Shown here piece after piece: positions 1 to 64,000 of a stretch of DNA of 64,000 nucleotides (positions within the stretch are counted from its first letter, which is position 1; each line of letters opens with the position of its first letter). A program made the translations under genes and the position numbers. The notes beneath the pieces are model-generated. The model searched no databases and had not been told where the DNA came from. It saw only the letters and a list, made by a program, of their open reading frames with translations. Source of the stretch: Octopus vulgaris (lineage: Eukaryota); NCBI GenBank assembly GCA_951406725.2, contig OX597837.1, positions 32,054,001 through 32,118,000 of the forward strand, given 5' to 3'.

Positions 1-361
1 CTGCTGCTTAATACATGAAAGACTTACTGTATGTAGTGTTAACTTAGAATGTGAGAAACTGGCTGATAAGGTACATTATATTTGTGGTCAACACAAAATA
101 AGACCAGTATATTTTAGTAACGTTACTATCTGTGCAAGCCACGGTGATTTTATCGTATAGTAAAAGGCCTGGCTCTGGCTGAGAGAGAAGATGCAATATA
201 TTTCTGGTTTATAAAACAGCAGGGCTCTGTTCTGTTTTAACATATTCTCCGCTGTTATTTCACCTGAGCTGAACTCTTTCGCAATATGGGAATATGGGAA
301 TATGGGAAAATTGCGTCTACGTAGACGCACACTCGCACACACGCGCACGCGCGCGAGCACT

Positions 362-408
<47 letters not shown>

Positions 409-454
409 ATACACAAATGAAAATTATATAACTATATATGTTACTGGAAAATGT

Positions 455-1007
455 TTGTGGCTGTGTGGTAAGTAGCTTGCTTACCAACCACATGGTTCCG
501 GGTTCAGTCCCACAGCGTGACACCTTGGGCAAGTATCTTCTACTATTGCCTCGAGCCAACCAAAGTTTTGTGAGTGGATTTGGTAGACGGAAACTGAAAG
601 AAGCTTGTCATATGTATATATATATATATGTATATATATGTATGTTTATGTTTGTCCCCTCCCCCCAACATCGCTTGACAACCGACGCTGGTGTGTTTAC
701 GTCCCCGTAACTTAACTTTGTGAGTGGATTTGGTAGACGGAAACTGAAAGAATCCCGTCGTATATATGTATATATATATGTGTGTGTGCGTGTATGTTTG
801 TGTTTCTGTGTTTGTCCCCCTAGCATTGCTTGACGACCGACGCTGGTGTGTTTATGTCCACGTAACTTAACGGTTCAGCAAACGAGCCCGATAGAATAAG
901 TACCAGGCTTACAAAGAATAAGTCCTGGGGTCGATTTGCTCGACTAAAACGGGGTGCTCCAGCATGGCCGCAGTCAAATGACTGAAACGAGTACAAGAGT
1001 ACAGGAG
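455..1007 (+). mobile_element. SINE family A (tRNA-like head, CORE-like CCTTGGGCAAG box, central microsatellite, (GTAAAAGA)n tail) with internal ~150-bp duplication
   Basis: Head GGCTGTGTGGTAAGTAGC...GGTTCAGTCCC and tail CCAGCATGGCCGCAGTCAAATGACTGAAAC. TTTGTGAGTGGATTTGGTAGACGGAAACTG occurs twice (~567 and ~717). More than 20 related copies in the window. Confidence 0.9.
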
Positions 1008-1159
1008 TACATATTAGAGATAAGAAATTGCCTACGCGTATTATATCGGTTTCACGGCTCATGCAATAGCGGAAGGGTTAAACCAGAGAATGTCTCTGTT
1101 TTCCATTTCCACTAAATCGTGAGACATTTTCTACACATTCTTCTTTCTTCTTTGCAACC

Positions 1160-1505
1160 ATTCCTTAAGACTAATGCGCCATTATAGTAGGGTGTGGCTC
1201 TTCTGAATATGGCCCTGTCAGAAGACAGGTTAGATTTTATCCTGCTTATACTGCCAACTAGATTTTCATGATTATAGAATGGTACAGTGAGAACGGGGGG
1301 TGGGGTGAAATTGGGGAGTCAGCTTCATTATGTTTTATAGTTGTGTTGTACTTTTCTGTAGTTAAGTGTAATGCTATATCTGAAATATTGACGAATTTAC
1401 GGTTAATGCTGATGGCTGTTCTTAAATTAAATTCACTAAAAATGCTTATTATATCGTTCGTAAGGCTTTCCGTGCAATCATTATTTCGTGAAACCCCAAT
1501 TAAGT
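1160..1505 (-). pseudogene. Penelope-like retroelement reverse transcriptase fragment (C-terminal/thumb region), frameshifted
   Basis: Manual translation of the minus strand gives ESLTNDIISIFSEFNLRTAISINRKFVNISDIALHLTTEKY, then after a frameshift NLVGSISRIKSNLSSDRAIFRRATPYYNGAL. This matches the recalled PLE pattern VNFLDVTLNL...SISRRISNLSS..IF..AAPYYNNAL. Confidence 0.8.
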
Positions 1506-1581
1506 TTCTCAGTTCCTTTATGCTTTCGTTTTGGGTGTAGTTTGTCTGCGTACATCCTGTTATGGTACCTCAAGAAACTGT

Positions 1582-2015
1582 AAGGTGGCGCGCTAGCAGA
1601 AGCGTTAACTCGCCAGGCGAAAAGCTTCACGGTACTTCGTCTGCCGTTACGTTTTGAGTTCAAATTCCCCCGAGGTCGACTTTGCCTTTCATCCATTCGG
1701 GGTCGATTAAATAAGTACCAGTTACACACTGGGGTCGATATAATCGACTTAATCTGTTTGTATGTCCTTGTTTGTCTTCTCTGTGTTTAGCTCCTTGTGG
1801 GTAGTAAAGAAATAGATACTTCGTCTGCCGCTACGTTCTGAGTTCAAATTCCGCAGGGGTGACTTTGCCTTTCATCCTTTCGGGGTCGATAAATTAAGTA
1901 CCAGTTACGCACTGGGGGTCGATAAAATTGACTTAACCCGTTTGTCTGTCCTTGTTTGTCTTCTCTGTGTTTAGCTCCTTGTGGGTAGTAAAGAAATAGG
2001 TATTCCGTCTGTCTT
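1582..2015 (+). mobile_element. SINE family F (tRNA-like head, Nin/Deu-like core, LINE-like tail), 2 tandem units
   Basis: A-box-like CTAGCAGAAGCGTTA, B-box GAGTTCAAATTCC, core GGTCGACTTTGCCTTTCATCCTTTCGGGGTCGATAAATTAAGTACCAG, tail TTGTGGGTAGTAAAGAAATA; body repeated. Confidence 0.9.
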
Positions 2016-2078
2016 TCCGCGAGGACGTGGAATAAATATAGTATTATTGGACGCTCAGGAAAGAAGGAAAGAAGGAGG

Positions 2079-2113
2079 GTTTAACGTTTCGAGCGGAGCT
2101 CTTCGTCGGAAAC
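2079..2113 (-). ncRNA. Minimal hammerhead-ribozyme-like motif (Penelope-type), variant core
   Basis: Minus strand reads GTTT-CCGACGAA-GAGC-TCC-GCTC-GAA-ACGT-T-AAAC: helix I GTTT/AAAC, stem II GAGC/GCTC, palindromic ACGT helix III. The core deviates from CUGANGA. Confidence 0.55.
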
Positions 2114-2199
2114 ATAGGCGAATGAAAGATCCAGAGAAGGGAAGACAGAGGAAAAAATCGCCAACGGTACACACGCCAACGGTCACATTATGTATGTAT

Positions 2200-2453
2200 G
2201 TATTATGTATGTATGTATGTATGTATGTATGTGCATATGTTTGTGTGTCTGTGTTTGTCCCCCACCCGAGCATCGCTTGACAACCGATGCTAGTGTGTTT
2301 ACGCCCCCGTAACTTAGCGGTTCGGCAAATAAGACCGATAGAATAAGTACAAGGCTTACAAAGAATTAGTCCTGGGGTCGATTTTCTCGACTAAAGGCGG
2401 TGCTCCAGCATGACCACAGTCAAATGACTGAAACAAGTAACAGAGTAAAAGAG
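2200..2453 (+). mobile_element. SINE A, 3' half only
   Basis: Begins in the (TATG)n tract and runs to GACTGAAACAAGTAACAGAGTAAAAGAG. Confidence 0.85.
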
Positions 2454-2546
2454 TATCTGTTTTGTGGAACCAGATTTTATAGATGGTTTATATAAGGTCG
2501 GAGTGGTCGTGTAGCACTTATATAAACCAGCTAAAAAATCTAAAAA

Positions 2547-2818
2547 ATCGACCCCAGGACTTATTCTTTGTAAGCCTAATACTTATTCTATCGGTCTTAT
2601 TTGCTACTAGGTTACGGGGACGTAAACACACCAGCATCGATTGTCAAGCAATGTTAGCGGGTGGGTGGAGAAATACACACACACAAACATATACACACAC
2701 ACATACACACACATATATATATATACATATATACGACGGGCTTCTTTCAGTTTCCGTCTACCAAATCCACTCACAAGGCTTTGGTCGGCCCGAGGCTATA
2801 GTAGAAGACACTTGCCCC
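2547..2818 (-). mobile_element. SINE A, internal fragment
   Basis: Reverse complement of the A body with central (CA/TA)n; truncated at both ends. Confidence 0.85.
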
Positions 2819-3031
2819 AGCTTAGGAGAATATGAAATGGCATGAACGTGGTATTGACGCATACGAGACTGTATGTGCTTTGTGAACGTGTGGAAAGATC
2901 GTGTAGGTAAAGTTGGAAAAGTCGGATGAGAGGACGGATCCACGGAGGTGTCCGATACGGGAACTTTCAAATATTCTAGTTGTATTGTTCTTTTACTCCA
3001 AATCGACTTAGCATTCTGAGATGTAATTAGT

Positions 3032-3247
3032 TACTCTTTTACTCTTTTACTTGTTTCAGTCATTTGACTGCGGCCATGCTGGAGCACCACCTTTAATCGA
3101 GCAACTCGACCCCAGGTACCTATTCTTTTGTAAGCCCAGTACTTATTCTATCGGTCTCTTTTGCCGAACCGCTAAGTAACGGGGACATAAACACACCAGC
3201 ATCGGTTGTCAAGCAATGTTGGGGGGACAAACACAGACACACAAACA

Positions 3248-3312
<65 letters not shown>

Positions 3313-3456
3313 GACGGGCTTCTTTCAGTTTCCGTCTACCAAATCCACTCACAAGGCTTTGGTCAGCCCGAGGCTATAGTAGAAGACACTTGCCCAAGGT
3401 GCCACGCAGTGGGACTGAACCCGGAACCATGTGGTTGGTAAACAAGCTACTTACCA
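3032..3456 (-). mobile_element. SINE A, near full length
   Basis: Starts with (TACTCTTT)n tail, has central (TA)n, and ends in AAGCTACTTACCA. Confidence 0.9.
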
Positions 3457-3522
3457 AGCGTTCGGGAAAATAATTTGTGGAATTATATTAGAATATACTT
3501 CGATGTGAATGTGTGACGTATA

Positions 3523-3757
3523 AAGGTGGCGAGCTGGCAGAATCGTTAGCACGTCGGGCAAACATGCTTAGCGGTATTTCGTCCGCCGCTACGTTCTGAG
3601 TTCAAATTTCGCCGAGATCGATTTTGCATTTCATCCTTTCGGGGTCGATTAAATAAGTACCAGTTACGCACTGGGGTCGATGTAATCGCCTTAATCCGTT
3701 TGTCTGTCTTTGTTTATCCCCTCTGTGTTTAGCCCCTTGTGGGTAGTAAAGAAATAG
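3523..3757 (+). mobile_element. SINE F, single unit
   Basis: AAGGTGGCGAGCTGGCAGAATCGTTAGC head through GTAAAGAAATA tail. Confidence 0.9.
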
Positions 3758-4142
3758 ATATAATGTGATTGTGTGTGCGTGTGTGCGTGTGTGTTATGTG
3801 TGCGTGTGCGTGTGTGTGTGAGACAGAGAGAGAGAAAGAAAGAAAGAGAGTGCGTGCGTGCGTGGGTGTGTGTGTTAGTGCATTTGTGCATATGTGCACA
3901 CACACACACACACACACACACGTGCCAAGAGAAATGTTTTGATGCATTTCTGTAATGTGGGTTTGTTTGGGGTTGGTCTCTGGGTGTTTCAGTGTGTGTG
4001 TGTGTTTCTACGCATATACATACATATATAAATATGTATATATATATGCTTGTACGTCTGGATGTATATTTTATATTTATGCATATGTGTGTGGGGTGTA
4101 CATATATCTGCATGTCTTACATACATACATGTATAATATATA

Positions 4143-4206
<64 letters not shown>

Positions 4207-4513
4207 GTATGTATACACGTACGCGCATACATATTGAAACATCCAACCACCCACTCAGATAAGACCCCCACCTCGCTCAAAAACTACATCCAAGCAATTT
4301 GCATACATCCACATACATACACATTAAACCTACACTCACATACACACATACCCACATAAAACCTCTTTATCCGCGCACACACTGTCTATATTCATCAGGG
4401 AATGTAGGCCCTCTATCCCCATTAAAACATCAAAGGAACCAGTTCTAAGAAGGCATGGCTATAGCAGCAATCCATAACTAATTTATTATTTTATTAGGGA
4501 GTTTTGGAGAAGC

Positions 4514-4586
4514 TACCGTGGTTAAGTGGATAAGATGCTAGACAATTAGACTGGAAATCAACGTTCGTATCTTACCTTCGTCACCA
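4514..4586 (+). pseudogene. Degenerate tRNA-like sequence (old SINE head or tRNA pseudogene)
   Basis: GTGGTTAAGTGGATAAG (A box/D arm), GTTCGTATC (B box/T arm) and a terminal CACCA; no intact cloverleaf. Confidence 0.35.
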
Positions 4587-4615
4587 TTCCATGATATATC
4601 TTGTGTATGCGTGAG

Positions 4616-4951
4616 GTGAAGGCGCATGGCTCAGTGGTTAGAGCGTCGAGCTTACGATCGTGGGGTTGTGAGTTCGAATCCCGGACCGGGCTGCGTGTTG
4701 TGTTCTTGAGCAAGACACTTTATTTCACGTTGTTCCAGCTCACTCAGCTGTAGAAATGCGACGTCACAGGTGCCAAGCTGTATTGGCCCCTTTGCCTTTC
4801 CCATGGATAACACTGGTGGCGTGGAGAGGGGAGGCTGGTATGCATGGACGACTGCTGGTCTTCCATAAACAACCTTTACCCCGACTTGTGCCTGGGATAG
4901 TAACTTTCTAGATGCAATCCCATGGTCTGTGTCGTGACCGAAGGGGGTCTC
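4616..4951 (+). mobile_element. SINE family C (tRNA head, CORE-like box, distinct 3' tail)
   Basis: TGGCTCAGTGGTTAGAGC...GTTCGAATCCC head and TTCTTGAGCAAGACACTT box. 11-bp TSD GTATGCGTGAG at 4605-4615 and 4953-4963. Confidence 0.9.
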
Positions 4952-5347
4952 AGTATGCGTGAGAGTGTCTGTATGTGCGTGTTTACTGACGATGATAGCA
5001 ATCCAATGCTGTTCACTATATTTTTAGTTGATCTATTGATTAAATTGAACCATGAACGAGCCTAAGATGTGTATTTGAAACAGCTGTAAGTCTTTAAAGC
5101 TCCAATGTACAAAACTCATTATTTATGATATATATAATGCGGCTGTTACCTAGCCAAGCAGCTACTATGTGTTGATAAAGAGCAATAACCCAGAAACTGG
5201 TCCACAGATGTTGTTTTGCGCTAGGTGGGAGGGCTGAACTCCCTAATCGAAAATATAAGGACACAGACATTGTGCCGTATACCCAGCTGGAAACAATGTT
5301 TCCTGGGGCCAAACAACAGTAACATCGTCCCTTCCAGGACATCCAAA

Positions 5348-5412
5348 CTGGGGGACAAACACAGACACACAAACATATATACACACATACATACATACAT
5401 ACATACATACAT

Positions 5413-5465
<53 letters not shown>

Positions 5466-5640
5466 CATATACATATGAACGATGGACTTCTTTCAATTTC
5501 CGTCTAACAAATCAACTCGCAAGGCTTTGGTCGGCCCGAGGCTATAGCAGAAGACACTTGCCCGAGATGCCAGGCAGTGGGGACTGAATTCGGAACCATG
5601 TGGTTGGTAAGCAAGCTACTTACCACACAGCCACTCCTGC
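5348..5640 (-). mobile_element. SINE A, 5' half
   Basis: Ends at CACACAGCCACTCCTGC; broken just past the central microsatellite. Confidence 0.85.
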
Positions 5641-6111
5641 ACCTTTTATGACTATAATTCTATAAACATGTCATCAGCATTTCACGTCCGTTTTCCATGG
5701 CGGCATGGGTTAGATATGTATGTGTATGCATACATGTATGAATGTATGTGTTTCTGCGTTGTGGGGGTTACATATGTGGATTTGAAAGAATAAGAGAGGA
5801 GGCAGGGTGTGGGTGAGAACGAAAGTGAAGAGATGGTTTTTTTTTTTCATCTTTCATGAAAGCATCTTGCCTACTCATTGCATCCACTCTAACCCCAACC
5901 CTCCCTACATCCTCATCCTCACCGAGCCACTTCAAACTCCTCCTCTTCCTCTCTCATATTTTCCTTTCTTCTTTTCCTTTTTCTTCATTTATTCCACTGT
6001 TATTACCGGCGGGAGATAATAGCCGAAAACAAATGTCAGAAGATACAGTAATTTAATACAACACTGCTGCTATACAAGAGAAACACAAGCAAGAACTTTA
6101 AAAGAAATGCA

Positions 6112-6237
6112 ATTATTATTATTATTATTATTAATATTATTATAATTCATCATCATCATCATTATCATTATCATTATTATCATCATCATCATTATTATTA
6201 TTATTATTATATATTATTATTATTATTATTATTATTA

Positions 6238-6277
<40 letters not shown>

Positions 6278-6327
6278 CATCATCATCATTATTATTATTA
6301 TTATCATCATCATCATCATCATCATCA

Positions 6328-6361
<34 letters not shown>

Positions 6362-6499
6362 CATTATTATTATTATATATTATTATTATTATTATTATTA
6401 TTATTATCATTATTATTATTATTATTATTACTATTATTATTATTATTATTATTATTATCATTATTATTATTATTATTATTACTATTATTATTATTATTA

Positions 6500-6537
<38 letters not shown>

Positions 6538-6539
6538 AA

Positions 6540-6590
<51 letters not shown>
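6112..6590. repeat. (ATT)n/(ATC)n microsatellite
   Basis: Directly visible. Confidence 0.98.
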
Positions 6591-6599
<9 letters not shown>

Positions 6600-7062
6600 G
6601 TACTGGGAAGAGATTAAGACACTTAATCCTGTCCCCTAAAAATGTGAGGTATCGTGTCCGTATAAGATGTCATACTTGATACCAATATGTTAGTTTACGT
6701 AATATAAATGTATATATGGGTGTATGTATATATACATATACGGTTGTGATGGTAGTAGGGATGCTGGTTGTGATGATGGTGATGGTGTTGATTATGGTGG
6801 TGCTTGTTCTGGTACTGGTCGTGGTGCTGGTGCTAATGACTCAAATCCGTGTTGGTTGCAGTAATAAGTGAAAAGTTGTAAAGTCCTGTCACATATGAAG
6901 ATGAGAAGAAAAAACAAACAAATTTTTCTTTGGTCTTAATTGATATATTTAATCAAGATAATAAGTCCCTTCATTATTGATAACATAATCTCATCTACTT
7001 AGCAAAATGTTCATCTCTTGAGCGTAAAATCCTTCAGATATCGAATCAAAGAAACACTCGAT

Positions 7063-7088
7063 TAAGTGTTTTAATCTCTTCCCAGTAC

Positions 7089-7143
<55 letters not shown>

Positions 7144-7181
7144 CAACAACAACAATAATAATAATAATAATGATAATAAGG

Positions 7182-7254
<73 letters not shown>

Positions 7255-7283
7255 TGATAATAATAATAATAATAATAATAATG

Positions 7284-7314
<31 letters not shown>

Positions 7315-7340
7315 TAATAATAATAATAATAATAATAATG

Positions 7341-7429
<89 letters not shown>
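7063..7429 (+). other. TSD-flanked templated insertion: ~35 nt inverted copy of 6591-6625 followed by (AAT)n
   Basis: 7060-7097 is the reverse complement of 6591-6628 (1 mismatch). Direct repeat AACACTCGAT at 7053-7062 and 7430-7439. Confidence 0.8.
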
Positions 7430-7435
<6 letters not shown>

Positions 7436-7487
7436 CGATATTATCTTTTTAACCTCTTCACAATCAATAAACTGCTTTCCCTGAAAA

Positions 7488-7798
7488 CAGGGGATTCTCA
7501 ACCGGAGTCTATAAAAGACTTTTGTGGGTCCATGGATGCAATATAGTAAATTGGGCGCCCCATAGTATTTATTCAGGGGTCATGAAGAATTGCACTTCAG
7601 AACAGTTAAACTTATGTGCAGTAAATTTGTTATATTTCCATAATAAACAAAATATTTTAACAATTATTATTCAAGTCCTAATAATATTTAATTATAAAAC
7701 TACAATAGGATATTTTTAAAAGATCGAATGGCTAAACGGGTCCACCCAAGTAAAACAAGAATCAAAAGGGGTTCATAAAATATGGTTGGGAACCTCTG
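7488..7798. mobile_element. hAT/Charlie-like MITE
   Basis: TIRs CAGGGGATTCTCAACC and GGTTGGGAACCTCTG; 8-bp flanks CCTGAAAA/CCGCAAAA match at 6/8. Confidence 0.7.
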
Positions 7799-7948
7799 CC
7801 GCAAAATAACGTTGTATCGATATGAAAAGATGATGATCAGATGAAGAACGTGCTTAAATTCCATAATATTTATAACAAAACCAACTTTAAGGTAAGCTGC
7901 TGCAGGGGTAAATATTCTTAATGCTAAAATGCGAAAATATTGCAATTG

Positions 7949-8333
7949 ATGGAAGCACTCCGTCGGTTACGACGACGAGGGTTCCGGTTGATCCGAATCA
8001 ACGGAACAGCCTGCTCGTGAAATTAACGTGTAAGTGGCTGAGCATTCCACAGACACGTGTACCCTTAACGTAGTTCTCGGGGATATTCAGCGTGACACAG
8101 AGAGTGACAAGGCCGGCCCTTTGAAATACAGGTACAACAGAAACAGGAAGTAAGAGTGAGAGAAAGTTGTGGTGAAAGAGTAAAGCAGGGATCACCACCA
8201 TCCCCTGCCGGAGCCTCGTGGAGCTTTAGGTGTTTTCGCTCAATAAACACTCACAACGCCCGGTCTGGGAATCGAAACCGCGATCCTATGATCGCGAGTC
8301 CGCTGCCCTAACCATTGGGCCATTGCGCCTCCA
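7949..8333 (-). mobile_element. SINE family B (tRNA-Arg-like head), full length
   Basis: Head GGAGGCGCAATGGCCCA.TGGTTAGGGCAGCGGACTCGCG and tail CCCTCGTCGTCGTAACCGACGGAGTGCTTCCA. TSD ATATTGCAATT at 7937-7947 and 8335-8345. Confidence 0.93.
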
Positions 8334-8878
8334 CATATTGCAATTAAATATACAGCAAAAGGTATCCACTACGCAATTGCGAAATCACAGGAGGAAAAAG
8401 ACTTTGCATACCAGGTTGATATCTTCATCAGCAACGCATCATCAAGCTACAAATTGCTTACCGTGCATACTTTAAAGGTTCCTCGCACCAACACAGTAGA
8501 TCGTTCAGCAAACTTCTTGAAAACACATTATTTTCAGGGTAAATTTGGAAATTGAGAGTCAGTGTAAAATTTATCATAATTTACGGGAAGTATTTGGTAG
8601 TATACAAACCTTTAAGAACTGTTCAGTCATGCATCCTCTGTTCGACAGGAAAACACTACATCATACACGCTGCCTCAGCTTACAAAAAGATTAATTTCGC
8701 CATACCGGCACACGCACAAATTCTCCCTTGGGAATTTCAAAAGAGCTTTTTTTCCTTATTATTATTTCCCTGATGCGTAAAAAAATCAATCAAAGATCTA
8801 TAATCTATACCGTCGATACAAGAAAGTGTCATTTTATAACTTTCCAAGCTGCTGACTGATTAAGAAATGATACCCCTT

Positions 8879-9320
8879 CTCGCTGCTCTATGTTTAGCCC
8901 AATATATTATATGCTTTTATTCATCTCCAAGTAGATTCAGCCGTTAAAATTATTTGATGTTTCCTCGTACTTCCTATATTTCACGCAGACACGCACATAC
9001 ACACATACATATATATAGAGAGAGAGTGGGGGCGAAACATCTATGAGCGTATATATATCTGAATGTACGTTTATACACGCTAAGATGTCTTCCTTTTACC
9101 GTTTACTCGTTTCGATTGCCACACTGCGGCCCTGCTGGAGCATAACACTGAAGAATCCTTAGTCTAATGAATCGGCCCCAGTATTTTTTTAAGCTTGGTA
9201 CTTGGTTCTATCTTTTTATTTTGCCGAACTGATATATTACGGAGACGTAAATACGCCAACACGGGTTGACAAGCGTTGGTGGGAGAGAAACAGAGGCCCA
9301 AAGGCGCCCTCATCTCTGCC
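8879..9320 (+). repeat. First copy of an old local duplication (blocks a-b-c), containing a diverged A-like SINE fragment
   Basis: 8879-9000 resembles 10997-11105; 9015-9092 resembles 11555-11627; 9159-9320 resembles 10758-10918. Confidence 0.85.
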
Positions 9321-9485
9321 ATATATATGTGTGGGGGGGTGTATGTGTCTGTGTGTGTGTCTGTGTCTGTGTAGGTAGGTAATTGTATGCACTTATATAT
9401 ATGTTTCATAGTGAAAACCTAAAAGTGCTCAAAATATTATTACATTGCATATGCCAGAAGCGTGCTGAGTCCACTCCACGCTCAC

Positions 9486-9541
<56 letters not shown>

Positions 9542-9549
9542 TCTCTCTC

Positions 9550-9590
<41 letters not shown>

Positions 9591-9751
9591 AAACACATTT
9601 AATCACGAGATAGATTTGTAAATATTTCTACTTAGAAAATTACTATATGAAACATATACATAAGTGTTGGCGTATATGTTACATATATATATTTGTTTGT
9701 ATATGTGTATATGTATGTCGGTGCGTGTGTCCATGTATGTAGGATGTTTGA

Positions 9752-9786
<35 letters not shown>

Positions 9787-9917
9787 TGTGTGTGTGTGTG
9801 TGCGTAATGTTTGTTTTCAATTTCTTGGCACAAATATCTCGTTAACATCTGAAATTCTTAGTTTCATTTGTTTATTGCCTTTAAACCTCACACGCAACAA
9901 CCAGTCCCACACTCATA

Positions 9918-10134
<217 letters not shown>

Positions 10135-10179
10135 AAATTAGAGACAAAACCACTAAGTTTGGATTTATTCCCTAATATT

Positions 10180-10243
<64 letters not shown>

Positions 10244-10488
10244 ATATATAAATACAATCAACTAAACACACACATCTTACACTATGTATGCAAATATAAG
10301 TTACTAAAGCTTATATATCTACATACATACATACACATCCACGTGTATATACAGGGTGCAAGAGGTATTTGGGGACATATTTGATAATTTAATAAAACAA
10401 CTCCAATCCAACAAAATGCCAAATGTATTTTTAAAATAATTTTCTCACAGATTCTCAGTAAACAAGTGCTCAGCCAGTATTTATTTAT

Positions 10489-10720
10489 AGGCGGTGAGCT
10501 GGCAAAACCGTTAGCACGTCGGACGAAATGCTTAGCCGTATTTCGCCTGCCATTACGTTCTGAGTTCAAATTCCGCCGAGGTCGACTTTGCCTTTTATCC
10601 TTTCGGGGTCGATAAATTACGTACCAGTTACGCACTGGGGTCGATGTAACCGACTTAATACCTATGTCTGTCCTTGTTTGTTCCCTCTATGTTTAGCCCC
10701 TTGTGGGTAATAAAGAAATA
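10489..10720 (+). mobile_element. SINE F, single unit
   Basis: TSD AGTATTTATTT at 10476-10486 and 10721-10731. Confidence 0.92.
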
Positions 10721-11194
10721 AGTATTTATTTTACCGGTACCAAAGGGACGAAATTTTTAGTCTAATGAATCGGCCCAGTGTTTCTTTTAAGCCTGGTACT
10801 TGGTTCTATCCTTTTATTTTGCCGAACTGATATATTACAGGGACGTAAATACGCCAACATGGGTTGTCAAGCGTTGGTGGGGGAGAAACAGAGGCCCTAA
10901 GGCGCCCTCACCTCTGCCAGGAATTTGAACTTAGAACGTAAAGACGGACGAAATGCCGTTAAGTATTTTGCCCGGAGTGCTAACGACTCTCCCAGCTCGC
11001 TGCCCTATGTTTAGCCCAATATATTATATTCTTTTATTCATCCCCAAGTAAAAGTATTTGATATTTCCTCGTACTTCCTATATTTCAGGCAGACACACAC
11101 ATATATAAGATAAATAATATATAAACATATGCATATATACACACATATATGTACATACCTACATCTATATGCATATATACATGCATATATGGGT

Positions 11195-11480
11195 ACAGGA
11201 CATCAAAAAAAGACAGAGTACGAGACACAACACAGGGAATATTCCCCTTCTTCAGTTGTCCCTGTTTTGTCTACTCCGCGTTTTCGAAGGCAAGGATAAG
11301 ACGCGACTTCGTTGAAACAGTCCTTCCCGTAAAGCAAATTAAATGAAATTTTGGATTTTTTACGGAGAGGTAAAAGTGGTAACAAGAACAGGAAAGTAAA
11401 AAACAAAACAAGACAGTAAAAACAATACAAATAACAACAGTAAAAGACAGGACAAGGAGAATAACACAGTAAGAACAAAC
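11195..11480 (-). mobile_element. Unclassified repeat fragment, possibly a Penelope-like terminus
   Basis: Shares CCTTCGAAA(A)CG..GAGTAGA..AAAC...CTGAAGAAGG (minus strand) with 16607-16650; interrupts the duplicated blocks a/b. Confidence 0.4.
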
Positions 11481-11626
11481 GATGAGGGTTGTTAAGTCGA
11501 GACGATGGAAAAATTATTTTGAACGCATTGAAGAGAAAGCTTATGAAAAGGACACAGAGAGAGAGGGCCGAAACATTTATGTGTGTATAAATGACTAAAT
11601 GTACGTTTATACACGCTAATATGTCT

Positions 11627-12410
11627 TCATGAATCGACCTTTTGCTGTAACTGTTTTAACACGGGCCGAAATCGTTGACATGCCTGCACTAAGTGATCCT
11701 TATTCGTGTCGAACATCACCTGGACAGCCGCCTTCAGTGAAGATTTGGTATTGCGAGGATTTTCATTTGCTTCCCTTTCAACAACGATCGAAACGCTTTT
11801 GAAGTCCATGGGATATATATCTGGTAAGCCACACGTTTGGTGTTACGCGATCGTAAGAATTATTCTTGAGTTATGTGGGCTTTGTGAGATGTTGAAGCTT
11901 GTTGAAATACTTATGGTTTCTCACTGCGTATTTCATCCAACAACTGTTTCCAGAACCTCAACGCATTCAGCAGTACGAAAGATATGAGGCAGCATAACAC
12001 AACCTCGATACTCGCCACTCCTAAAACCATCACAATTGCTGGAAACTGGTGGGCATCACGTTGATGAAATCAGAAAGATCTGCTCACAACCATCTGTCAC
12101 TTCTCCTGTTAGATTTTTGGCCTTCGTCGGAGTTTTTCTCAAGAGAGAAATACCAAAACATGCTATGTTCGTGAGGATTTTTAATTTAATTAAGTTACCG
12201 CATGGTACGAATCAAATGGGTTTCGTGTGTCTTTGCAGACGTGAACTTACATCGGATGTCCTCGTGTACCACATTTCTGATAGTCCACTGCGATATCTGA
12301 AGTTTTTTGATGATGAGCCTTATTGGTTTCCAGGATTAGCAGCGACAGTATTTTGAACCCGTTGGATGAACTGAAGTGTCCCAATAGTGTCCATACATCT
12401 GAGGGCTTTC
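11627..12410 (-). pseudogene. Degenerate Tc1/mariner-superfamily transposase, DD37D (maT)-like
   Basis: Manual translation gives the pieces DTIGTLQFIQRVQNTVAANPG, TIRNVVHEDIR, WYFSLEKNSDEGQKSNRRSDRWL*, FPAIVMVLGVAS, VEVLETVV, VFQQASTSHKA, VTPNVW and PMDFKSVSIVVEREANENPRNTKSSLKAAV...KDHLVQACQRFR. Many stops and frameshifts; the first catalytic D is lost. Confidence 0.9.
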
Positions 12411-12732
12411 TCTCTCTCTCTTTCTCACACCTGCTTTAACTGTCTTCGATATCGGTGCATGTCTCTCTTATAATCTTCGTCTAGTCTAACGAGAATTACG
12501 GCCAAAGATGTTTTTTTTTTTCCTGGGTGATGCAGCACCAAGTTTTGCTAGTGAACCGGTCGCGGTCTCAAAGCGACGAAAATATTTTGACAAATTGAAT
12601 TTAAATGTTGAAGTGAATCTAACGGCTTTTGTGTGTTTCTTAAATGGCTTATAAACACCTTCCACGCTGCAATTGCTTTCGTTCCAGCACACGATCTCAT
12701 ATCAGGTCACTTGCTATGCAAGTACATCTCCG

Positions 12733-12852
<120 letters not shown>

Positions 12853-12935
12853 ATAGCAAAATACATATCTCTCTCTTTCCCTTTCTCCTCCCCTCTCTCT
12901 CTCACACACTCCCTCTCTTTCTCTCTTTCTTTCTT

Positions 12936-12970
<35 letters not shown>

Positions 12971-13389
12971 GACAAGTATCTATCGAGGTGTAAAACTCAC
13001 GGAAGAATACACAGAGGGGCCTCATAAATCTTAGCGCAACGAGGGATGAATAATCTACCGTTTCCGGCACTACCAACGACAACCGTCAGCAACTTGTTCA
13101 GATTCTGGAATTTTCGCTTTTAAAGCCCATGTCCAAGATCACAGCTCTGGAAGTGATCCCTTTTACTTAAAGATCTCCAAAACAAACCTTGCAGACACAA
13201 CACATTCATTTGATTTTGCTCAACAAAACGTAGTTTTGTTTAATCCTCCTGATTAGCCAGATTATCGTCTTCAGGATTATACTGGATTATGTGGTTTTAC
13301 GTCTTCCACTAGATCACCCATTTGCTTCAAGTTATTGCGAGGTCGTTGTTATTGTTGTTGTTGTTATTGTTGGCGTTGTAATTTTAGTT

Positions 13390-13614
13390 GTACTCTTTTA
13401 CTCTTTTACTTGCTTCAGTCGTTTGACTGCGGCCATGCTGAAGCACCGCCTTTAGTCGAGCAAATCGACCCGAGGACTTGTTCTTTGTAAGCCTAGTACT
13501 TATTCTATCGGCCTCTTTCGCCGAACCGCTAAGTGACGGGGACGTAAACACACCAGCATCGGTTGTCAAGCGATGTTGGGGTGGGGAACAAACGCAGACA
13601 CACATACACACACA

Positions 13615-13693
<79 letters not shown>

Positions 13694-13855
13694 GACGGGC
13701 TTCTTTCAGTTTCCGTCTACCAAATCCACTCACAAGGCTATGGTCGGCCCGAGGCTATAGTAGAAGACACTTGCCCAAAGTGCCACGCAGTGGGACTGAA
13801 CCCGGAACCATGTGGTTGGTAAGCAAGCTACTTACCACACAGCCACTCCTGCGCC
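13390..13855 (-). mobile_element. SINE A, full length
   Basis: Runs from tail to head CCACTCCTGCGCC, with central (CA)n(TA)n. Confidence 0.93.
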
Positions 13856-13905
13856 TACGTTAACGTTATTGTTGCTATTTTGTTATTATTGTTATTGTCT
13901 CCTTC

Positions 13906-13940
<35 letters not shown>

Positions 13941-14019
13941 TTCTCTCTCTCTCTCTCGCTCTCTCTCCCTCATTATCCATATCATTCTTTCATCTTTCTG
14001 AGAAGTGATGGTATTGATG

Positions 14020-14640
14020 ATAATGTTGGTGGTAGTAGCGGTGGTGATGAGGATGTTGATTATGATAAGGGGAGTGGGGTGCTGGTGCTGCTGCCACAGG
14101 TGGTGGTGGTGGTGATGATGATGATGATGATGATGGTGGTGATGATGATGATGATGATGATGACGATGGTGGTGGTTGAGGTGATAGTGGTGGTGGTGCT
14201 GATGGTGGTGGTGCTGATGGTGGTGGCGCTGATGGTAGTGGTGGTGGTGCTGATGGTGGTGGCAGTGGTGGTGGTGGTGTTGGTGGTGGTGGTGGTGGTG
14301 GTGGTGGTGGTGGTGGTGGTGGTGGTGGTGGTGGTGGTGGTGGTGGTGGTGGTGGTGGTGGTGGTGGTGGTGGTGGTGGTGGTGGTGTGGTGGTGTGGCT
14401 GATGGTGGTGGCAGTGGTGGTGGTGGTGGTGATGGTGGTGATGGTGGTGGTGGTTGTTGGAGGTGGTGGTGGTGGTGGTTGTTGGAGGTGGTGGTGGTGG
14501 TGGTGGTGGTGGTGGTGGTGGATGTGGTGGTGGTGCTGGAGGTTTTGGAGGTGGTGGTGGAGGTGGTAGTGATGGAGGTGGTGGTTGTGCTCGTGGTTGC
14601 CTCAGTAATGACGGTGGCGGTGGCGATGGTGGTGACGGTA
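14020..14640. repeat. (GGT)n/(GAT)n low-complexity tract
   Basis: Directly visible; the source of the poly-V/H/T ORFs. Confidence 0.97.
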
Positions 14641-14931
14641 GGAGAGGAGAGAGAGGAGAGAGAAAGACGAAAGCGACTGTCGAGAAATTCTCTCACGATC
14701 TTTTCCATTGAAACAGACGACGACATGCGAGGGTTACAGAAGCGGTGACCCTTGCACAAGCTAAGTATCTGAATGCCGTTCAAACATCATGAAACTGTCT
14801 GCCTTCGCTACTTCCACCGCCACTTCGATGCTGTTTCGCGTTTTTATTCTGAGCCAACCACTTCAGAACCAACGACGACTTCTGCTTTGCGACTCTCTGA
14901 CAATTCGTTCCCTTTTTTTTTTATTTATGCG

Positions 14932-14966
<35 letters not shown>

Positions 14967-15042
14967 GGGGGGGGCGTGTGTATGTATGTATGTATGTATG
15001 TATATATATATATATGCATATATATATATATGCATATTTATG

Positions 15043-15078
<36 letters not shown>

Positions 15079-15494
15079 TATATTTGAGTTGAATGAATTA
15101 TCTTGTTATGGATAATTCGGTTAACCGATACCTGGGTAGCAAATTCACATCAGAGAAGACACGTTTGAAGTTACGTGCTTTCGCGTGGAAATTTGTATGT
15201 TTTTTTTTTTAAATATGAATATATGACTATTATCACTATGGGCTCCGTGTGAGCAGTCATCTAAAAGTTTTTTGTGCATCTTGATGTTGACATAAGTTTC
15301 CTGATGAGAAAGCGGCATAATATACTCCTTATTCCTTCGCAATTAGGAATATGCAGCCTTCGAAACATATGTCGAAAATAAAGGAATTTTGTTAATTCGT
15401 CGTTCAACTCCATTCTTTCATATATTTATATATATATATTTTTTTTCTCTAGTTTCAGCTCACGAGCTGTGGCCATGCTGGGCACATATATATA

Positions 15495-15673
15495 CCAGAA
15501 TACCAGATAAGCCACCCATAATTGGATACAACTCAGCCAACAAGAACTCACTACTTGAATGAACCATAAACAAAACTTGACTTAACAGGATTCGAATAAT
15601 CCTATCAGATGGTGCTATTAAGTTAGACATGGCCTGGACCAATCTTTGGTCGAAACATATCTAAGTTTATCTA

Positions 15674-15678
<5 letters not shown>
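15495..15678 (+). mobile_element. Unclassified ~190-bp repeat in (TA)n with terminal stem-loop and (ATCTAAGTTT)2 tail
   Basis: Homologous to the reverse complement of 34182-34360. Hairpin TTAGACATG..GACCAA-TCT-TTGGTC..CATATCTAA. Confidence 0.65.
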
Positions 15679-15743
<65 letters not shown>

Positions 15744-15768
15744 TATATGTATATATATATATATATAT

Positions 15769-16441
15769 GTCCTCGGGTATCGTATATGGATGTGATCTTT
15801 CATTGTTTTTCCCTTATACCTATGTGAGTTATTTTCTGAGTATGCATTGTCTGGAGACTTTTATTTGCAGTTGAAGAAATAGCCAAATTTTTGGCTGCTA
15901 TTTCTGAAAAGTTCGGTGTGGTAAAGTGAATTTTTTACTTTACCATATTTTTATAAATTAATACTTCAAATATACCGTAAATGGTCTTTACATACCGAAA
16001 GTGAATTTATTAACAATTAATTTTTACTTTTTGATGACAATTATGCTTTTTCTCCCAGTTTTTATAGAAATGTAATGCTTATGACTACGTGGTGACAGGG
16101 AGAATGATAGTTCTCATTCGTATTTTTGGATTCGCTAGTACTGGGTGTCTGGCATGGTTTGTCCGATGTTACAGATATCGGATATATATATTATATATTT
16201 TCAAATATATATATATATATATATATATGATGTATATATAAAAGTTATTTACCCACAAATCCAGATAACAACTGTCCTTATCGTATATGGATGTGATCTT
16301 TCATTGTTTTTCCCTTATACCTATGTGAGTTATTTTCTGAGTATGCATTGTCTGGAGACTTTTATTTGCAGTTGAAGAAATACCCAAATTTTTGGCTGCT
16401 ATTTCTAGTGTGGTAAAGAATTTTTTACTTTACCATATTTT

Positions 16442-16448
<7 letters not shown>
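15769..16448 (+). repeat. Pair of ~180-bp direct repeats (15769-15958 and 16274-16448), pseudo-LTR-like
   Basis: Near-identical TATCGTATATGGATGTGATC...TTACCATATTTTTATAAAT; each copy abuts (TA)n. Confidence 0.85.
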
Positions 16449-16481
<33 letters not shown>

Positions 16482-16849
16482 ATATATATATATATATATA
16501 TAATATAAAGAGAAACGAAAACATAGACACAAACCAAAGGAACTGGACATTTTTTTAAAAACAACAAAAAAATGGAGTACAGGACAATTAACACAAAGAA
16601 AAAACACCTTCTTCAGTCGCTATGGTTTCATCTACTCTACGTTTCGAAGGATATATATATATATATATGTATATGCATATATATATATGTATATATGTGT
16701 GTGTGTATGTATGCGTGCATATTTATATGTATCTATATTATAATGGTATATATAATATATATATATATATACATACATACATACATACATACATACATAC
16801 ATACATACATACATACATACATACATACACACACACACATATATATATA

Positions 16850-17076
16850 TTCTCTTTTACTTTCTTTTACTTGTTTCAGTCATTTGACTGTGGCCATGCT
16901 GGAGCGCCACCTTTAGACAAGCAAATCGACCCCAGGACTTATTCTTTGTAAGCCTAATACGCACTCTATCAGTTTCTTTTGCCGAACCGCTAGGTTACGG
17001 GAACGTAAACACACCAGCATCGGTTGTCAAGCGATGTTGGGGCGACAAACACAGACGCACATATGCACACACATGC

Positions 17077-17145
<69 letters not shown>

Positions 17146-17150
17146 TACAA
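16850..17150 (-). mobile_element. SINE A, 3' half
   Basis: Runs from the tail and ends in (TA)n. Confidence 0.85.
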
Positions 17151-17267
17151 TGAAACTCGTGTTTTTTGCCTGTCCTAATTTGTGTTTCTCTTGTCCGCCT
17201 TTGTGTCATCAATCTGTCCGGACGTTTTAATGCCTTCTATTGCGTCTTTGTTCCATTTATATATATA

Positions 17268-17690
17268 TAGGAGTGGCTGTGTGGCAAGTAGCTTGCTTAC
17301 CAACCACACGGTCCCGGATTCAGTCCCACTGCGTGGCACCTTGGGCAAGTGTCTTCTGCTATAGCCCTGGGCCGACCAATGCCTTGTGAGTGGATTTGGT
17401 AGACGGAAACTGAAAGAAGGCCGTCGTATATATGTATATTTATGTCTATCATGTGTGTGTGTATGTTTGTGTGTCTGTGTTTGTCCCCCGCAACATCGCC
17501 TGACAACCGATGCTGGTGTGTTTACGTCCCCGTAACTTAGCGGTTCGGCATATGAGACCGAGAGAATGAGTACTACGTTTACAAAGAATAAGGTTTTGCT
17601 CGATTTGCTCGATTTGCTCGACTATAAAGACGGTGGTCCAGCATGGCCGCAGTCAAATGGCTGAAGCAAGTAAAAGTGAATAAAAAGAAA
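17268..17690 (+). mobile_element. SINE A, full length
   Basis: AGGAGTGGCTGTGTGGCAAGTAGC head to tail. Confidence 0.9.
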
Positions 17691-17703
17691 AGAATATATA
17701 TAT

Positions 17704-17769
<66 letters not shown>

Positions 17770-17787
17770 CTATATATATATATATAT

Positions 17788-17842
<55 letters not shown>

Positions 17843-17942
17843 GTCAGTAGATAACGAAATATTTCTAAATATATTGGCACAATAAAGCGATCATCACAAT
17901 TTTTGACGTAATCATATTAAAGATGTGTCTTCTCCATTCTTG

Positions 17943-17995
<53 letters not shown>

Positions 17996-18308
17996 CAGAG
18001 AGAGAGTGGGAGAGAGAGAATAATATAATGGTCGGCATTGTTCTTGATCATGCAATCATGCATGTCATACCTTGATGGCGATTTAAACGTTTTATTTCGA
18101 CGATATCTTTTCTGCTTCTTCAAAATTGTACACCTAATCTCATAATCTATGTTGTTTACTTGTTGTCGTTGTGTATTTCGAAGATTGTATTTTTAGACTC
18201 CCTTCTTTTCGTCCTTTTAAATTTACTTTAACTCCCATCATGTCTAATTTAATTTAACGGTATTCGGAAGGTGGGCGGAATTATGTGTAAGAAATAGCGA
18301 AATCTAAA

Positions 18309-18825
<517 letters not shown>

Positions 18826-19293
18826 AAAACAAAATGTCTGAAAAAATTTACAAAACAAATCCGTAAAAGTAAACAATTTGTATATTTGTTTGTAAATTGT
18901 TGGTGTCGTGGATATGGGAAGCATGAATTTCTCAGTAAATACTCCGCCATAAAGAAAGGGGGAAAGAGAAAAGAGAAAAGAGCAAGGCTTGATAGAGAGG
19001 GAGAGAAGGAGGGTAGAGGAGGAAAAAGAGAGAGAGACATAGAAGTAAACCGAGGCGAAGGGAGAAGGGGGAGAATATTCATGGCAGGATCTTCCGTCAG
19101 ATGGCGTGACAGATTTGAAGAGCCAATGTTTGCGATGTCATTTGTTGATAACCTCTTCATTTACTCGCTGATTCCGTTGGCGTCTCAAAGACTTGATGCA
19201 GTTTTAGATGGAAGCAACTGCCAATGCGAAGGTGATACCAAAGATTTTGTCGAAGGAATTTCGTCGTTTTAGACATCTTTCATCTCTCTCTCT

Positions 19294-19327
<34 letters not shown>

Positions 19328-19550
19328 ATACATACACATATATACATATATATATAAACATATATATGTGTGTATATATGTCTATGTTGGTGTGTGTATG
19401 AGTATGTGTGTATACATACATAGATATATATATTCATGTATGTATATGGATATATTTGTACATATACACATCATGTGTGTGATATATGCATATATATATA
19501 TACAAATATATTTATGTATGTATATATATATATATATATACATATATATT

Positions 19551-19589
<39 letters not shown>

Positions 19590-19604
19590 TATATATTTAT
19601 GTAT

Positions 19605-19636
<32 letters not shown>

Positions 19637-19664
19637 TATTTATGTATGTATATATATATGTATG

Positions 19665-19695
<31 letters not shown>

Positions 19696-19888
19696 CATAT
19701 ATTTTTATGTATGTATGCATTTATATAAAAGTTATTCAATCTGTACGGTATGTATGTATTTATATGCAAAGCCTCACACATAATTATGCATGTGTATCTA
19801 TGCACATAAATACGCATGCCTATAATGTTATGTATACGTCTAAGTATATATTATGTATATATATATATATATATGGGTAAATATATAC

Positions 19889-19919
<31 letters not shown>

Positions 19920-19938
19920 CATGCATATATATATATAT

Positions 19939-20002
<64 letters not shown>

Positions 20003-20140
20003 GTATATTTTTATATATATGCCTATATGTATGTATGAAATGTCTGCATCTGTCACAAGTTCTATTTAAATTCCATGCTAACTTCCTATCTTTCGCCCAC
20101 TCATTAGTAATTAACTTTCACTCAACATATACATAATGTG

Positions 20141-20235
<95 letters not shown>

Positions 20236-20518
20236 TACGATCTTACCCTGTCGTTTTATTACTTTTAACTTGAATTTTCAAGATAAATTTGTCTCTTTCT
20301 TGCAGACGCTTTCAGCTACATCTCATTCAATCTTCTTTCACATTTCTCCCTCTCCCACCCTTCTTCTCACTCTCCCTCTCTATCTGTCTATCTGCCTCTC
20401 TCTCTCTCTCTCTCATTCTCTCTTTCTCTCTCTCTGTATATATATACATATATATATATATAGTGATGCATATATGCCATTTGAATATGGCTAACCCTAA
20501 CTCGCTCTGAGATTTATC

Positions 20519-20568
<50 letters not shown>

Positions 20569-20939
20569 TACATACATTCATACACACATATACGTATATA
20601 TATCTCACATGTTCTCTCTCTCTCTCTCTCTTTAAATTTCCCGATATCACAATCTATCTTTCTGTCTCCTTGTCTATCACCCAGTCTCCTATATTTATCT
20701 CTTAAAATATATTTGCCGTGTGACTTTCGTCTTTAATACCAGCACTATTCACATATCGACCCTGTGAAACAGAATTTACTGAACATTATTAGCGTACATG
20801 TAACTCTGAGCAATATTATAGTGCAATATTACACTGCAATATTTAATATTATTTTAGTACAATTATATATTGCGACTAGTAAAACGGAATATTAGTGTAT
20901 TGTTGTGGCTATCTAGCCAAACTCTCCGATTGTGCAATC

Positions 20940-21225
20940 TATCTATCCGTTCAGTCGAAGTTGACTCTCGGTAACTCGATGGATCAGTGTCCTCCAGCCA
21001 GTTCTATCCTGGGCCGCTTCTTTCAGATTGGCTATGGCCATTCCTGTGTCACTCTTGATGGTGTCAAGCCAGCAGGCTCTTGGTCGGCCTCTTCCTCTCT
21101 TGCCACTGACCATTCCAAGCATAATGTCCTTCTCCAGAGATTTTCTCCGCATAATATGACCGAAATATGCCAATCTATGCTTGGTGATCCAAGCTTATAG
21201 CGACATTTTCAGCCTGATCTGCTTA

Positions 21226-21228
<3 letters not shown>
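20940..21228 (-). mobile_element. RTE (BovB-like) LINE 3' end, copy 1
   Basis: YFGHIMRRKSLEKDIMLGMVSGKRGRGRP..WLD..K...AQDR..WR is the RTE ORF C-terminus; (TAGA)n tail. Confidence 0.92.
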
Positions 21229-21257
<29 letters not shown>

Positions 21258-21262
<5 letters not shown>

Positions 21263-21620
21263 CTCAGTCGAAGTCGACTCTCGCTTACTCGATGGATCAG
21301 TGTCCTCCGGTCAGTTCTATCCTGGGCCGCTTCTTTCAGATTGGCTATGGCCATTCCCGTGTCACTCTTGATGGTGTCAAGCCAGCGGATTCTTGGTCGG
21401 CCTCTTCCTCTCTTGCCACTGACCATTCCAAGCATAATGTCCTTCTCCAGAAATTTACTCCGCATAATATGACCGAAATATGTCAATCTGTTCTTGGTGA
21501 TCCTAGCTTCTAGTGACATTTTCGGTTTGATCTGGTTAAGAACTTCTCCATTGATGAGCTTCGCTGTCCATGGAATCCGTAAATGTCTTCTCCAACACCA
21601 AAGCTCGAATGCATTAATTC
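21258..21620 (-). mobile_element. RTE (BovB-like) LINE 3' end, copy 2
   Basis: RINAFELWCWRRHLRIPWTAK...MSLEARITKNRLTYFGHIMR...GKRGRGRPRIRWLD; ends in (TA)n. Confidence 0.93.
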
Positions 21621-21795
21621 AATACGCACCCTTGTGTGGTATTTATAAAGCTATTTATGTAGTTGTTAGTTGCTGTTATGTGCATTGCATACCCTGGATA
21701 CAGTATCTAATGTGGCCTTCCCTTTCTAGTATGTTAAGAGAGATTTAAAGTACATTTAACTACTGTTTGTAGCTGGTCTAACCACCATGTTCTAT

Positions 21796-21829
<34 letters not shown>

Positions 21830-21841
21830 TACGGAAAAAAG

Positions 21842-22340
21842 GTGAAAGCGCAATGGCCCAGCGGACTCGCAGTCGAAGGATTGCGGTTTCGATTACAAGA
21901 CCGAGCATTTTTAGTGTTTATTGAGCGAAAGCACCTAAAGTTCCACGAGGCTCCGGCAGGGGGTGGTAGTGAACCTTGCTGTACTCTTTCACCACAACTT
22001 TCTCTCACTCTTTCTTCTTGTTTCTGTTCTACCTTTATTTCAAAGGGCCAGCCTTGTCACACTCTGTGTCACGCTGACTCTCCTCGAGAATTACGTTAAG
22101 GGTACACTTGTCTGTGGAGTGCTCAGCCACTTGCACATTAATAAATGAGCCGCGACGTCACTGGTGCCAAGCTGCATCGGCCCCTTTGCCTTTCCCTTGG
22201 ATAACATCGGTGGTGTGGAGAGGGGAGGCTGGTATGCGTGGGCGAATGCTGGTCTTCCATAAACAACCTTGCCCTGACTTGTACCTTGGAGGGTAACTTT
22301 CTAGGTGCAATCCCATGGTCATTCATGACCGAAGGAGGTC
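21842..22340 (+). mobile_element. Chimeric SINE: B head/body fused to C 3' half
   Basis: B-like to ~22140, then matches 4755-4950. TSD GAAAAAAGGT at 21834-21843 and 22347-22356. Confidence 0.88.
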
Positions 22341-22586
22341 ACAACAGAAAAAAGGTAGCTTCCATGGCATGTTTGTAAGGCTTCTTATGATTGGTGCGAT
22401 AAACAAGGGGAGATAATAACTACCTAGTGGTTGTAGTAAGTGTGACAAAGAAGGACAGATGATACCCATCTATAGGGTACTGCAGCAGGTGAAACAAACA
22501 AGGACCTGCAGTAGTAATTATAATAAATCTTCTACAAAAGCGTCGCTACTGTTATTTAACCCAAGGTCAGATATACAGTCCTATAT

Positions 22587-22968
22587 GGAGGCGCAATGGC
22601 CCAGTGGTTAGGGCAGCGGACTCGCGGTCATAGGATCGCGGTTTCGATTCCCAGACCGGGTGTTGTGAGTGTTTATTGAGCGAAAACACCTAAAGTTCCA
22701 CCAGGCTCCGGCAGGGGATGGTGGTGATCCCTGCTGTACTCTTTCACCACAACTTTCTCTCACTCTTACTTCCTGTTTCTGTTGTACCTGTATTTCAAGG
22801 GGCCGGCCTTGTCACTCTCTGTGTCACGCTGAATATCCCCGAGAACTACGTTAAGGGTACACGTGTCTGTGGAGTGCTCAGCCACTTCCACGTTAATTTC
22901 ACGAGCAGGCTGTTCCGTTGATTCGGATCAACCGGAACCCTCGTCGTCGTAACCGACGGAGTGCTTCC
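22587..22968 (+). mobile_element. SINE B, full length
   Basis: TSD ATACAGTCCT on both sides. Confidence 0.93.
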
Positions 22969-23426
22969 ATTCCATACAGTCCTGTTGTCAAACGCGTTCA
23001 AATCGTAATATTGTTATGTAGTTTTTTTTATACTTTTGTTTTAAGGTACAATTTTACCAAGGAGAAAATTATGTGTCCTTCCTTTTATTAGGACGAATAA
23101 TAATTTTTGAATTAACGGAAGCGACTCGTTGATATTTCTAGCATGTCAAATGACTTCGTAGGAACAAGCTCGATTCTGCGGCGGTAAGTAATTTAATCTG
23201 GAAAATATATAAATGTAAACCCATAGAAGATTCTCACTTCAAATAAACGGCTGCGCTAACGTTTCCCACAATAAAAAAAATGCATCTAAAAATAAAGAAT
23301 TCTCTAAAGACGATGAAATATTTTGCGTGGAGAAAAATTGTTGATAACATGCCTGACATAATCATCAAAGACACAAGAGCATGGCTTGTTGGATGATTGA
23401 TATGCCATACCATGAAAAAAAAAATG

Positions 23427-23878
23427 TTGTGGCGGTGGTGGTAGTGGTGATGATGGTCGTGGTAGAGGTGGTAGTGGTATTGGTGGTGGTGGTGGTGCTG
23501 CTGCTGCTGCTGCTTCTGACGTGGTGGTGGTGGTGGTGGTGGTGGTGGTGGTGGTGGTGGTGGTGGTGATGGTCGTGGTAGAGGTGGTAGTGGTATTGGT
23601 GGTGGTGGTGCTGCTGCTGCTTCTGACGAGGATGATGATGGTAGAGGTGGTAGTGGTGGTGGTGGTGGTGGTGGTGGTGGTGATGGTGGTTGTGGTGGTG
23701 GTGGTGGTGGTGGTGGTGATGGTGGTGGTGGTGATGGTTATGGTCGTGGTAGAGGTGGTAGTGGTATTGGTGGTGGTGGTGGTGGTGGTGCTGCTGCTAC
23801 TGCTGCTTCTGACAAGGATGATGATGATGATGGTGGTGGTGGTGGTGGTGGTGGTGGTGGTGGTGGTGGTGGTGGTAA
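23427..23878. repeat. (GGT)n-based tract with 3 higher-order units
   Basis: ATGGTCGTGGTAGAGGTGGTAGTGGTATTGG...GCTGCTTCTGAC is repeated three times. Confidence 0.9.
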
Positions 23879-24026
23879 TGTGACGAAGAGGAATTGAGGA
23901 AGGCGCTATCCAAACAGTAGGCATCTGAAGAACCTAAACATCATTTAACATGACGTTAATTAGGGGTAACTAATGACGCTACCTATAATTATTTGGTTTC
24001 TAGTCGTATCAAACAAACAAAATAAA

Positions 24027-24078
<52 letters not shown>

Positions 24079-24398
24079 GGGAATGCTACCAAAGACTGGA
24101 AATCTCTTTCACCCACGAGCCAACTTTGGAGACACTAAGTCAAAGGTTCTTAAACTGGGATACACGTACCCTTTGAGGGCATGAGAATTAAAGCCATTGG
24201 TCGTTAACCCGGGGTTATACATACCCTTTGGTGGGTATGGGAATCAAATCTTGCCAGTATGGGATACGATCTCTTGGTTATAACACATTCCATTATAGCA
24301 TATGATAATTCTTCTGAATAAACGATGCTTAAGAAACTTGTACGATTACGATATTCCTACATCTGGAGGTTCACCGGGGCACAGCTGCAGTGTTCTTA

Positions 24399-24788
24399 TC
24401 TCTCTATATATATAAACGGCAGTTTGTCTGTCTGTGTGTCTGTGTGTCTGTCAGGTTGTACCCTCACCCTGACCACGGCTTTCAACCGATTCTGATGAAA
24501 CTTGACACATACATAGCCCAATGTCATAATTCAAAACTAACGCAGCGAAAATTTTGAAAAGTTCCCCCCCAGTTCTGAAAAAAATCGATAAATTCGACAT
24601 GGGGTCGAGAATCAGAAACACAAACCACAGACTGTCTAGGGGACGCAACTCGACCTTTTTAACTCTCCAAAAAAAATTTACCACAATTTTTTTTTCAAAT
24701 TTTTTGCTATTTTTTTGCTATAACTCTCTAAAAATGCTTTATAGTTATTTCCCTTACAAACCCGAGCAACGCCGGGCGATACTGCTAG
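24399..24788 (+). mobile_element. Non-autonomous Helitron
   Basis: A|TC 5' end, subterminal hairpin CCCGAGCAACGCCGGG, CTAG|T 3' end, no TSD; near-identical copy at 40698-41080. Confidence 0.88.
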
Positions 24789-24879
24789 TTCAAAATAAAT
24801 GAAAAATTGTGCTGGTGTCTTGGTTTTGCTCTGAACAACCTGCGAGAGGAATATAATTTTTACAGTGGGTGTTAAGGAG

Positions 24880-25085
24880 GGGTGTTGGCAGGATCGTTGC
24901 CTCGCTGTTAAAAATGCATAGCGGCATTTCTTCCAGTTTTATGTTATGAGTTCGAATGCCGCCGGGGTGGACTTTGCCTTTCATCTTTTCAGAGTCAAAT
25001 GCATACGTACCGTTTGAACACTGGAGTCAGTGTTATAAACTTGCAACTTCGCCCACAACTGCTGGCCTGATGCCAGAATTTGTAA
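24880..25085 (+). mobile_element. Old F-related SINE with alternative tail
   Basis: Diverged head/core; tail CTGGCCTGATGCCAGAATTTG. Confidence 0.7.
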
Positions 25086-25150
25086 CCGTTATTACTGTAA
25101 GCATGATTTGTGCAGATCTCGCCCCGCTCTCTTTTATCCTTCGATCTTGA

Positions 25151-25481
25151 GGACGGCGAGCTGGCAGAAACGTTAGCACGCCGGGTAAAATGCGTAGCCG
25201 TATTTCGTCTGCCGTTACGTTCTGAGTTCAAATTCCGCCGAGGTCGACTTTGCCTTTCATCCTTTCGGGGTAGATAAATTAAGTACCAGTTACGCACTGG
25301 GGTCGATGTAATCGACTTAATCCGTTTGTCTGTCCTTGTTTGTCCCCTCTGTGTTTAGCCCCATGTGGGTAGTAGAGAAATAGGTATTTGGTCTGCCGTT
25401 ACGCACTGGGGTCGATACAATCGACTTAATCCGTTTGTTTGTCCTCTCTGTGTTTATCCCCTTGTGGGTAGTAAAGAAATA
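25151..25481 (+). mobile_element. SINE F, one unit plus an internally deleted second unit
   Basis: The second unit jumps from CCGTTACG to CACTGG (GTTACG microhomology). Confidence 0.9.
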
Positions 25482-25952
25482 GATCTTGTAATGGTCTGGT
25501 GCAACATGTGCCATAAGCCTAGTAGTTACCCCCAAGCAGTGGGTAAAAGACTTTAACGAGAGAACGGTGGTGTTGAGGACGTATTCCAAGTCTCTCGACT
25601 AAGGTCCTGGAGTAGTTAATAAAAGTGGCGACCCCCGCTCCCCCATTAGAGGGAGAGATAGAGGCAGTCAAGGAGGTGAGGACCTCCTCGAAAAAAGGAA
25701 AGAAAAGAAAGAATGTGGGCAACAATGGTTGCCCACCGAATGACCCTAAAGCTGCGGGAGGGGAGGAAGATCCTCCGGATAAAGCGGAGGTACCACACCC
25801 TCCCGTAGCAAAGGGAAGAAAAAGAAAAAAGAAAAAGAACGGGACATTGCCGGCGGTTAATGATACACTACCGGCATGCCCTGAAACTTTGTGCGAAGTA
25901 TGCCATCGACAGAGGAAACTGTATGTAGCCCCTTGTGGGCAGTAAAGAAATA
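25482..25952 (+). pseudogene. Coding-like fragment (candidate LINE ORF1 remnant) ending in an F/LINE tail
   Basis: GC-richer unique sequence; SYPQAVGKRL followed by a Lys/Pro-rich ORF (25625-25945); ends TAGCCCCTTGTGGGCAGTAAAGAAATA. The ORF1 identity is inference. Confidence 0.4.
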
Positions 25953-26476
25953 GGTCTCTTTTACTATGTTGCGAGGACGTAAATACACACCAGTTGTCAA
26001 GCGTTGGGGGTGACTCAAACACATGCACACACAGTGTAGTCCCATGCGTTGGAGATGGCCAAAATTATGCCAGTTAAATATGCCATGAAGCAATTAAGTC
26101 TAGTGCTACTATCCTATGACGCAGTACGCCAGAAAATTAAGGACATGAGTCAGGAAATATCAGTCTAATATATCAGCGTGATATTAAACGTAGGCCAGCA
26201 AAACTCAGCATGCAACGCGATTAATCAGCTGACGTCTCAATCAGCAGCCAATTAATAGGTTATGTTTTTCTCTTTTATTCCTTTATTTGTTTTAGTCGTT
26301 GGACGGTGGCCATGCTGGAGCACGGACTTGTATGTAAGTTTAATCGAAGAAATCGGCCCCAGTACTTATTTTAAGTGCGGAGCCCTATTCCATAGGTGTC
26401 TGATAAGGTACGGGGACGTAAGCAAACCAACAATTGTTTATCAAGCGGTGTGTGTGGAGAGGGCCCAAAGACAAAC

Positions 26477-26555
<79 letters not shown>

Positions 26556-26558
26556 GCG

Positions 26559-26593
<35 letters not shown>

Positions 26594-27179
26594 GTGTATG
26601 TGTGTGTGTGTGTGAGTGTGTGTGTAGGAATTGTATTGGTTTGCTCGTGTTCAGTTCGCTACCGGACGAGGACCTCAGCATGTTCTGTCCACCAACCGCC
26701 GTCCGATGTGTAAGCCGTGAGTTTGAGCTGAGATAATAATTGTTTGATGAGCCGACTCGACCACACTGGGTCGTCATGGCTTGGCTGATGGGTACCATTT
26801 TTTTTATACTCACACCCAAGAGTATTTAAGTCAATTACATCGACCCCAGTGCTCACTGGTATTTATTTTATCGACCCCGAAAGAATGAAAGGCAAAGTCG
26901 ACCTCGGAGGAATTCGAGCTCCTAAGTCAGGACAGACGAAATACCGCTAAACAGTTCGTCTGGTGTGCTAAAATTTAGGCAATCCTGGGTTTTGGGTTAT
27001 GCAAAGAGACAACTTTATTCTGGAAACTGAACTGAATAGATTATTAACCAATGATCCTTAAACGCAAAGAAGCGAAACATCATGTGTAAATGTATCCTCG
27101 CAGATGTATGTTTACCAGGTGGTTACACCCGGCCACCGCTTGGACAATTTTGGTGTTTTGGTTCTCTTACCAACTACCC

Positions 27180-27805
27180 GGTTTATCAGCCGAGTCTATC
27201 ATCAATATCGTCCCGCCCCCTTCCTTCAAACGGGAAGGAAGAGCTTTTTTATCATACTTGTGGCTATGGCGAAAGAATGTATCTGGTGGACGCGTCTGAA
27301 AGGATTAGAGACAAACACTTTCCTCTCTGGTCAATCTCTCATCAACTTCTTCAAGTATCACTTGAAAAGGAAAGTGAGAGTAGAGAGGCAAGTTTTGTCT
27401 AGCGAATGTTTCAAAAACAGATGGGTGAATGTAGCAAGGATGGCACGTATGAATGACGAAGCCACCTTGAGCATAATCCTATGAACCCGGAAAAATTTAA
27501 AACAGAGAGTTACTTACTTGCAAATAAATGTGTTAACATGTGACATTATTGACCGAGGTTACCGTGGTCTTTTCCGTAGGCTTTTCTTTCCACGAATAAA
27601 CCTTATCTGTTTCCCCCTTTACACTCTATACCATGACATTTCTGTGATACACGATCCCTATTGATCGTTGTTTTTTTTCTTTTCTTTCCTTTTTATGATC
27701 CCTTCTGATCGAAAACCTACCCCACTTTTTTTTCTCACCAAAAAGAAAAGTTCTACCTTATAATTTGTCCCATCTGTGTTCAGCCCTGTGTGGCTAATAA
27801 AGAAA
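27180..27805 (+). mobile_element. Tx1/L1-clade-like LINE 3' end (ORF2 C-terminus plus 3'UTR)
   Basis: LSAESIINIVPPPSFKREGRAF/FIILVAMAKECIWWTRLKG...FFKYHLKRKVRVERQVLSSECFKNRW resembles the AK..IW..R...RW C-terminus of Tx1/L1 ORF2. Stop at 27484; T-rich UTR; a second UTR fragment lies at 53692-53820 (-). Confidence 0.72.
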
Positions 27806-27859
27806 CATATGTTTGTAAAAGAAGGTTTTCCTGTATTTCTGAACACCAAAATCCTCAAA

Positions 27860-28277
27860 GGCACAGGAATGGCTGTGTGGTAAGTAGCTTGCCAACCAAC
27901 CACAGGCTTCCGGGTTCAGTCCCACTGCGTGGCACCTTGGGCAAGTGTCTTCTACTATAGCCTCGGGCCGACCAAAGCCTTGTGAGTGGATTTGGTAGAC
28001 GGAAACTGAAAGAAGCCCGTCGTATATATGTATATATATATATATATATGTGTGTACGTGTATGTTTGTGTGTCTGTGTTTGTTCCCCTAGCATTGCTTG
28101 ACAACCGATGCTGGTGTGTTTATGTCCCCGTCACTTAGCGGTTCGGCAAAAGTGACCGATAAAATAAGTACTGGGCTTACAAAGAATAAGTCCCGGGTCG
28201 AGTTTGCTCGACTAAAGGCGGTGTCCAGCATGGCCGCAGTCAAATGACTGAAACAAGTAAAAGAGTAAAAGAGTAAA
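27860..28277 (+). mobile_element. SINE A, full length
   Basis: Head to (GTAAAAGA)n tail. Confidence 0.93.
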
Positions 28278-28383
28278 GTGAAGAAATCGAGACGATGTGT
28301 CAAAAGACTAATGACTAACCACTAATCTTGTCAATAAATCTATGTTTCAAAGTCAGATGGGTGAATGTATCGAGCAAGGATGG

Positions 28384-28524
28384 AACTTATTCTTTGTAAG
28401 CCCAGTACTTATTCCATCGGTCTCTTTTGCCGAACCGCTAAATGTCGGGGACATAAACACACCAGCATTGGTTGTCAAGCGATGCTAGGGGGACAAACAC
28501 ACAAACAGACAAACGCACATACAT

Positions 28525-28623
<99 letters not shown>

Positions 28624-28765
28624 CATATATACGACAGGCTTCTTTCATTTTCCGTCTACCAAATCCACTCACAGAAGACACTTGCCCAAGATGCCACCAC
28701 GCAGTGGGACTGCACCCAGAACCATGTGGTTGGTTAGCAAGCTACTTACCACACAGCCATTCCTG
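28384..28765 (-). mobile_element. SINE A, tail-truncated
   Basis: Reverse complement of A with a small internal deletion. Confidence 0.88.
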
Positions 28766-29087
28766 TAAGCTGATTCTATGTTTTCATAACACACAAAAAA
28801 AAAAACAGCTCCCAAAATCTCAATGGATTAGCAAAAGTCAATGTCATAACGTAATGGATATATCAATGAAAAAACAGTTCGAGTTAATCTTTCTTACTTC
28901 TTCTCTTTTCTTTCTCGCCTTCTTTCGTTCTTCGTTTCCTTTCTTCTTTCCTTCTTTTTCGCTTTCTTTCCTTCTTCCTTTACTTTGATATTAATGTCAC
29001 TTCAACTGTAATCTGACACATAAATCAGAGTTATAATATATAATAGTTATACATAGTCTGTATAGTAAAGTCATTGACCGGTTTACT

Positions 29088-29497
29088 ATCTTTTTATCTT
29101 TTTATCTTTTACTTGTTTCAGTCATTTGACTGCGGCCATGCTGGAGCACCGCCTTTAGTCGAGCAAATCGACCCCGGGACTTATTCTTTGTAAACCCAGT
29201 ACTTATACTATCGGTCTCTTTTTGCCGAACCGCTAAGTGACGGGGACGTAAACACGCCAGCATCGGTTGTCAAGCAATGCTAGGGGGACAAACACAGACA
29301 CACAAATACACACATACATATATATATATATACTTATATACGACAGGCTTCTTTCAGTTTCTGCCTACCAAATCCACTCACAAGGCATTGGTCGGCCCGG
29401 GGCTATAGCAGAAGACACTTGCCCAAGATGCCACGCAGTGGGACTGAACCCGGAACCATATGGTTGGTTAGCAAGCTACTTACCACACAGCCACTCC
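29088..29497 (-). mobile_element. SINE A, full length
   Basis: (ATCTTTT)n tail variant to head. Confidence 0.92.
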
Positions 29498-29660
29498 TCT
29501 TTCACTTGTTTCAGTCATTACCCTGTTGCCATGCTGGAGCACTGCTTTGAAGGGTTTTAGTCAAACAAATCGACCCCAGTACTTCAAATACTTTTTCTTT
29601 TGTGTTTGTTTGTCTTGGGAGTTTTTTTCGTTTCTTTTCTTTTTTTTTCTTTTTTTATAT

Positions 29661-29933
29661 TAAATCTGGTACTTATTCTATGGGTCTCTTTTGCCGAACG
29701 GCTAAGTTACAGGAACGTAAACAAACCAACATCGGTTGTCAAACGGTGGGGGGTGGTCATACACAGACACAAAGACAGAATCACAAAGACACACACACAC
29801 ATCTCTTTGCACTCCGTCGGTTACGACGATGACTACCAGACTTTCAGAAAACAAAACAGAAGTACTGGGGTTGTTTCGTTGGCAGTGCCCCAGAATGGTC
29901 GCAGTCCAATGAATGAAACAAGTAGAAGATAAA
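29661..29933. repeat. Inverted-plus-direct templated copy of 30671-30939
   Basis: 29661-29829 is the reverse complement of ~30671-30835, including the SINE B tail/flank junction. 29832-29933 is a direct copy of 30823-30939. Confidence 0.85.
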
Positions 29934-30099
29934 CTCAAACCTCAAACATTATTATTAATCCTGCTATGTTCCAATATGCCTTCAAAAGATGCCAAAAGAT
30001 TGGTTTTAATTTCTATATGGCACACCAAATACAGAATGAGAGGGAAAACGATCAGGATTTTTATCATTTTTATTTATAGGCGCAAGTATGACCTTATAT

Positions 30100-30940
30100 G
30101 GGAGCGGGTATGGTTTGTGGTTAAGAAGATTGCTTTCCAAACGCGTGGTTTTGGGTTCGGTTTAATTGTACAGTGTCTTGAGCAAGTTTCGTCTACTGAG
30201 GACCCGAGCCGACCAAAAACCTGTGGGTGAATTTGGTAGACCGAAATTCTATGAGAGCCCAGCATTTATGTGTCTAAGCGTGTGTTTGTATGTGTATGTG
30301 TGTGTGTAGAGGCGCAATGGCCCAGTGGTTAGGGCAGTGGACTCGCGGTCATAGGATCGCTGTTTCGATTCCCAGACCAGGCGTTGTGAGTGTTTATTGA
30401 GCGAAAACACCTAAAAAGCTCCACCAGGCTCCGGCAGGTGGGGGTGGTGATCCCTGCTGTACTCTTTCACCACAACTTTCTCTCACTCTTACTTCCTGTT
30501 TCTGTTGTACCTGTATTTCAAAGGGCTGGCCTGGTAACTATCTGTGTCACGCTGAATATCCCCGAGAACTACGTTAAGGGTACACGTGTCTGTGGAGTGC
30601 TCAGCCACTTACACGTTAATTTCACGAGCAGGCTGTTCCGTTGATTTGATCGGATCAACCGGAACCCTCGTCGTCGTAACCGACGGCGTGCAAAGAGATG
30701 TGTGTGTGTCTTTGTGATTCTGTCTTTGTGTCTGTGTATGACCCTCCCACCGTTTGACAATCGATGTTGGTTTGTTTACGTTCCTGTAATTTAGCCGTTC
30801 GGCAAAAGAGACCCATAGAATAACTACCAGACTTTAAGAAAACAAAACAGTGCTGGGGTTGTTTCGTTGGACCACGGCCCTTCAAGGCAGTGCACCAGTA
30901 TGGTCGCAATCCAATGAATGAAACAAGTAGAAGATAAAAT
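30100..30940 (+). mobile_element. Old A-like SINE with SINE B (30309-30690) nested in its central (TG)n
   Basis: A-like 5' half at 30100-30307, full B, A-like 3' half at 30700-30940; ATGTGTGTGTGT on both sides of B. Confidence 0.9.
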
Positions 30941-30964
30941 ATACGATCAAAGGTGAATGTTACT

Positions 30965-31239
30965 GTATGTATGTATATATGTATGTATGTATGTGTGTAT
31001 ATGTATGTGTGTATGTACGTATGTATGTATGTATGTATGTATGTGTGTATATGTATGTATGTATGTATGTATATATGTATGTGTGTATATGTATGTATGT
31101 ACGTACGTATGCATGTATGTATGGATGGATGGATGTATGTATGTGTGTATGTACGTACGTACGTACGTATGTATGTATATATGTATGTATGTATGTATGT
31201 ACGGACGTACGTACGTATGTATGTATATATGTATGTGTG

Positions 31240-31271
<32 letters not shown>

Positions 31272-31480
31272 TGTATGTATGTATGTATGTACGTACGTAC
31301 GACGTACGTACGTACGTATGTATGTATGTATGTATGTATGTATGTATGTACGTACGTACGTACGTACGTATGTATGCATGTATGTATGTATGTATGTATG
31401 TATGTATGTATGTATGTGTGTATGTATGTATGTATGTATGTATGTATGTATGTATGTATGTATGTATGTATGTGTGTATG

Positions 31481-31512
<32 letters not shown>

Positions 31513-31513
31513 T
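30965..31513. repeat. (TATG)n/(TACG)n microsatellite
   Basis: Directly visible. Confidence 0.98.
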
Positions 31514-31767
31514 ACGATTCTCTCTTCCAAATTTCATTCCCGAAACATTGCTTAATCGGATGCTGTATTCCAATTCTTGACCGAGAAGTCGTACTGTGGG
31601 ACCGAACCTGGAACCTTGTGGTTGCAAAGTGCCTCTTATGAGCGTATGTATGTGCATGTTACGTATATTTGTATATGAGCATATGTGTGTAACGTATACG
31701 TGACTGCATATAATGCCTGTGCATGAGTGTGTCTGTATATGTGTACACAATCTATGTGTGCATCAGT

Positions 31768-31848
<81 letters not shown>

Positions 31849-32081
31849 TATGCGTAAGCGCGTGTAATGTATGTGTGTATGTGTATGTTTGTTTACGTTC
31901 CTATCAACAGCGTGTTGGCGGAAGAGTATGAAGCGAATGTGTTAAACCGTTTAGCACGATCAGAGGAACGCATGACGTACCGTGACGGATTTACTCCCGG
32001 CATGGTTCAATGGCTTTACTTATTGACAAAGCAGAATGCCTACCTCTCAGATCAACAAAACAGCTTCAGTAGCAGCATCTT

Positions 32082-33228
32082 CCTTTTCTACTCTAGGCAC
32101 AAGGCCGGAAATTTTTGGGGAGTTGTGACAGTCGATTAGATCGACCCCTATACGCAACCGGTACTTAATTTATCGACCCCGATAGGATCAAAGGCAAATT
32201 CGACGACGGCGAAATTTGAAATCAGAACGTAACGACAGACGAAATACTTGTTTCTTTACTACACACAAAGGGCTAAACACAGAAGGGATAAACAAGGACA
32301 GACAAACGGATTAAGTCGATTATATCGACCCCAGTGCGTAACTGGTACTTATTTAATCGACCCCGAAAGGTTGAAAGGTAAAGTCGACCTCGGCGGAATT
32401 TGAACTCAGAACGTAGCAACAGGCGAAATACCGCTAAGCATTTCGCCCGGTATGCTAACGTTTCTTATTTCTTTACTGCCCACAAGGGGTTAAACATAGA
32501 GGGGACAAACAAGGACAGACAAACGGATTAAGTCGATTATATCGACCCCAATGCGTAACTGGTACTTAATTTATCGACCCCGAAAGGATGAAAGGCAAAG
32601 TCGACCTCGGCGGAATTTGAACTCAGAACGTAACGACAGACGAAATACCGCTAAGCATTTCGCCCGGTGTGCTAACGCCTCTTATTTCTTTATTGCCCAC
32701 AAGGGGATAAACATAGAGGGGACAAAAAGGACAGACAAAAGGATTAAGTCGGTTATATCTACCCCAGTGCGTAACTGGTACTTAATTTATCGACCCCGAA
32801 AGATGAAAGGCAAGTCCAGTGCGTAACTGGTACTTCATTCATTGACCCCGAAAGGATGAAAAGCAAAGTCGACCTCGGCGGAATTTGAACTCAGAACGTA
32901 AAGACAGACGAAATACCTATTTCTTTACTACCCACAAGGGGCTAAACACAGAGGGAACAAACAAGGACAGACAAACAGATTAAGTCGATTATATCGACGC
33001 CAGTGCGTAACTGGTAATTATTCAATCGACCCCGAAAGGATGAAAGGCAAAGTCGACCTCGGCGGAATTTGAACTCAGAACGTAACGGCAGACGAAATAC
33101 GGCTACGCATTTCGCCCGGCGTGCTAACGTTTCCACCAGCTCGTCGCTTGAATATTCTTTTCTACTCTAGGCACAAGGCCTGAATTTTTTGGAGAAGGGG
33201 TCCAGTCGATTCTGCCAGCTCGCCGCCT
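32082..33228 (-). mobile_element. SINE F tandem array (~5 units) with mixed tails, plus an internally deleted copy (33153-33228)
   Basis: Internal units end in the GTAAAGAAATA-type tail; the terminal unit ends in GCCTTGTGCCTAGAGTAGAAAAG. Two junction types are present. Confidence 0.9.
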
Positions 33229-33434
33229 TAGCAGCAACACCTTCCATCGAACCAATGAAGTTCATGTACATGAGGCATCGATTTTCTAGATATAGCACCC
33301 AAATTTCCCTCAAATCATACTCCTACCGTCCTAGGATAGAGGTTTGTTATGCTCACTGCATGAAGTATATTAATACAGCTTTACTATTGTTTTCCGTGTT
33401 GATGGCGTTTCTGAGTAATAACCGTTAGAGATAT

Positions 33435-33654
33435 AGAGGGTGGGTCACAAGTCACGAACGAAGTAAGTTCAGAATACTCCGGAATTGTCAAAGATATGCT
33501 TCAGCTTTTATTTTTTAAATTTGAATGAAGTAAATAAAACAATGGTGAGTACACACGCACTTGTACGTGATGAAAAAATGAATAGGAATAATAGTATTAA
33601 AGAAATATAAAGAATATAACAGATGTTTTGGTGCCTGACTTTTGGCCCATCCGA
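33435..33654. mobile_element. Possible old Tc1/mariner-type MITE
   Basis: Imperfect inverted ends GGGTGGGTCACAAGTCA and TGACTTTTGGCCCATCC. Confidence 0.4.
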
Positions 33655-33785
33655 TGTGTGTGTGTGTGTGTGTGCGTGCATATGTGTGTGCATATGTGTG
33701 TGTGTGTTTTTATACATGCATGCATATATACGTATATACATAAATATATTTTTAAAAGCACCCAATTTATATATGTATATATATG

Positions 33786-34167
33786 TGGAAGCACTCCGTC
33801 GGTTACGACGACGAGGGTTCCGGTTGATCCGAATCAACGGAGCAGCCTGCTCGTGAAATTAACGTGTAAGTGGCTGAGCACTCCACAGACACGTGTACCC
33901 TTAACGTAGTTCTCGGGGATATTCAGCGTGACACAGAGAGTGACAAGGCCGGCCCTTTCAAATACAGGTACAACAGGAACAGGAAGTAAGAGTGAGAGAA
34001 AGTTGTGGTGAAAGAGTACAGCAGGAATCACCACCATCCCTGCAGGAGCCTCGTGGAGCCTTAGGTGTTTTCGCTCAATAAACACTCACAACGCCCGGTC
34101 TGGGAATCGAAACCGCGATCCTACGACCGCGAGTCCGCTGCCCTAACCACTGGGCCATTGCGCCTCC
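33786..34167 (-). mobile_element. SINE B, full length
   Basis: Flanked by ATGTATATATA. Confidence 0.93.
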
Positions 34168-34181
34168 ACATGTATATATAT

Positions 34182-34360
34182 AACTTAGATAAAAGCTTAG
34201 ATTTTTTCGACCAAAGATTAGTCCCGGCCATGTCTAACTTAATAGGATAGGATTATCTAAATCCTTTTTAAGTCAAGTTTTGTGTTATCGTGGTCTATTC
34301 ATGTAGGGAGTTCTTGTTGAGTGAGTTGTATCCAGGTATGGGTGGGTTATCTGGTAATCA
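34182..34360 (-). mobile_element. Second copy of the unclassified 15495-15678 repeat
   Basis: Reverse-complement homology throughout. Confidence 0.65.
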
Positions 34361-34438
34361 TTGAAGGAATTTGTCTTGACTCCGTTATAAACACACATAC
34401 ACACACACACACATACACACACACATATACACACACAC

Positions 34439-34501
<63 letters not shown>

Positions 34502-34577
34502 CTTTGCCTATACGGCTGTAGCTTGAGGCCACAAAAATTAATATCTCCCATGAGTATTAATGTTCTCTATTTATTAT

Positions 34578-34629
<52 letters not shown>

Positions 34630-34979
34630 ATGTATATATATGCATACATATACGCGTATACATATAAACATACATATGTATACATATATGTACATATATA
34701 AATTTGTACGTGTGTGTATATAAATTTACACATACATACCATGAATTAAATGAGCAAGAGTAAGTTAAACACTGTATAAAGTTGAAAGTTTATTATTTCG
34801 AGCAGTTGCTCTTAAACGGAGGTGTATACGAATTGGTAGAGGTTTTAAGGCAGTGGAAGAAATACCCTGTGGTGATAGACTTAATCTGTTGCCACTTTGC
34901 TGCGATTTTTGGACCAAAATTCCAGTAAAGAATATCTTTCACCCTCCCAATCATCCATCACTACCCCCACTCTTCTCTA

Positions 34980-35011
<32 letters not shown>

Positions 35012-35321
35012 ACTTACTCTCTCTTTCCTTCACAACAGTCTCGGAGGTCATATTAGGGATCGTTGGTCTAGTAGATTCCTTTTAATTATGCGATTTAAAA
35101 AAAATGAAAGCGAACGAAATAACTGTGTCTGGTTATCCAGCAACAGGACCACCGTAATGCTATGACGGACCATGAAGTCTGGCGTAACATAGTAAATTCC
35201 ATTGTCTCGAATACGGTCGAACAATGATGATGATGATGAGAGTAGGAAATTGGATGGCACCTGGAAACCGTGAGAATGTTCAAAATTTAGAGTCTCTTCT
35301 TTTATCTAATATACTCTTTAA

Positions 35322-35529
35322 ATACTCTTTTACTTGTTTCAGTCATTTGACTGCGGCCATGCTGGAGCACCGCCTTTAGTCGAGCAAATCGACCCCGGGG
35401 ACTTATTCTTTGTAAGCCCAGTACTTACTCTATCGGTCTCTTTTTGCCGAACCGCTAAGTTACGGGGACGTAAACACACCAGCATCGGTTGTCAAGCAAT
35501 GCTAGGGAGACAAACACAGACACATACAC

Positions 35530-35560
<31 letters not shown>

Positions 35561-35693
35561 CATATATACGACAGGCTTCTTTCAGTTTCCGTCTACCAAA
35601 TCCACACACAAGGCATTGGTCGGCCCGGGGCTATAGCAGAAGACACTTGCCCAAGATGCCACGCAGTGGGACTGAACCCGGAACCATGTGGTT
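35322..35693 (-). mobile_element. SINE A, head-truncated
   Basis: Tail to GGAACCATGTGGTTG. Confidence 0.9.
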
Positions 35694-35863
35694 GTCGACT
35701 GGAAGTGTCTGAGTCGAATAAATTATTTTTAAAGTCAGGTACGTATTCTATCGATTTCCTTTGCCGTACAGCTAGATGTTTGTTTATTTGTTGTTTTAAT
35801 CTTAACTTTTGAAAAACAAGAGACACAAAAGCGCTAGACACCATCTTTTTATTAAAAAAACAG

Positions 35864-36235
35864 CGGAGGCGCAATGGTCCAGTGGTTAGGGCAGCGGACT
35901 CGCGGTCATAGGATCGCGGTTTCGATTCCCAGACCGGGCGTTGTGAGTGTTTATTGAGCGAAAACACCTAAAAGCTCCACGAGGCTCCGGCAGGGATGGT
36001 GGTGATCCCTGCTGTACTCTTTCTCTCACTCTTACTTCCTGTTTCTGTTGTACCTGTATTTCAAGGGGCCGGCCTTGTCACTCTCTGTGTCACGCTGAAT
36101 ATCCCCGAGAACTACGTTAAGGGTGCACGTGTCTGTGGAGTGCTCAGCCACGTACACGTTAATTTCACGAGCAGGCTGTTCCGTTGATTCGGATCAACCG
36201 GAACCCTCATCGTCGTAACCGACGGAGTGCTTCCA
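35864..36235 (+). mobile_element. SINE B
   Basis: TSD ATTAAAAAAACA; short internal deletion. Confidence 0.93.
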
Positions 36236-36301
36236 AATTAAAAAAACAAAAACAAATATGTGTTTGAGGGAGAAATGGAGAAATCATCAGATACAATAGC
36301 C

Positions 36302-37218
36302 CGGTGGTTCGCAACCATTTTTACCTATGGACCTTTTTGTTTACCCCCATAGCTATTCGATATTTAAAAACTGGTTCTATAGACGCTTTCGAAATTTTGC
36401 TGTTAAATCGTTAACTTGTATAGGTTGACCTATGTAAAACATTACAGAAAGAAATATTGCTCTTTCTTATCTCTTTATTGCCCACAAAGAGGGGACGAAC
36501 AAGGACAGACAAACGGATTAAGTCGATTATATCGACCCCAGTGCGTAACTGGTACTTAATTTATCAACCCCGAAAGGATGAAAGGCAAAGTCGACTTCGG
36601 TGGAATTTGAACTCAGAACGTAGCCGGCAGACGAAATACCTATTTCTTTACTACCCACAAGGGGCTAAACACAGAGAGGACAAACAAGGACAGACAAACG
36701 GATTAAGTTGATTATATCGACCCCAGTGCGTAACTGGTACTTAATTTATCAACCCCGAAAGGATGAAAGGCAAAGTCGACTTCGGTGGAATTTGAACTCG
36801 GAACGTAGCCGGCAGACGAAATACCTATTTCTTTACTACCCACAACGGGCTAAACACAGAGAGGACAAACAAGGACAGACAAACGGATTAAGTCGATTAG
36901 ATCGACCCCAATGCGTAACTGGTACTTACTTAATCGACCCCGAAAGGATGAAAGGCAAAGTCGACCTCGGCGGAATTTGAACTCAGAACGTAACGGCAGA
37001 CGAAATACGGCTACGCATTTCGCCCGGCGTGCTAACGTTTCTGCCAGCGAACCGCCTTTATATGGCTCTTTCTTGCAACAAGTACATCTATGGGCAAAAT
37101 ATTTACATGGACCCTTAAAATACTACTTTTGGTACCCAATTTACTATTTTGCTTACGTTGATCCAAAACTTTTATATGGACTACTAGGGGACATATGGAC
37201 CACGGATGAAAACCACTG
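36302..37218. mobile_element. Old hAT/Charlie-like MITE interrupted by a SINE F array
   Basis: Ends CGGTGGTTCGCAACC and GGATGAAAACCACTG; no recognisable TSD. Confidence 0.5.
36466..37057 (-). mobile_element. SINE F array, 3 units, one head
   Basis: ~184-bp units; head at 37000-37057. Confidence 0.92.
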
Positions 37219-37619
37219 CTGTATTCCTAGATACACTATGCCCTGAAAAAATAAAAGAATAATGAAAAAGACGGTGGAATGATATTTGATATATGTCTAC
37301 TGGTTCTCAACTAGCCGGGGGTTAAACAACAACAGTCAGCTCTTTTATCATTTAATTTTTTTCCTCTGTTGAAGAACAAGAATCCAAAACGTTAGACTTC
37401 CTTCCTTCAATTCCTTCCTTCCTTCCTTCCTTCTACGATTTATTCTTCCTTTCTTTCTTTCCTCCTTCTCTGATTTTCTTTGTTCATTTCCTCCTTTCTC
37501 TGTTACTGCCGTTAAAACTATTCAACATTCCTCGAAAAACCGTGCTTGAAAGTATAAAATAATTCGCTGAAGTCTGGTTCAAATCAGACTATTGCTACTT
37601 TCCCTTCTCTCTCTCTCTA

Positions 37620-37669
37620 TCTATCTATATGTGTGTGTATGTGTGTGTGTATTTATATGTATGCATGTA

Positions 37670-37737
<68 letters not shown>

Positions 37738-37841
37738 CATATATATGAATGTATGTATACATCTATGGGTGTGTGTGTATATATATATATACATATATAT
37801 ATGTATGTATATACATATATATGAATGTATGTATACATCTA

Positions 37842-37908
<67 letters not shown>

Positions 37909-37931
37909 GCATATATATATATATATAAATA

Positions 37932-37985
<54 letters not shown>

Positions 37986-38054
37986 CATACATATGTATAT
38001 ATATATATATATATACATACATATGTATATATATATATATATATACATACATAC

Positions 38055-38104
<50 letters not shown>
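37620..38104. repeat. (TA)n-rich compound microsatellite
   Basis: Directly visible. Confidence 0.97.
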
Positions 38105-38106
<2 letters not shown>

Positions 38107-38463
38107 GTCGTTTTGTTTATAGTGTCTGATTACCGACCAGCCAACAGACTCGCAGACAAATTCCGGAATTCTTCAGAATAATTGAATGCGAAACCCCTTT
38201 ATCTTCTGTGAATAAACAATTGGTCATTAAGCTAAAACAACAAGACCCGGCGCCTGTTTTTCCCATTGCTCAATTTATCAAACTAACTCCCACCGCCGCC
38301 ACCTCACCACCAACACCGCCACCACCACCAACACCACCTCCATCACCGCCGCCACCGCCACCATCATCATCACCGCGACAGTCTCAGACACTACTGCTCC
38401 AATTTGTATTGTTTAAGTATGGTGCTTATCTAAGAATACCGCCATGCTATTATTCTTTTTCGC

Positions 38464-38465
<2 letters not shown>

Positions 38466-38525
<60 letters not shown>

Positions 38526-38591
38526 CATTATTATTATTATTACTATTATTATTATTACCATTATTATTATTAATATTATTATTATTATTAC

Positions 38592-38626
<35 letters not shown>

Positions 38627-38767
38627 GTATTAGTATTATAACTATTATTATCATCATTATTACTATTATTATTATCATCATTATTATTATTATTACTATT
38701 ATTATCATTATTATTATTATTATCATTATTATTATTATTACTATTATTATTATTATCATTATTTTCA

Positions 38768-38798
<31 letters not shown>

Positions 38799-38823
38799 TA
38801 GTATTATTATTATCATTATTACA

Positions 38824-38898
<75 letters not shown>

Positions 38899-38935
38899 AC
38901 TATTATTATTATTATTATTACTATTATTATTATCA

Positions 38936-38981
<46 letters not shown>

Positions 38982-39023
38982 TATTATTATTACTATTATT
39001 ATTATTATTATTATTATTACTAC

Positions 39024-39065
<42 letters not shown>

Positions 39066-39087
39066 CATTATTACTATTATAATTATA

Positions 39088-39137
<50 letters not shown>

Positions 39138-39145
39138 TATTATTG
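38466..39145. repeat. (ATT)n microsatellite, ~680 bp
   Basis: Directly visible. Confidence 0.98.
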
Positions 39146-39477
39146 CTGTAGTTGTTGTTGTTGTTGTTGTGGCTTATTCAATTTTTTACTTAGGTTCCTT
39201 TTTTTTCTTCTGTTATATTTAATTTTATTTGTTTTGTTTTTTGTTTTTTTGTTTTGTTTTTTTTGGTGGTGGGGATTTGTTTTTTCTAATTTTTGCCGTC
39301 CCCCAAATAGACATTGTAAAAGATTTTTTTATAGAATTCAAAAATATAAAAATATGTTACTGGAAATATATTTCTTTTTAAATATTATATGCTAACTGAA
39401 AAAATAATGAATTTAAAAATAATGTATATATTTTTTTTTAAATAATACATTAATAAAATGCATATATTTCTAAAATA

Positions 39478-39534
<57 letters not shown>

Positions 39535-39639
39535 TATATGTCTAGATAATATATAAAAATACAATATATGCATATATACATATATGAGTATATAATGAAG
39601 AGAAACAACTTCTGAATGAAATAATAAACAAGAATATAC

Positions 39640-39685
<46 letters not shown>

Positions 39686-40339
39686 TATGTGTGTGTTTAT
39701 TGCGCTCGCGTGTATGTTTACGTGTCTATATGTCTATATACAAAGATAGATAGAGAGAGAGAGAGACTCATATGTATATATAAACACGTGCATAGTAGAC
39801 AAACACAGATGCACAAGAAGACAGGCAAACGTGTGTGTGTGTGCGTGTGTATGTGTGTGTGGATGTATATGTGTGTGTGCGTGCGTGAGAGTGTATGTGT
39901 GTGTTTACGCGCGCGCAAGCGTACGTGTATGCAGTCATATATTGCTTTCGTTAATTTTACAAAACGAAAACAAAAACAAAAATGGTCAGAGCCTATGTCA
40001 GTGTACCTCCATAAGAACAAATACCACCTGAAATATTATGCGACCGGAAAAAAAGAAGAAAAACAAGCCAGGCTGATCTACAGAAATATTTCACTCATAG
40101 CTCAGAACTTCATCACTAAACTCTTTACACTAAAGAAAATATAGAAATATGACACTGTGTGATATTGTTTACGAAGGCGCCAAACATTAAGTAATGCCTA
40201 AATAGAGATTCGAATTTAATAACTATAACACATAACAACTCTAAAAAAAACTTGACATTCTTTTCGACTCAAAATCATAAACAATATATGTATGTGTGTG
40301 TGTGTGCATGAATATATTTATTATCTATATAAATATACA

Positions 40340-40375
<36 letters not shown>

Positions 40376-40492
40376 CATACAAATATATGTGTGTGTGATA
40401 TTTATAAAAAGTTCATATACATATGCATATGTGAGTATTTTACACACATATATATGCATATGTATATATGCGTGTGTATGTATGCATATGTG

Positions 40493-40562
<70 letters not shown>

Positions 40563-40602
40563 GTGTGTATATGTATTTATGTCTATATATATATATATAG
40601 GT

Positions 40603-41080
40603 AGGAGTGGCTGTGTGGCAAGTAGCTAATGCCTTGTGAGTGGATTTGGTAACGGAAACATGGTTCCGTCGTATATATGTATATATATATATATATATCT
40701 CTATATATAAACGGCAGTTTGTCTGTGTGTGTTTCTGTGTGTCTGTTTGCTTGTACCCTCACCCTGACCACGGCTTTCAACCGATTCTGATGAAACTTGA
40801 CACACTTATAGCCCAATGTCATAATTCAAAACTAACGCACCGAAAATTTTGAAAAGTTCCCCCAGTTCTGAAAAAAATCGATAAATTGACATGGGGTCGA
40901 GAATCCGAAACACAAACCACAAACTGTCTAGAGGACGCAACTCCACCTTTTTTAACTCTCAAAAAAAATTTACCATAATTTTTTTTCCATTTTTTTGCTA
41001 TTTTTTTGCTATAACTCTCTAAAAAATGCTTTATAGTTATTTCCCTTACAAACCTGAGCAACGCCGGGTGATACTGCTAG

Positions 41081-41130
<50 letters not shown>

Positions 41131-41352
41131 CGTGTGTGTTCGTGTGTCTGTGTTTGTACCCCTAGCATTGCTTGACAACTGATGCTGGTTTGTTTACGTC
41201 CCTGTCACTTAGCGGTTCGGCAAAAGAGACCGATAGAATAACTACTGGGCTTACAAAGAATAAGTCCCAGGGTCGAGTTGCTCGACTAAAGGCGGTGCTC
41301 CAGCATGGCCGCAGTCAAATGACTGAAACAAGTAAAAGATAAAAGAGTAAAA
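40603..41352 (+). mobile_element. SINE A (internal deletion in head) carrying a nested Helitron
   Basis: A 5' part at 40603-40675; A 3' part at 41140-41352. Confidence 0.88.
40698..41080 (+). mobile_element. Non-autonomous Helitron, copy 2, in the (TA)n of SINE A
   Basis: A|TCTCTATATATAAACGGCAG ... GCAACGCCGGGTGATACTGCTAG|T. Confidence 0.88.
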
Positions 41353-41484
41353 GAGATATGTATATGTATATACAAATATCGTAATGCATACATACACACG
41401 CATATATATGCATATGTATATATGCGTGTGTATGTATGTATATGTGTATATATATATACATGTATGTGTGTGTATATGTATTTA

Positions 41485-41535
<51 letters not shown>

Positions 41536-41859
41536 ATACATATACACATATATATACTTATATATGTATATTATATATGTATAAATAAAAAAAGTGTGTG
41601 TGTGTGTGTGTGCTTGTGCGTACGTGTATGTGCGTCTGCGTGTGTGTTTAATTGATAGCCAATATGGCTTTTCAGTCTCGGGATTCCGATTCACTCCCAC
41701 TGCACTGCACCCGGATGTCGACCCGGATCTAAAGTGCAAGACACCAAGTTGCACTGGTGTGCAATCGATGCAGAACCACCTGCTAGTAAAAACGATGACA
41801 ATTTCTTAAATACTCGGCAATGCTTGCAATTATACACTCACATTTTATAATTAGGGTTC

Positions 41860-42021
41860 AGGTTGTGTGGTAAGTAGCTTGCTTACCAGCCACATGGTTC
41901 CGGGTTCAGTCCCATTGCGTGGCACCTTGGTCAAGTGTCTTCTACTATAGCCTCGGGCCGACCAAAGCCTTGTGAGTGAATTTGATAGACGGAAACTGAA
42001 AAGAAGCCCATCGTATGTATG

Positions 42022-42066
<45 letters not shown>

Positions 42067-42263
42067 TTGTGTGTCTCTGTCCCCCGAACATCGCTTGACA
42101 ACCGATGCTGGTGTGTTTACATCACTGTAACTTAGCGGTTCGGCAAAAGCGACCGATAGAATAAGTACTAAGCTTACAAAGAATAAGACCTGGGGTTGAT
42201 TTGCTCGACTAAAGGTGGTGCTCCTGCATGGCCACAGTCAAATGACCGAAACAAGTAAAAGAG
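41860..42263 (+). mobile_element. SINE A
   Basis: Head to tail. Confidence 0.9.
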
Positions 42264-42689
42264 TATATACCTTGTCGCCGATGACAGAAAGCCCAGTATA
42301 TGGAAATGTGGATCGACACATTGATCCATTACCTGGGATATTCCCAGAAACAGCTGTAAGCCATTATTATTTACTTTTATTTTTGCTTACTTCGATTCAC
42401 TACTGTAATAATTAAAATCGTTTAAATCATTTGATAAGCTTGTCTTGCCTTGGTTTTGTTTTCCTCTTCCTTTAGTTTATACCCACTGACTCGGAAATAA
42501 ACTACGGATCCCCAGCTCCAGCCCTCCTTATGAACTTGATTCCTAGTGCCTTACCAAGTACAGCCCTCACACAGCGTACCTATCAGTTGAGATTATCAGT
42601 GGCTTAAACCCTTCCCATTATGTGTGTGAGTTTGTATAGTTGGTGCTTACGTTATGACCTTTACAAACTAACTTTTTTTTTTTTTTTTT

Positions 42690-43080
42690 TTTTACTTGTT
42701 TCAGTCATTTTGACTGTGGCCATGCTGGAGCACCGCCTTTAGTCGAGCAAATCGACCCCGGGACTTATTCTTTGTAAGCCCAGTACTTATTCTATCGGTC
42801 TCTTTTGCCGAACCGCTAAGTGATGGGGACGTAAACACACCAGCATCGGTTGTCAAGCAATGCTAGGGGGACAAACACAGACATACACACACACATATAT
42901 ATATATACATATATATACGACAGGCTTCTTTCAGTTTCCGTCTACCAAATCCACTCACAAGGCATTGGTCGGCCCGGGGCTATAGCAGAAGACACTTGCC
43001 CAAGATGCCACGCAGTGGGACTGAACCCGGAACCATGTGGTTGGTTAGCAAGCTACTTACCACACAGCCACTCCTGCGCC
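42690..43080 (-). mobile_element. SINE A, full length
   Basis: Tail to CCACTCCTGCGCC. Confidence 0.93.
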
Positions 43081-43508
43081 TAACTGTTTTCTTCGTGTAC
43101 ATTTAAGTGCTCCATTGTATGCTTGTGTCGAGACCTGTAAATGTATATGCGTAACTCTACAACGGTTTCACCCATCCTCAGCCGATCGAGTCAAAGATTC
43201 TGTTTTTCAATAATAAATTATGTTAGTTCTCTGTAACCCATCCTCCACGTCTCAGTTACGATATCGCTCAAATCCCTTCAACATATGTTAACCCTATTAT
43301 TCTCATTATTTCTATTTGTCCAAATCATAAATCATGTATTCTTTTATTCCGTTACTTGGGTGCGTTGTTATGAAGCTCTTATGTTTGGGTTCAGTCTCAG
43401 TGCGCCCCACCTTGAGCAATTTCGTTCTACTACAACTACATCCCCGGGTCGACCAATGACTTGTGAGTGAACCTGGTAGACGGAAACTGTGTGGAAGCCA
43501 TTCATGTA

Positions 43509-43618
<110 letters not shown>

Positions 43619-43666
43619 ATAATAAATATTCGGGAATAAATCCAAATTTACAGGAAAAAATTAATA

Positions 43667-43741
<75 letters not shown>

Positions 43742-43897
43742 CATATATATATATATATAGTCATATAACTAGCATTTTAAAATGGTAAGCATTCGAGGTC
43801 TCCCTGTGGCATGTAAGACCATTGATTTACCGCTAGGATGGTGGTACTCTCAAGCCGCAGGCCTAAAAAGTCTTTTTTTTTATCAATATTATCCTTG

Positions 43898-44108
43898 TAA
43901 GGCAGAATCGCTAGTACACCGAACAAAATGCTGAGCGTCATTTCGTCCGCTTTTACGATCTGAGTTCAAATTCCGCCGAGGTCGACTTTGCCTTTCATCC
44001 TTTCGGAGTCGATAGAATAAGCACCAGTTGAGCACTGGGGGTCAACGCAATCGACTTACTTCCTCCTATGAACTTGCCGGCCTTGTGCCAAAATTTGAAA
44101 CCAATATT
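43898..44108 (+). mobile_element. F-related SINE with alternative tail
   Basis: Core followed by GGCCTTGTGCCAAAATTTGAAACC. Confidence 0.8.
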
Positions 44109-44271
44109 AGTCTAGTGGATCATCCGACACTAAATTCGCTCTGATTTCCTCTCTTCAAGTCAATCTCACACTTTACTACCGATGTTGACCACAGGAAAGA
44201 TAAGGGACTCCCGGTGTCCCTGCAAGCGTTTACGTTGGATCTCAATAAGCCGAAACGGTTACTGTAACGTA

Positions 44272-45061
44272 TGGCAGCGAGCTGGCAGACACGTTAGCGC
44301 ACCGGTCAAATACTTAGCGGTATTTCGTCTGTCTTTACGTTCTGAGTTCAAATTCCGCCGAGGTCGACTTTGCCTTTTCATCCTTTCGGGGTCGATTAAA
44401 TAAGTACCAGTTACGCACTGGGGTCGATGTAATCGACTTAATCCGTTTGTCTGTCCTTGTTTGTCCTCTCTGTGTTTAGCCCCCTTGTGGGTAGTAAAGA
44501 AATAGGTATTTCGTCTGTCTTTACGTTCTGAGTTCAAATTCCGCCGAGGTCGACTTTGCCTTTCATCCTTTCGCGGTCGATAAATTAAGTACCAGTTACG
44601 CACTGGGGTCGATGTAATCGACTTAATTCGTTTGTCTGTCCTTGTTTGTCCTCTCTGTGTTTAGCCCCTTGTGGGTAGTAAAGAAATAGGTATTTCGTCT
44701 GTCTTTACGTTCTGAGTTCAAATTCCGCCGAGGTCGACTTTGCCTTTCATCCTTTCGCGGTCGATAAATAAGTACTAGTTACGCACTGGGGTCGATGTAA
44801 TCGACTTAATCCGTTTGTCTGTCCTTGTTTGTCCTCTCTGTGTTTAGCCCCCTTGTGGGTAGTAAAGGAATAGGTATTTCGTCTGTCTTTACATTCTGAG
44901 TTCAAATTCCGCCGAGGTCGACTTTGCCTTTCATCCTTTCGGGGTCGATTAAATAAGTACCAGTTACGCACTGGGGTCGATGTAATCGACTTAATCCCTT
45001 TGTCTGTCCTTGTTTGTCCTCTCTGTGTTTAGCCCCTTGTGGGTAGGGTAGTAATGAAATA
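44272..45061 (+). mobile_element. SINE F array, 4 units, one head, single TSD
   Basis: TATTTCGTC at 44321, 44507, 44691 and 44875 (period 184-186). TSD GGTTACTGTAACGTATGG at 44257-44274 and 45062-45079. Confidence 0.95.
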
Positions 45062-45302
45062 GGTTACTGTAACGTATGGATCTCGTCCGCCGTTCTAAAA
45101 CGCTAATCCACTATCGTGGACAAATATCCAATTGATAGGCGTTACAATGATAAAGCGCAAAAAAAAAAAAAAACTGATCACGGTGTTATTTGAAATCAGA
45201 TCGCGGAAGGTCGGAATGTATAATGCAAGACAGTTTATCCGGAACAATAACATAACTAATTCGTCAGTTTGTATTCCGCAAGTACACTGTGTCAGTTATA
45301 TG

Positions 45303-45345
<43 letters not shown>

Positions 45346-45380
45346 ATGTGTATATATATATATATGGATATACATATATG

Positions 45381-45417
<37 letters not shown>

Positions 45418-45547
45418 GCACGTGTATTCTGTGTGTATATATAAAACCTTAGGCCTGCGGCTTGGAGAGTACCACCTTCCTAGTGGTAGATCAATGATCT
45501 TACATGCCATAGGGAGACCACGGATGCTTACCATTTAAAAGGCTATG

Positions 45548-45696
<149 letters not shown>

Positions 45697-45929
45697 TCAG
45701 CGGCTGCTGCTAATACAACTACTACTAGTTTCTTAGGAAGTCACACATCTTACTTCCTGCTTCTCCGACAACAGGAAAATAGACTTACCTCCCTTTCTCT
45801 CACGCATTTCCCTACCTTCTATCACGTCCTGTCCGTCTGTTTGTCTGTCTCCCTGACTCTTTCTCTCCGCTCTCTCTCCATACACACACACACAAACATT
45901 TCTCTCTCTATCTCTCACTAACTACCTAT

Positions 45930-46636
45930 ATACATACATACATACATACATACATACATACATACATGCATGCATACATACATACATACATACATAAATA
46001 CATACATACATCATACATACATCCATACATACATCCATACATACATACATACATACATACATACATACATACATACATACATACATACATACATACATAC
46101 ATACATACATACATACATACATACATGCATACATACATACATACATACATACATACATACATACATAAATACATACATACATACGTCCATACATACATAC
46201 ACACATACATACATACATGCATATATACACACATGCATACATACAAACATACATACATACATGCATGCATACATACATACGTACATACATACATACATAC
46301 ATACATGCATGCATGCATACCTACATGCGTCCATACATACATACATACATACATACATACATACATACATACATCATACATACATACATGCATGCATACA
46401 TACATACATACATACATACATACATACATACATACATACATACATACATGCATACATACATACATACATACATACAAACATACATACATACATACATACA
46501 TACATACATACATACATACACATACATACATACATACAAACATATATACATACATAACATACATACATACATACATACATACATACATACATACATACAA
46601 ACATACATACATACATGCATACATACATACATACAT
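45930..46636. repeat. (CATA)n microsatellite, ~700 bp
   Basis: Directly visible. Confidence 0.98.
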
Positions 46637-47148
46637 GCCTACCTATCTATCTCTTTTTCTATCTGTCTATATATCTTTGCTTCTCTATCTCTCCATGTGT
46701 TCCAGACCTTCTCTTTCCTTCTCTATCTTTCTCCGTCTCTTTCTCTGTCTTTCTCCCCACCCCTTCTCTCTTACCACCTCCCTTCATTCTTTCCTGTTCC
46801 CTGTAGACAGTTGTCCTGGTAACAAAAGTTCCCTACAGACATTACTTCATGGTGATCATAGACATATTCTTGGAATATCATTAATATCAGATGTCTTTGA
46901 CGCACAAATTCCTTCACGACCATTTTGAGGGGGAGGGCGGGGGAGGAGTAATTTTTTTTTTTTAAATCTCTGTATGCCTCTGTGTGTGTATGTGAGCATG
47001 CTTATGCGCATGCGTATATATATGTGTGTGTTTGCGTGTGTACACACGTGTATATGCGTGTATGTGCGTGTATGTGTATGTGTGTATGTGTCTAAGTCTA
47101 TGTATGTGCCTGTATGCGTATGTCTACGTGTGAGTGTGTGTATGTGTT

Positions 47149-47181
<33 letters not shown>

Positions 47182-48743
47182 TTGTGTGTGTGTGTATGTG
47201 TATGTGTACTTGTCTCTATTGTGCGAGTTTATGTATGTGTGTATGTGTCTAAGTTTATGTATGTGCCTGTATGCGTATGTCTACGTGTGTGTGAGTGTGT
47301 GTGTGTGTGCGTGTGTTTGTGTGTGTGTGTGTTTTGTGTGTGTGTGTGTGTGTGTATGTGCCTATGTGTATGCGAGTGTGTGACTATTACCCTAAAGCCC
47401 CCCGCCCCCGAAGTCTTCACGTCAGTTCCCACCTCCCCACCACACTATTATACTTACATCTTTTTCTGACGGGTGGATGGGGTAGGAGGCAGAGGGAGAG
47501 GAGGACCAAGTGTAAGGGGTATGAGGGGGGGAGGGGAACCTAATGATAATCCTTTATGTCTTTTTAATAATTTTTATTTTTCTCTTGTGTTTCTTTTATA
47601 TCCTTCATCATAGAATCGTTGTTGTTGTTGTTGTTGTTGTTGTTCGTGTGTTGTAGGTATGTGTCTGATTTATTATTTGTCGTTCATTTATTTTATTATT
47701 TCATTTTATTTTATTTTATTTTTCTCTGTCACATCCTCTCTGATATTCTGCTACATTCCAAAATATGAATTAAAAGTCATATAATGTTCCATAGCAAACT
47801 GAAATGCGTCCATATCCGTCCCCCTGCCTTCCCTCCACCTAGCACCACCACCAACACCACCACCACCACCATCACCACCACCATCATCGCCTCTAACACC
47901 ACCACCAACAACAACAACACCACGCCTCACAAAGATGCAAGAGAAGAAAATATGCAGAAATTTACCCTAAATTCAATCCCCTCCCTCACCAAAGAAAAAA
48001 AAAATTATTGTACTCCCATACAAAATAATTGCACCCCACCTAAAAAAATAAAAAGCAAAGGGGAGTGGCATCCACACCTAGAATTCGCACCCAAAACTGT
48101 CCGATTTCCAAATGGCCAATACTGAAGTCTTCAGTTTCTGCTGTTTATTAGTTGCTACCAAGCATGTGCAAGGATGTTTATATTATATTATATTATATTA
48201 TATTATATTATATTATATTTTAAAATAAGTGCAAGAAAATTACATCAAAAAGTCATCACAAAAGATATACGTCCAAAAACATATTGTATTAAGAGATAGA
48301 TGTATAAATATGTAAAGTATGCTTACTTAAAACGTTTAAAATATCTTACGATCGTTTCAAGCATGTATTTCCCTTCGAAATGAAATCTAGAATTGATAAT
48401 CATTATTAGGTAATACATCCACTCGTCAGAGATAAAGGGTAAAATTCCGTGTAGTCAAGTGAATGCTATATAAAAAATATGTGAAAAAGATGTTGTTTAA
48501 AGATGTGTATACCTATTCTCAGCCTATGTCTATCTATCTGTGTGTAGGAAGTGCGTGTATGTGCGTGGGTGCACATGGGTGTATATGTACTGTGACCCAG
48601 GCCAACGGCCAGCAGTACCAGCACCAGCACGAATTTTTGTTGGCATCCTTTTTGTCTCGGGAGATAATGGAGTTGCACATAAAATAATTTAGTCCGGCTT
48701 TTACCTTTCATGTCCTAATATATCTCCTGCTGTGGCTGTGTAG

Positions 48744-49113
48744 TCCCAGTGGTTAGGGCAGCGGACTCGCGGTCATAGGATCGCGGTTTCGATTCCCAGA
48801 CCGGGCGTTGTGAGTGTTTATTGAGCGAAAACACCTAAAGCTCCACGAGGCTCTGGCAGGGGATGGTGGTGATCCTTGCTGTACTCCTTCACCACAACTT
48901 TCTCTCACTCTTACTTCCTGTTTCTGTTGTACCTGTATTTCAAGGGGCCGGCCTTGTCACTCTCTGTGTCACGCTGAATATCCCCGAGAACTACGTTAAG
49001 GGTGCACGTGTCTGTGGAGTGCTCAGCCACTTACACGTTAATTTCACGAGCAGGCTGTTCCGTTGATTCGGATCAACCGGAACCCTAATCGTCGTAACCG
49101 ACGGAGTGCTTCC
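48744..49113 (+). mobile_element. SINE B, slightly 5'-truncated
   Basis: CCCAGTGGTTAGGGCAGCGG to GGAGTGCTTCCA. Confidence 0.92.
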
Positions 49114-49461
49114 ATCCTGGACAAACACTCCCTTTGGCGGGTGCCGCAAATGTAGAGAAGACTTTACCTGGTTGGTTGGATTGTCATCTTTATATTCACC
49201 CATATTAGTTAAATACTTATGACTGCTATTGTTGCTCCTTAACGATGGCAATTATCCGCTCCTATCTTCTTCCTTTTTCTTCCTCCTCTCCTTTTCTCCA
49301 TTCATACCAACTCTATACGACTTCCACTCCCACACATTTGACCTCATCCTTCCCGTTCTTACTTCTTGACCGTTTTATTTCTTCAAAAATTTCAGTATGA
49401 CCTTCATTTATCTCGGCATGATGATTAGCTAATTTGAGTAATTATTCATCAGAGAATTCAG

Positions 49462-49637
49462 TATGTAGCCTGCATTTTACCCGTTCTTTCATCCGGATCT
49501 TTAATTTGCATTTCAGACTCACATCTGCGAGTGCGTTAACTTGCTATACAGAAACCTCAAACGACTTGCCAATATGACGTTCTTCCTCTTCTTGTTTTTT
49601 GTTTTATCTCGATTGCATGAAGCTTACAGATTAGCTA

Positions 49638-49673
<36 letters not shown>

Positions 49674-49920
49674 CATATAGAAACATATGTAGCCTGCATT
49701 TTACCCGTTCCACTTCGTCCTTTTGGATCTTTAATTTGCATTTGTAGACAACTCGAGTTGCTAACTATTAGCTATACAGAAACTTTCAGCTTATCGATGT
49801 TTCTTGCCAATAAATTGTCATTGTTCCTGATCGTTCACTGTCCTCTTCTTGTTTTTTGTTTTCAATACCTGTCACAGATTGCTTGAAGCTTACAAACTTC
49901 CTACACTTGGATCGCTAATC
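49462..49920 (+). repeat. Old diverged tandem duplication, ~225-bp period
   Basis: TATGTAGCCTGCATTTTACCCGTTC at ~49462 and ~49686; TCCTCTTCTTGTTTTTTGTTTT and TGAAGCTTACA are also repeated. Confidence 0.8.
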
Positions 49921-49926
49921 CTTACC

Positions 49927-50004
<78 letters not shown>

Positions 50005-50294
50005 GGATATTTTTGTAAATGTCTCATTTATAACTACGAGAATACTTATCTGCATGGCCGAAACAGCTGTAAGATGTAGTCCAAATCTATACTTATATTT
50101 ACTTATTTTTATATTATCTTATACATATTGTACTTACTGTATAACATTACTCCTTTATGTACACTATTTTGTTCTACTTTATTATGTTTGTCCTTACAGT
50201 TTCTTATGTGGTGGTTTAATAAAGTATGTGATTGGGTATTATCTGGTAATCGATATTTGATTTAGATGTATTTCTCCATTTTCTTATTTTGTAC

Positions 50295-50326
<32 letters not shown>

Positions 50327-50906
50327 ATATGTATATATGTATGTATGTATGTATGTATTATGTATGTATGTATGTATGTATGTATGTATGTATAAAAAAT
50401 AAAAATTGAACAAGAACGCAAAACATCCAGACAGTTAGTTAATACAAAAATGGGACAATAAAACAAACAGATAGACGATACAAAGAAAACAAGGACGGGT
50501 CATTCGGAGTTTTCTTTCCTCAGTCAAGTACTAGATTATCTTCGCAATTTCGGCTGATTATACTCGAGATTGCTCCAATCTGGCCAGCCCCAAGGAAAAA
50601 CTAAGCTAAGCGCATTAGATTCCTTGAAAGAAAGCAGTGAATATATACGAAAACAAGGACAGAAAAAAAAACGGAGAATGTTATACAACTACAAAAAAAA
50701 TAATAATAACAGAACATAACAACAGGTGTCTTTCGACTAAGGACGAATTAAATTAAGCTGGCTTGTGTGGAAGTAAAGCCTTACGGCAGGGATACAAGTT
50801 TCCACAGGCACAGGGAGGAATATCGATGTTGCACGGACGACTGCCAAGAAAGAAAGATCAGGCTTGGCAGATAGATAAATAGCTAGCTAGCTACACAGAC
50901 AGGCAG

Positions 50907-50908
50907 AC

Positions 50909-50978
<70 letters not shown>

Positions 50979-50989
50979 GATATATATAT

Positions 50990-51020
<31 letters not shown>

Positions 51021-51035
51021 CACAGACAGGCAGAC

Positions 51036-51122
<87 letters not shown>
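50907..51122. repeat. (GATA)n microsatellite
   Basis: Directly visible. Confidence 0.98.
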
Positions 51123-51124
<2 letters not shown>

Positions 51125-51627
51125 TTATCAGTCGCACATAGTGCAAGTATTTTGTCAATTTGCTGTGGGATAGCGTTCAAAGTAAAAGTCCTAACGCGAC
51201 GCCAAGTTTTAAAGACGAGTGAATGTTTTAGACGAGTTAAGACAACTCGCTCCGAAAATAAAAGAGAGCAACAGAAAATCAACTGAGTGATCTGTCACGG
51301 ATGGCTTTCGACTAGGCTCCCATGGAAAATTTTCTAGAAATCCCTGGCCCGGCAGTGCTACCGAGGTGCAGTGCTACCGAGGTGCAGTGCCCGGTTCGAG
51401 ATAGACTCTGCAGACACTGAAATACCATAAGACGTGAATGTCCGACACGAGGCACAAAGAACGAGACTACTCTGCACGCGCTCATCCAGTGCCCAAGCGT
51501 TGAAAAAGAAAGTGAAAGCGAAGAGGAAATTTCTAACTCTCAGCAAATTTGTTGAAAGGTGGATGAGAATAGCCAGCAATGATTTTAGTGAACTGGCCTG
51601 CTCTGAGCATGTTCCTGTGAATTGTTG

Positions 51628-52219
51628 TCTGTTCCTTCTCGAGCCACGCCTGGCTCATAGAGGGCCGGTTTCCCGGTTTCCTTGTCGTATAGGTTCCCCA
51701 CCTGGACGGGAAGCCGGTCCGTCGCAGTTGAGCTGCAAGATGCAGAAGGAAAGTGCGAGAGAAAGTTATGGCGAAAGAGTCAGCATAAGTTCGCCATTAC
51801 CTTCTGCCGGAGCCACGTGGAGCTTAGGTGTTTCGCTCATAAACACTCACATCGCTCGATCTGGGATTCGAACCCGCGATCCCTCGACCGCGAGTTCACT
51901 GCTCTAACCACTAGGCCATGTGCCTCTACAGAGGTTCGCCATTACCTTCTGCCGGAGCCGCGTGGAGCTTAGGTGTTTCGCTCATAAATACACACATCGC
52001 CCGGTCTGAGATTCGAACCCGCGATCCCTCGACCGCGAGTCCGTTGCTCTAACCACTAGGCCATGTGCCTCAACATAGGTTCGCCATTATATCCTGCCGG
52101 AGTCGCACGGAGCTTAGGTGTTTTGCTCATAAACACACACATCGCCAAGTCAGAAATTCGAACCCGCGATCCCTCGACCGCGAGTCCGCTGCTCTAACCA
52201 CTAGGCCATATGCCTCCAC
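51628..52219 (-). mobile_element. SINE family D (B-like head/core, different tail) with three tandem heads
   Basis: ~145-bp head at ~51790-51930, 51931-52075 and 52076-52219. TSD TCCTGT(G/A)AATTG at 51613-51624 and 52220-52231. Confidence 0.9.
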
Positions 52220-52487
52220 TCCTGTAAATTGATAAAGGACTATTAAGAGAGAGTATTTGCCTTAGTGGTCAATGTGACCGTGGTTTTGTGGCCTCCAATG
52301 TGTTGGTTGATTTTTCTTTGAATTTTTGAATTTATATTTTTTTCTTATTTGTTATTTTCCTCATTTGACTTGCATTTTTATGTAATCCAACACTATATCG
52401 TTCAGAACCGTTCCTGATATTTTTGTCAAGCCTTGGTGGTTAATGAAGAAAACATTATAATTATAAATTTTTTTTTTATCATTGTTA

Positions 52488-52551
<64 letters not shown>

Positions 52552-52921
52552 GAACCATACAGCGAGGGACGGTACATTCGTTTTTACCCAGCCCCTCCCA
52601 AAGTATGTGAACTTGTGTCTATGAGAACTTACTGTTAAAACATCTGTGAATATTTAAAAAAAAAACAAACGAAAAACCAACCTGAGGCTGAGAAAAAGAA
52701 AAAAAAACAATTCAGAGAAAATACCAAAAAAAAAAAACAAAAAAAGAAATTCCTACAAAACAAGCGAAAGACAAACGCAATGAGAAGAACAAAACGAAAC
52801 AGGAAATAGAATTTATAAAAAGAAAAAAATACACAAAAAGCAAAAACTATGCAAAATATAAAAAATAAGGTGTAGGCGTGTCGTTAAGAAGTGAGTTTCG
52901 CCACCACGTGGTTCTTTTACC

Positions 52922-53339
52922 TATTTCTTTACTACCCACAAGGGGCTAAACACAGAGGGGACAAACAAGGACAGACATAGGTATTAAGTCGATTACATCG
53001 ACCCCAGTGCGTAACTGGTACTTTAATTTATCGACCCCGAAAGGATGAAAGGCAAAGTCGACCTCGGCGGAATTTGAACTCAGAACGTAACGGCAGACAA
53101 AATACCTATTTCTTTATTACCCACAAGGGGCTAAACACAGAGGGGACAAACAAGGACAGACATAGGTATTAAGTCGATTACATCGACCCCAGTGCGTAAC
53201 TGGTACTTTAATTTATCGACCCCGAAAGGATGAAAGGCAAAGTCGACCTCGGCGGAATTTGAACTCAGAACGTAACGGCAGACGAAATACCGCAAAGCAT
53301 TTCGCCCGGCGTGCCAACGTTCCTGCCAGCTCGCCGCCT
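52922..53339 (-). mobile_element. SINE F array, 2 units
   Basis: TSD CACGTGGTTCTTTTACC at 52905-52921 and 53340-53356. Confidence 0.95.
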
Positions 53340-53628
53340 CACGTGGTTCTTTTACCATTTAGTATTTCGTTTCGAGCCCTCCATCCTGCTGACCTTTGGT
53401 AAAATCATTACGTTCTTGTCGACTGAGGAATGTTCACCTGGAATGGAGAACACGATATTTCATAGTGGGTTGACAGGGTGGCTACAATCAGTTTTGCCTT
53501 TTTTGTTTTCTTACAATGTTGGTCCTAAGATCTTTAAGGTTGCCGTTCTTATCAGGTCTAACATTGCAATAACCCCTTCGTTTATCGGATCTCTGATATG
53601 TCGTAGAACCATCGGCATTCGTAATAAG

Positions 53629-53685
<57 letters not shown>

Positions 53686-53691
53686 GGATAG

Positions 53692-53820
53692 TTACAAGGT
53701 AGAGCTTTTCTTTTGGGGGTTGAAGAAAACAAAAAAACAAGAGAAAAAAAAGAAAAAAAAGGGGTGGCGTAGGTTTTCGATCAAGAGGGATAGTAAAAGG
53801 GAAGAAAAGAACAAAAAAAA
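53692..53820 (-). mobile_element. 3'UTR fragment of the Tx1/L1-like LINE inside (GATA)n
   Basis: The reverse complement contains TGATCGAAAACCTAC and AAAAGAAAAG(C/T)TCTACCTT, as at 27705-27760. Confidence 0.7.
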
Positions 53821-53906
53821 TAATAAATGAATAAAATAAAAATAAAAAGAATAAAAAGAAAAAAAAGAAAAAGATAGATAGATATATAGATGGATAGATA
53901 GATGAA

Positions 53907-54024
<118 letters not shown>

Positions 54025-54254
54025 TAAAGATAGATAGATAGACACCTATATATATAAATATATATATATATATGACAGACACACACTGAACTTGATGGCA
54101 TACAAAAGACGCACTGGTATATCGTATACACCTCTGTTTCAGCAACTCGTATTTGGGGGAAAAAATGTGTTTTTAGTGCACCAAAGCATGTAGTATTGGC
54201 CCAATTTCGCTTATAGAGTCCAGGGTGAATTTAAAGTTATATTTATGCATATAT

Positions 54255-54545
54255 CACCGTGACCGACCAGGCTATCAGATGTTGCTACACATCGCTGGTC
54301 ACAATGCGCTTCGCATTGTTTTAGCCTTCACATGACGCCACCCCGCTGGTTAAGCGAGCAGGCCAACAGAAGAAAGAGAGGGAGAAAGTTGTGGCGAAAG
54401 GGTACAACAGGGATCGAGCCCCCCCACCCTCTGCCGGAGCCTCGTGGAGCTTTAGGCGTTTTCGCTCAATAAACAATCACAACGCCCGGTCTGGGAATCG
54501 AAACCGTGAATTCGCTGCTCTAACCACTGGGCCATTGCGCCTCCA
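54255..54545 (-). mobile_element. SINE family E (B-like head/core, third tail type)
   Basis: Tail CATCTGATAGCCTGGTCGGTCACGGTG. TSD ATTTATG(C/T)ATATAT at 54241-54254 and 54546-54559. Confidence 0.88.
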
Positions 54546-54549
54546 CATT

Positions 54550-54580
<31 letters not shown>

Positions 54581-54844
54581 GTTCGCCTGGGGCTAAATGC
54601 AACAGTAACACCCCCACCACCCTGCCCTGTCCCTAGCCATATTCAGATGGCTTTAGTCCCTTATGTTATATATGTATTCTTTTAGATATTTCTTTGGAAA
54701 AGAAGTGCGTCCTGTATAGTACGGACATACATACAATCATACATACATACATATATACATCGATACGCACACGCATGCACACGCATCCACGCATACACTC
54801 ACACATGCATATTTATTCATACACACACATAAATAAATATGTAT

Positions 54845-54945
54845 ATACGATGGGCGCTGAAATGTTCCCTTCTTTAAGGGCATCGCGAATGACCCGGTTG
54901 GAGGCCCAACCCCACCATGTTCTTTTACAGGACTTAGAAAAATTA
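54845..54945 (+). mobile_element. Possible mariner terminal fragment
   Basis: TA|CGATGGGCGCTGAAATGTTCC resembles TACGAGGGG..CTGAAAAGTTCC-type mariner TIRs; no partner end seen. Confidence 0.4.
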
Positions 54946-54954
54946 TATATATAC

Positions 54955-55350
54955 AGGAGTGGTTGTGTGGTAAGTAGCTTGCTAACCAACCATATGGTTC
55001 CGGGTTCAGTCCCACTGCGTGGCATCTTAGGCAAGTGTCTTCTGCTATAGCCCCGGGCTGACCAATGCCTTGTGAGAGGATTTAGTAGACGGAAACTGAA
55101 AGAAGCCTGTCGTATATATGAATATATATATATATGTATGTATGTGTGTGTGTTTGCGTGTCTGTGTTTGTCCCCCTAGCATTGCTTGACAACCGATGTT
55201 GGTGTATTTATGTCCCCGTAAAGAGACCGATAGAATAAGTACTGGGCTTACAAAGAATAAGTCCCGGGGTAGATTTGCTCGACTAAAGGCGGTGCTCCAG
55301 CATGGCCGCAATCAAACGACTGAAACAAGTAAAAGAGTAAAAGAGCAAAA
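54955..55350 (+). mobile_element. SINE A
   Basis: Head to tail, with a short internal deletion. Confidence 0.92.
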
Positions 55351-55366
55351 GATATATATATATATA

Positions 55367-55621
<255 letters not shown>

Positions 55622-56085
55622 CGTATTTATTTATCAGTGTACGTATATGTATGAATATACATGCATATACATAGTTACATGTATGTGTGTTTGTGTGTGT
55701 GTGTGTGTGGTATGTGTATGTGTGCGTATATGGATGATTATGTATGCATGATGCATGTATGAATGTAATCGTGTACGTAAAGATTTCGTTTCCTTTCTGT
55801 GAAAGAGTGAGCCTGCAGGTGGCTGCGTTGATGCATCAGTTTCCTGAATAAAATTAAAACTCATTAATCCCTGCTTGATTTGTTGTTTGTATTAAATAAA
55901 ACCCCAATTCCCCCACCCGCCCCACCCCATCTACCCCCATACATCCCACCCGTCTACCCACTCTGAGAACCATTGCCAGCAACGATTCCACATCGAGTCG
56001 AGTGTCGCTTTTAAGAAACACTTTCGCCTTTTTCAAGCGCGCGATTTGAAAATGGGATCAAAACAAACAATAAAGGGTTAAGTAG

Positions 56086-56504
56086 AGGCGGCGGCGAGCT
56101 GGCAGAAACGTTAGCACGCCGGGCGAATTGCTTAGCGGTATTTCGTCTGCCGTTACGTTGTGAGTTCAAATTCCGCCGAGGTCGACTTTGCCTTTCATCC
56201 TTTCGGGGTCGATTAAATAAGTACCAGTTACGCACTGGGGTCGATATAATCGACTTAATCCGTTTGTCTGTCCTTGTTTTTCCTGTCTGTGTTTAACCCC
56301 TTATGGGCAGTAAAGAAATAGGTATTTCGTCTGCCGCTACGTTCTGAGTTCAAATTCCGCCGAGGTCGACTTTGCCTTTCATCCTTTCGGGGTCGATTAA
56401 ATAAGTACCAGTTACGCACTGAGGTCGATATAATCGACTTAATCCGTTTGTCTGTCCTTGTCTGTCCCCTCTATGTTTAGCCCTTTGTGGGCAATAAAGA
56501 AATA
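56086..56504 (+). mobile_element. SINE F array, 2 units
   Basis: One head; junction AAAGAAATA|GGTATTTCG. Confidence 0.93.
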
Positions 56505-56922
56505 AGGAAAGTGAAAGAAGCCTGTCATATAAGTTTGTGTGTCTGTCTGTGTTTGTCCATTACCACCGCTTGACAACCGGTGTTTGTGTGTTTACGTCCC
56601 CGTTATCTAGGGATTCTGCAAAAAAACACCGATAATAATAAACATTAAAAAAACGAAATAAGTCGGGGAGGGATTTGTTCGACTAAAACCCTTCAAGACG
56701 TTGCTCCAGCACGACCGCAGCCAAAAGAGAGAAAGAAGTACAAAGTAAAAAAAGAGAAAGGAAATAAAGATCGAAGTATTTAAGGATGTTGTGAATCTCA
56801 TGGTCCCACCAACCCGTCATTGAAGGTATTGCTCTAGCATGGCCGCTGACTAACGAAGAAAACTACTGAAAATGAATGTAGAAGGGTGGGGGTGAATATG
56901 TAAAAAAGAACAAACAAAATCA

Positions 56923-57328
56923 TGAGTGGCTATGTGGTAAGTAGTTTGCTAACCACCACATGGTTCCGGGTTCAGTCCCACTGCGTGGCATCTTGGGCAA
57001 GTGTCTTCTGCTATAGCCTCGGGCCGACCAATGCCTTGTGAGTGGATTTGGTAGACGGAAACTGAAAGAAGCCTGTCGTATATATGTATATATATATGTG
57101 TGTGTGTGTGTGTGTTTGTGTGTCTGTGTTTGTCTCCCTAGCATTGCTTGACAACCGATGCTGGTGTGTTTACGTCCCCGTCACCTAGCGGTTCGGCAAA
57201 AGAGACCGATAGAATAAGTACTGGGCTTACAAAAGAATAAGTCCCGGGGTCGATTTGCTCGACTAAAGGCGGTGCTCCAGCATGGCCGCAGTCAAATGAC
57301 TGAAACAAGTAAAAGATAAAAGATAAAA
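56923..57328 (+). mobile_element. SINE A
   Basis: Head to (AAAAGAT)n tail. Confidence 0.92.
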
Positions 57329-57730
57329 TCATAATCTAATGTACGGAACGTCAACGGGGACAAAATCAAGAAAATGAACCGGAAATACAATTAAGAATAA
57401 ACAAATAAATAAATAAATAAATGTGAGTTAGGGGTTTCTGGCGAGGGTGATGGCGGCGGTTTTGGTGAAGGGGTTATAAGATATTACCAAAAAGGAATGG
57501 TATTGTGGAAAAATATAGGGGAACATAAGAACGAATGTCAGGGGGTGAAAAAAAAGGGAGGAGGTGAGGTTGAGAAAGAAATAAAAAAAAGGGGTCAGAT
57601 GTGACGTCAAAATTCTAATGTAAGTCTGTGAAACTGGGTAACAGAGACTCGGGTATGATTATGCGTGCGTGTATGTGTGTGTGTGTGTGTGTGTGTATGT
57701 GCGTGTGTGTGTGTGTGTGTATGTGTGCGT

Positions 57731-57865
<135 letters not shown>

Positions 57866-57953
57866 GTGTGTGTGTGTGCGCGCGTGTGTTTTGACGCGAT
57901 TGTGACGAGGCTGGGAGTCTGCGAGGAGATTTGGGAAACGATGACGAAAGAAA

Positions 57954-58011
<58 letters not shown>

Positions 58012-58149
58012 GGAGAAAGAAGCGGAGGGAAAGAGAGCAAAAGATATATTGATGTATGTATATATATATATATATATATATATCCTCATATACACACACA
58101 TACAAGCTGAGAAACACACACACACACACACACAAATATATATATTTGA

Positions 58150-58768
58150 GTTTATTTGTTTCAGTCATTTGACTGCAGCCATGCTGGAGCAACGCCTTTA
58201 GTCGAACAAATCGACCCCAGGACTTATTCTTTGTGAGCATAGTACTTATTCTATCGGTGTCTTTTGCTGAACCGCTAAGTCACGAGCACGTAAACACACC
58301 ATCAGTTGTCAAGCGATGGTGGGGAGACAAACACAGATACACATACATACATACACACATACATGCATACATACATACATACACACATACATACACACAT
58401 ACATACATACATACATACATACACACATACATACACACATACATATATACATACATACATACATACATACATGCATGCATACATACATGCATACACACAT
58501 ACACACATACATACATACATGCATGCATACATACATACTTACATACATGCATACACGCATACACGCACACATACATACATACATACATACATACATACAT
58601 ACATACATACATACATACATACATACATACATAGACGACGGGCTTCTTTTAGTTTGGTCGGCCCGATGCTATAGTAGAAGACGCTTGCCCAAGGTACTAC
58701 GCAGTGGGACTGAACCCGGAAGCCTGTGGTTGGTTGGCAAGCTACTTACCACACGGCCACTCCTGCGC
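58150..58768 (-). mobile_element. SINE A with central microsatellite expanded to ~300 bp
   Basis: The A halves are separated by (CATA)n at 58337-58632. Confidence 0.88.
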
Positions 58769-59346
58769 CGCCTATGTATATATGCATCCATACCTACATA
58801 TACAAGGCGACTGCCGCATATTTTAACTATGGATATTGTTATCAAGTGGTTATTGCTTTAAAAATGGTTCGCCCTAACACGATCATATAAAACGGCTTCC
58901 ATTGTATATTCATTAATATATAAAACTAGTAATGCTATATAAAACATACGTGCATATGTGACAGTTATCACGTGCGCGCATACACACATCACGCGCACGC
59001 GTACACACAATTGTAAGTATACATGTACTGCTACATGCCTTTACATGAATACATGCATATATATATTTGTGTGTGTGTATGTGTATGTGTGTGTATGTGT
59101 GTGTATCTGTGCGTACGTATATATGTATGTATGTGTGTATGTATGTATGTATGTATGTATGTACGTATATATGTATGTAAGCATGTATGTATGTATATAT
59201 GTATGTATACATGCATATGTGTGTGTGCGCGTGTGTGTTTGTATAAAGATATATACACATATACACACACATATATGCATATATATATATATATACATGC
59301 ATGTACACTTATATATCCATTATATGTGTATATACATATTTTTGTA

Positions 59347-59440
<94 letters not shown>

Positions 59441-59455
59441 GTATATATATATATG

Positions 59456-59543
<88 letters not shown>

Positions 59544-59999
59544 TACACACACGCCCACATACAATGCCTCTCACCCAGACAGACAGAGGGAGAGGGACAG
59601 AGAAGGGGGGTTGCAAAGAATGAGAGAGAGAGAGAGAGGCGGAGAAGAAAGGGGGTCAGGGCATTTCCACAAATCTCTCCTTACACCCATTTGTATGTAA
59701 CAACAGAACGCCTTGTTCAAAATTTTGGGATTCCACCAAATTGTCGAAACGTGAACGCAATTTCTCTTTCCCTGCTGTAAGTATTATAATATAATATATG
59801 GAACGTCTATTAAAAGAAACAAAGTTCCTTAAGAACAGCCAACTAATTCCATGGCATCGGCACCTCCACGACTGCCTGTGGGTGCTGGATGGGGGTGAGG
59901 CAATTCCTGTCTGACACTAGAGGGCTCTGTTATTCAGTCAGTATGCCTGGTCCCTGTACTTCATAAAATTGTTCCAACTGCGGTAGATTTTTTTTTATA

Positions 60000-60298
60000 T
60001 CTTTATATATAAAAGTCAAGTTGTGTGTCTGTCTCCTACGATTTAGATTCCTAACTACTCCCACATTTTGCGGTGCAGTTTAACCAAAACCGGGTATCTT
60101 ATAGTCGTGATTCATATCGAGCCCTTCCGGGTATTAGCGCGCATCTACGATGAGTCTACGATTAAAAAGAAAATTTACCATAATTTTTTCCCATTTTTAA
60201 TGCATTTTTTTGCTATTATATAAGAGAAGTAACTCTCTAAAAATTCTTATATAGTTATTTCCTTTACAAACCCGAGCAACGCCGGGCGATACTGCTAG
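60000..60298 (+). mobile_element. Non-autonomous Helitron, second subfamily
   Basis: A|TCTTTATATATAAAAG 5' end. The last ~130 bp, including hairpin and CTAG|T, are shared with 24399-24788; the interior differs. Confidence 0.85.
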
Positions 60299-60539
60299 TT
60301 GTCAGATAAATTGCTTCGCTTTTTCTCTCCCTCTCCCTCTCCCACCCTCTGTTTCTTTGTTTCCCACCATCACCACCTTGCTTCGCCCTTCTTCGTCCTA
60401 TGCGTGAGAAATGGTAAAATTTATTTTATTCAAATTTTCGAAGACCATAAAATTTTGGAGAGGAAAAAAAATCGGGCTAAAAAAAAACAAAAGATTCAAA
60501 TGAAAAGAGAGAGGACGAACGAATTTATCTGACAACCTA

Positions 60540-60586
<47 letters not shown>

Positions 60587-60686
60587 TGGTGGTGGTGGTG
60601 GTGGTGGTGGTGGTGGTGATGTTAGTCTCAGATTAGACGGGCGAAATGCTCTGCCAGCTTGCCATAATAATATATTGATACTTAGT

Positions 60687-61068
60687 GGAGGCGCAATGGC
60701 CCAGTGGTTAGGGCAGCGGACTCGCGGTCATAGGATCGCGGTTTCGATTCCCAGACCGGGCGTTGTGAGTGTTTATTGAGCGAAAACACCTAAAGCTCCA
60801 CGAGGCTTCGGCAGGGGATGGTGGTGATCCCTGCTGTACTCTTTCACCACAACTTTCTCTCACTCTTACTTCCTGTTTCTGTTGTACCTGTATTTCAAGG
60901 GGCCGGCCTTGTCACTCTCTGTGTCACGCTGAATATCCCCGAGAACTACGTTAAGGGTACACGTGTCTGTGGAGTGCTCAGCCACTTACACGTTAATTTC
61001 ACGCGCAGGCTGTTCCGTTGATTCGGATCAACCGGAACCCTCGTCGTCGTAACCGACGGAGTGCTTCC
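60687..61068 (+). mobile_element. SINE B, full length
   Basis: TSD ATATTGATACT. Confidence 0.94.
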
Positions 61069-61098
61069 AAAAATATTGATACTCATTTTTGTCATTTT

Positions 61099-61400
61099 GG
61101 AGGCACATGGCCTAGTGGTTAGTGTAGTGGACTTGCGGTCGAGGGATCGCGGGTTCGAATCTCAGACCGGGCAATGTATGTGTTTATGGGCGAAACACCT
61201 AAGCTCCACGCGGCTCCGGCAGAAGGTAATGGTGAAACTTCTGCTGACTCTTTCGCCACAACTTTCTCTCACTCTTTCCTCCTGCATCTTGCAGCCCATC
61301 TGCGACGGACCGGCGTCCCGTCCAGGTTCAAGGAATCTATACGCCAAGGAAACCGGGAAACCGGCCCTTATGAGCCAAGCGTAACTCGAGAAGGAACAAA
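61099..61400 (+). mobile_element. SINE D, single head
   Basis: Matches the reverse complement of 51628-51930. Confidence 0.9.
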
Positions 61401-61574
61401 TAACTGTTCCTTCTAGAGGATGAAACAACAACAATTTTTGTTATTAAACACAGGTTTTAAGTTCAAATCCATTCTGTTAATAAGATTCATTTCCAAAGAT
61501 TTTCTCTCGTTTATAAATGTCATACTCCGTCTATTTCATTACTTTCTAAATATTCCGAAATCTGTCTTTGGTCT

Positions 61575-61983
61575 CTCTTTACTCTTTTACTCTTTTACTT
61601 GTTTCAGTCATTTGACTGCGGCCATGCTGGAGCACCGCCTTTAGTCGAGCAAATCGACCCCGGAACTTATTCTTTTGTAAGCCCAGTATTTATTCTATCG
61701 GTCTCTTTTGCCGAACCGCTAAGTGACGGGGACGTAAACACACTAGCGTCGGTTGTCAAGCAATGCTAGGAGGACAAACACAGACACACAAACACATATA
61801 TACACATATATACATATATACGACAGGCTTCTTTCAGTTTCCGTCTACCAAATCCACTCACAAGGCATTGGTCGGCCCGGGGCTATAGTAGAAGACACTT
61901 GCCCAAGATGCCACGCAGTGAGACTGAACCCGGAACCATGTGGTTGGTTAGCAAGCTACTTACCACACAGCCACTCCTGCGCC
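61575..61983 (-). mobile_element. SINE A, full length
   Basis: Tail to head. Confidence 0.93.
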
Positions 61984-62486
61984 CATGACCGCTTTTTTTT
62001 TTCTTATTTATTAACTTGTGTCTCTTCAAGTTTGACTCGGTGCATATATTTATATATTTTTCTTAAACCAATCGTTATTAATAAATAATATGTATTTCTG
62101 GAATGTGTAATTATTTTCTGGAATGTACTACACCTATCCTTATAAAGGCACCTACAACAAATACGATTGTTTACGTTCCAGTCATACAAATGAAATGATG
62201 GACATATTTCGTAAATTCCAAAGCAAAGTCAGAGAGATTCATTAACTTTTCAGCTCATTTCTGCACAACCTTATTTAAGTCACTCGATATTGCTACGACC
62301 ATTCATTAACATACTATAATCGTACTTCTTGTTTTCTCATGACACATGATGTCAAGATTTTTATGTATGTACCGGTTGGTGGGACGTCGGCAAGCTAAAA
62401 ATTCCTGGTGATTTTCTTGGTCATTTTACTAAGACAACTATTAACTTCATTATATTTTGTTGTTGCTGTTGTTATTGTTCAATGTG

Positions 62487-63055
62487 GATTGCTTTCCAAA
62501 CGCGTGGTTTTGGGTTCAGTTTAATTGTACAGTGTCTTGAGCAAGTTTCGTCTACTAAGGACCCGAGCCGACCAATAACTTGTGGGTGAATTTGGTAGAC
62601 TGAAATTCTATGAGAGCCCAGCATTTATGTGTGTAAGCGTGTGTTTGTATGTGTATGTGTGTGTGTGGAGGCGCAATGGCCCAGTGGTTAGGGCAGCGGA
62701 CTCGCGGTCATAGGATCGCGGTTTCGATTCCCGGACCGGGCGTTGTGAGTGTTTATTGAGCGAAAACACCTAAAGCTCCACGAGGCTCCGGCAGGGGATG
62801 GTTGTGATCCCTGCTGTACTCTTTCACCACAACTTTCTCTCACTCTTACTTACTGTTTCTGTTGTACCTGTATTTCAAAGGGCCGGCCTTGTCACTCTCT
62901 GTGTCACGCTGAATATCCCCGAGAACTACATTAAGGGTACACGTGTCTGTGGAGTGCTCAGCCACTTATACGTTAATTTCACGAGCAGGCTGTTCCATTG
63001 ATTCGGATCAACCGGAACCCTCGTCGTCGTAACCGACGGAGTGCTTCTCTCTCTC
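62487..63055 (+). mobile_element. Composite retrocopy: old A-like 5' part plus SINE B
   Basis: Matches 30128-30690 across the A/B junction. TSD TTATTGTTCAAT at 62472-62483 and 63056-63067. Confidence 0.92.
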
Positions 63056-63215
63056 TTATTGTTCAATACAGAATGTTATTTTGCCGGGAAAGTAACAATA
63101 TGTCAACTATCCACAACCAGTGGACGAAGGCAACACCCTTCATTCAGATTTCTGAATCTTCCTGAGAACTTACGTGAATGGTATGCGTGTCTGTGGAATG
63201 CTCGGCCACCTGATG

Positions 63216-63620
63216 AAGGCGGCGAGTTGGTAGAAACGTTAGCACGGCGGGCGAAATGCGTAGCCGTATTTCGTCTGCCGTTACGTTCTGAGTTCAAATT
63301 CCGCCGAGGTCGACTTTGCCTTTCATCCTTTCGAAGTCGATAAATTAAGTACCAGTTACGCACTGGGGTTGATGTAATCGACTTAGTCCGTTTGTCTGTC
63401 CTTGTTTGTCCCCTCTGTGTTTAGCCCCTTGTGGGTAGTAAAGAAATAGGTATTTCGTCTGCCGTTACGTTCTGAGTTCAAATTCCGCCGAGGTCGACTT
63501 TGCCTTTCATCCTTTCAGGGTCGATAAAATCAGTACCAGTTACGCACTGAGGTCGATGTAATCGACTTAATCCCTTCCCCCCAAATTTGAAGCCTTGTGC
63601 TTCCAGTAGAAAGGATTATT
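63216..63620 (+). mobile_element. SINE F dimer with mixed tails, running into (ATT)n
   Basis: Unit 1 has the GTAAAGAAATA tail; unit 2 has GCCTTGTGCTTCCAGTAGAAAGG followed by (ATT)n to ~63850. Confidence 0.92.
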
Positions 63621-63621
63621 A

Positions 63622-63688
<67 letters not shown>

Positions 63689-63732
63689 CATCATCATCAT
63701 CATCATTATTATTATTACTATTATTATTATTA

Positions 63733-63839
<107 letters not shown>

Positions 63840-64000
63840 ATTATTATTATTTCACAGCACTCCCAAGTAGGTTTGAGTGGCAGTTTCGTAATTTACATTA
63901 TATTTAAACTATTCTAAGTAATAATATATTACGGACACTGCATAGTAGCGTTATTTTCTGTAAGTTGCATATATTTTACTCTTTGCTGGTCCAGAGTATT

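What the first reader, a model, noticed from the sequence alone, without database searches (positions are those of the whole stretch)
27764..27805. The F SINE tail matches the 3' end of a Tx1/L1-like LINE in the same window
Seen: the LINE-like fragment ends TTTGTCCCATCTGTGTTCAGCCCTGTGTGGCTAATAAAGAAA, and F units end TTTGTCCCCTCTGTGTTTAGCCCCTTGTGGGTAGTAAAGAAA (36/42 by eye). Established: SINEs borrow 3' ends from partner LINEs, mostly L2, CR1, RTE and I-group; L1-clade partners usually act through poly(A), and Tx1 elements are often target-specific. Inference: this is a stringent-type SINE with a Tx1/L1-like partner, which would also supply the target bias proposed for the arrays.
Basis: partly seen in the sequence, partly recalled or inferred. 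Interest (0 to 1): 0.72.

Follow-up and report, generated by a model that had tools for sequence, protein, structure and literature searches.

The report
Octopus SINE shares L1-type LINE tail
An abundant short mobile element (SINE) in what is likely an octopus genome ends in nearly the same 42 bases as a whole family of L1-type retrotransposons, so it likely borrows their copying enzyme through a sequence handle instead of a poly(A) tail, an unusual pairing for this retrotransposon group, although the two elements do not share insertion sites.

Summary
Observation confirmed: 27764-27805 matches the F SINE tail at 36/42. It ends a 5'-truncated LINE (about 27180-27810) whose relatives carry endonuclease plus RT and are closest to human L1 ORF2p among solved structures. 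The tail is family-wide, not a stray SINE: contigs of other copies from four sequencing runs join LINE UTR to tail, and a divergent sister LINE at 51241-52455 ends in a related motif, which favours LINE-to-SINE borrowing. One copy (53692-53871) lacks most of the tail. The proposed shared target is not supported: LINE ends run mostly into (CTAT)n, 0 of 21 F tails do, and F duplications start GGT/AGT/GAT/AAG. Tx1 membership is likely but untested (no labelled reference). Best reading: F took its tail from this L1/Tx1-type lineage and is likely moved by a sister family with another target. Listed L1-clade tail pairs were only plant and algal; Tx1-moved SINEU share targets, not tails. Interest 0.55.

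The parts
27180..27484 (+). LINE A: C-terminal end of ORF2 (5'-truncated, frameshift near 27245, stop at 27482-27484)
   Evidence: (71% and 72% to P0127), depth step at 27164-27192
27485..27763 (+). LINE A: 3' UTR, with a block at about 27541-27598 that stays deeply covered in all four runs and a variable T-rich tract at about 27657-27743
   Evidence: table 2
27764..27805 (+). 42-base tail shared with the F SINE (36/42); predicted small hairpin AGCC-CTGTGT-GGCT at 27782-27795
27806..27810 (+). LINE-specific last bases CATAT; other copies continue into (CTAT)n here, this copy does not
   Evidence: table 7
53692..53871 (-). LINE B: second, short 3' UTR copy of the same family, inside (TCTA)n on both sides (53629-53691, 53872-54042); lacks most of the 42-mer
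51241..51624 (+). LINE C: decayed ORF2 end of a divergent sister family (63% DNA identity to A over 128 bases)
52232..52455 (+). LINE C: inferred 3' UTR beyond a duplication-flanked insert (51625-52231); ends in a tail related to A's (52429-52455), then (ATT)n to 52550
63217..63450 (+). Example full-length F SINE unit (about 235 bases), tail at 63405-63446
52921..53339 (-). F array (full unit plus 185-base unit) inside a 17-base target duplication; tails start at 53150 and 52965
44270..45061 (+). F array of four tails (44460, 44645, 44828, 45013) inside an up to 18-base target duplication

Best explanation
The 42 bases are the family-wide 3' end of an abundant L1-type (likely Tx1-like) retrotransposon, and the F SINE likely acquired this end from that lineage and is likely copied by a sister family of it that would recognise the tail sequence rather than poly(A). 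Shown: shared tail, family-wide presence, L1-superfamily protein, related tail in a sister LINE, different flanks of LINE and SINE. Inferred: F arose when a SINE head and body were joined to the LINE's last 42 bases (template switch during reverse transcription); ORF2p binds the small terminal hairpin plus AAAGAAA, nicks DNA with its endonuclease and primes reverse transcription at the nick. Different families of the lineage appear to favour different sites: family A (CTAT)n, family C (ATT)n (one copy), and the unseen partner of F a short pyrimidine-then-RRT/RRR site.
For: 36/42 identity ending at both elements' 3' ends, unrelated upstream; alignment score 60, 0 of 1000 shuffles., four runs: single-contig depth (6-56) on the left flank, summed depth rising to 1e5-3e6 at the peaks within 27180-27810; 121/119/111/64 contigs (counted up to 128) differ from the window at 27760, four bases before the tail, with at least one per run carrying it 51 letters from its end; X3 record 24 spans 27638-27810 with 15 other letters and 4 gaps, while the window's own left junction is matched without a difference in that run (record 17), so it is another copy; 79 X13 contigs have a variant LINE UTR right before the tail; a G at 27780 makes up 71%, 72%, 87% and 12% of summed depth in X1, X3, X6, X13 and is in 0 of 21 F tails, so much of the tail signal is not F. 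Five positions separate the LINE tail from 15-18 of 18 F tails. Sister LINE C ends in a related motif: pattern hits only 27782 and 52429, 0 in 100 shuffles; A tail vs C end scores 34, 0 of 1000 dinucleotide shuffles, F tail vs C end only 23, 29 of 1000. P0127, 72% identical to the window peptide, hits human L1 ORF2p at E 1e-50 over endonuclease and RT against 4e-22 for R2. No poly(A) after 21 of 21 F tails.
Against: The sister family with an F-type tail and F-type target was not seen; it is postulated. Copy B lacks most of the tail and ends almost where the SINE match begins. The middle of C's UTR does not match A's above chance (112 and 44 of 1000 shuffles), so linking C's ORF end to its tail rests on colinearity and a 12-base duplication with one mismatch. 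The hairpin is weak (-5 to -8 kcal/mol), was the predicted fold in 11 of 21 F tails, sits one base out of register between LINE and SINE and was not tested against shuffles. F's target motif rests on 5 duplications of 11 loci and could reflect pairing with the RNA end instead of nuclease choice. Summed contig depth is no copy number, and 1635 loose-end rows were not shown.
Confidence: 0.6

Rival explanations
1. Family A itself moves F, and target choice is looser or different in trans.
For: A is the closest match to the F tail in the window (scores 56-60 against 23-27 for C) and is very abundant. The window's own A copy is not in (CTAT)n. SINEU-1 and -2 show much weaker target preference than SINEU-3 (23% and 13% against 90%; PMC4494074). 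Contigs that stop matching at 27805 also run into TCTA-rich sequence (72/60/44 contigs in X3/X6/X13, agreement 0.45-0.55) and could include F-like copies.
Against: 0 of 21 F tails are followed by a CTAT repeat; F duplications begin with purine-purine, whereas A's flank reads (CTAT)n on the same strand; five near-fixed tail differences.
Confidence: 0.17
2. F took the tail from this lineage long ago but is now moved by an unrelated LINE (for example RTE, CR1 or another group); the match is a relic.
For: Tail divergence of 6/42 with near-fixed differences; target mismatch; RTE, CR1 and Dong-R4 families are listed as recently active in O. vulgaris (PMC13282606); tail exchange is common in SINEs (PMC5786205 abstract).
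Against: The shared 42-mer reaches F's very end with only TA added, so there is no room for a newer tail; 74-91% identity is usual for accepted SINE/LINE matches (PMC5786205 Table 1).
Confidence: 0.12
3. Reverse direction: the LINE family captured the 3' end of F (a truncated F landed at the end of a master copy and was carried along), and F has another partner.
For: Copy B stops within a few bases of where the SINE match starts and is followed directly by (CTAT)n; a 36-base truncated F tail exists at 25919-25954, so such stubs are made.
Against: Sister LINE C ends in a related motif that is closer to A than to F. B's junction keeps CCATCT, part of A's tail, which fits loss by short homology with the flanking (ATCT)n. 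Tail-less ends are not among the best-supported loose ends shown, and diverged subfamilies in run X13 have the tail too.
Confidence: 0.08
4. A single truncated F happened to land after this one LINE fragment.
For: F is dense in the window (21 tails in 64 kb).
Against: Other LINE copies in four runs carry the tail, with LINE-specific letters.
Confidence: 0.03

Closest known systems
L1-clade SINE/LINE tail pairs: maize ZmSINE2/ZmSINE3 with LINE1-1_ZM; Chlamydomonas SINEX-3_CR with L1-1_CR (PMC3747384 Table 1; PMC3472496 passages)
   Same: SINE 3' end of about 45-80 bases matches the 3' end of an L1-clade LINE; short hairpin proposed as the handle.
   Different: Those are plants and a green alga and were the only three L1-tail SINEs among 58 pairs in that survey; this is an animal, has no poly(A) after F, and the LINE is microsatellite-associated.
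Crocodilian SINEU with Tx1-Mar (PMC4494074, parts 1-4 of 5)
   Same: SINE likely moved by a Tx1-type LINE; tandem insertions.
   Different: SINEU partnership rests on a shared target and no LINE sharing the SINEU-1 3' end was found; SINEU have poly(A) tails. Here it is the opposite: shared tail, unshared target.
Microsatellite-targeting Tx1 elements: Kibi (TC)n, Koshi (TTC)n, crocodilian (TTCC)n/(TTTC)n families (PMC4494074)
   Same: L1-superfamily LINE associated with a simple repeat.
   Different: (CTAT)n and (ATT)n are not among the targets named there; clade membership of the octopus element was not tested against them.
Octopus CORE-SINEs OR1/OR2 (Ohshima and Okada 1994, seen only as cited in PMC4824008, PMC4758252, PMC5804259)
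   Same: Abundant short octopus SINEs; F may be one of them.
   Different: No sequence was available to compare; no octopus SINE appears in the SINE/LINE pair table.
Octopus L1-Tx1 LINE families (PMC13282606: 80 families, 13 recently active; PMC8967140)
   Same: The LINE is probably one of these annotated families.
   Different: No SINE partnership or target analysis in the parts read.

Membership tests
L1 superfamily (L1/Tx1 group) of non-LTR retrotransposons | ORF2 with N-terminal AP-type endonuclease, RT and C-terminal zinc-binding region, closer to L1 than to other clades | tested here: met
   Through relatives, since the window holds only the C-terminal 100 codons: P0127 (72% over 69 aa) hits human L1 ORF2p E 1e-50 over residues 38-829 against R2 4e-22; RVT_1 and zf-RVT in P0003, plus Exo_endo_phos in P0009 and P0010. 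Only L1 and R2 RTs appeared among solved structures, so RTE, CR1 and I were not directly compared.
Tx1 clade | RT phylogeny groups it with named Tx1 elements | tested here: inconclusive
   Tree of 25 relatives gives a supported four-member group with the argonaut protein P0008 (100/99), set apart with seven unnamed relatives by a long branch from lancelet, sea cucumber and turtle proteins; no row is a labelled Tx1 or L1 (searches gave none).
Tx1 clade | Target preference, often a microsatellite (common, not universal) | tested here: met
   Loose ends behind 27810 read (CTAT)n in 164/131/87/65 contigs, agreement 0.50-0.65; copy B has the repeat on both sides; copy A has none. An intrinsic repeat tail is not fully excluded.
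Tx1 clade | ORF1 with RRM and/or CCHC knuckle (PMC5203782 passage) | not testable with these tools
   No full-length locus could be fetched. Distant lancelet and sea cucumber relatives carry PF00098.
Stringent-type SINE/LINE pair | SINE 3' end homologous to the LINE family's 3' end | tested here: met
   36/42; family-wide; one truncated exception.
Stringent-type SINE/LINE pair | Conserved stem-loop in the shared tail | tested here: inconclusive
   4-bp stems around CTGTGT (LINE) and CTTGT (11 of 21 F tails), weak and one base out of register.
Stringent-type SINE/LINE pair | Same insertion signature as this LINE family | tested here: not met
   0 of 21 F tails followed by CTAT repeats; 5 of 11 F loci with duplications starting GGT, GGT, AGT, GAT, AAG/AGA.
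Stringent-type SINE/LINE pair | Tail required for mobilisation in an assay | not testable with these tools
   No experiment.
tRNA-derived SINE (SINE2), CORE-SINE OR1/OR2 | tRNA-related head with A and B boxes | tested here: inconclusive
   ARAGORN found no tRNA in the window, Rfam nothing at 52900-53400, my strict box patterns nothing; a B-box-like GTTCAAATTCC is visible by eye.
tRNA-derived SINE (SINE2), CORE-SINE OR1/OR2 | Short non-coding interspersed repeat with target duplications | tested here: met
   About 235 bases, many dispersed copies, 7-18 base duplications at 5 of 11 loci.
tRNA-derived SINE (SINE2), CORE-SINE OR1/OR2 | CORE domain and identity with the published OR1/OR2 consensus | not testable with these tools
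   No Repbase, Dfam or SINEBase access.

The most novel reading that the evidence does not exclude
Octopus holds a radiation of Tx1-like LINEs that keep a conserved 3' hairpin handle (stringent RNA recognition) while switching DNA targets ((CTAT)n, (ATT)n, a short dispersed motif), and several of its dominant SINE families are parallel tail captures from different members: F from the A branch, the sister SINE with GGC-CTTGT-GCC tails and (ATT)n ends from the C branch. That would be the first animal L1/Tx1 lineage with tail-sharing SINE partners, at very high copy number.
Probability: 0.3. Interest if true: 0.75.

Novelty: new variant of a known kind. Interest (0 to 1): 0.55.

Why it matters
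Ohshima proposed that L1-clade elements began with stringent 3'-end recognition and relaxed to poly(A) recognition in mammals and flowering plants; the support was three SINEs from plants and a green alga. An animal L1/Tx1-type LINE with a conserved, SINE-shared, non-poly(A) tail would extend that to animals and give a 42-base handle that can be mutated in an assay. It also names a candidate engine for one of the SINE families that make up 11.6% of the O. vulgaris genome in total, and separates RNA recognition (shared) from DNA targeting (not shared) within one lineage. It remains a new case of a well-known relationship, and Repbase, Dfam and SINEBase entries could already note it.

Tried and rejected
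No whole genome is held for the window, so the genome-wide tblastn and target logos could not be run. Scans for loci elsewhere were empty: metagenome contigs gave 1 weak locus of 234 candidate stretches (38% over 26 aa, not used); genome contigs none; viral contigs none and 45 matches to a 15-mer that I did not examine and take as chance; phages and plasmids none. Pfam found nothing in the two window peptides. Naming the clade through source names failed, as did the protein atlas (RT clusters only) and NCBIfam. No RNA holder was listed among runs, which says nothing about expression. No contig covered 27831-27858 in any run; not used as evidence. No target duplication was found by eye for copy A. 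A's most common tail variant (G at 27780) has no exact match in the window. UTR homology between A and C was not above chance. Earlier findings of this scan: none. Rejected: chance landing of one F stub; shared microsatellite target for F; poly(A)-type tail for F.

Full report
Setting. The window is repeat-rich animal DNA. A 97% match over part of the peptide to an Octopus bimaculoides protein (P0006) and an Argonauta relative (P0008) make an octopus the likely host. No assembly was available, so evidence on other copies comes from the window and from one laying of public contigs.

Observation. The 42-mer is at 27764-27805. A 17-base pattern finds it and 21 F SINE tails, against 0.04 matches expected. 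It is 36/42 identical to the majority of 18 gap-free F tails (3 tails with indels left out); those tails are 36-42/42 to their own majority and 31-37/42 to the LINE; at five positions (27772, 27781, 27787, 27788, 27794) none of the 18 has the LINE's letter or at most two do. The match begins abruptly at 27764 and ends at AAAGAAA; the LINE adds CATAT, F adds TA.

The LINE. 27183-27245 and 27245-27481 encode, in two frames, the end of an ORF2 that is 71% and 72% identical to P0127, a 1111-residue protein whose best solved relative is human L1 ORF2p (E 1e-50 across endonuclease and RT; R2 4e-22). Relatives carry RVT_1, zf-RVT and, where long enough, Exo_endo_phos. So it belongs to the L1 superfamily. 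Whether it is Tx1 proper was not settled: a tree of 25 relatives shows a supported group of P0003, P0008, P0127 and P0133, on a long branch with seven unnamed proteins, but no labelled Tx1 or L1 row could be obtained. Tx1 is favoured by the microsatellite association below and by published L1-Tx1 families in octopus.

Is the tail family-wide? Contigs of 4 of the 24 listed runs were laid on 26990-27858 at 80% likeness (23,809, 14,878, 6,433 and 5,108 laid). The left flank has one contig per run; summed depth jumps at 27164-27192, peaks at 1e5-3e6 over the ORF end, a UTR block at 27541-27598 and the tail, dips over the T-rich tract, and falls after 27810. These sums are not copy numbers. Just upstream of the tail, 113/107/89/57 contigs differ from the window at 27751 and 121/119/111/64 at 27760 (counted up to 128), at least one per run 51 or more letters from its end. 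X3 record 24 spans 27638-27810 with 15 other letters and 4 gaps, while the same run matches the window's left junction without a difference, so this is another copy bridging UTR and tail. In X13, 79 contigs carry a variant LINE UTR directly before the tail; in X6, 27 contigs carry the F body there. Single contigs also join ORF or UTR sequence directly to the tail region across internal gaps (27328 to 27741 in 3 of 4 runs; 27401 to 27768 in X13). A G at 27780 accounts for 71%, 72%, 87% and 12% of depth and occurs in 0 of 21 F tails. A stray F stub is therefore excluded. Only the best rows were shown (1635 loose ends and 108 differences hidden).

Result against. A second copy of the same UTR (B, 53871 to 53692, minus strand) ends CTTGTAACT-ATCCATCT and goes straight into (ATCT)n, without the rest of the tail. 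This could be an ancestral tail-less form. I think loss is likelier because the junction keeps CCATCT, which lies at positions 7-12 of A's tail and resembles the flanking repeat, and because no tail-less end is among the loose ends shown; this is inference from one copy.

Direction. A third element (C) has a decayed ORF2 end at 51241-51624 (63% DNA identity to A; score 62, 0 of 1000 shuffles), an insert flanked by a 12-base duplication with one mismatch, and then a T-rich stretch ending AGCCTTGGTGGTTAATGAAGAAAAC followed by (ATT)n. A hairpin-plus-AAGAAA pattern hits only A and C in the window. A's tail matches C's end at score 34 (0 of 1000 dinucleotide shuffles), F's tail only at 23 (29 of 1000); the middle of the two UTRs does not match above chance (112 and 44 of 1000). 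A related end in a divergent sister LINE, closer to A than to F, favours a lineage-wide LINE motif borrowed by the SINE, with the caveat that C is one interrupted copy.

Targets. Contigs that match through 27810 continue mostly as (CTAT)n (164/131/87/65 contigs, agreement 0.50-0.65). B has this repeat on both sides, A on neither, which fits a preferred target better than a built-in tail. F differs: 0 of 21 tails are followed by a CTAT repeat or a poly(A) run. Five of 11 F loci examined have clear duplications of 7-18 bases, starting GGT, GGT, AGT, GAT and AAG or AGA, mostly after a pyrimidine. Array units restart inside F's own head at C|GGT or C|AGA, which fits self-insertion under that same weak preference. 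So F has a bias, but not this family's. One loose thread: contigs that stop matching at 27805 are also TCTA-rich (72/60/44 in three runs) and their upstream identity is unknown.

Structure. The LINE tail folds AGCC with GGCT around CTGTGT; 11 of 21 F tails fold GCCC with GGGY around a five-base loop; energies are -5 to -8 kcal/mol and the registers differ by one base. This is compatible with a stringent-type handle but does not show one.

Mechanism. Most likely (0.6) F gained the last 42 bases of this LINE lineage by template switching and is copied by target-primed reverse transcription by a sister family whose ORF2p reads the tail and whose endonuclease has another preference. Shown: homology, family-wide presence, superfamily, sister motif, flank difference. 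Inferred: direction, recognition, identity of the active partner. Rivals: family A itself with looser targeting in trans (0.17), relic tail (0.12), reverse capture (0.08), chance (0.03).

Comparison with print. Ohshima 2013 (PMC3747384; passages and part 1 of 2 of the tables) and 2012 (PMC3472496; passages) list 58 pairs, three with L1 tails, all plant or algal, none Tx1 or cephalopod. Kojima 2015 (PMC4494074; parts 1-4 of 5) links SINEU to Tx1-Mar by target only. Kojima 2018 (PMC5786205; abstract, passages, supplement search) has no Tx1 or octopus mention. Bivalve and gastropod studies (PMC11481361, PMC4758252, PMC4824008, PMC5804259; passages) name CR1, CR1-Zenon, L2 and Nimb partners in the passages seen. 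Bonar 2026 (PMC13282606; parts 1-2 of 3 and a supplement search), Marino 2022 (PMC8967140; passages) and Ivancevic 2016 (PMC5203782; passages) give no such pair in what I read. Ten searches showed no report of it; subscription papers (Ohshima and Okada 1994, Kojima and Fujiwara 2004), Repbase Reports, Dfam, SINEBase and the Zenodo library of Bonar 2026 could not be seen and may hold it. Whether F is OR1 or OR2 is untested, and its tRNA origin was not confirmed.

Verdict. Real, family-wide and apparently unreported in the open literature searched; a new variant of the known SINE/LINE tail relationship, with an unusual partner class. Interest 0.55.

Noticed in passing
window 63572-63620 (+), 33150-33197 (-), 32081-32125 (-), 44062-44108 (+): Sister SINEs with F-like head or body but another tail, hairpin GGC/AGC-CTTGT-GCC/GCT; the 63591 copy ends in (ATT)n. 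Its tail scores 23 against LINE C's end (0 of 1000 mononucleotide shuffles), and C is also followed by (ATT)n: a possible second SINE/LINE pair, one copy each.
   Followed up: partly
window 51241-52550 (+): Divergent sister LINE (C) interrupted by a duplication-flanked insert (about 165 unknown bases plus a 145-base-period array), ending in a related tail and (ATT)n.
   Followed up: yes
window F arrays, e.g. 52921-53339 (-), 44270-45061 (+), 32130-33147 (-): Array units restart at C|GGT (period 184-185) or C|AGA (period about 217) inside F's own head, sites like F's genomic duplication starts; one outer duplication encloses a whole array. Fits self-insertion with homologous 5' joining.
   Followed up: partly
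window 28342-28390 (+): 49-base scrap 84% like the LINE's ORF end (27406-27450), next to another SINE fragment.
   Followed up: no
window 26990-27178: In run X13 the single contig of the left flank runs on unlike the window after 27178, while X3 and X6 contigs cross the junction: the insertion may be absent in that sample.
   Followed up: no
window 6112-7431: Two long ATT/TAA arrays face each other with inverted inner flanks of about 40 bases (after 6592 and before 7096), like a fold-back element.
   Followed up: no
window 25919-25954 (+): 36-base F tail stub with no body, showing extreme 5' truncation.
   Followed up: no
protein P0006: An O. bimaculoides predicted protein starts with 37 residues nearly identical to this LINE's ORF2 end, fused to unrelated low-complexity sequence; probably a gene-model artefact.
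   Followed up: no

Follow-up and report, generated by a model that had tools for sequence, protein, structure and literature searches.

The 64-kb stretch of Octopus vulgaris DNA analyzed here (the window) has a GC content of 38% and is dense in microsatellites and SINEs. One of these SINEs, designated F, is about 231 bases long and was found at 10 loci within the 64 kb. At the focal locus (44257-45079), F forms an array in which one tRNA-like head is followed by four tandem units. BLAST with the focal head and first unit yielded 30 matches in the window. The features of this array and of the other F loci are listed in Table 1, together with the names used for them in the text.

Table 1. Positions of the focal array, the other F loci and a LINE remnant in the window
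Feature	Position	Strand	Remarks
Focal array (44272): 5' TSD copy	44257..44272	+	18/18 identical to 45062-45079; final two bases overlap head
Focal array: single tRNA-like head, bases 1-46	44273..44318	+	A-box-like motif 44283-44293
Focal array: unit 1, from base 47	44319..44504	+	B-box at 44346, core, tail A
Focal array: unit 2	44505..44688	+	
Focal array: unit 3	44689..44872	+	sister of unit 2, UFBoot 97
Focal array: unit 4	44873..45061	+	most diverged of the four; tail altered
Focal array: 3' TSD copy	45062..45079	+	begins GGTT
Array 1582: F dimer and 20-base start of third unit	1584..2018	+	TSD not found
Monomer 3529	3525..3756	+	no significant TSD; reference for public-contig alignment
F monomer 10490-10720 with flanks	10476..10731	+	11-bp TSD, starts AGTATTT
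Array 25151: F dimer, second unit internally deleted	25143..25488	+	7-bp TSD
Array 32082: mixed array	32068..33245	-	B-type head 1-21 and B tail (33157-33227), four F units, B-tailed last unit
Array 36466: F trimer	36454..37074	-	15-bp TSD (14/15), starts AAGAAAG; C-type tail on last unit
Array 52922: F dimer	52905..53356	-	perfect 17-bp TSD, starts GGTA
Array 56086: F dimer	56090..56504	+	units 6.5% apart; 3' end abuts another SINE; no TSD
Array 63216: F unit and B-tailed unit	63218..63612	+	junction is reference in second contig alignment
3' remnant of L1/Tx1-group LINE (ORF2 C-terminus, 3' UTR)	27055..27807	+	candidate F partner; BLAST E 2e-5

F consists of a head, a core of about 120 bases and a tail; its A-box is weak and its B-box lies at base 74-75. 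A B-box with one mismatch and a weak A-box were found in all four heads tested, using box consensus motifs and an A-box search that tolerated up to 3 mismatches. ARAGORN detected no tRNA genes, F heads included, and an F dimer (head at 56090) was without a match in Rfam. Judged by its sequence, F is probably a tRNA-headed SINE. The family majority contains T runs of at most 3 and none of four; individual copies do carry longer ones. Sister SINEs share the head and core of F and carry a different tail (B). TSDs of 7-18 bp were present at 6 of the 10 F loci. When scored against a shuffled background, a clear TSD was found at five of the eight arrays (44272, 52922, 36466, 25151 and 32082) and at one of the two monomers, while none rose above background at 1582, 56086, 63216 or 3529. 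The TSD of array 32082 emerged only when an upstream mini-element was included. In TSD-bearing copies, 0-3 additional letters, mostly A, lie between the 5' TSD and the head.

Outside the window, at least 47,699-263,899 contigs aligned to F per public run. A metagenome scan with the F tail motif gave no matches, the same scan with the F core motif gave one match, to an unrelated SINE-like element, and viral and prokaryote contigs scanned for F gave none. The metagenomic element (L001:870-1060) has a head unlike that of F and a 24-base exact match to the F core, and its Rfam search returned one chance-level match only. From this sequence match, the F core is probably a widespread conserved domain, and it may resemble a domain of the named SINE superfamilies (Nin/Deu/Inv/Meta/CORE). 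Three tRNA-derived octopus SINEs were reportedly described by Ohshima and Okada in 1994, and the octopus SINE OR2 has been named as a CORE-SINE. F may be one of those three octopus SINEs. An LTR-like (Cassandra-type) structure for F was ruled out, as the 3' end is without a terminal repeat. Three F core motifs were absent from the text supplements of a study of clam SINE arrays (PMC11481361; here and below, cited papers are represented by excerpts of their text).

The preliminary description had reported eight loci as multimers of a unit of about 184 bp, and all eight were confirmed. The arrays hold 2-5 F units and are dispersed. A single head, as had been proposed, was present in seven of the eight; array 32082 departs from this rule in that its units 3 and 4 retain head bases 15-46. 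The fixed join inside the head was likewise borne out. Head base 47 is the point of attachment for 13 of the 23 tail-A ends in the window and base 15 for 2; the remaining 8 continue into other DNA. All 13 base-47 joins share one register, with 7 of the 13 matching exactly the junction string first reported. The base-47 join follows what we take to be an anticodon-like triplet. The 15 tails that continue into family sequence are not independent insertions.

The outer 3' junctions had been said to resemble the inner site, and this resemblance held: over the first four letters of eight junctions, 22 of 32 places matched GGTA, against 8.0 expected (0/200000 draws). At the TSD-bearing loci (44257, 53356, 10476, 25143 and 37074), the junction-like letters were already in the target. 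Two junctions previously listed as exceptions proved not to be, since the one given as 3758 agrees, at 3757, with the base-47 site at 4/7 letters and the one at 56505 agrees with the base-15 site at 5/7. The junction at 25953, one of these eight, does not belong to F: upstream of it are just 35 bp of tail and, before these, an ORF1-like piece in place of an F body. This internally deleted piece (25482-25952, + strand) runs directly into an F-type tail and is 82% identical to an O. sinensis protein that has a weak zinc knuckle (E 0.058). By sequence, it is likely an ORF1-only passenger. It has a possible TSD (10/12) near 25126 and at 25953, and the F dimer at 25152-25481 lies in its 5' end.

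The letters following a tail varied with tail subtype. T-type tails were followed by xxT in 17 of 17 cases and C-type tails by AG(A/G), the base-15 site, in 4 of 6 (p 0.0017 by junction; 0.027 collapsed by locus). This covariation is explained equally by two LINE partners with different endonucleases. The second landing site at base 15, its link to tail subtype and an L1/Tx1-group candidate partner in the window are additions to the earlier reading.

Tail A of F aligned with the last ~45 bases of the LINE remnant (27764-27807) with a score of 63, while the best of 300 shuffles scored 36. The ORF of the remnant matches proteins with RT and zf-RVT domains. Full-length relatives of these proteins carry an AP endonuclease (PF03372), RT (PF00078) and zf-RVT (PF13966), and their nearest solved structure is human L1 ORF2p (E 1e-72). 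On the basis of this domain set and the resemblance of the relatives to L1 ORF2p, the partner was assigned to the L1/Tx1 group, through an indirect link between remnant and full-length protein (34% over 76 aa). The sequence comparison thus makes the remnant a candidate partner of F. A second remnant of the partner LINE 3' UTR lies at 53751-53828 (- strand) and is homologous to 27660-27735. One window ORF piece was 97% identical over part of an O. bimaculoides entry. A reverse transcriptase C-terminal remnant at 21226-21618 (- strand) is present in two copies at a 313-bp period and, by its motifs, is presumably RTE-like. Pfam found no match in four short window ORF pieces, this remnant among them. 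An RTE partner for F (remnant 21226-21618; available text of PMC13295347) was dropped because the F tail matches the L1/Tx1-group remnant.

A partner of this kind raises the question of whether protein alone could aim F at its own heads. In such a scheme, a Tx1-type endonuclease would recognize the head site, with two partners for two sites, and no RNA pairing would be needed; merging and recopying would be unchanged. Target specificity is found in many LINEs of the Tx1 clade, with other transposons as the target in some cases, and is attributed to the endonuclease (PMC4494074, in excerpt). Consistent with a protein preference, the base preceding the TSD was C in four of the five clear TSDs and also at both head sites. 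However, outer targets agreed with the head site at just 4-6/7 letters, which is looser than in specific Tx1 cases, the 3' end (27807) of the sole LINE remnant checked in the window was not located in an F head, and the partner was placed in the L1/Tx1 group as a whole. We regard aiming by protein alone as rather unlikely. In our analysis, a share of the RNA in aiming is favored over endonuclease aiming and is given about an even chance.

Unit relationships divided the arrays into two groups. The preliminary description had cautioned that units within 44272, 52922 and 36466 share private variants, and these variants were seen. In these uniform arrays, the focal units were grouped with UFBoot 97, the units of 52922 were 1.1% apart and units 2 and 3 of 36466 formed a pair (87). 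Given this close within-array kinship, 44272, 52922 and units 2-3 of 36466 need no self-insertion. In contrast, the units of 1582, 32082 and 56086 and unit 1 of 36466 were 6.5-8.4% apart, as compared with a mean of 7.9% between loci. Thus, the unit phylogeny clustered by array at 44272 and 52922, while the units of mixed arrays were as far apart as those of different loci. Both processes are likely at work, with insertion seeding arrays and recopying extending them.

The four focal units form one clade within one perfect TSD, which argues for growth of this array by recopying. Recopying or a multimeric RNA is more likely here than three separate insertions. The focal array also carries both alleles of a family-wide dimorphism and so is not a clean copy of one monomer. 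This last observation bears on a scheme in which a monomer, once inserted, is duplicated as DNA through slippage or unequal exchange, as has been suggested for the SINE-derived satellites of reptiles. Such duplication fits 52922 and most of 44272 and 36466. It leaves unexplained the different tails and the two dimorphism alleles within one array (44272), gives no account of junction-like TSD starts and offers no reason for one register in 13/13 joins and in two organisms. As sole cause, it is largely refuted by the mixed arrays, and we judge it very improbable.

Heads and bodies of arrays also differed in their divergence. Measured against the F majority, where subfamily differences could mimic both gaps, array heads differed at 29 of 272 non-CpG places (10.7%) and first cores at 26 of 768 (3.4%; p 2e-5), and the B-tailed last unit of array 32082 differed in its core at 15 of 119 places, compared with 21 of 476 in the four inner units (p 0.002). 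Monomers, with two controls, had no such gap between heads (6/68, 8.8%) and cores (15/192, 7.8%). Within arrays, concordance was about 11/13 at base +14 and about 8/13 at base +17, as compared with about 4/10 at a downstream dimorphism. These counts, made by eye, seem to lean toward the prediction of self-insertion.

Array 32082 provided the strongest case for insertion. Its joins are, in order, at base 47, 15, 15 and 47, and the upstream tails are of types T, C, C and T. DNA duplication does not produce such alternation. The TSD is degenerate (13/16, p~0.005) and spans from the B-type head piece to the B-tailed last unit. Younger F units thus sit inside the TSD of an older element. At the upstream end (33157-33227, - strand), B-type head bases 1-21 meet a B tail via a 5-base overlap and the next head starts at base 2. 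The head pieces there agree at 16/20 places, and this end may hold a third nested insertion, located where the head begins.

The age layering of array 32082 also bears on template jumping in one reverse transcription, in which the enzyme would stall at base 47/48, on the 3' side of the anticodon-like loop, and continue on the tail of a different RNA. Reverse transcriptase halts at tRNA loops that carry modifications or have been cleaved. The F head forms a stable hairpin with the join at the edge of its loop, and mixed lineages and the single head would be explained together. However, the pieces should then be equally old, whereas the TSD of 32082 differs at 3/16 to 4/18 places and its last unit is more diverged than the inner units. 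The link between tail type and site is also unexplained, and the head is not foldable as a tRNA by ARAGORN or Rfam. We consider template jumping highly unlikely.

In 32082 and 63216, the last unit had been reported to differ in its tail from the inner units, which was confirmed for both, and each mixed array has a different combination of units. These combinations, with their B-tailed last units, are difficult to reconcile with an origin from multimeric masters only. Under that explanation, the base-47 join would have arisen once or a few times and each read-through RNA would be inserted in one piece, flanked by a single TSD. GGT would occur at the outer junctions as 3' microhomology to the RNA continuation, and insertion into older copies would be unneeded. 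One TSD does enclose the whole array at 44272, 52922, 36466 and 25151, the family majority has no more than 3 T in a row, and units cluster by array in 44272 and 52922. Further, at the dimorphic site, units 1 and 2 carry the same variant-type pair in 1582, 36466 and 44272. The age layering in 32082 and a nested joint in public run X4 count against masters as the only source, which we consider unlikely.

Public contigs were examined for the same joints. Each of the four public runs used, which represent organisms A and B, contained the tail-to-base-47 joint, and such joints made up four of the best 15 of 622 joint records; none of these best 15 was a base-15 joint. Runs X15-X20 (shares 0.06-0.15) were left out, and run X11 may be of RNA. 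In run X4, one joint leads from base 62 to the beginning of a head, at a depth of 620 (one of the best 12 of 738 records). This joint is as expected for an unmerged nested form, with a full copy at base 47, a 16-base duplication and the head kept. Thus, the proposal of self-insertion with a homology-resolved 5' junction draws support from the mixed arrays, 32082 above all, and from one nested joint in public contigs, but not from the focal array for which it was put forward.

In run X1, at least 674 contigs aligned five letters beyond the tail and then diverged (median loose part 255, agreement 0.38); the chance of a five-letter match past the tail is about 1.4%. With the second reference, 394 and 411 contigs were clipped at the tail end and had AT-rich flanks (among the best 12 of 220 records). 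The comparison of at least 674 with 394 contigs involves different references and thresholds, with arrays mixed with unique flanks, and gives an enrichment and not a rate. Depth through the junction was 0.49-0.54 of tail depth, which is compatible with the 13/23 of the window; contig depth does not give copy number. Three of the four runs also contained an opposite-strand joint, 3523/3590 in window coordinates (at least 7-10 contigs each). In it, heads are inserted in antisense orientation close to the B-box, at a point where a base-47-like site is present on the reverse strand. Joints from 3688, again in three of the four runs, lead from B-tailed copies to a new head (3528, 3532) or to near base 47-64 (3590). 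These joints indicate that the sister, B-tailed family also chains.

F joins its own family at head base 47, and less often at base 15. We give about equal weight to belief and doubt in a model in which new copies land there in older copies and merge without a second head, and arrays extend by recopying. Under this model, Pol III transcription would start at the single head and pass beyond the tail into the following unit, whose TATTT would serve as a partial terminator, and the RNA would end in tail-GGUAUUU or run on as a multimer. TATTT ended 42-50% of Pol III transcripts in mammalian cells (PMC8466645, in excerpt); the first unit also carries the motif, at bases 49-53, and Pol III has to read through it there. 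The LINE endonuclease would nick loosely at pyrimidine-purine steps, and pairing of the RNA end with the nicked strand would favor GGTA-like sites, for which the best match in the genome would be base 47 in the heads of this family. Base 15 would be favored by C-type tails, whose ends are AG(A). In SART1Bm, accurate priming rose from 36% to 76% when the RNA ended in a target-like AGG (excerpted text of PMC7265360).

An ordinary insertion at base 47 would leave a top-strand end of 16-18 bases identical to incoming bases 47-62. This overhang would pair with bases 47-62 of the new cDNA and prime the second strand there; annealing of the top strand to cDNA is a standard model of 5' truncation (PMC2912911, in part). 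Because the duplicated target would be identical to bases 47-62 of the incoming copy, merging would occur without a second head. The new head would be dropped, leaving old head, new body and old body, with the inner TSD absorbed. Each dimer would then be a source of RNA with the same end, in a feedback loop, and unequal exchange, slippage or repeated copying of one RNA would yield uniform arrays like 44257-45079. A more far-reaching version, possible but tentative, is that F directs its own insertion: in a tandem source, the few letters downstream of the tail would be both RNA guide and terminator, and changed letters would move the landing site (base 47 or base 15) while the LINE protein remained unchanged. 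Each self-insertion would then make a better source for more, and dispersed repeats would seed tandem arrays by retrotransposition itself. A tRNA-intron or circular-RNA origin of the joins had no support and leaves the base-15 joins unexplained.

The closest published parallel is found in another mollusc. Scapharca broughtonii has TSD1-(SINE)n-TSD1 arrays of up to 15 units, which hold about 3% of copies and for which unequal recombination was proposed; like F arrays, they lie within one TSD and have a single unit with a complete tRNA head, the other units being head-truncated. In these clam arrays, the first and inner tails are truncated, whereas F units are full-tailed, 15 of 23 F tails join a unit and the join resembles the TSD starts of the family itself (PMC11481361, excerpted text). 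Rodent B2 and Dip likewise form multimers, with 40-49% of copies in multimers of up to eight units, and their origin was left between insertion and multimeric templates (PMC8466645, in excerpt). Unlike in F, B2 and Dip units are full-length and joined head to tail, not inside the head (as described in the available part of PMC10702118).

The preliminary description had also seen F as turning into a satellite, a claim that did not hold for arrays of 2-5 dispersed F units. Squamate SINE-derived satellites (sSat) comprise up to hundreds of homogenized, subtelomeric units, with unequal recombination as origin, and some variants, like F units, combine a head end, body and LINE-derived region (PMC10702118, in part). 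As in sSat, the F unit is shorter than the SINE (184 of 231 bases) and one terminal unit, the first, is extended by the head. Four or more homogenized middle monomers, the further criterion of the reptile paper, were found in none of the eight arrays, the focal array having two, and the satellite label is therefore premature. Also unlike sSat, for which the excerpted text reports no target-site link, F arrays are short and often of mixed lineages.

With respect to target choice, F resembles the crocodilian SINEU-3/Tx1-Mar system, in which a repeat is the preferred target, tandem copies arise by sequential insertion and the mover is of Tx1 type, the F counterpart being the L1/Tx1-group candidate. 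However, the target of SINEU-3 is an unrelated Mariner and full-length copies sandwich the TSD, whereas F would target its own head and the inner TSD would be absorbed; Tx1 target specificity was there defined as more than 20% of flanks in one repeat (PMC4494074, in excerpt). F is also like SART1Bm and R1Bm in that pairing of the RNA 3' end with the target would aid priming, which is experimental in those elements and proposed for F. Unlike F, SART1Bm and R1Bm are autonomous LINEs with specific endonucleases and host-repeat targets (PMC7265360, in part). F is not a new element class; target-choosing Tx1 passengers, one-head SINE arrays and RNA-assisted priming have each already been described. 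A literature search that covered few subscription journals returned no SINE targeting its own head with the TSD absorbed and no such octopus arrays, and the excerpted text of PMC13282606 contains no mention of octopus F arrays.

If the model is correct, F provides a concrete way for a dispersed SINE to become tandem arrays without chance recombination as its starting point, and a natural case in which the 3' end of an RNA may decide where a LINE enzyme lands. Its own copies would serve F as a self-renewing safe harbor. In annotation, copy counts and age estimates are distorted, as chains hold about half of the tails of this major octopus SINE.

Two further arrangements were observed beside the F arrays. 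At 1999-2190 (+ strand), the third unit of array 1582 ends after 20 bases, either as a copied RNA trailer or through a later insertion. The sequence after this stub may resemble a Penelope/hammerhead repeat. At 51789-52216 (- strand), the head half of another SINE is present in three 145-bp tandem copies, of which only the last has a complete tail, a geometry that is the opposite of that of the F arrays.
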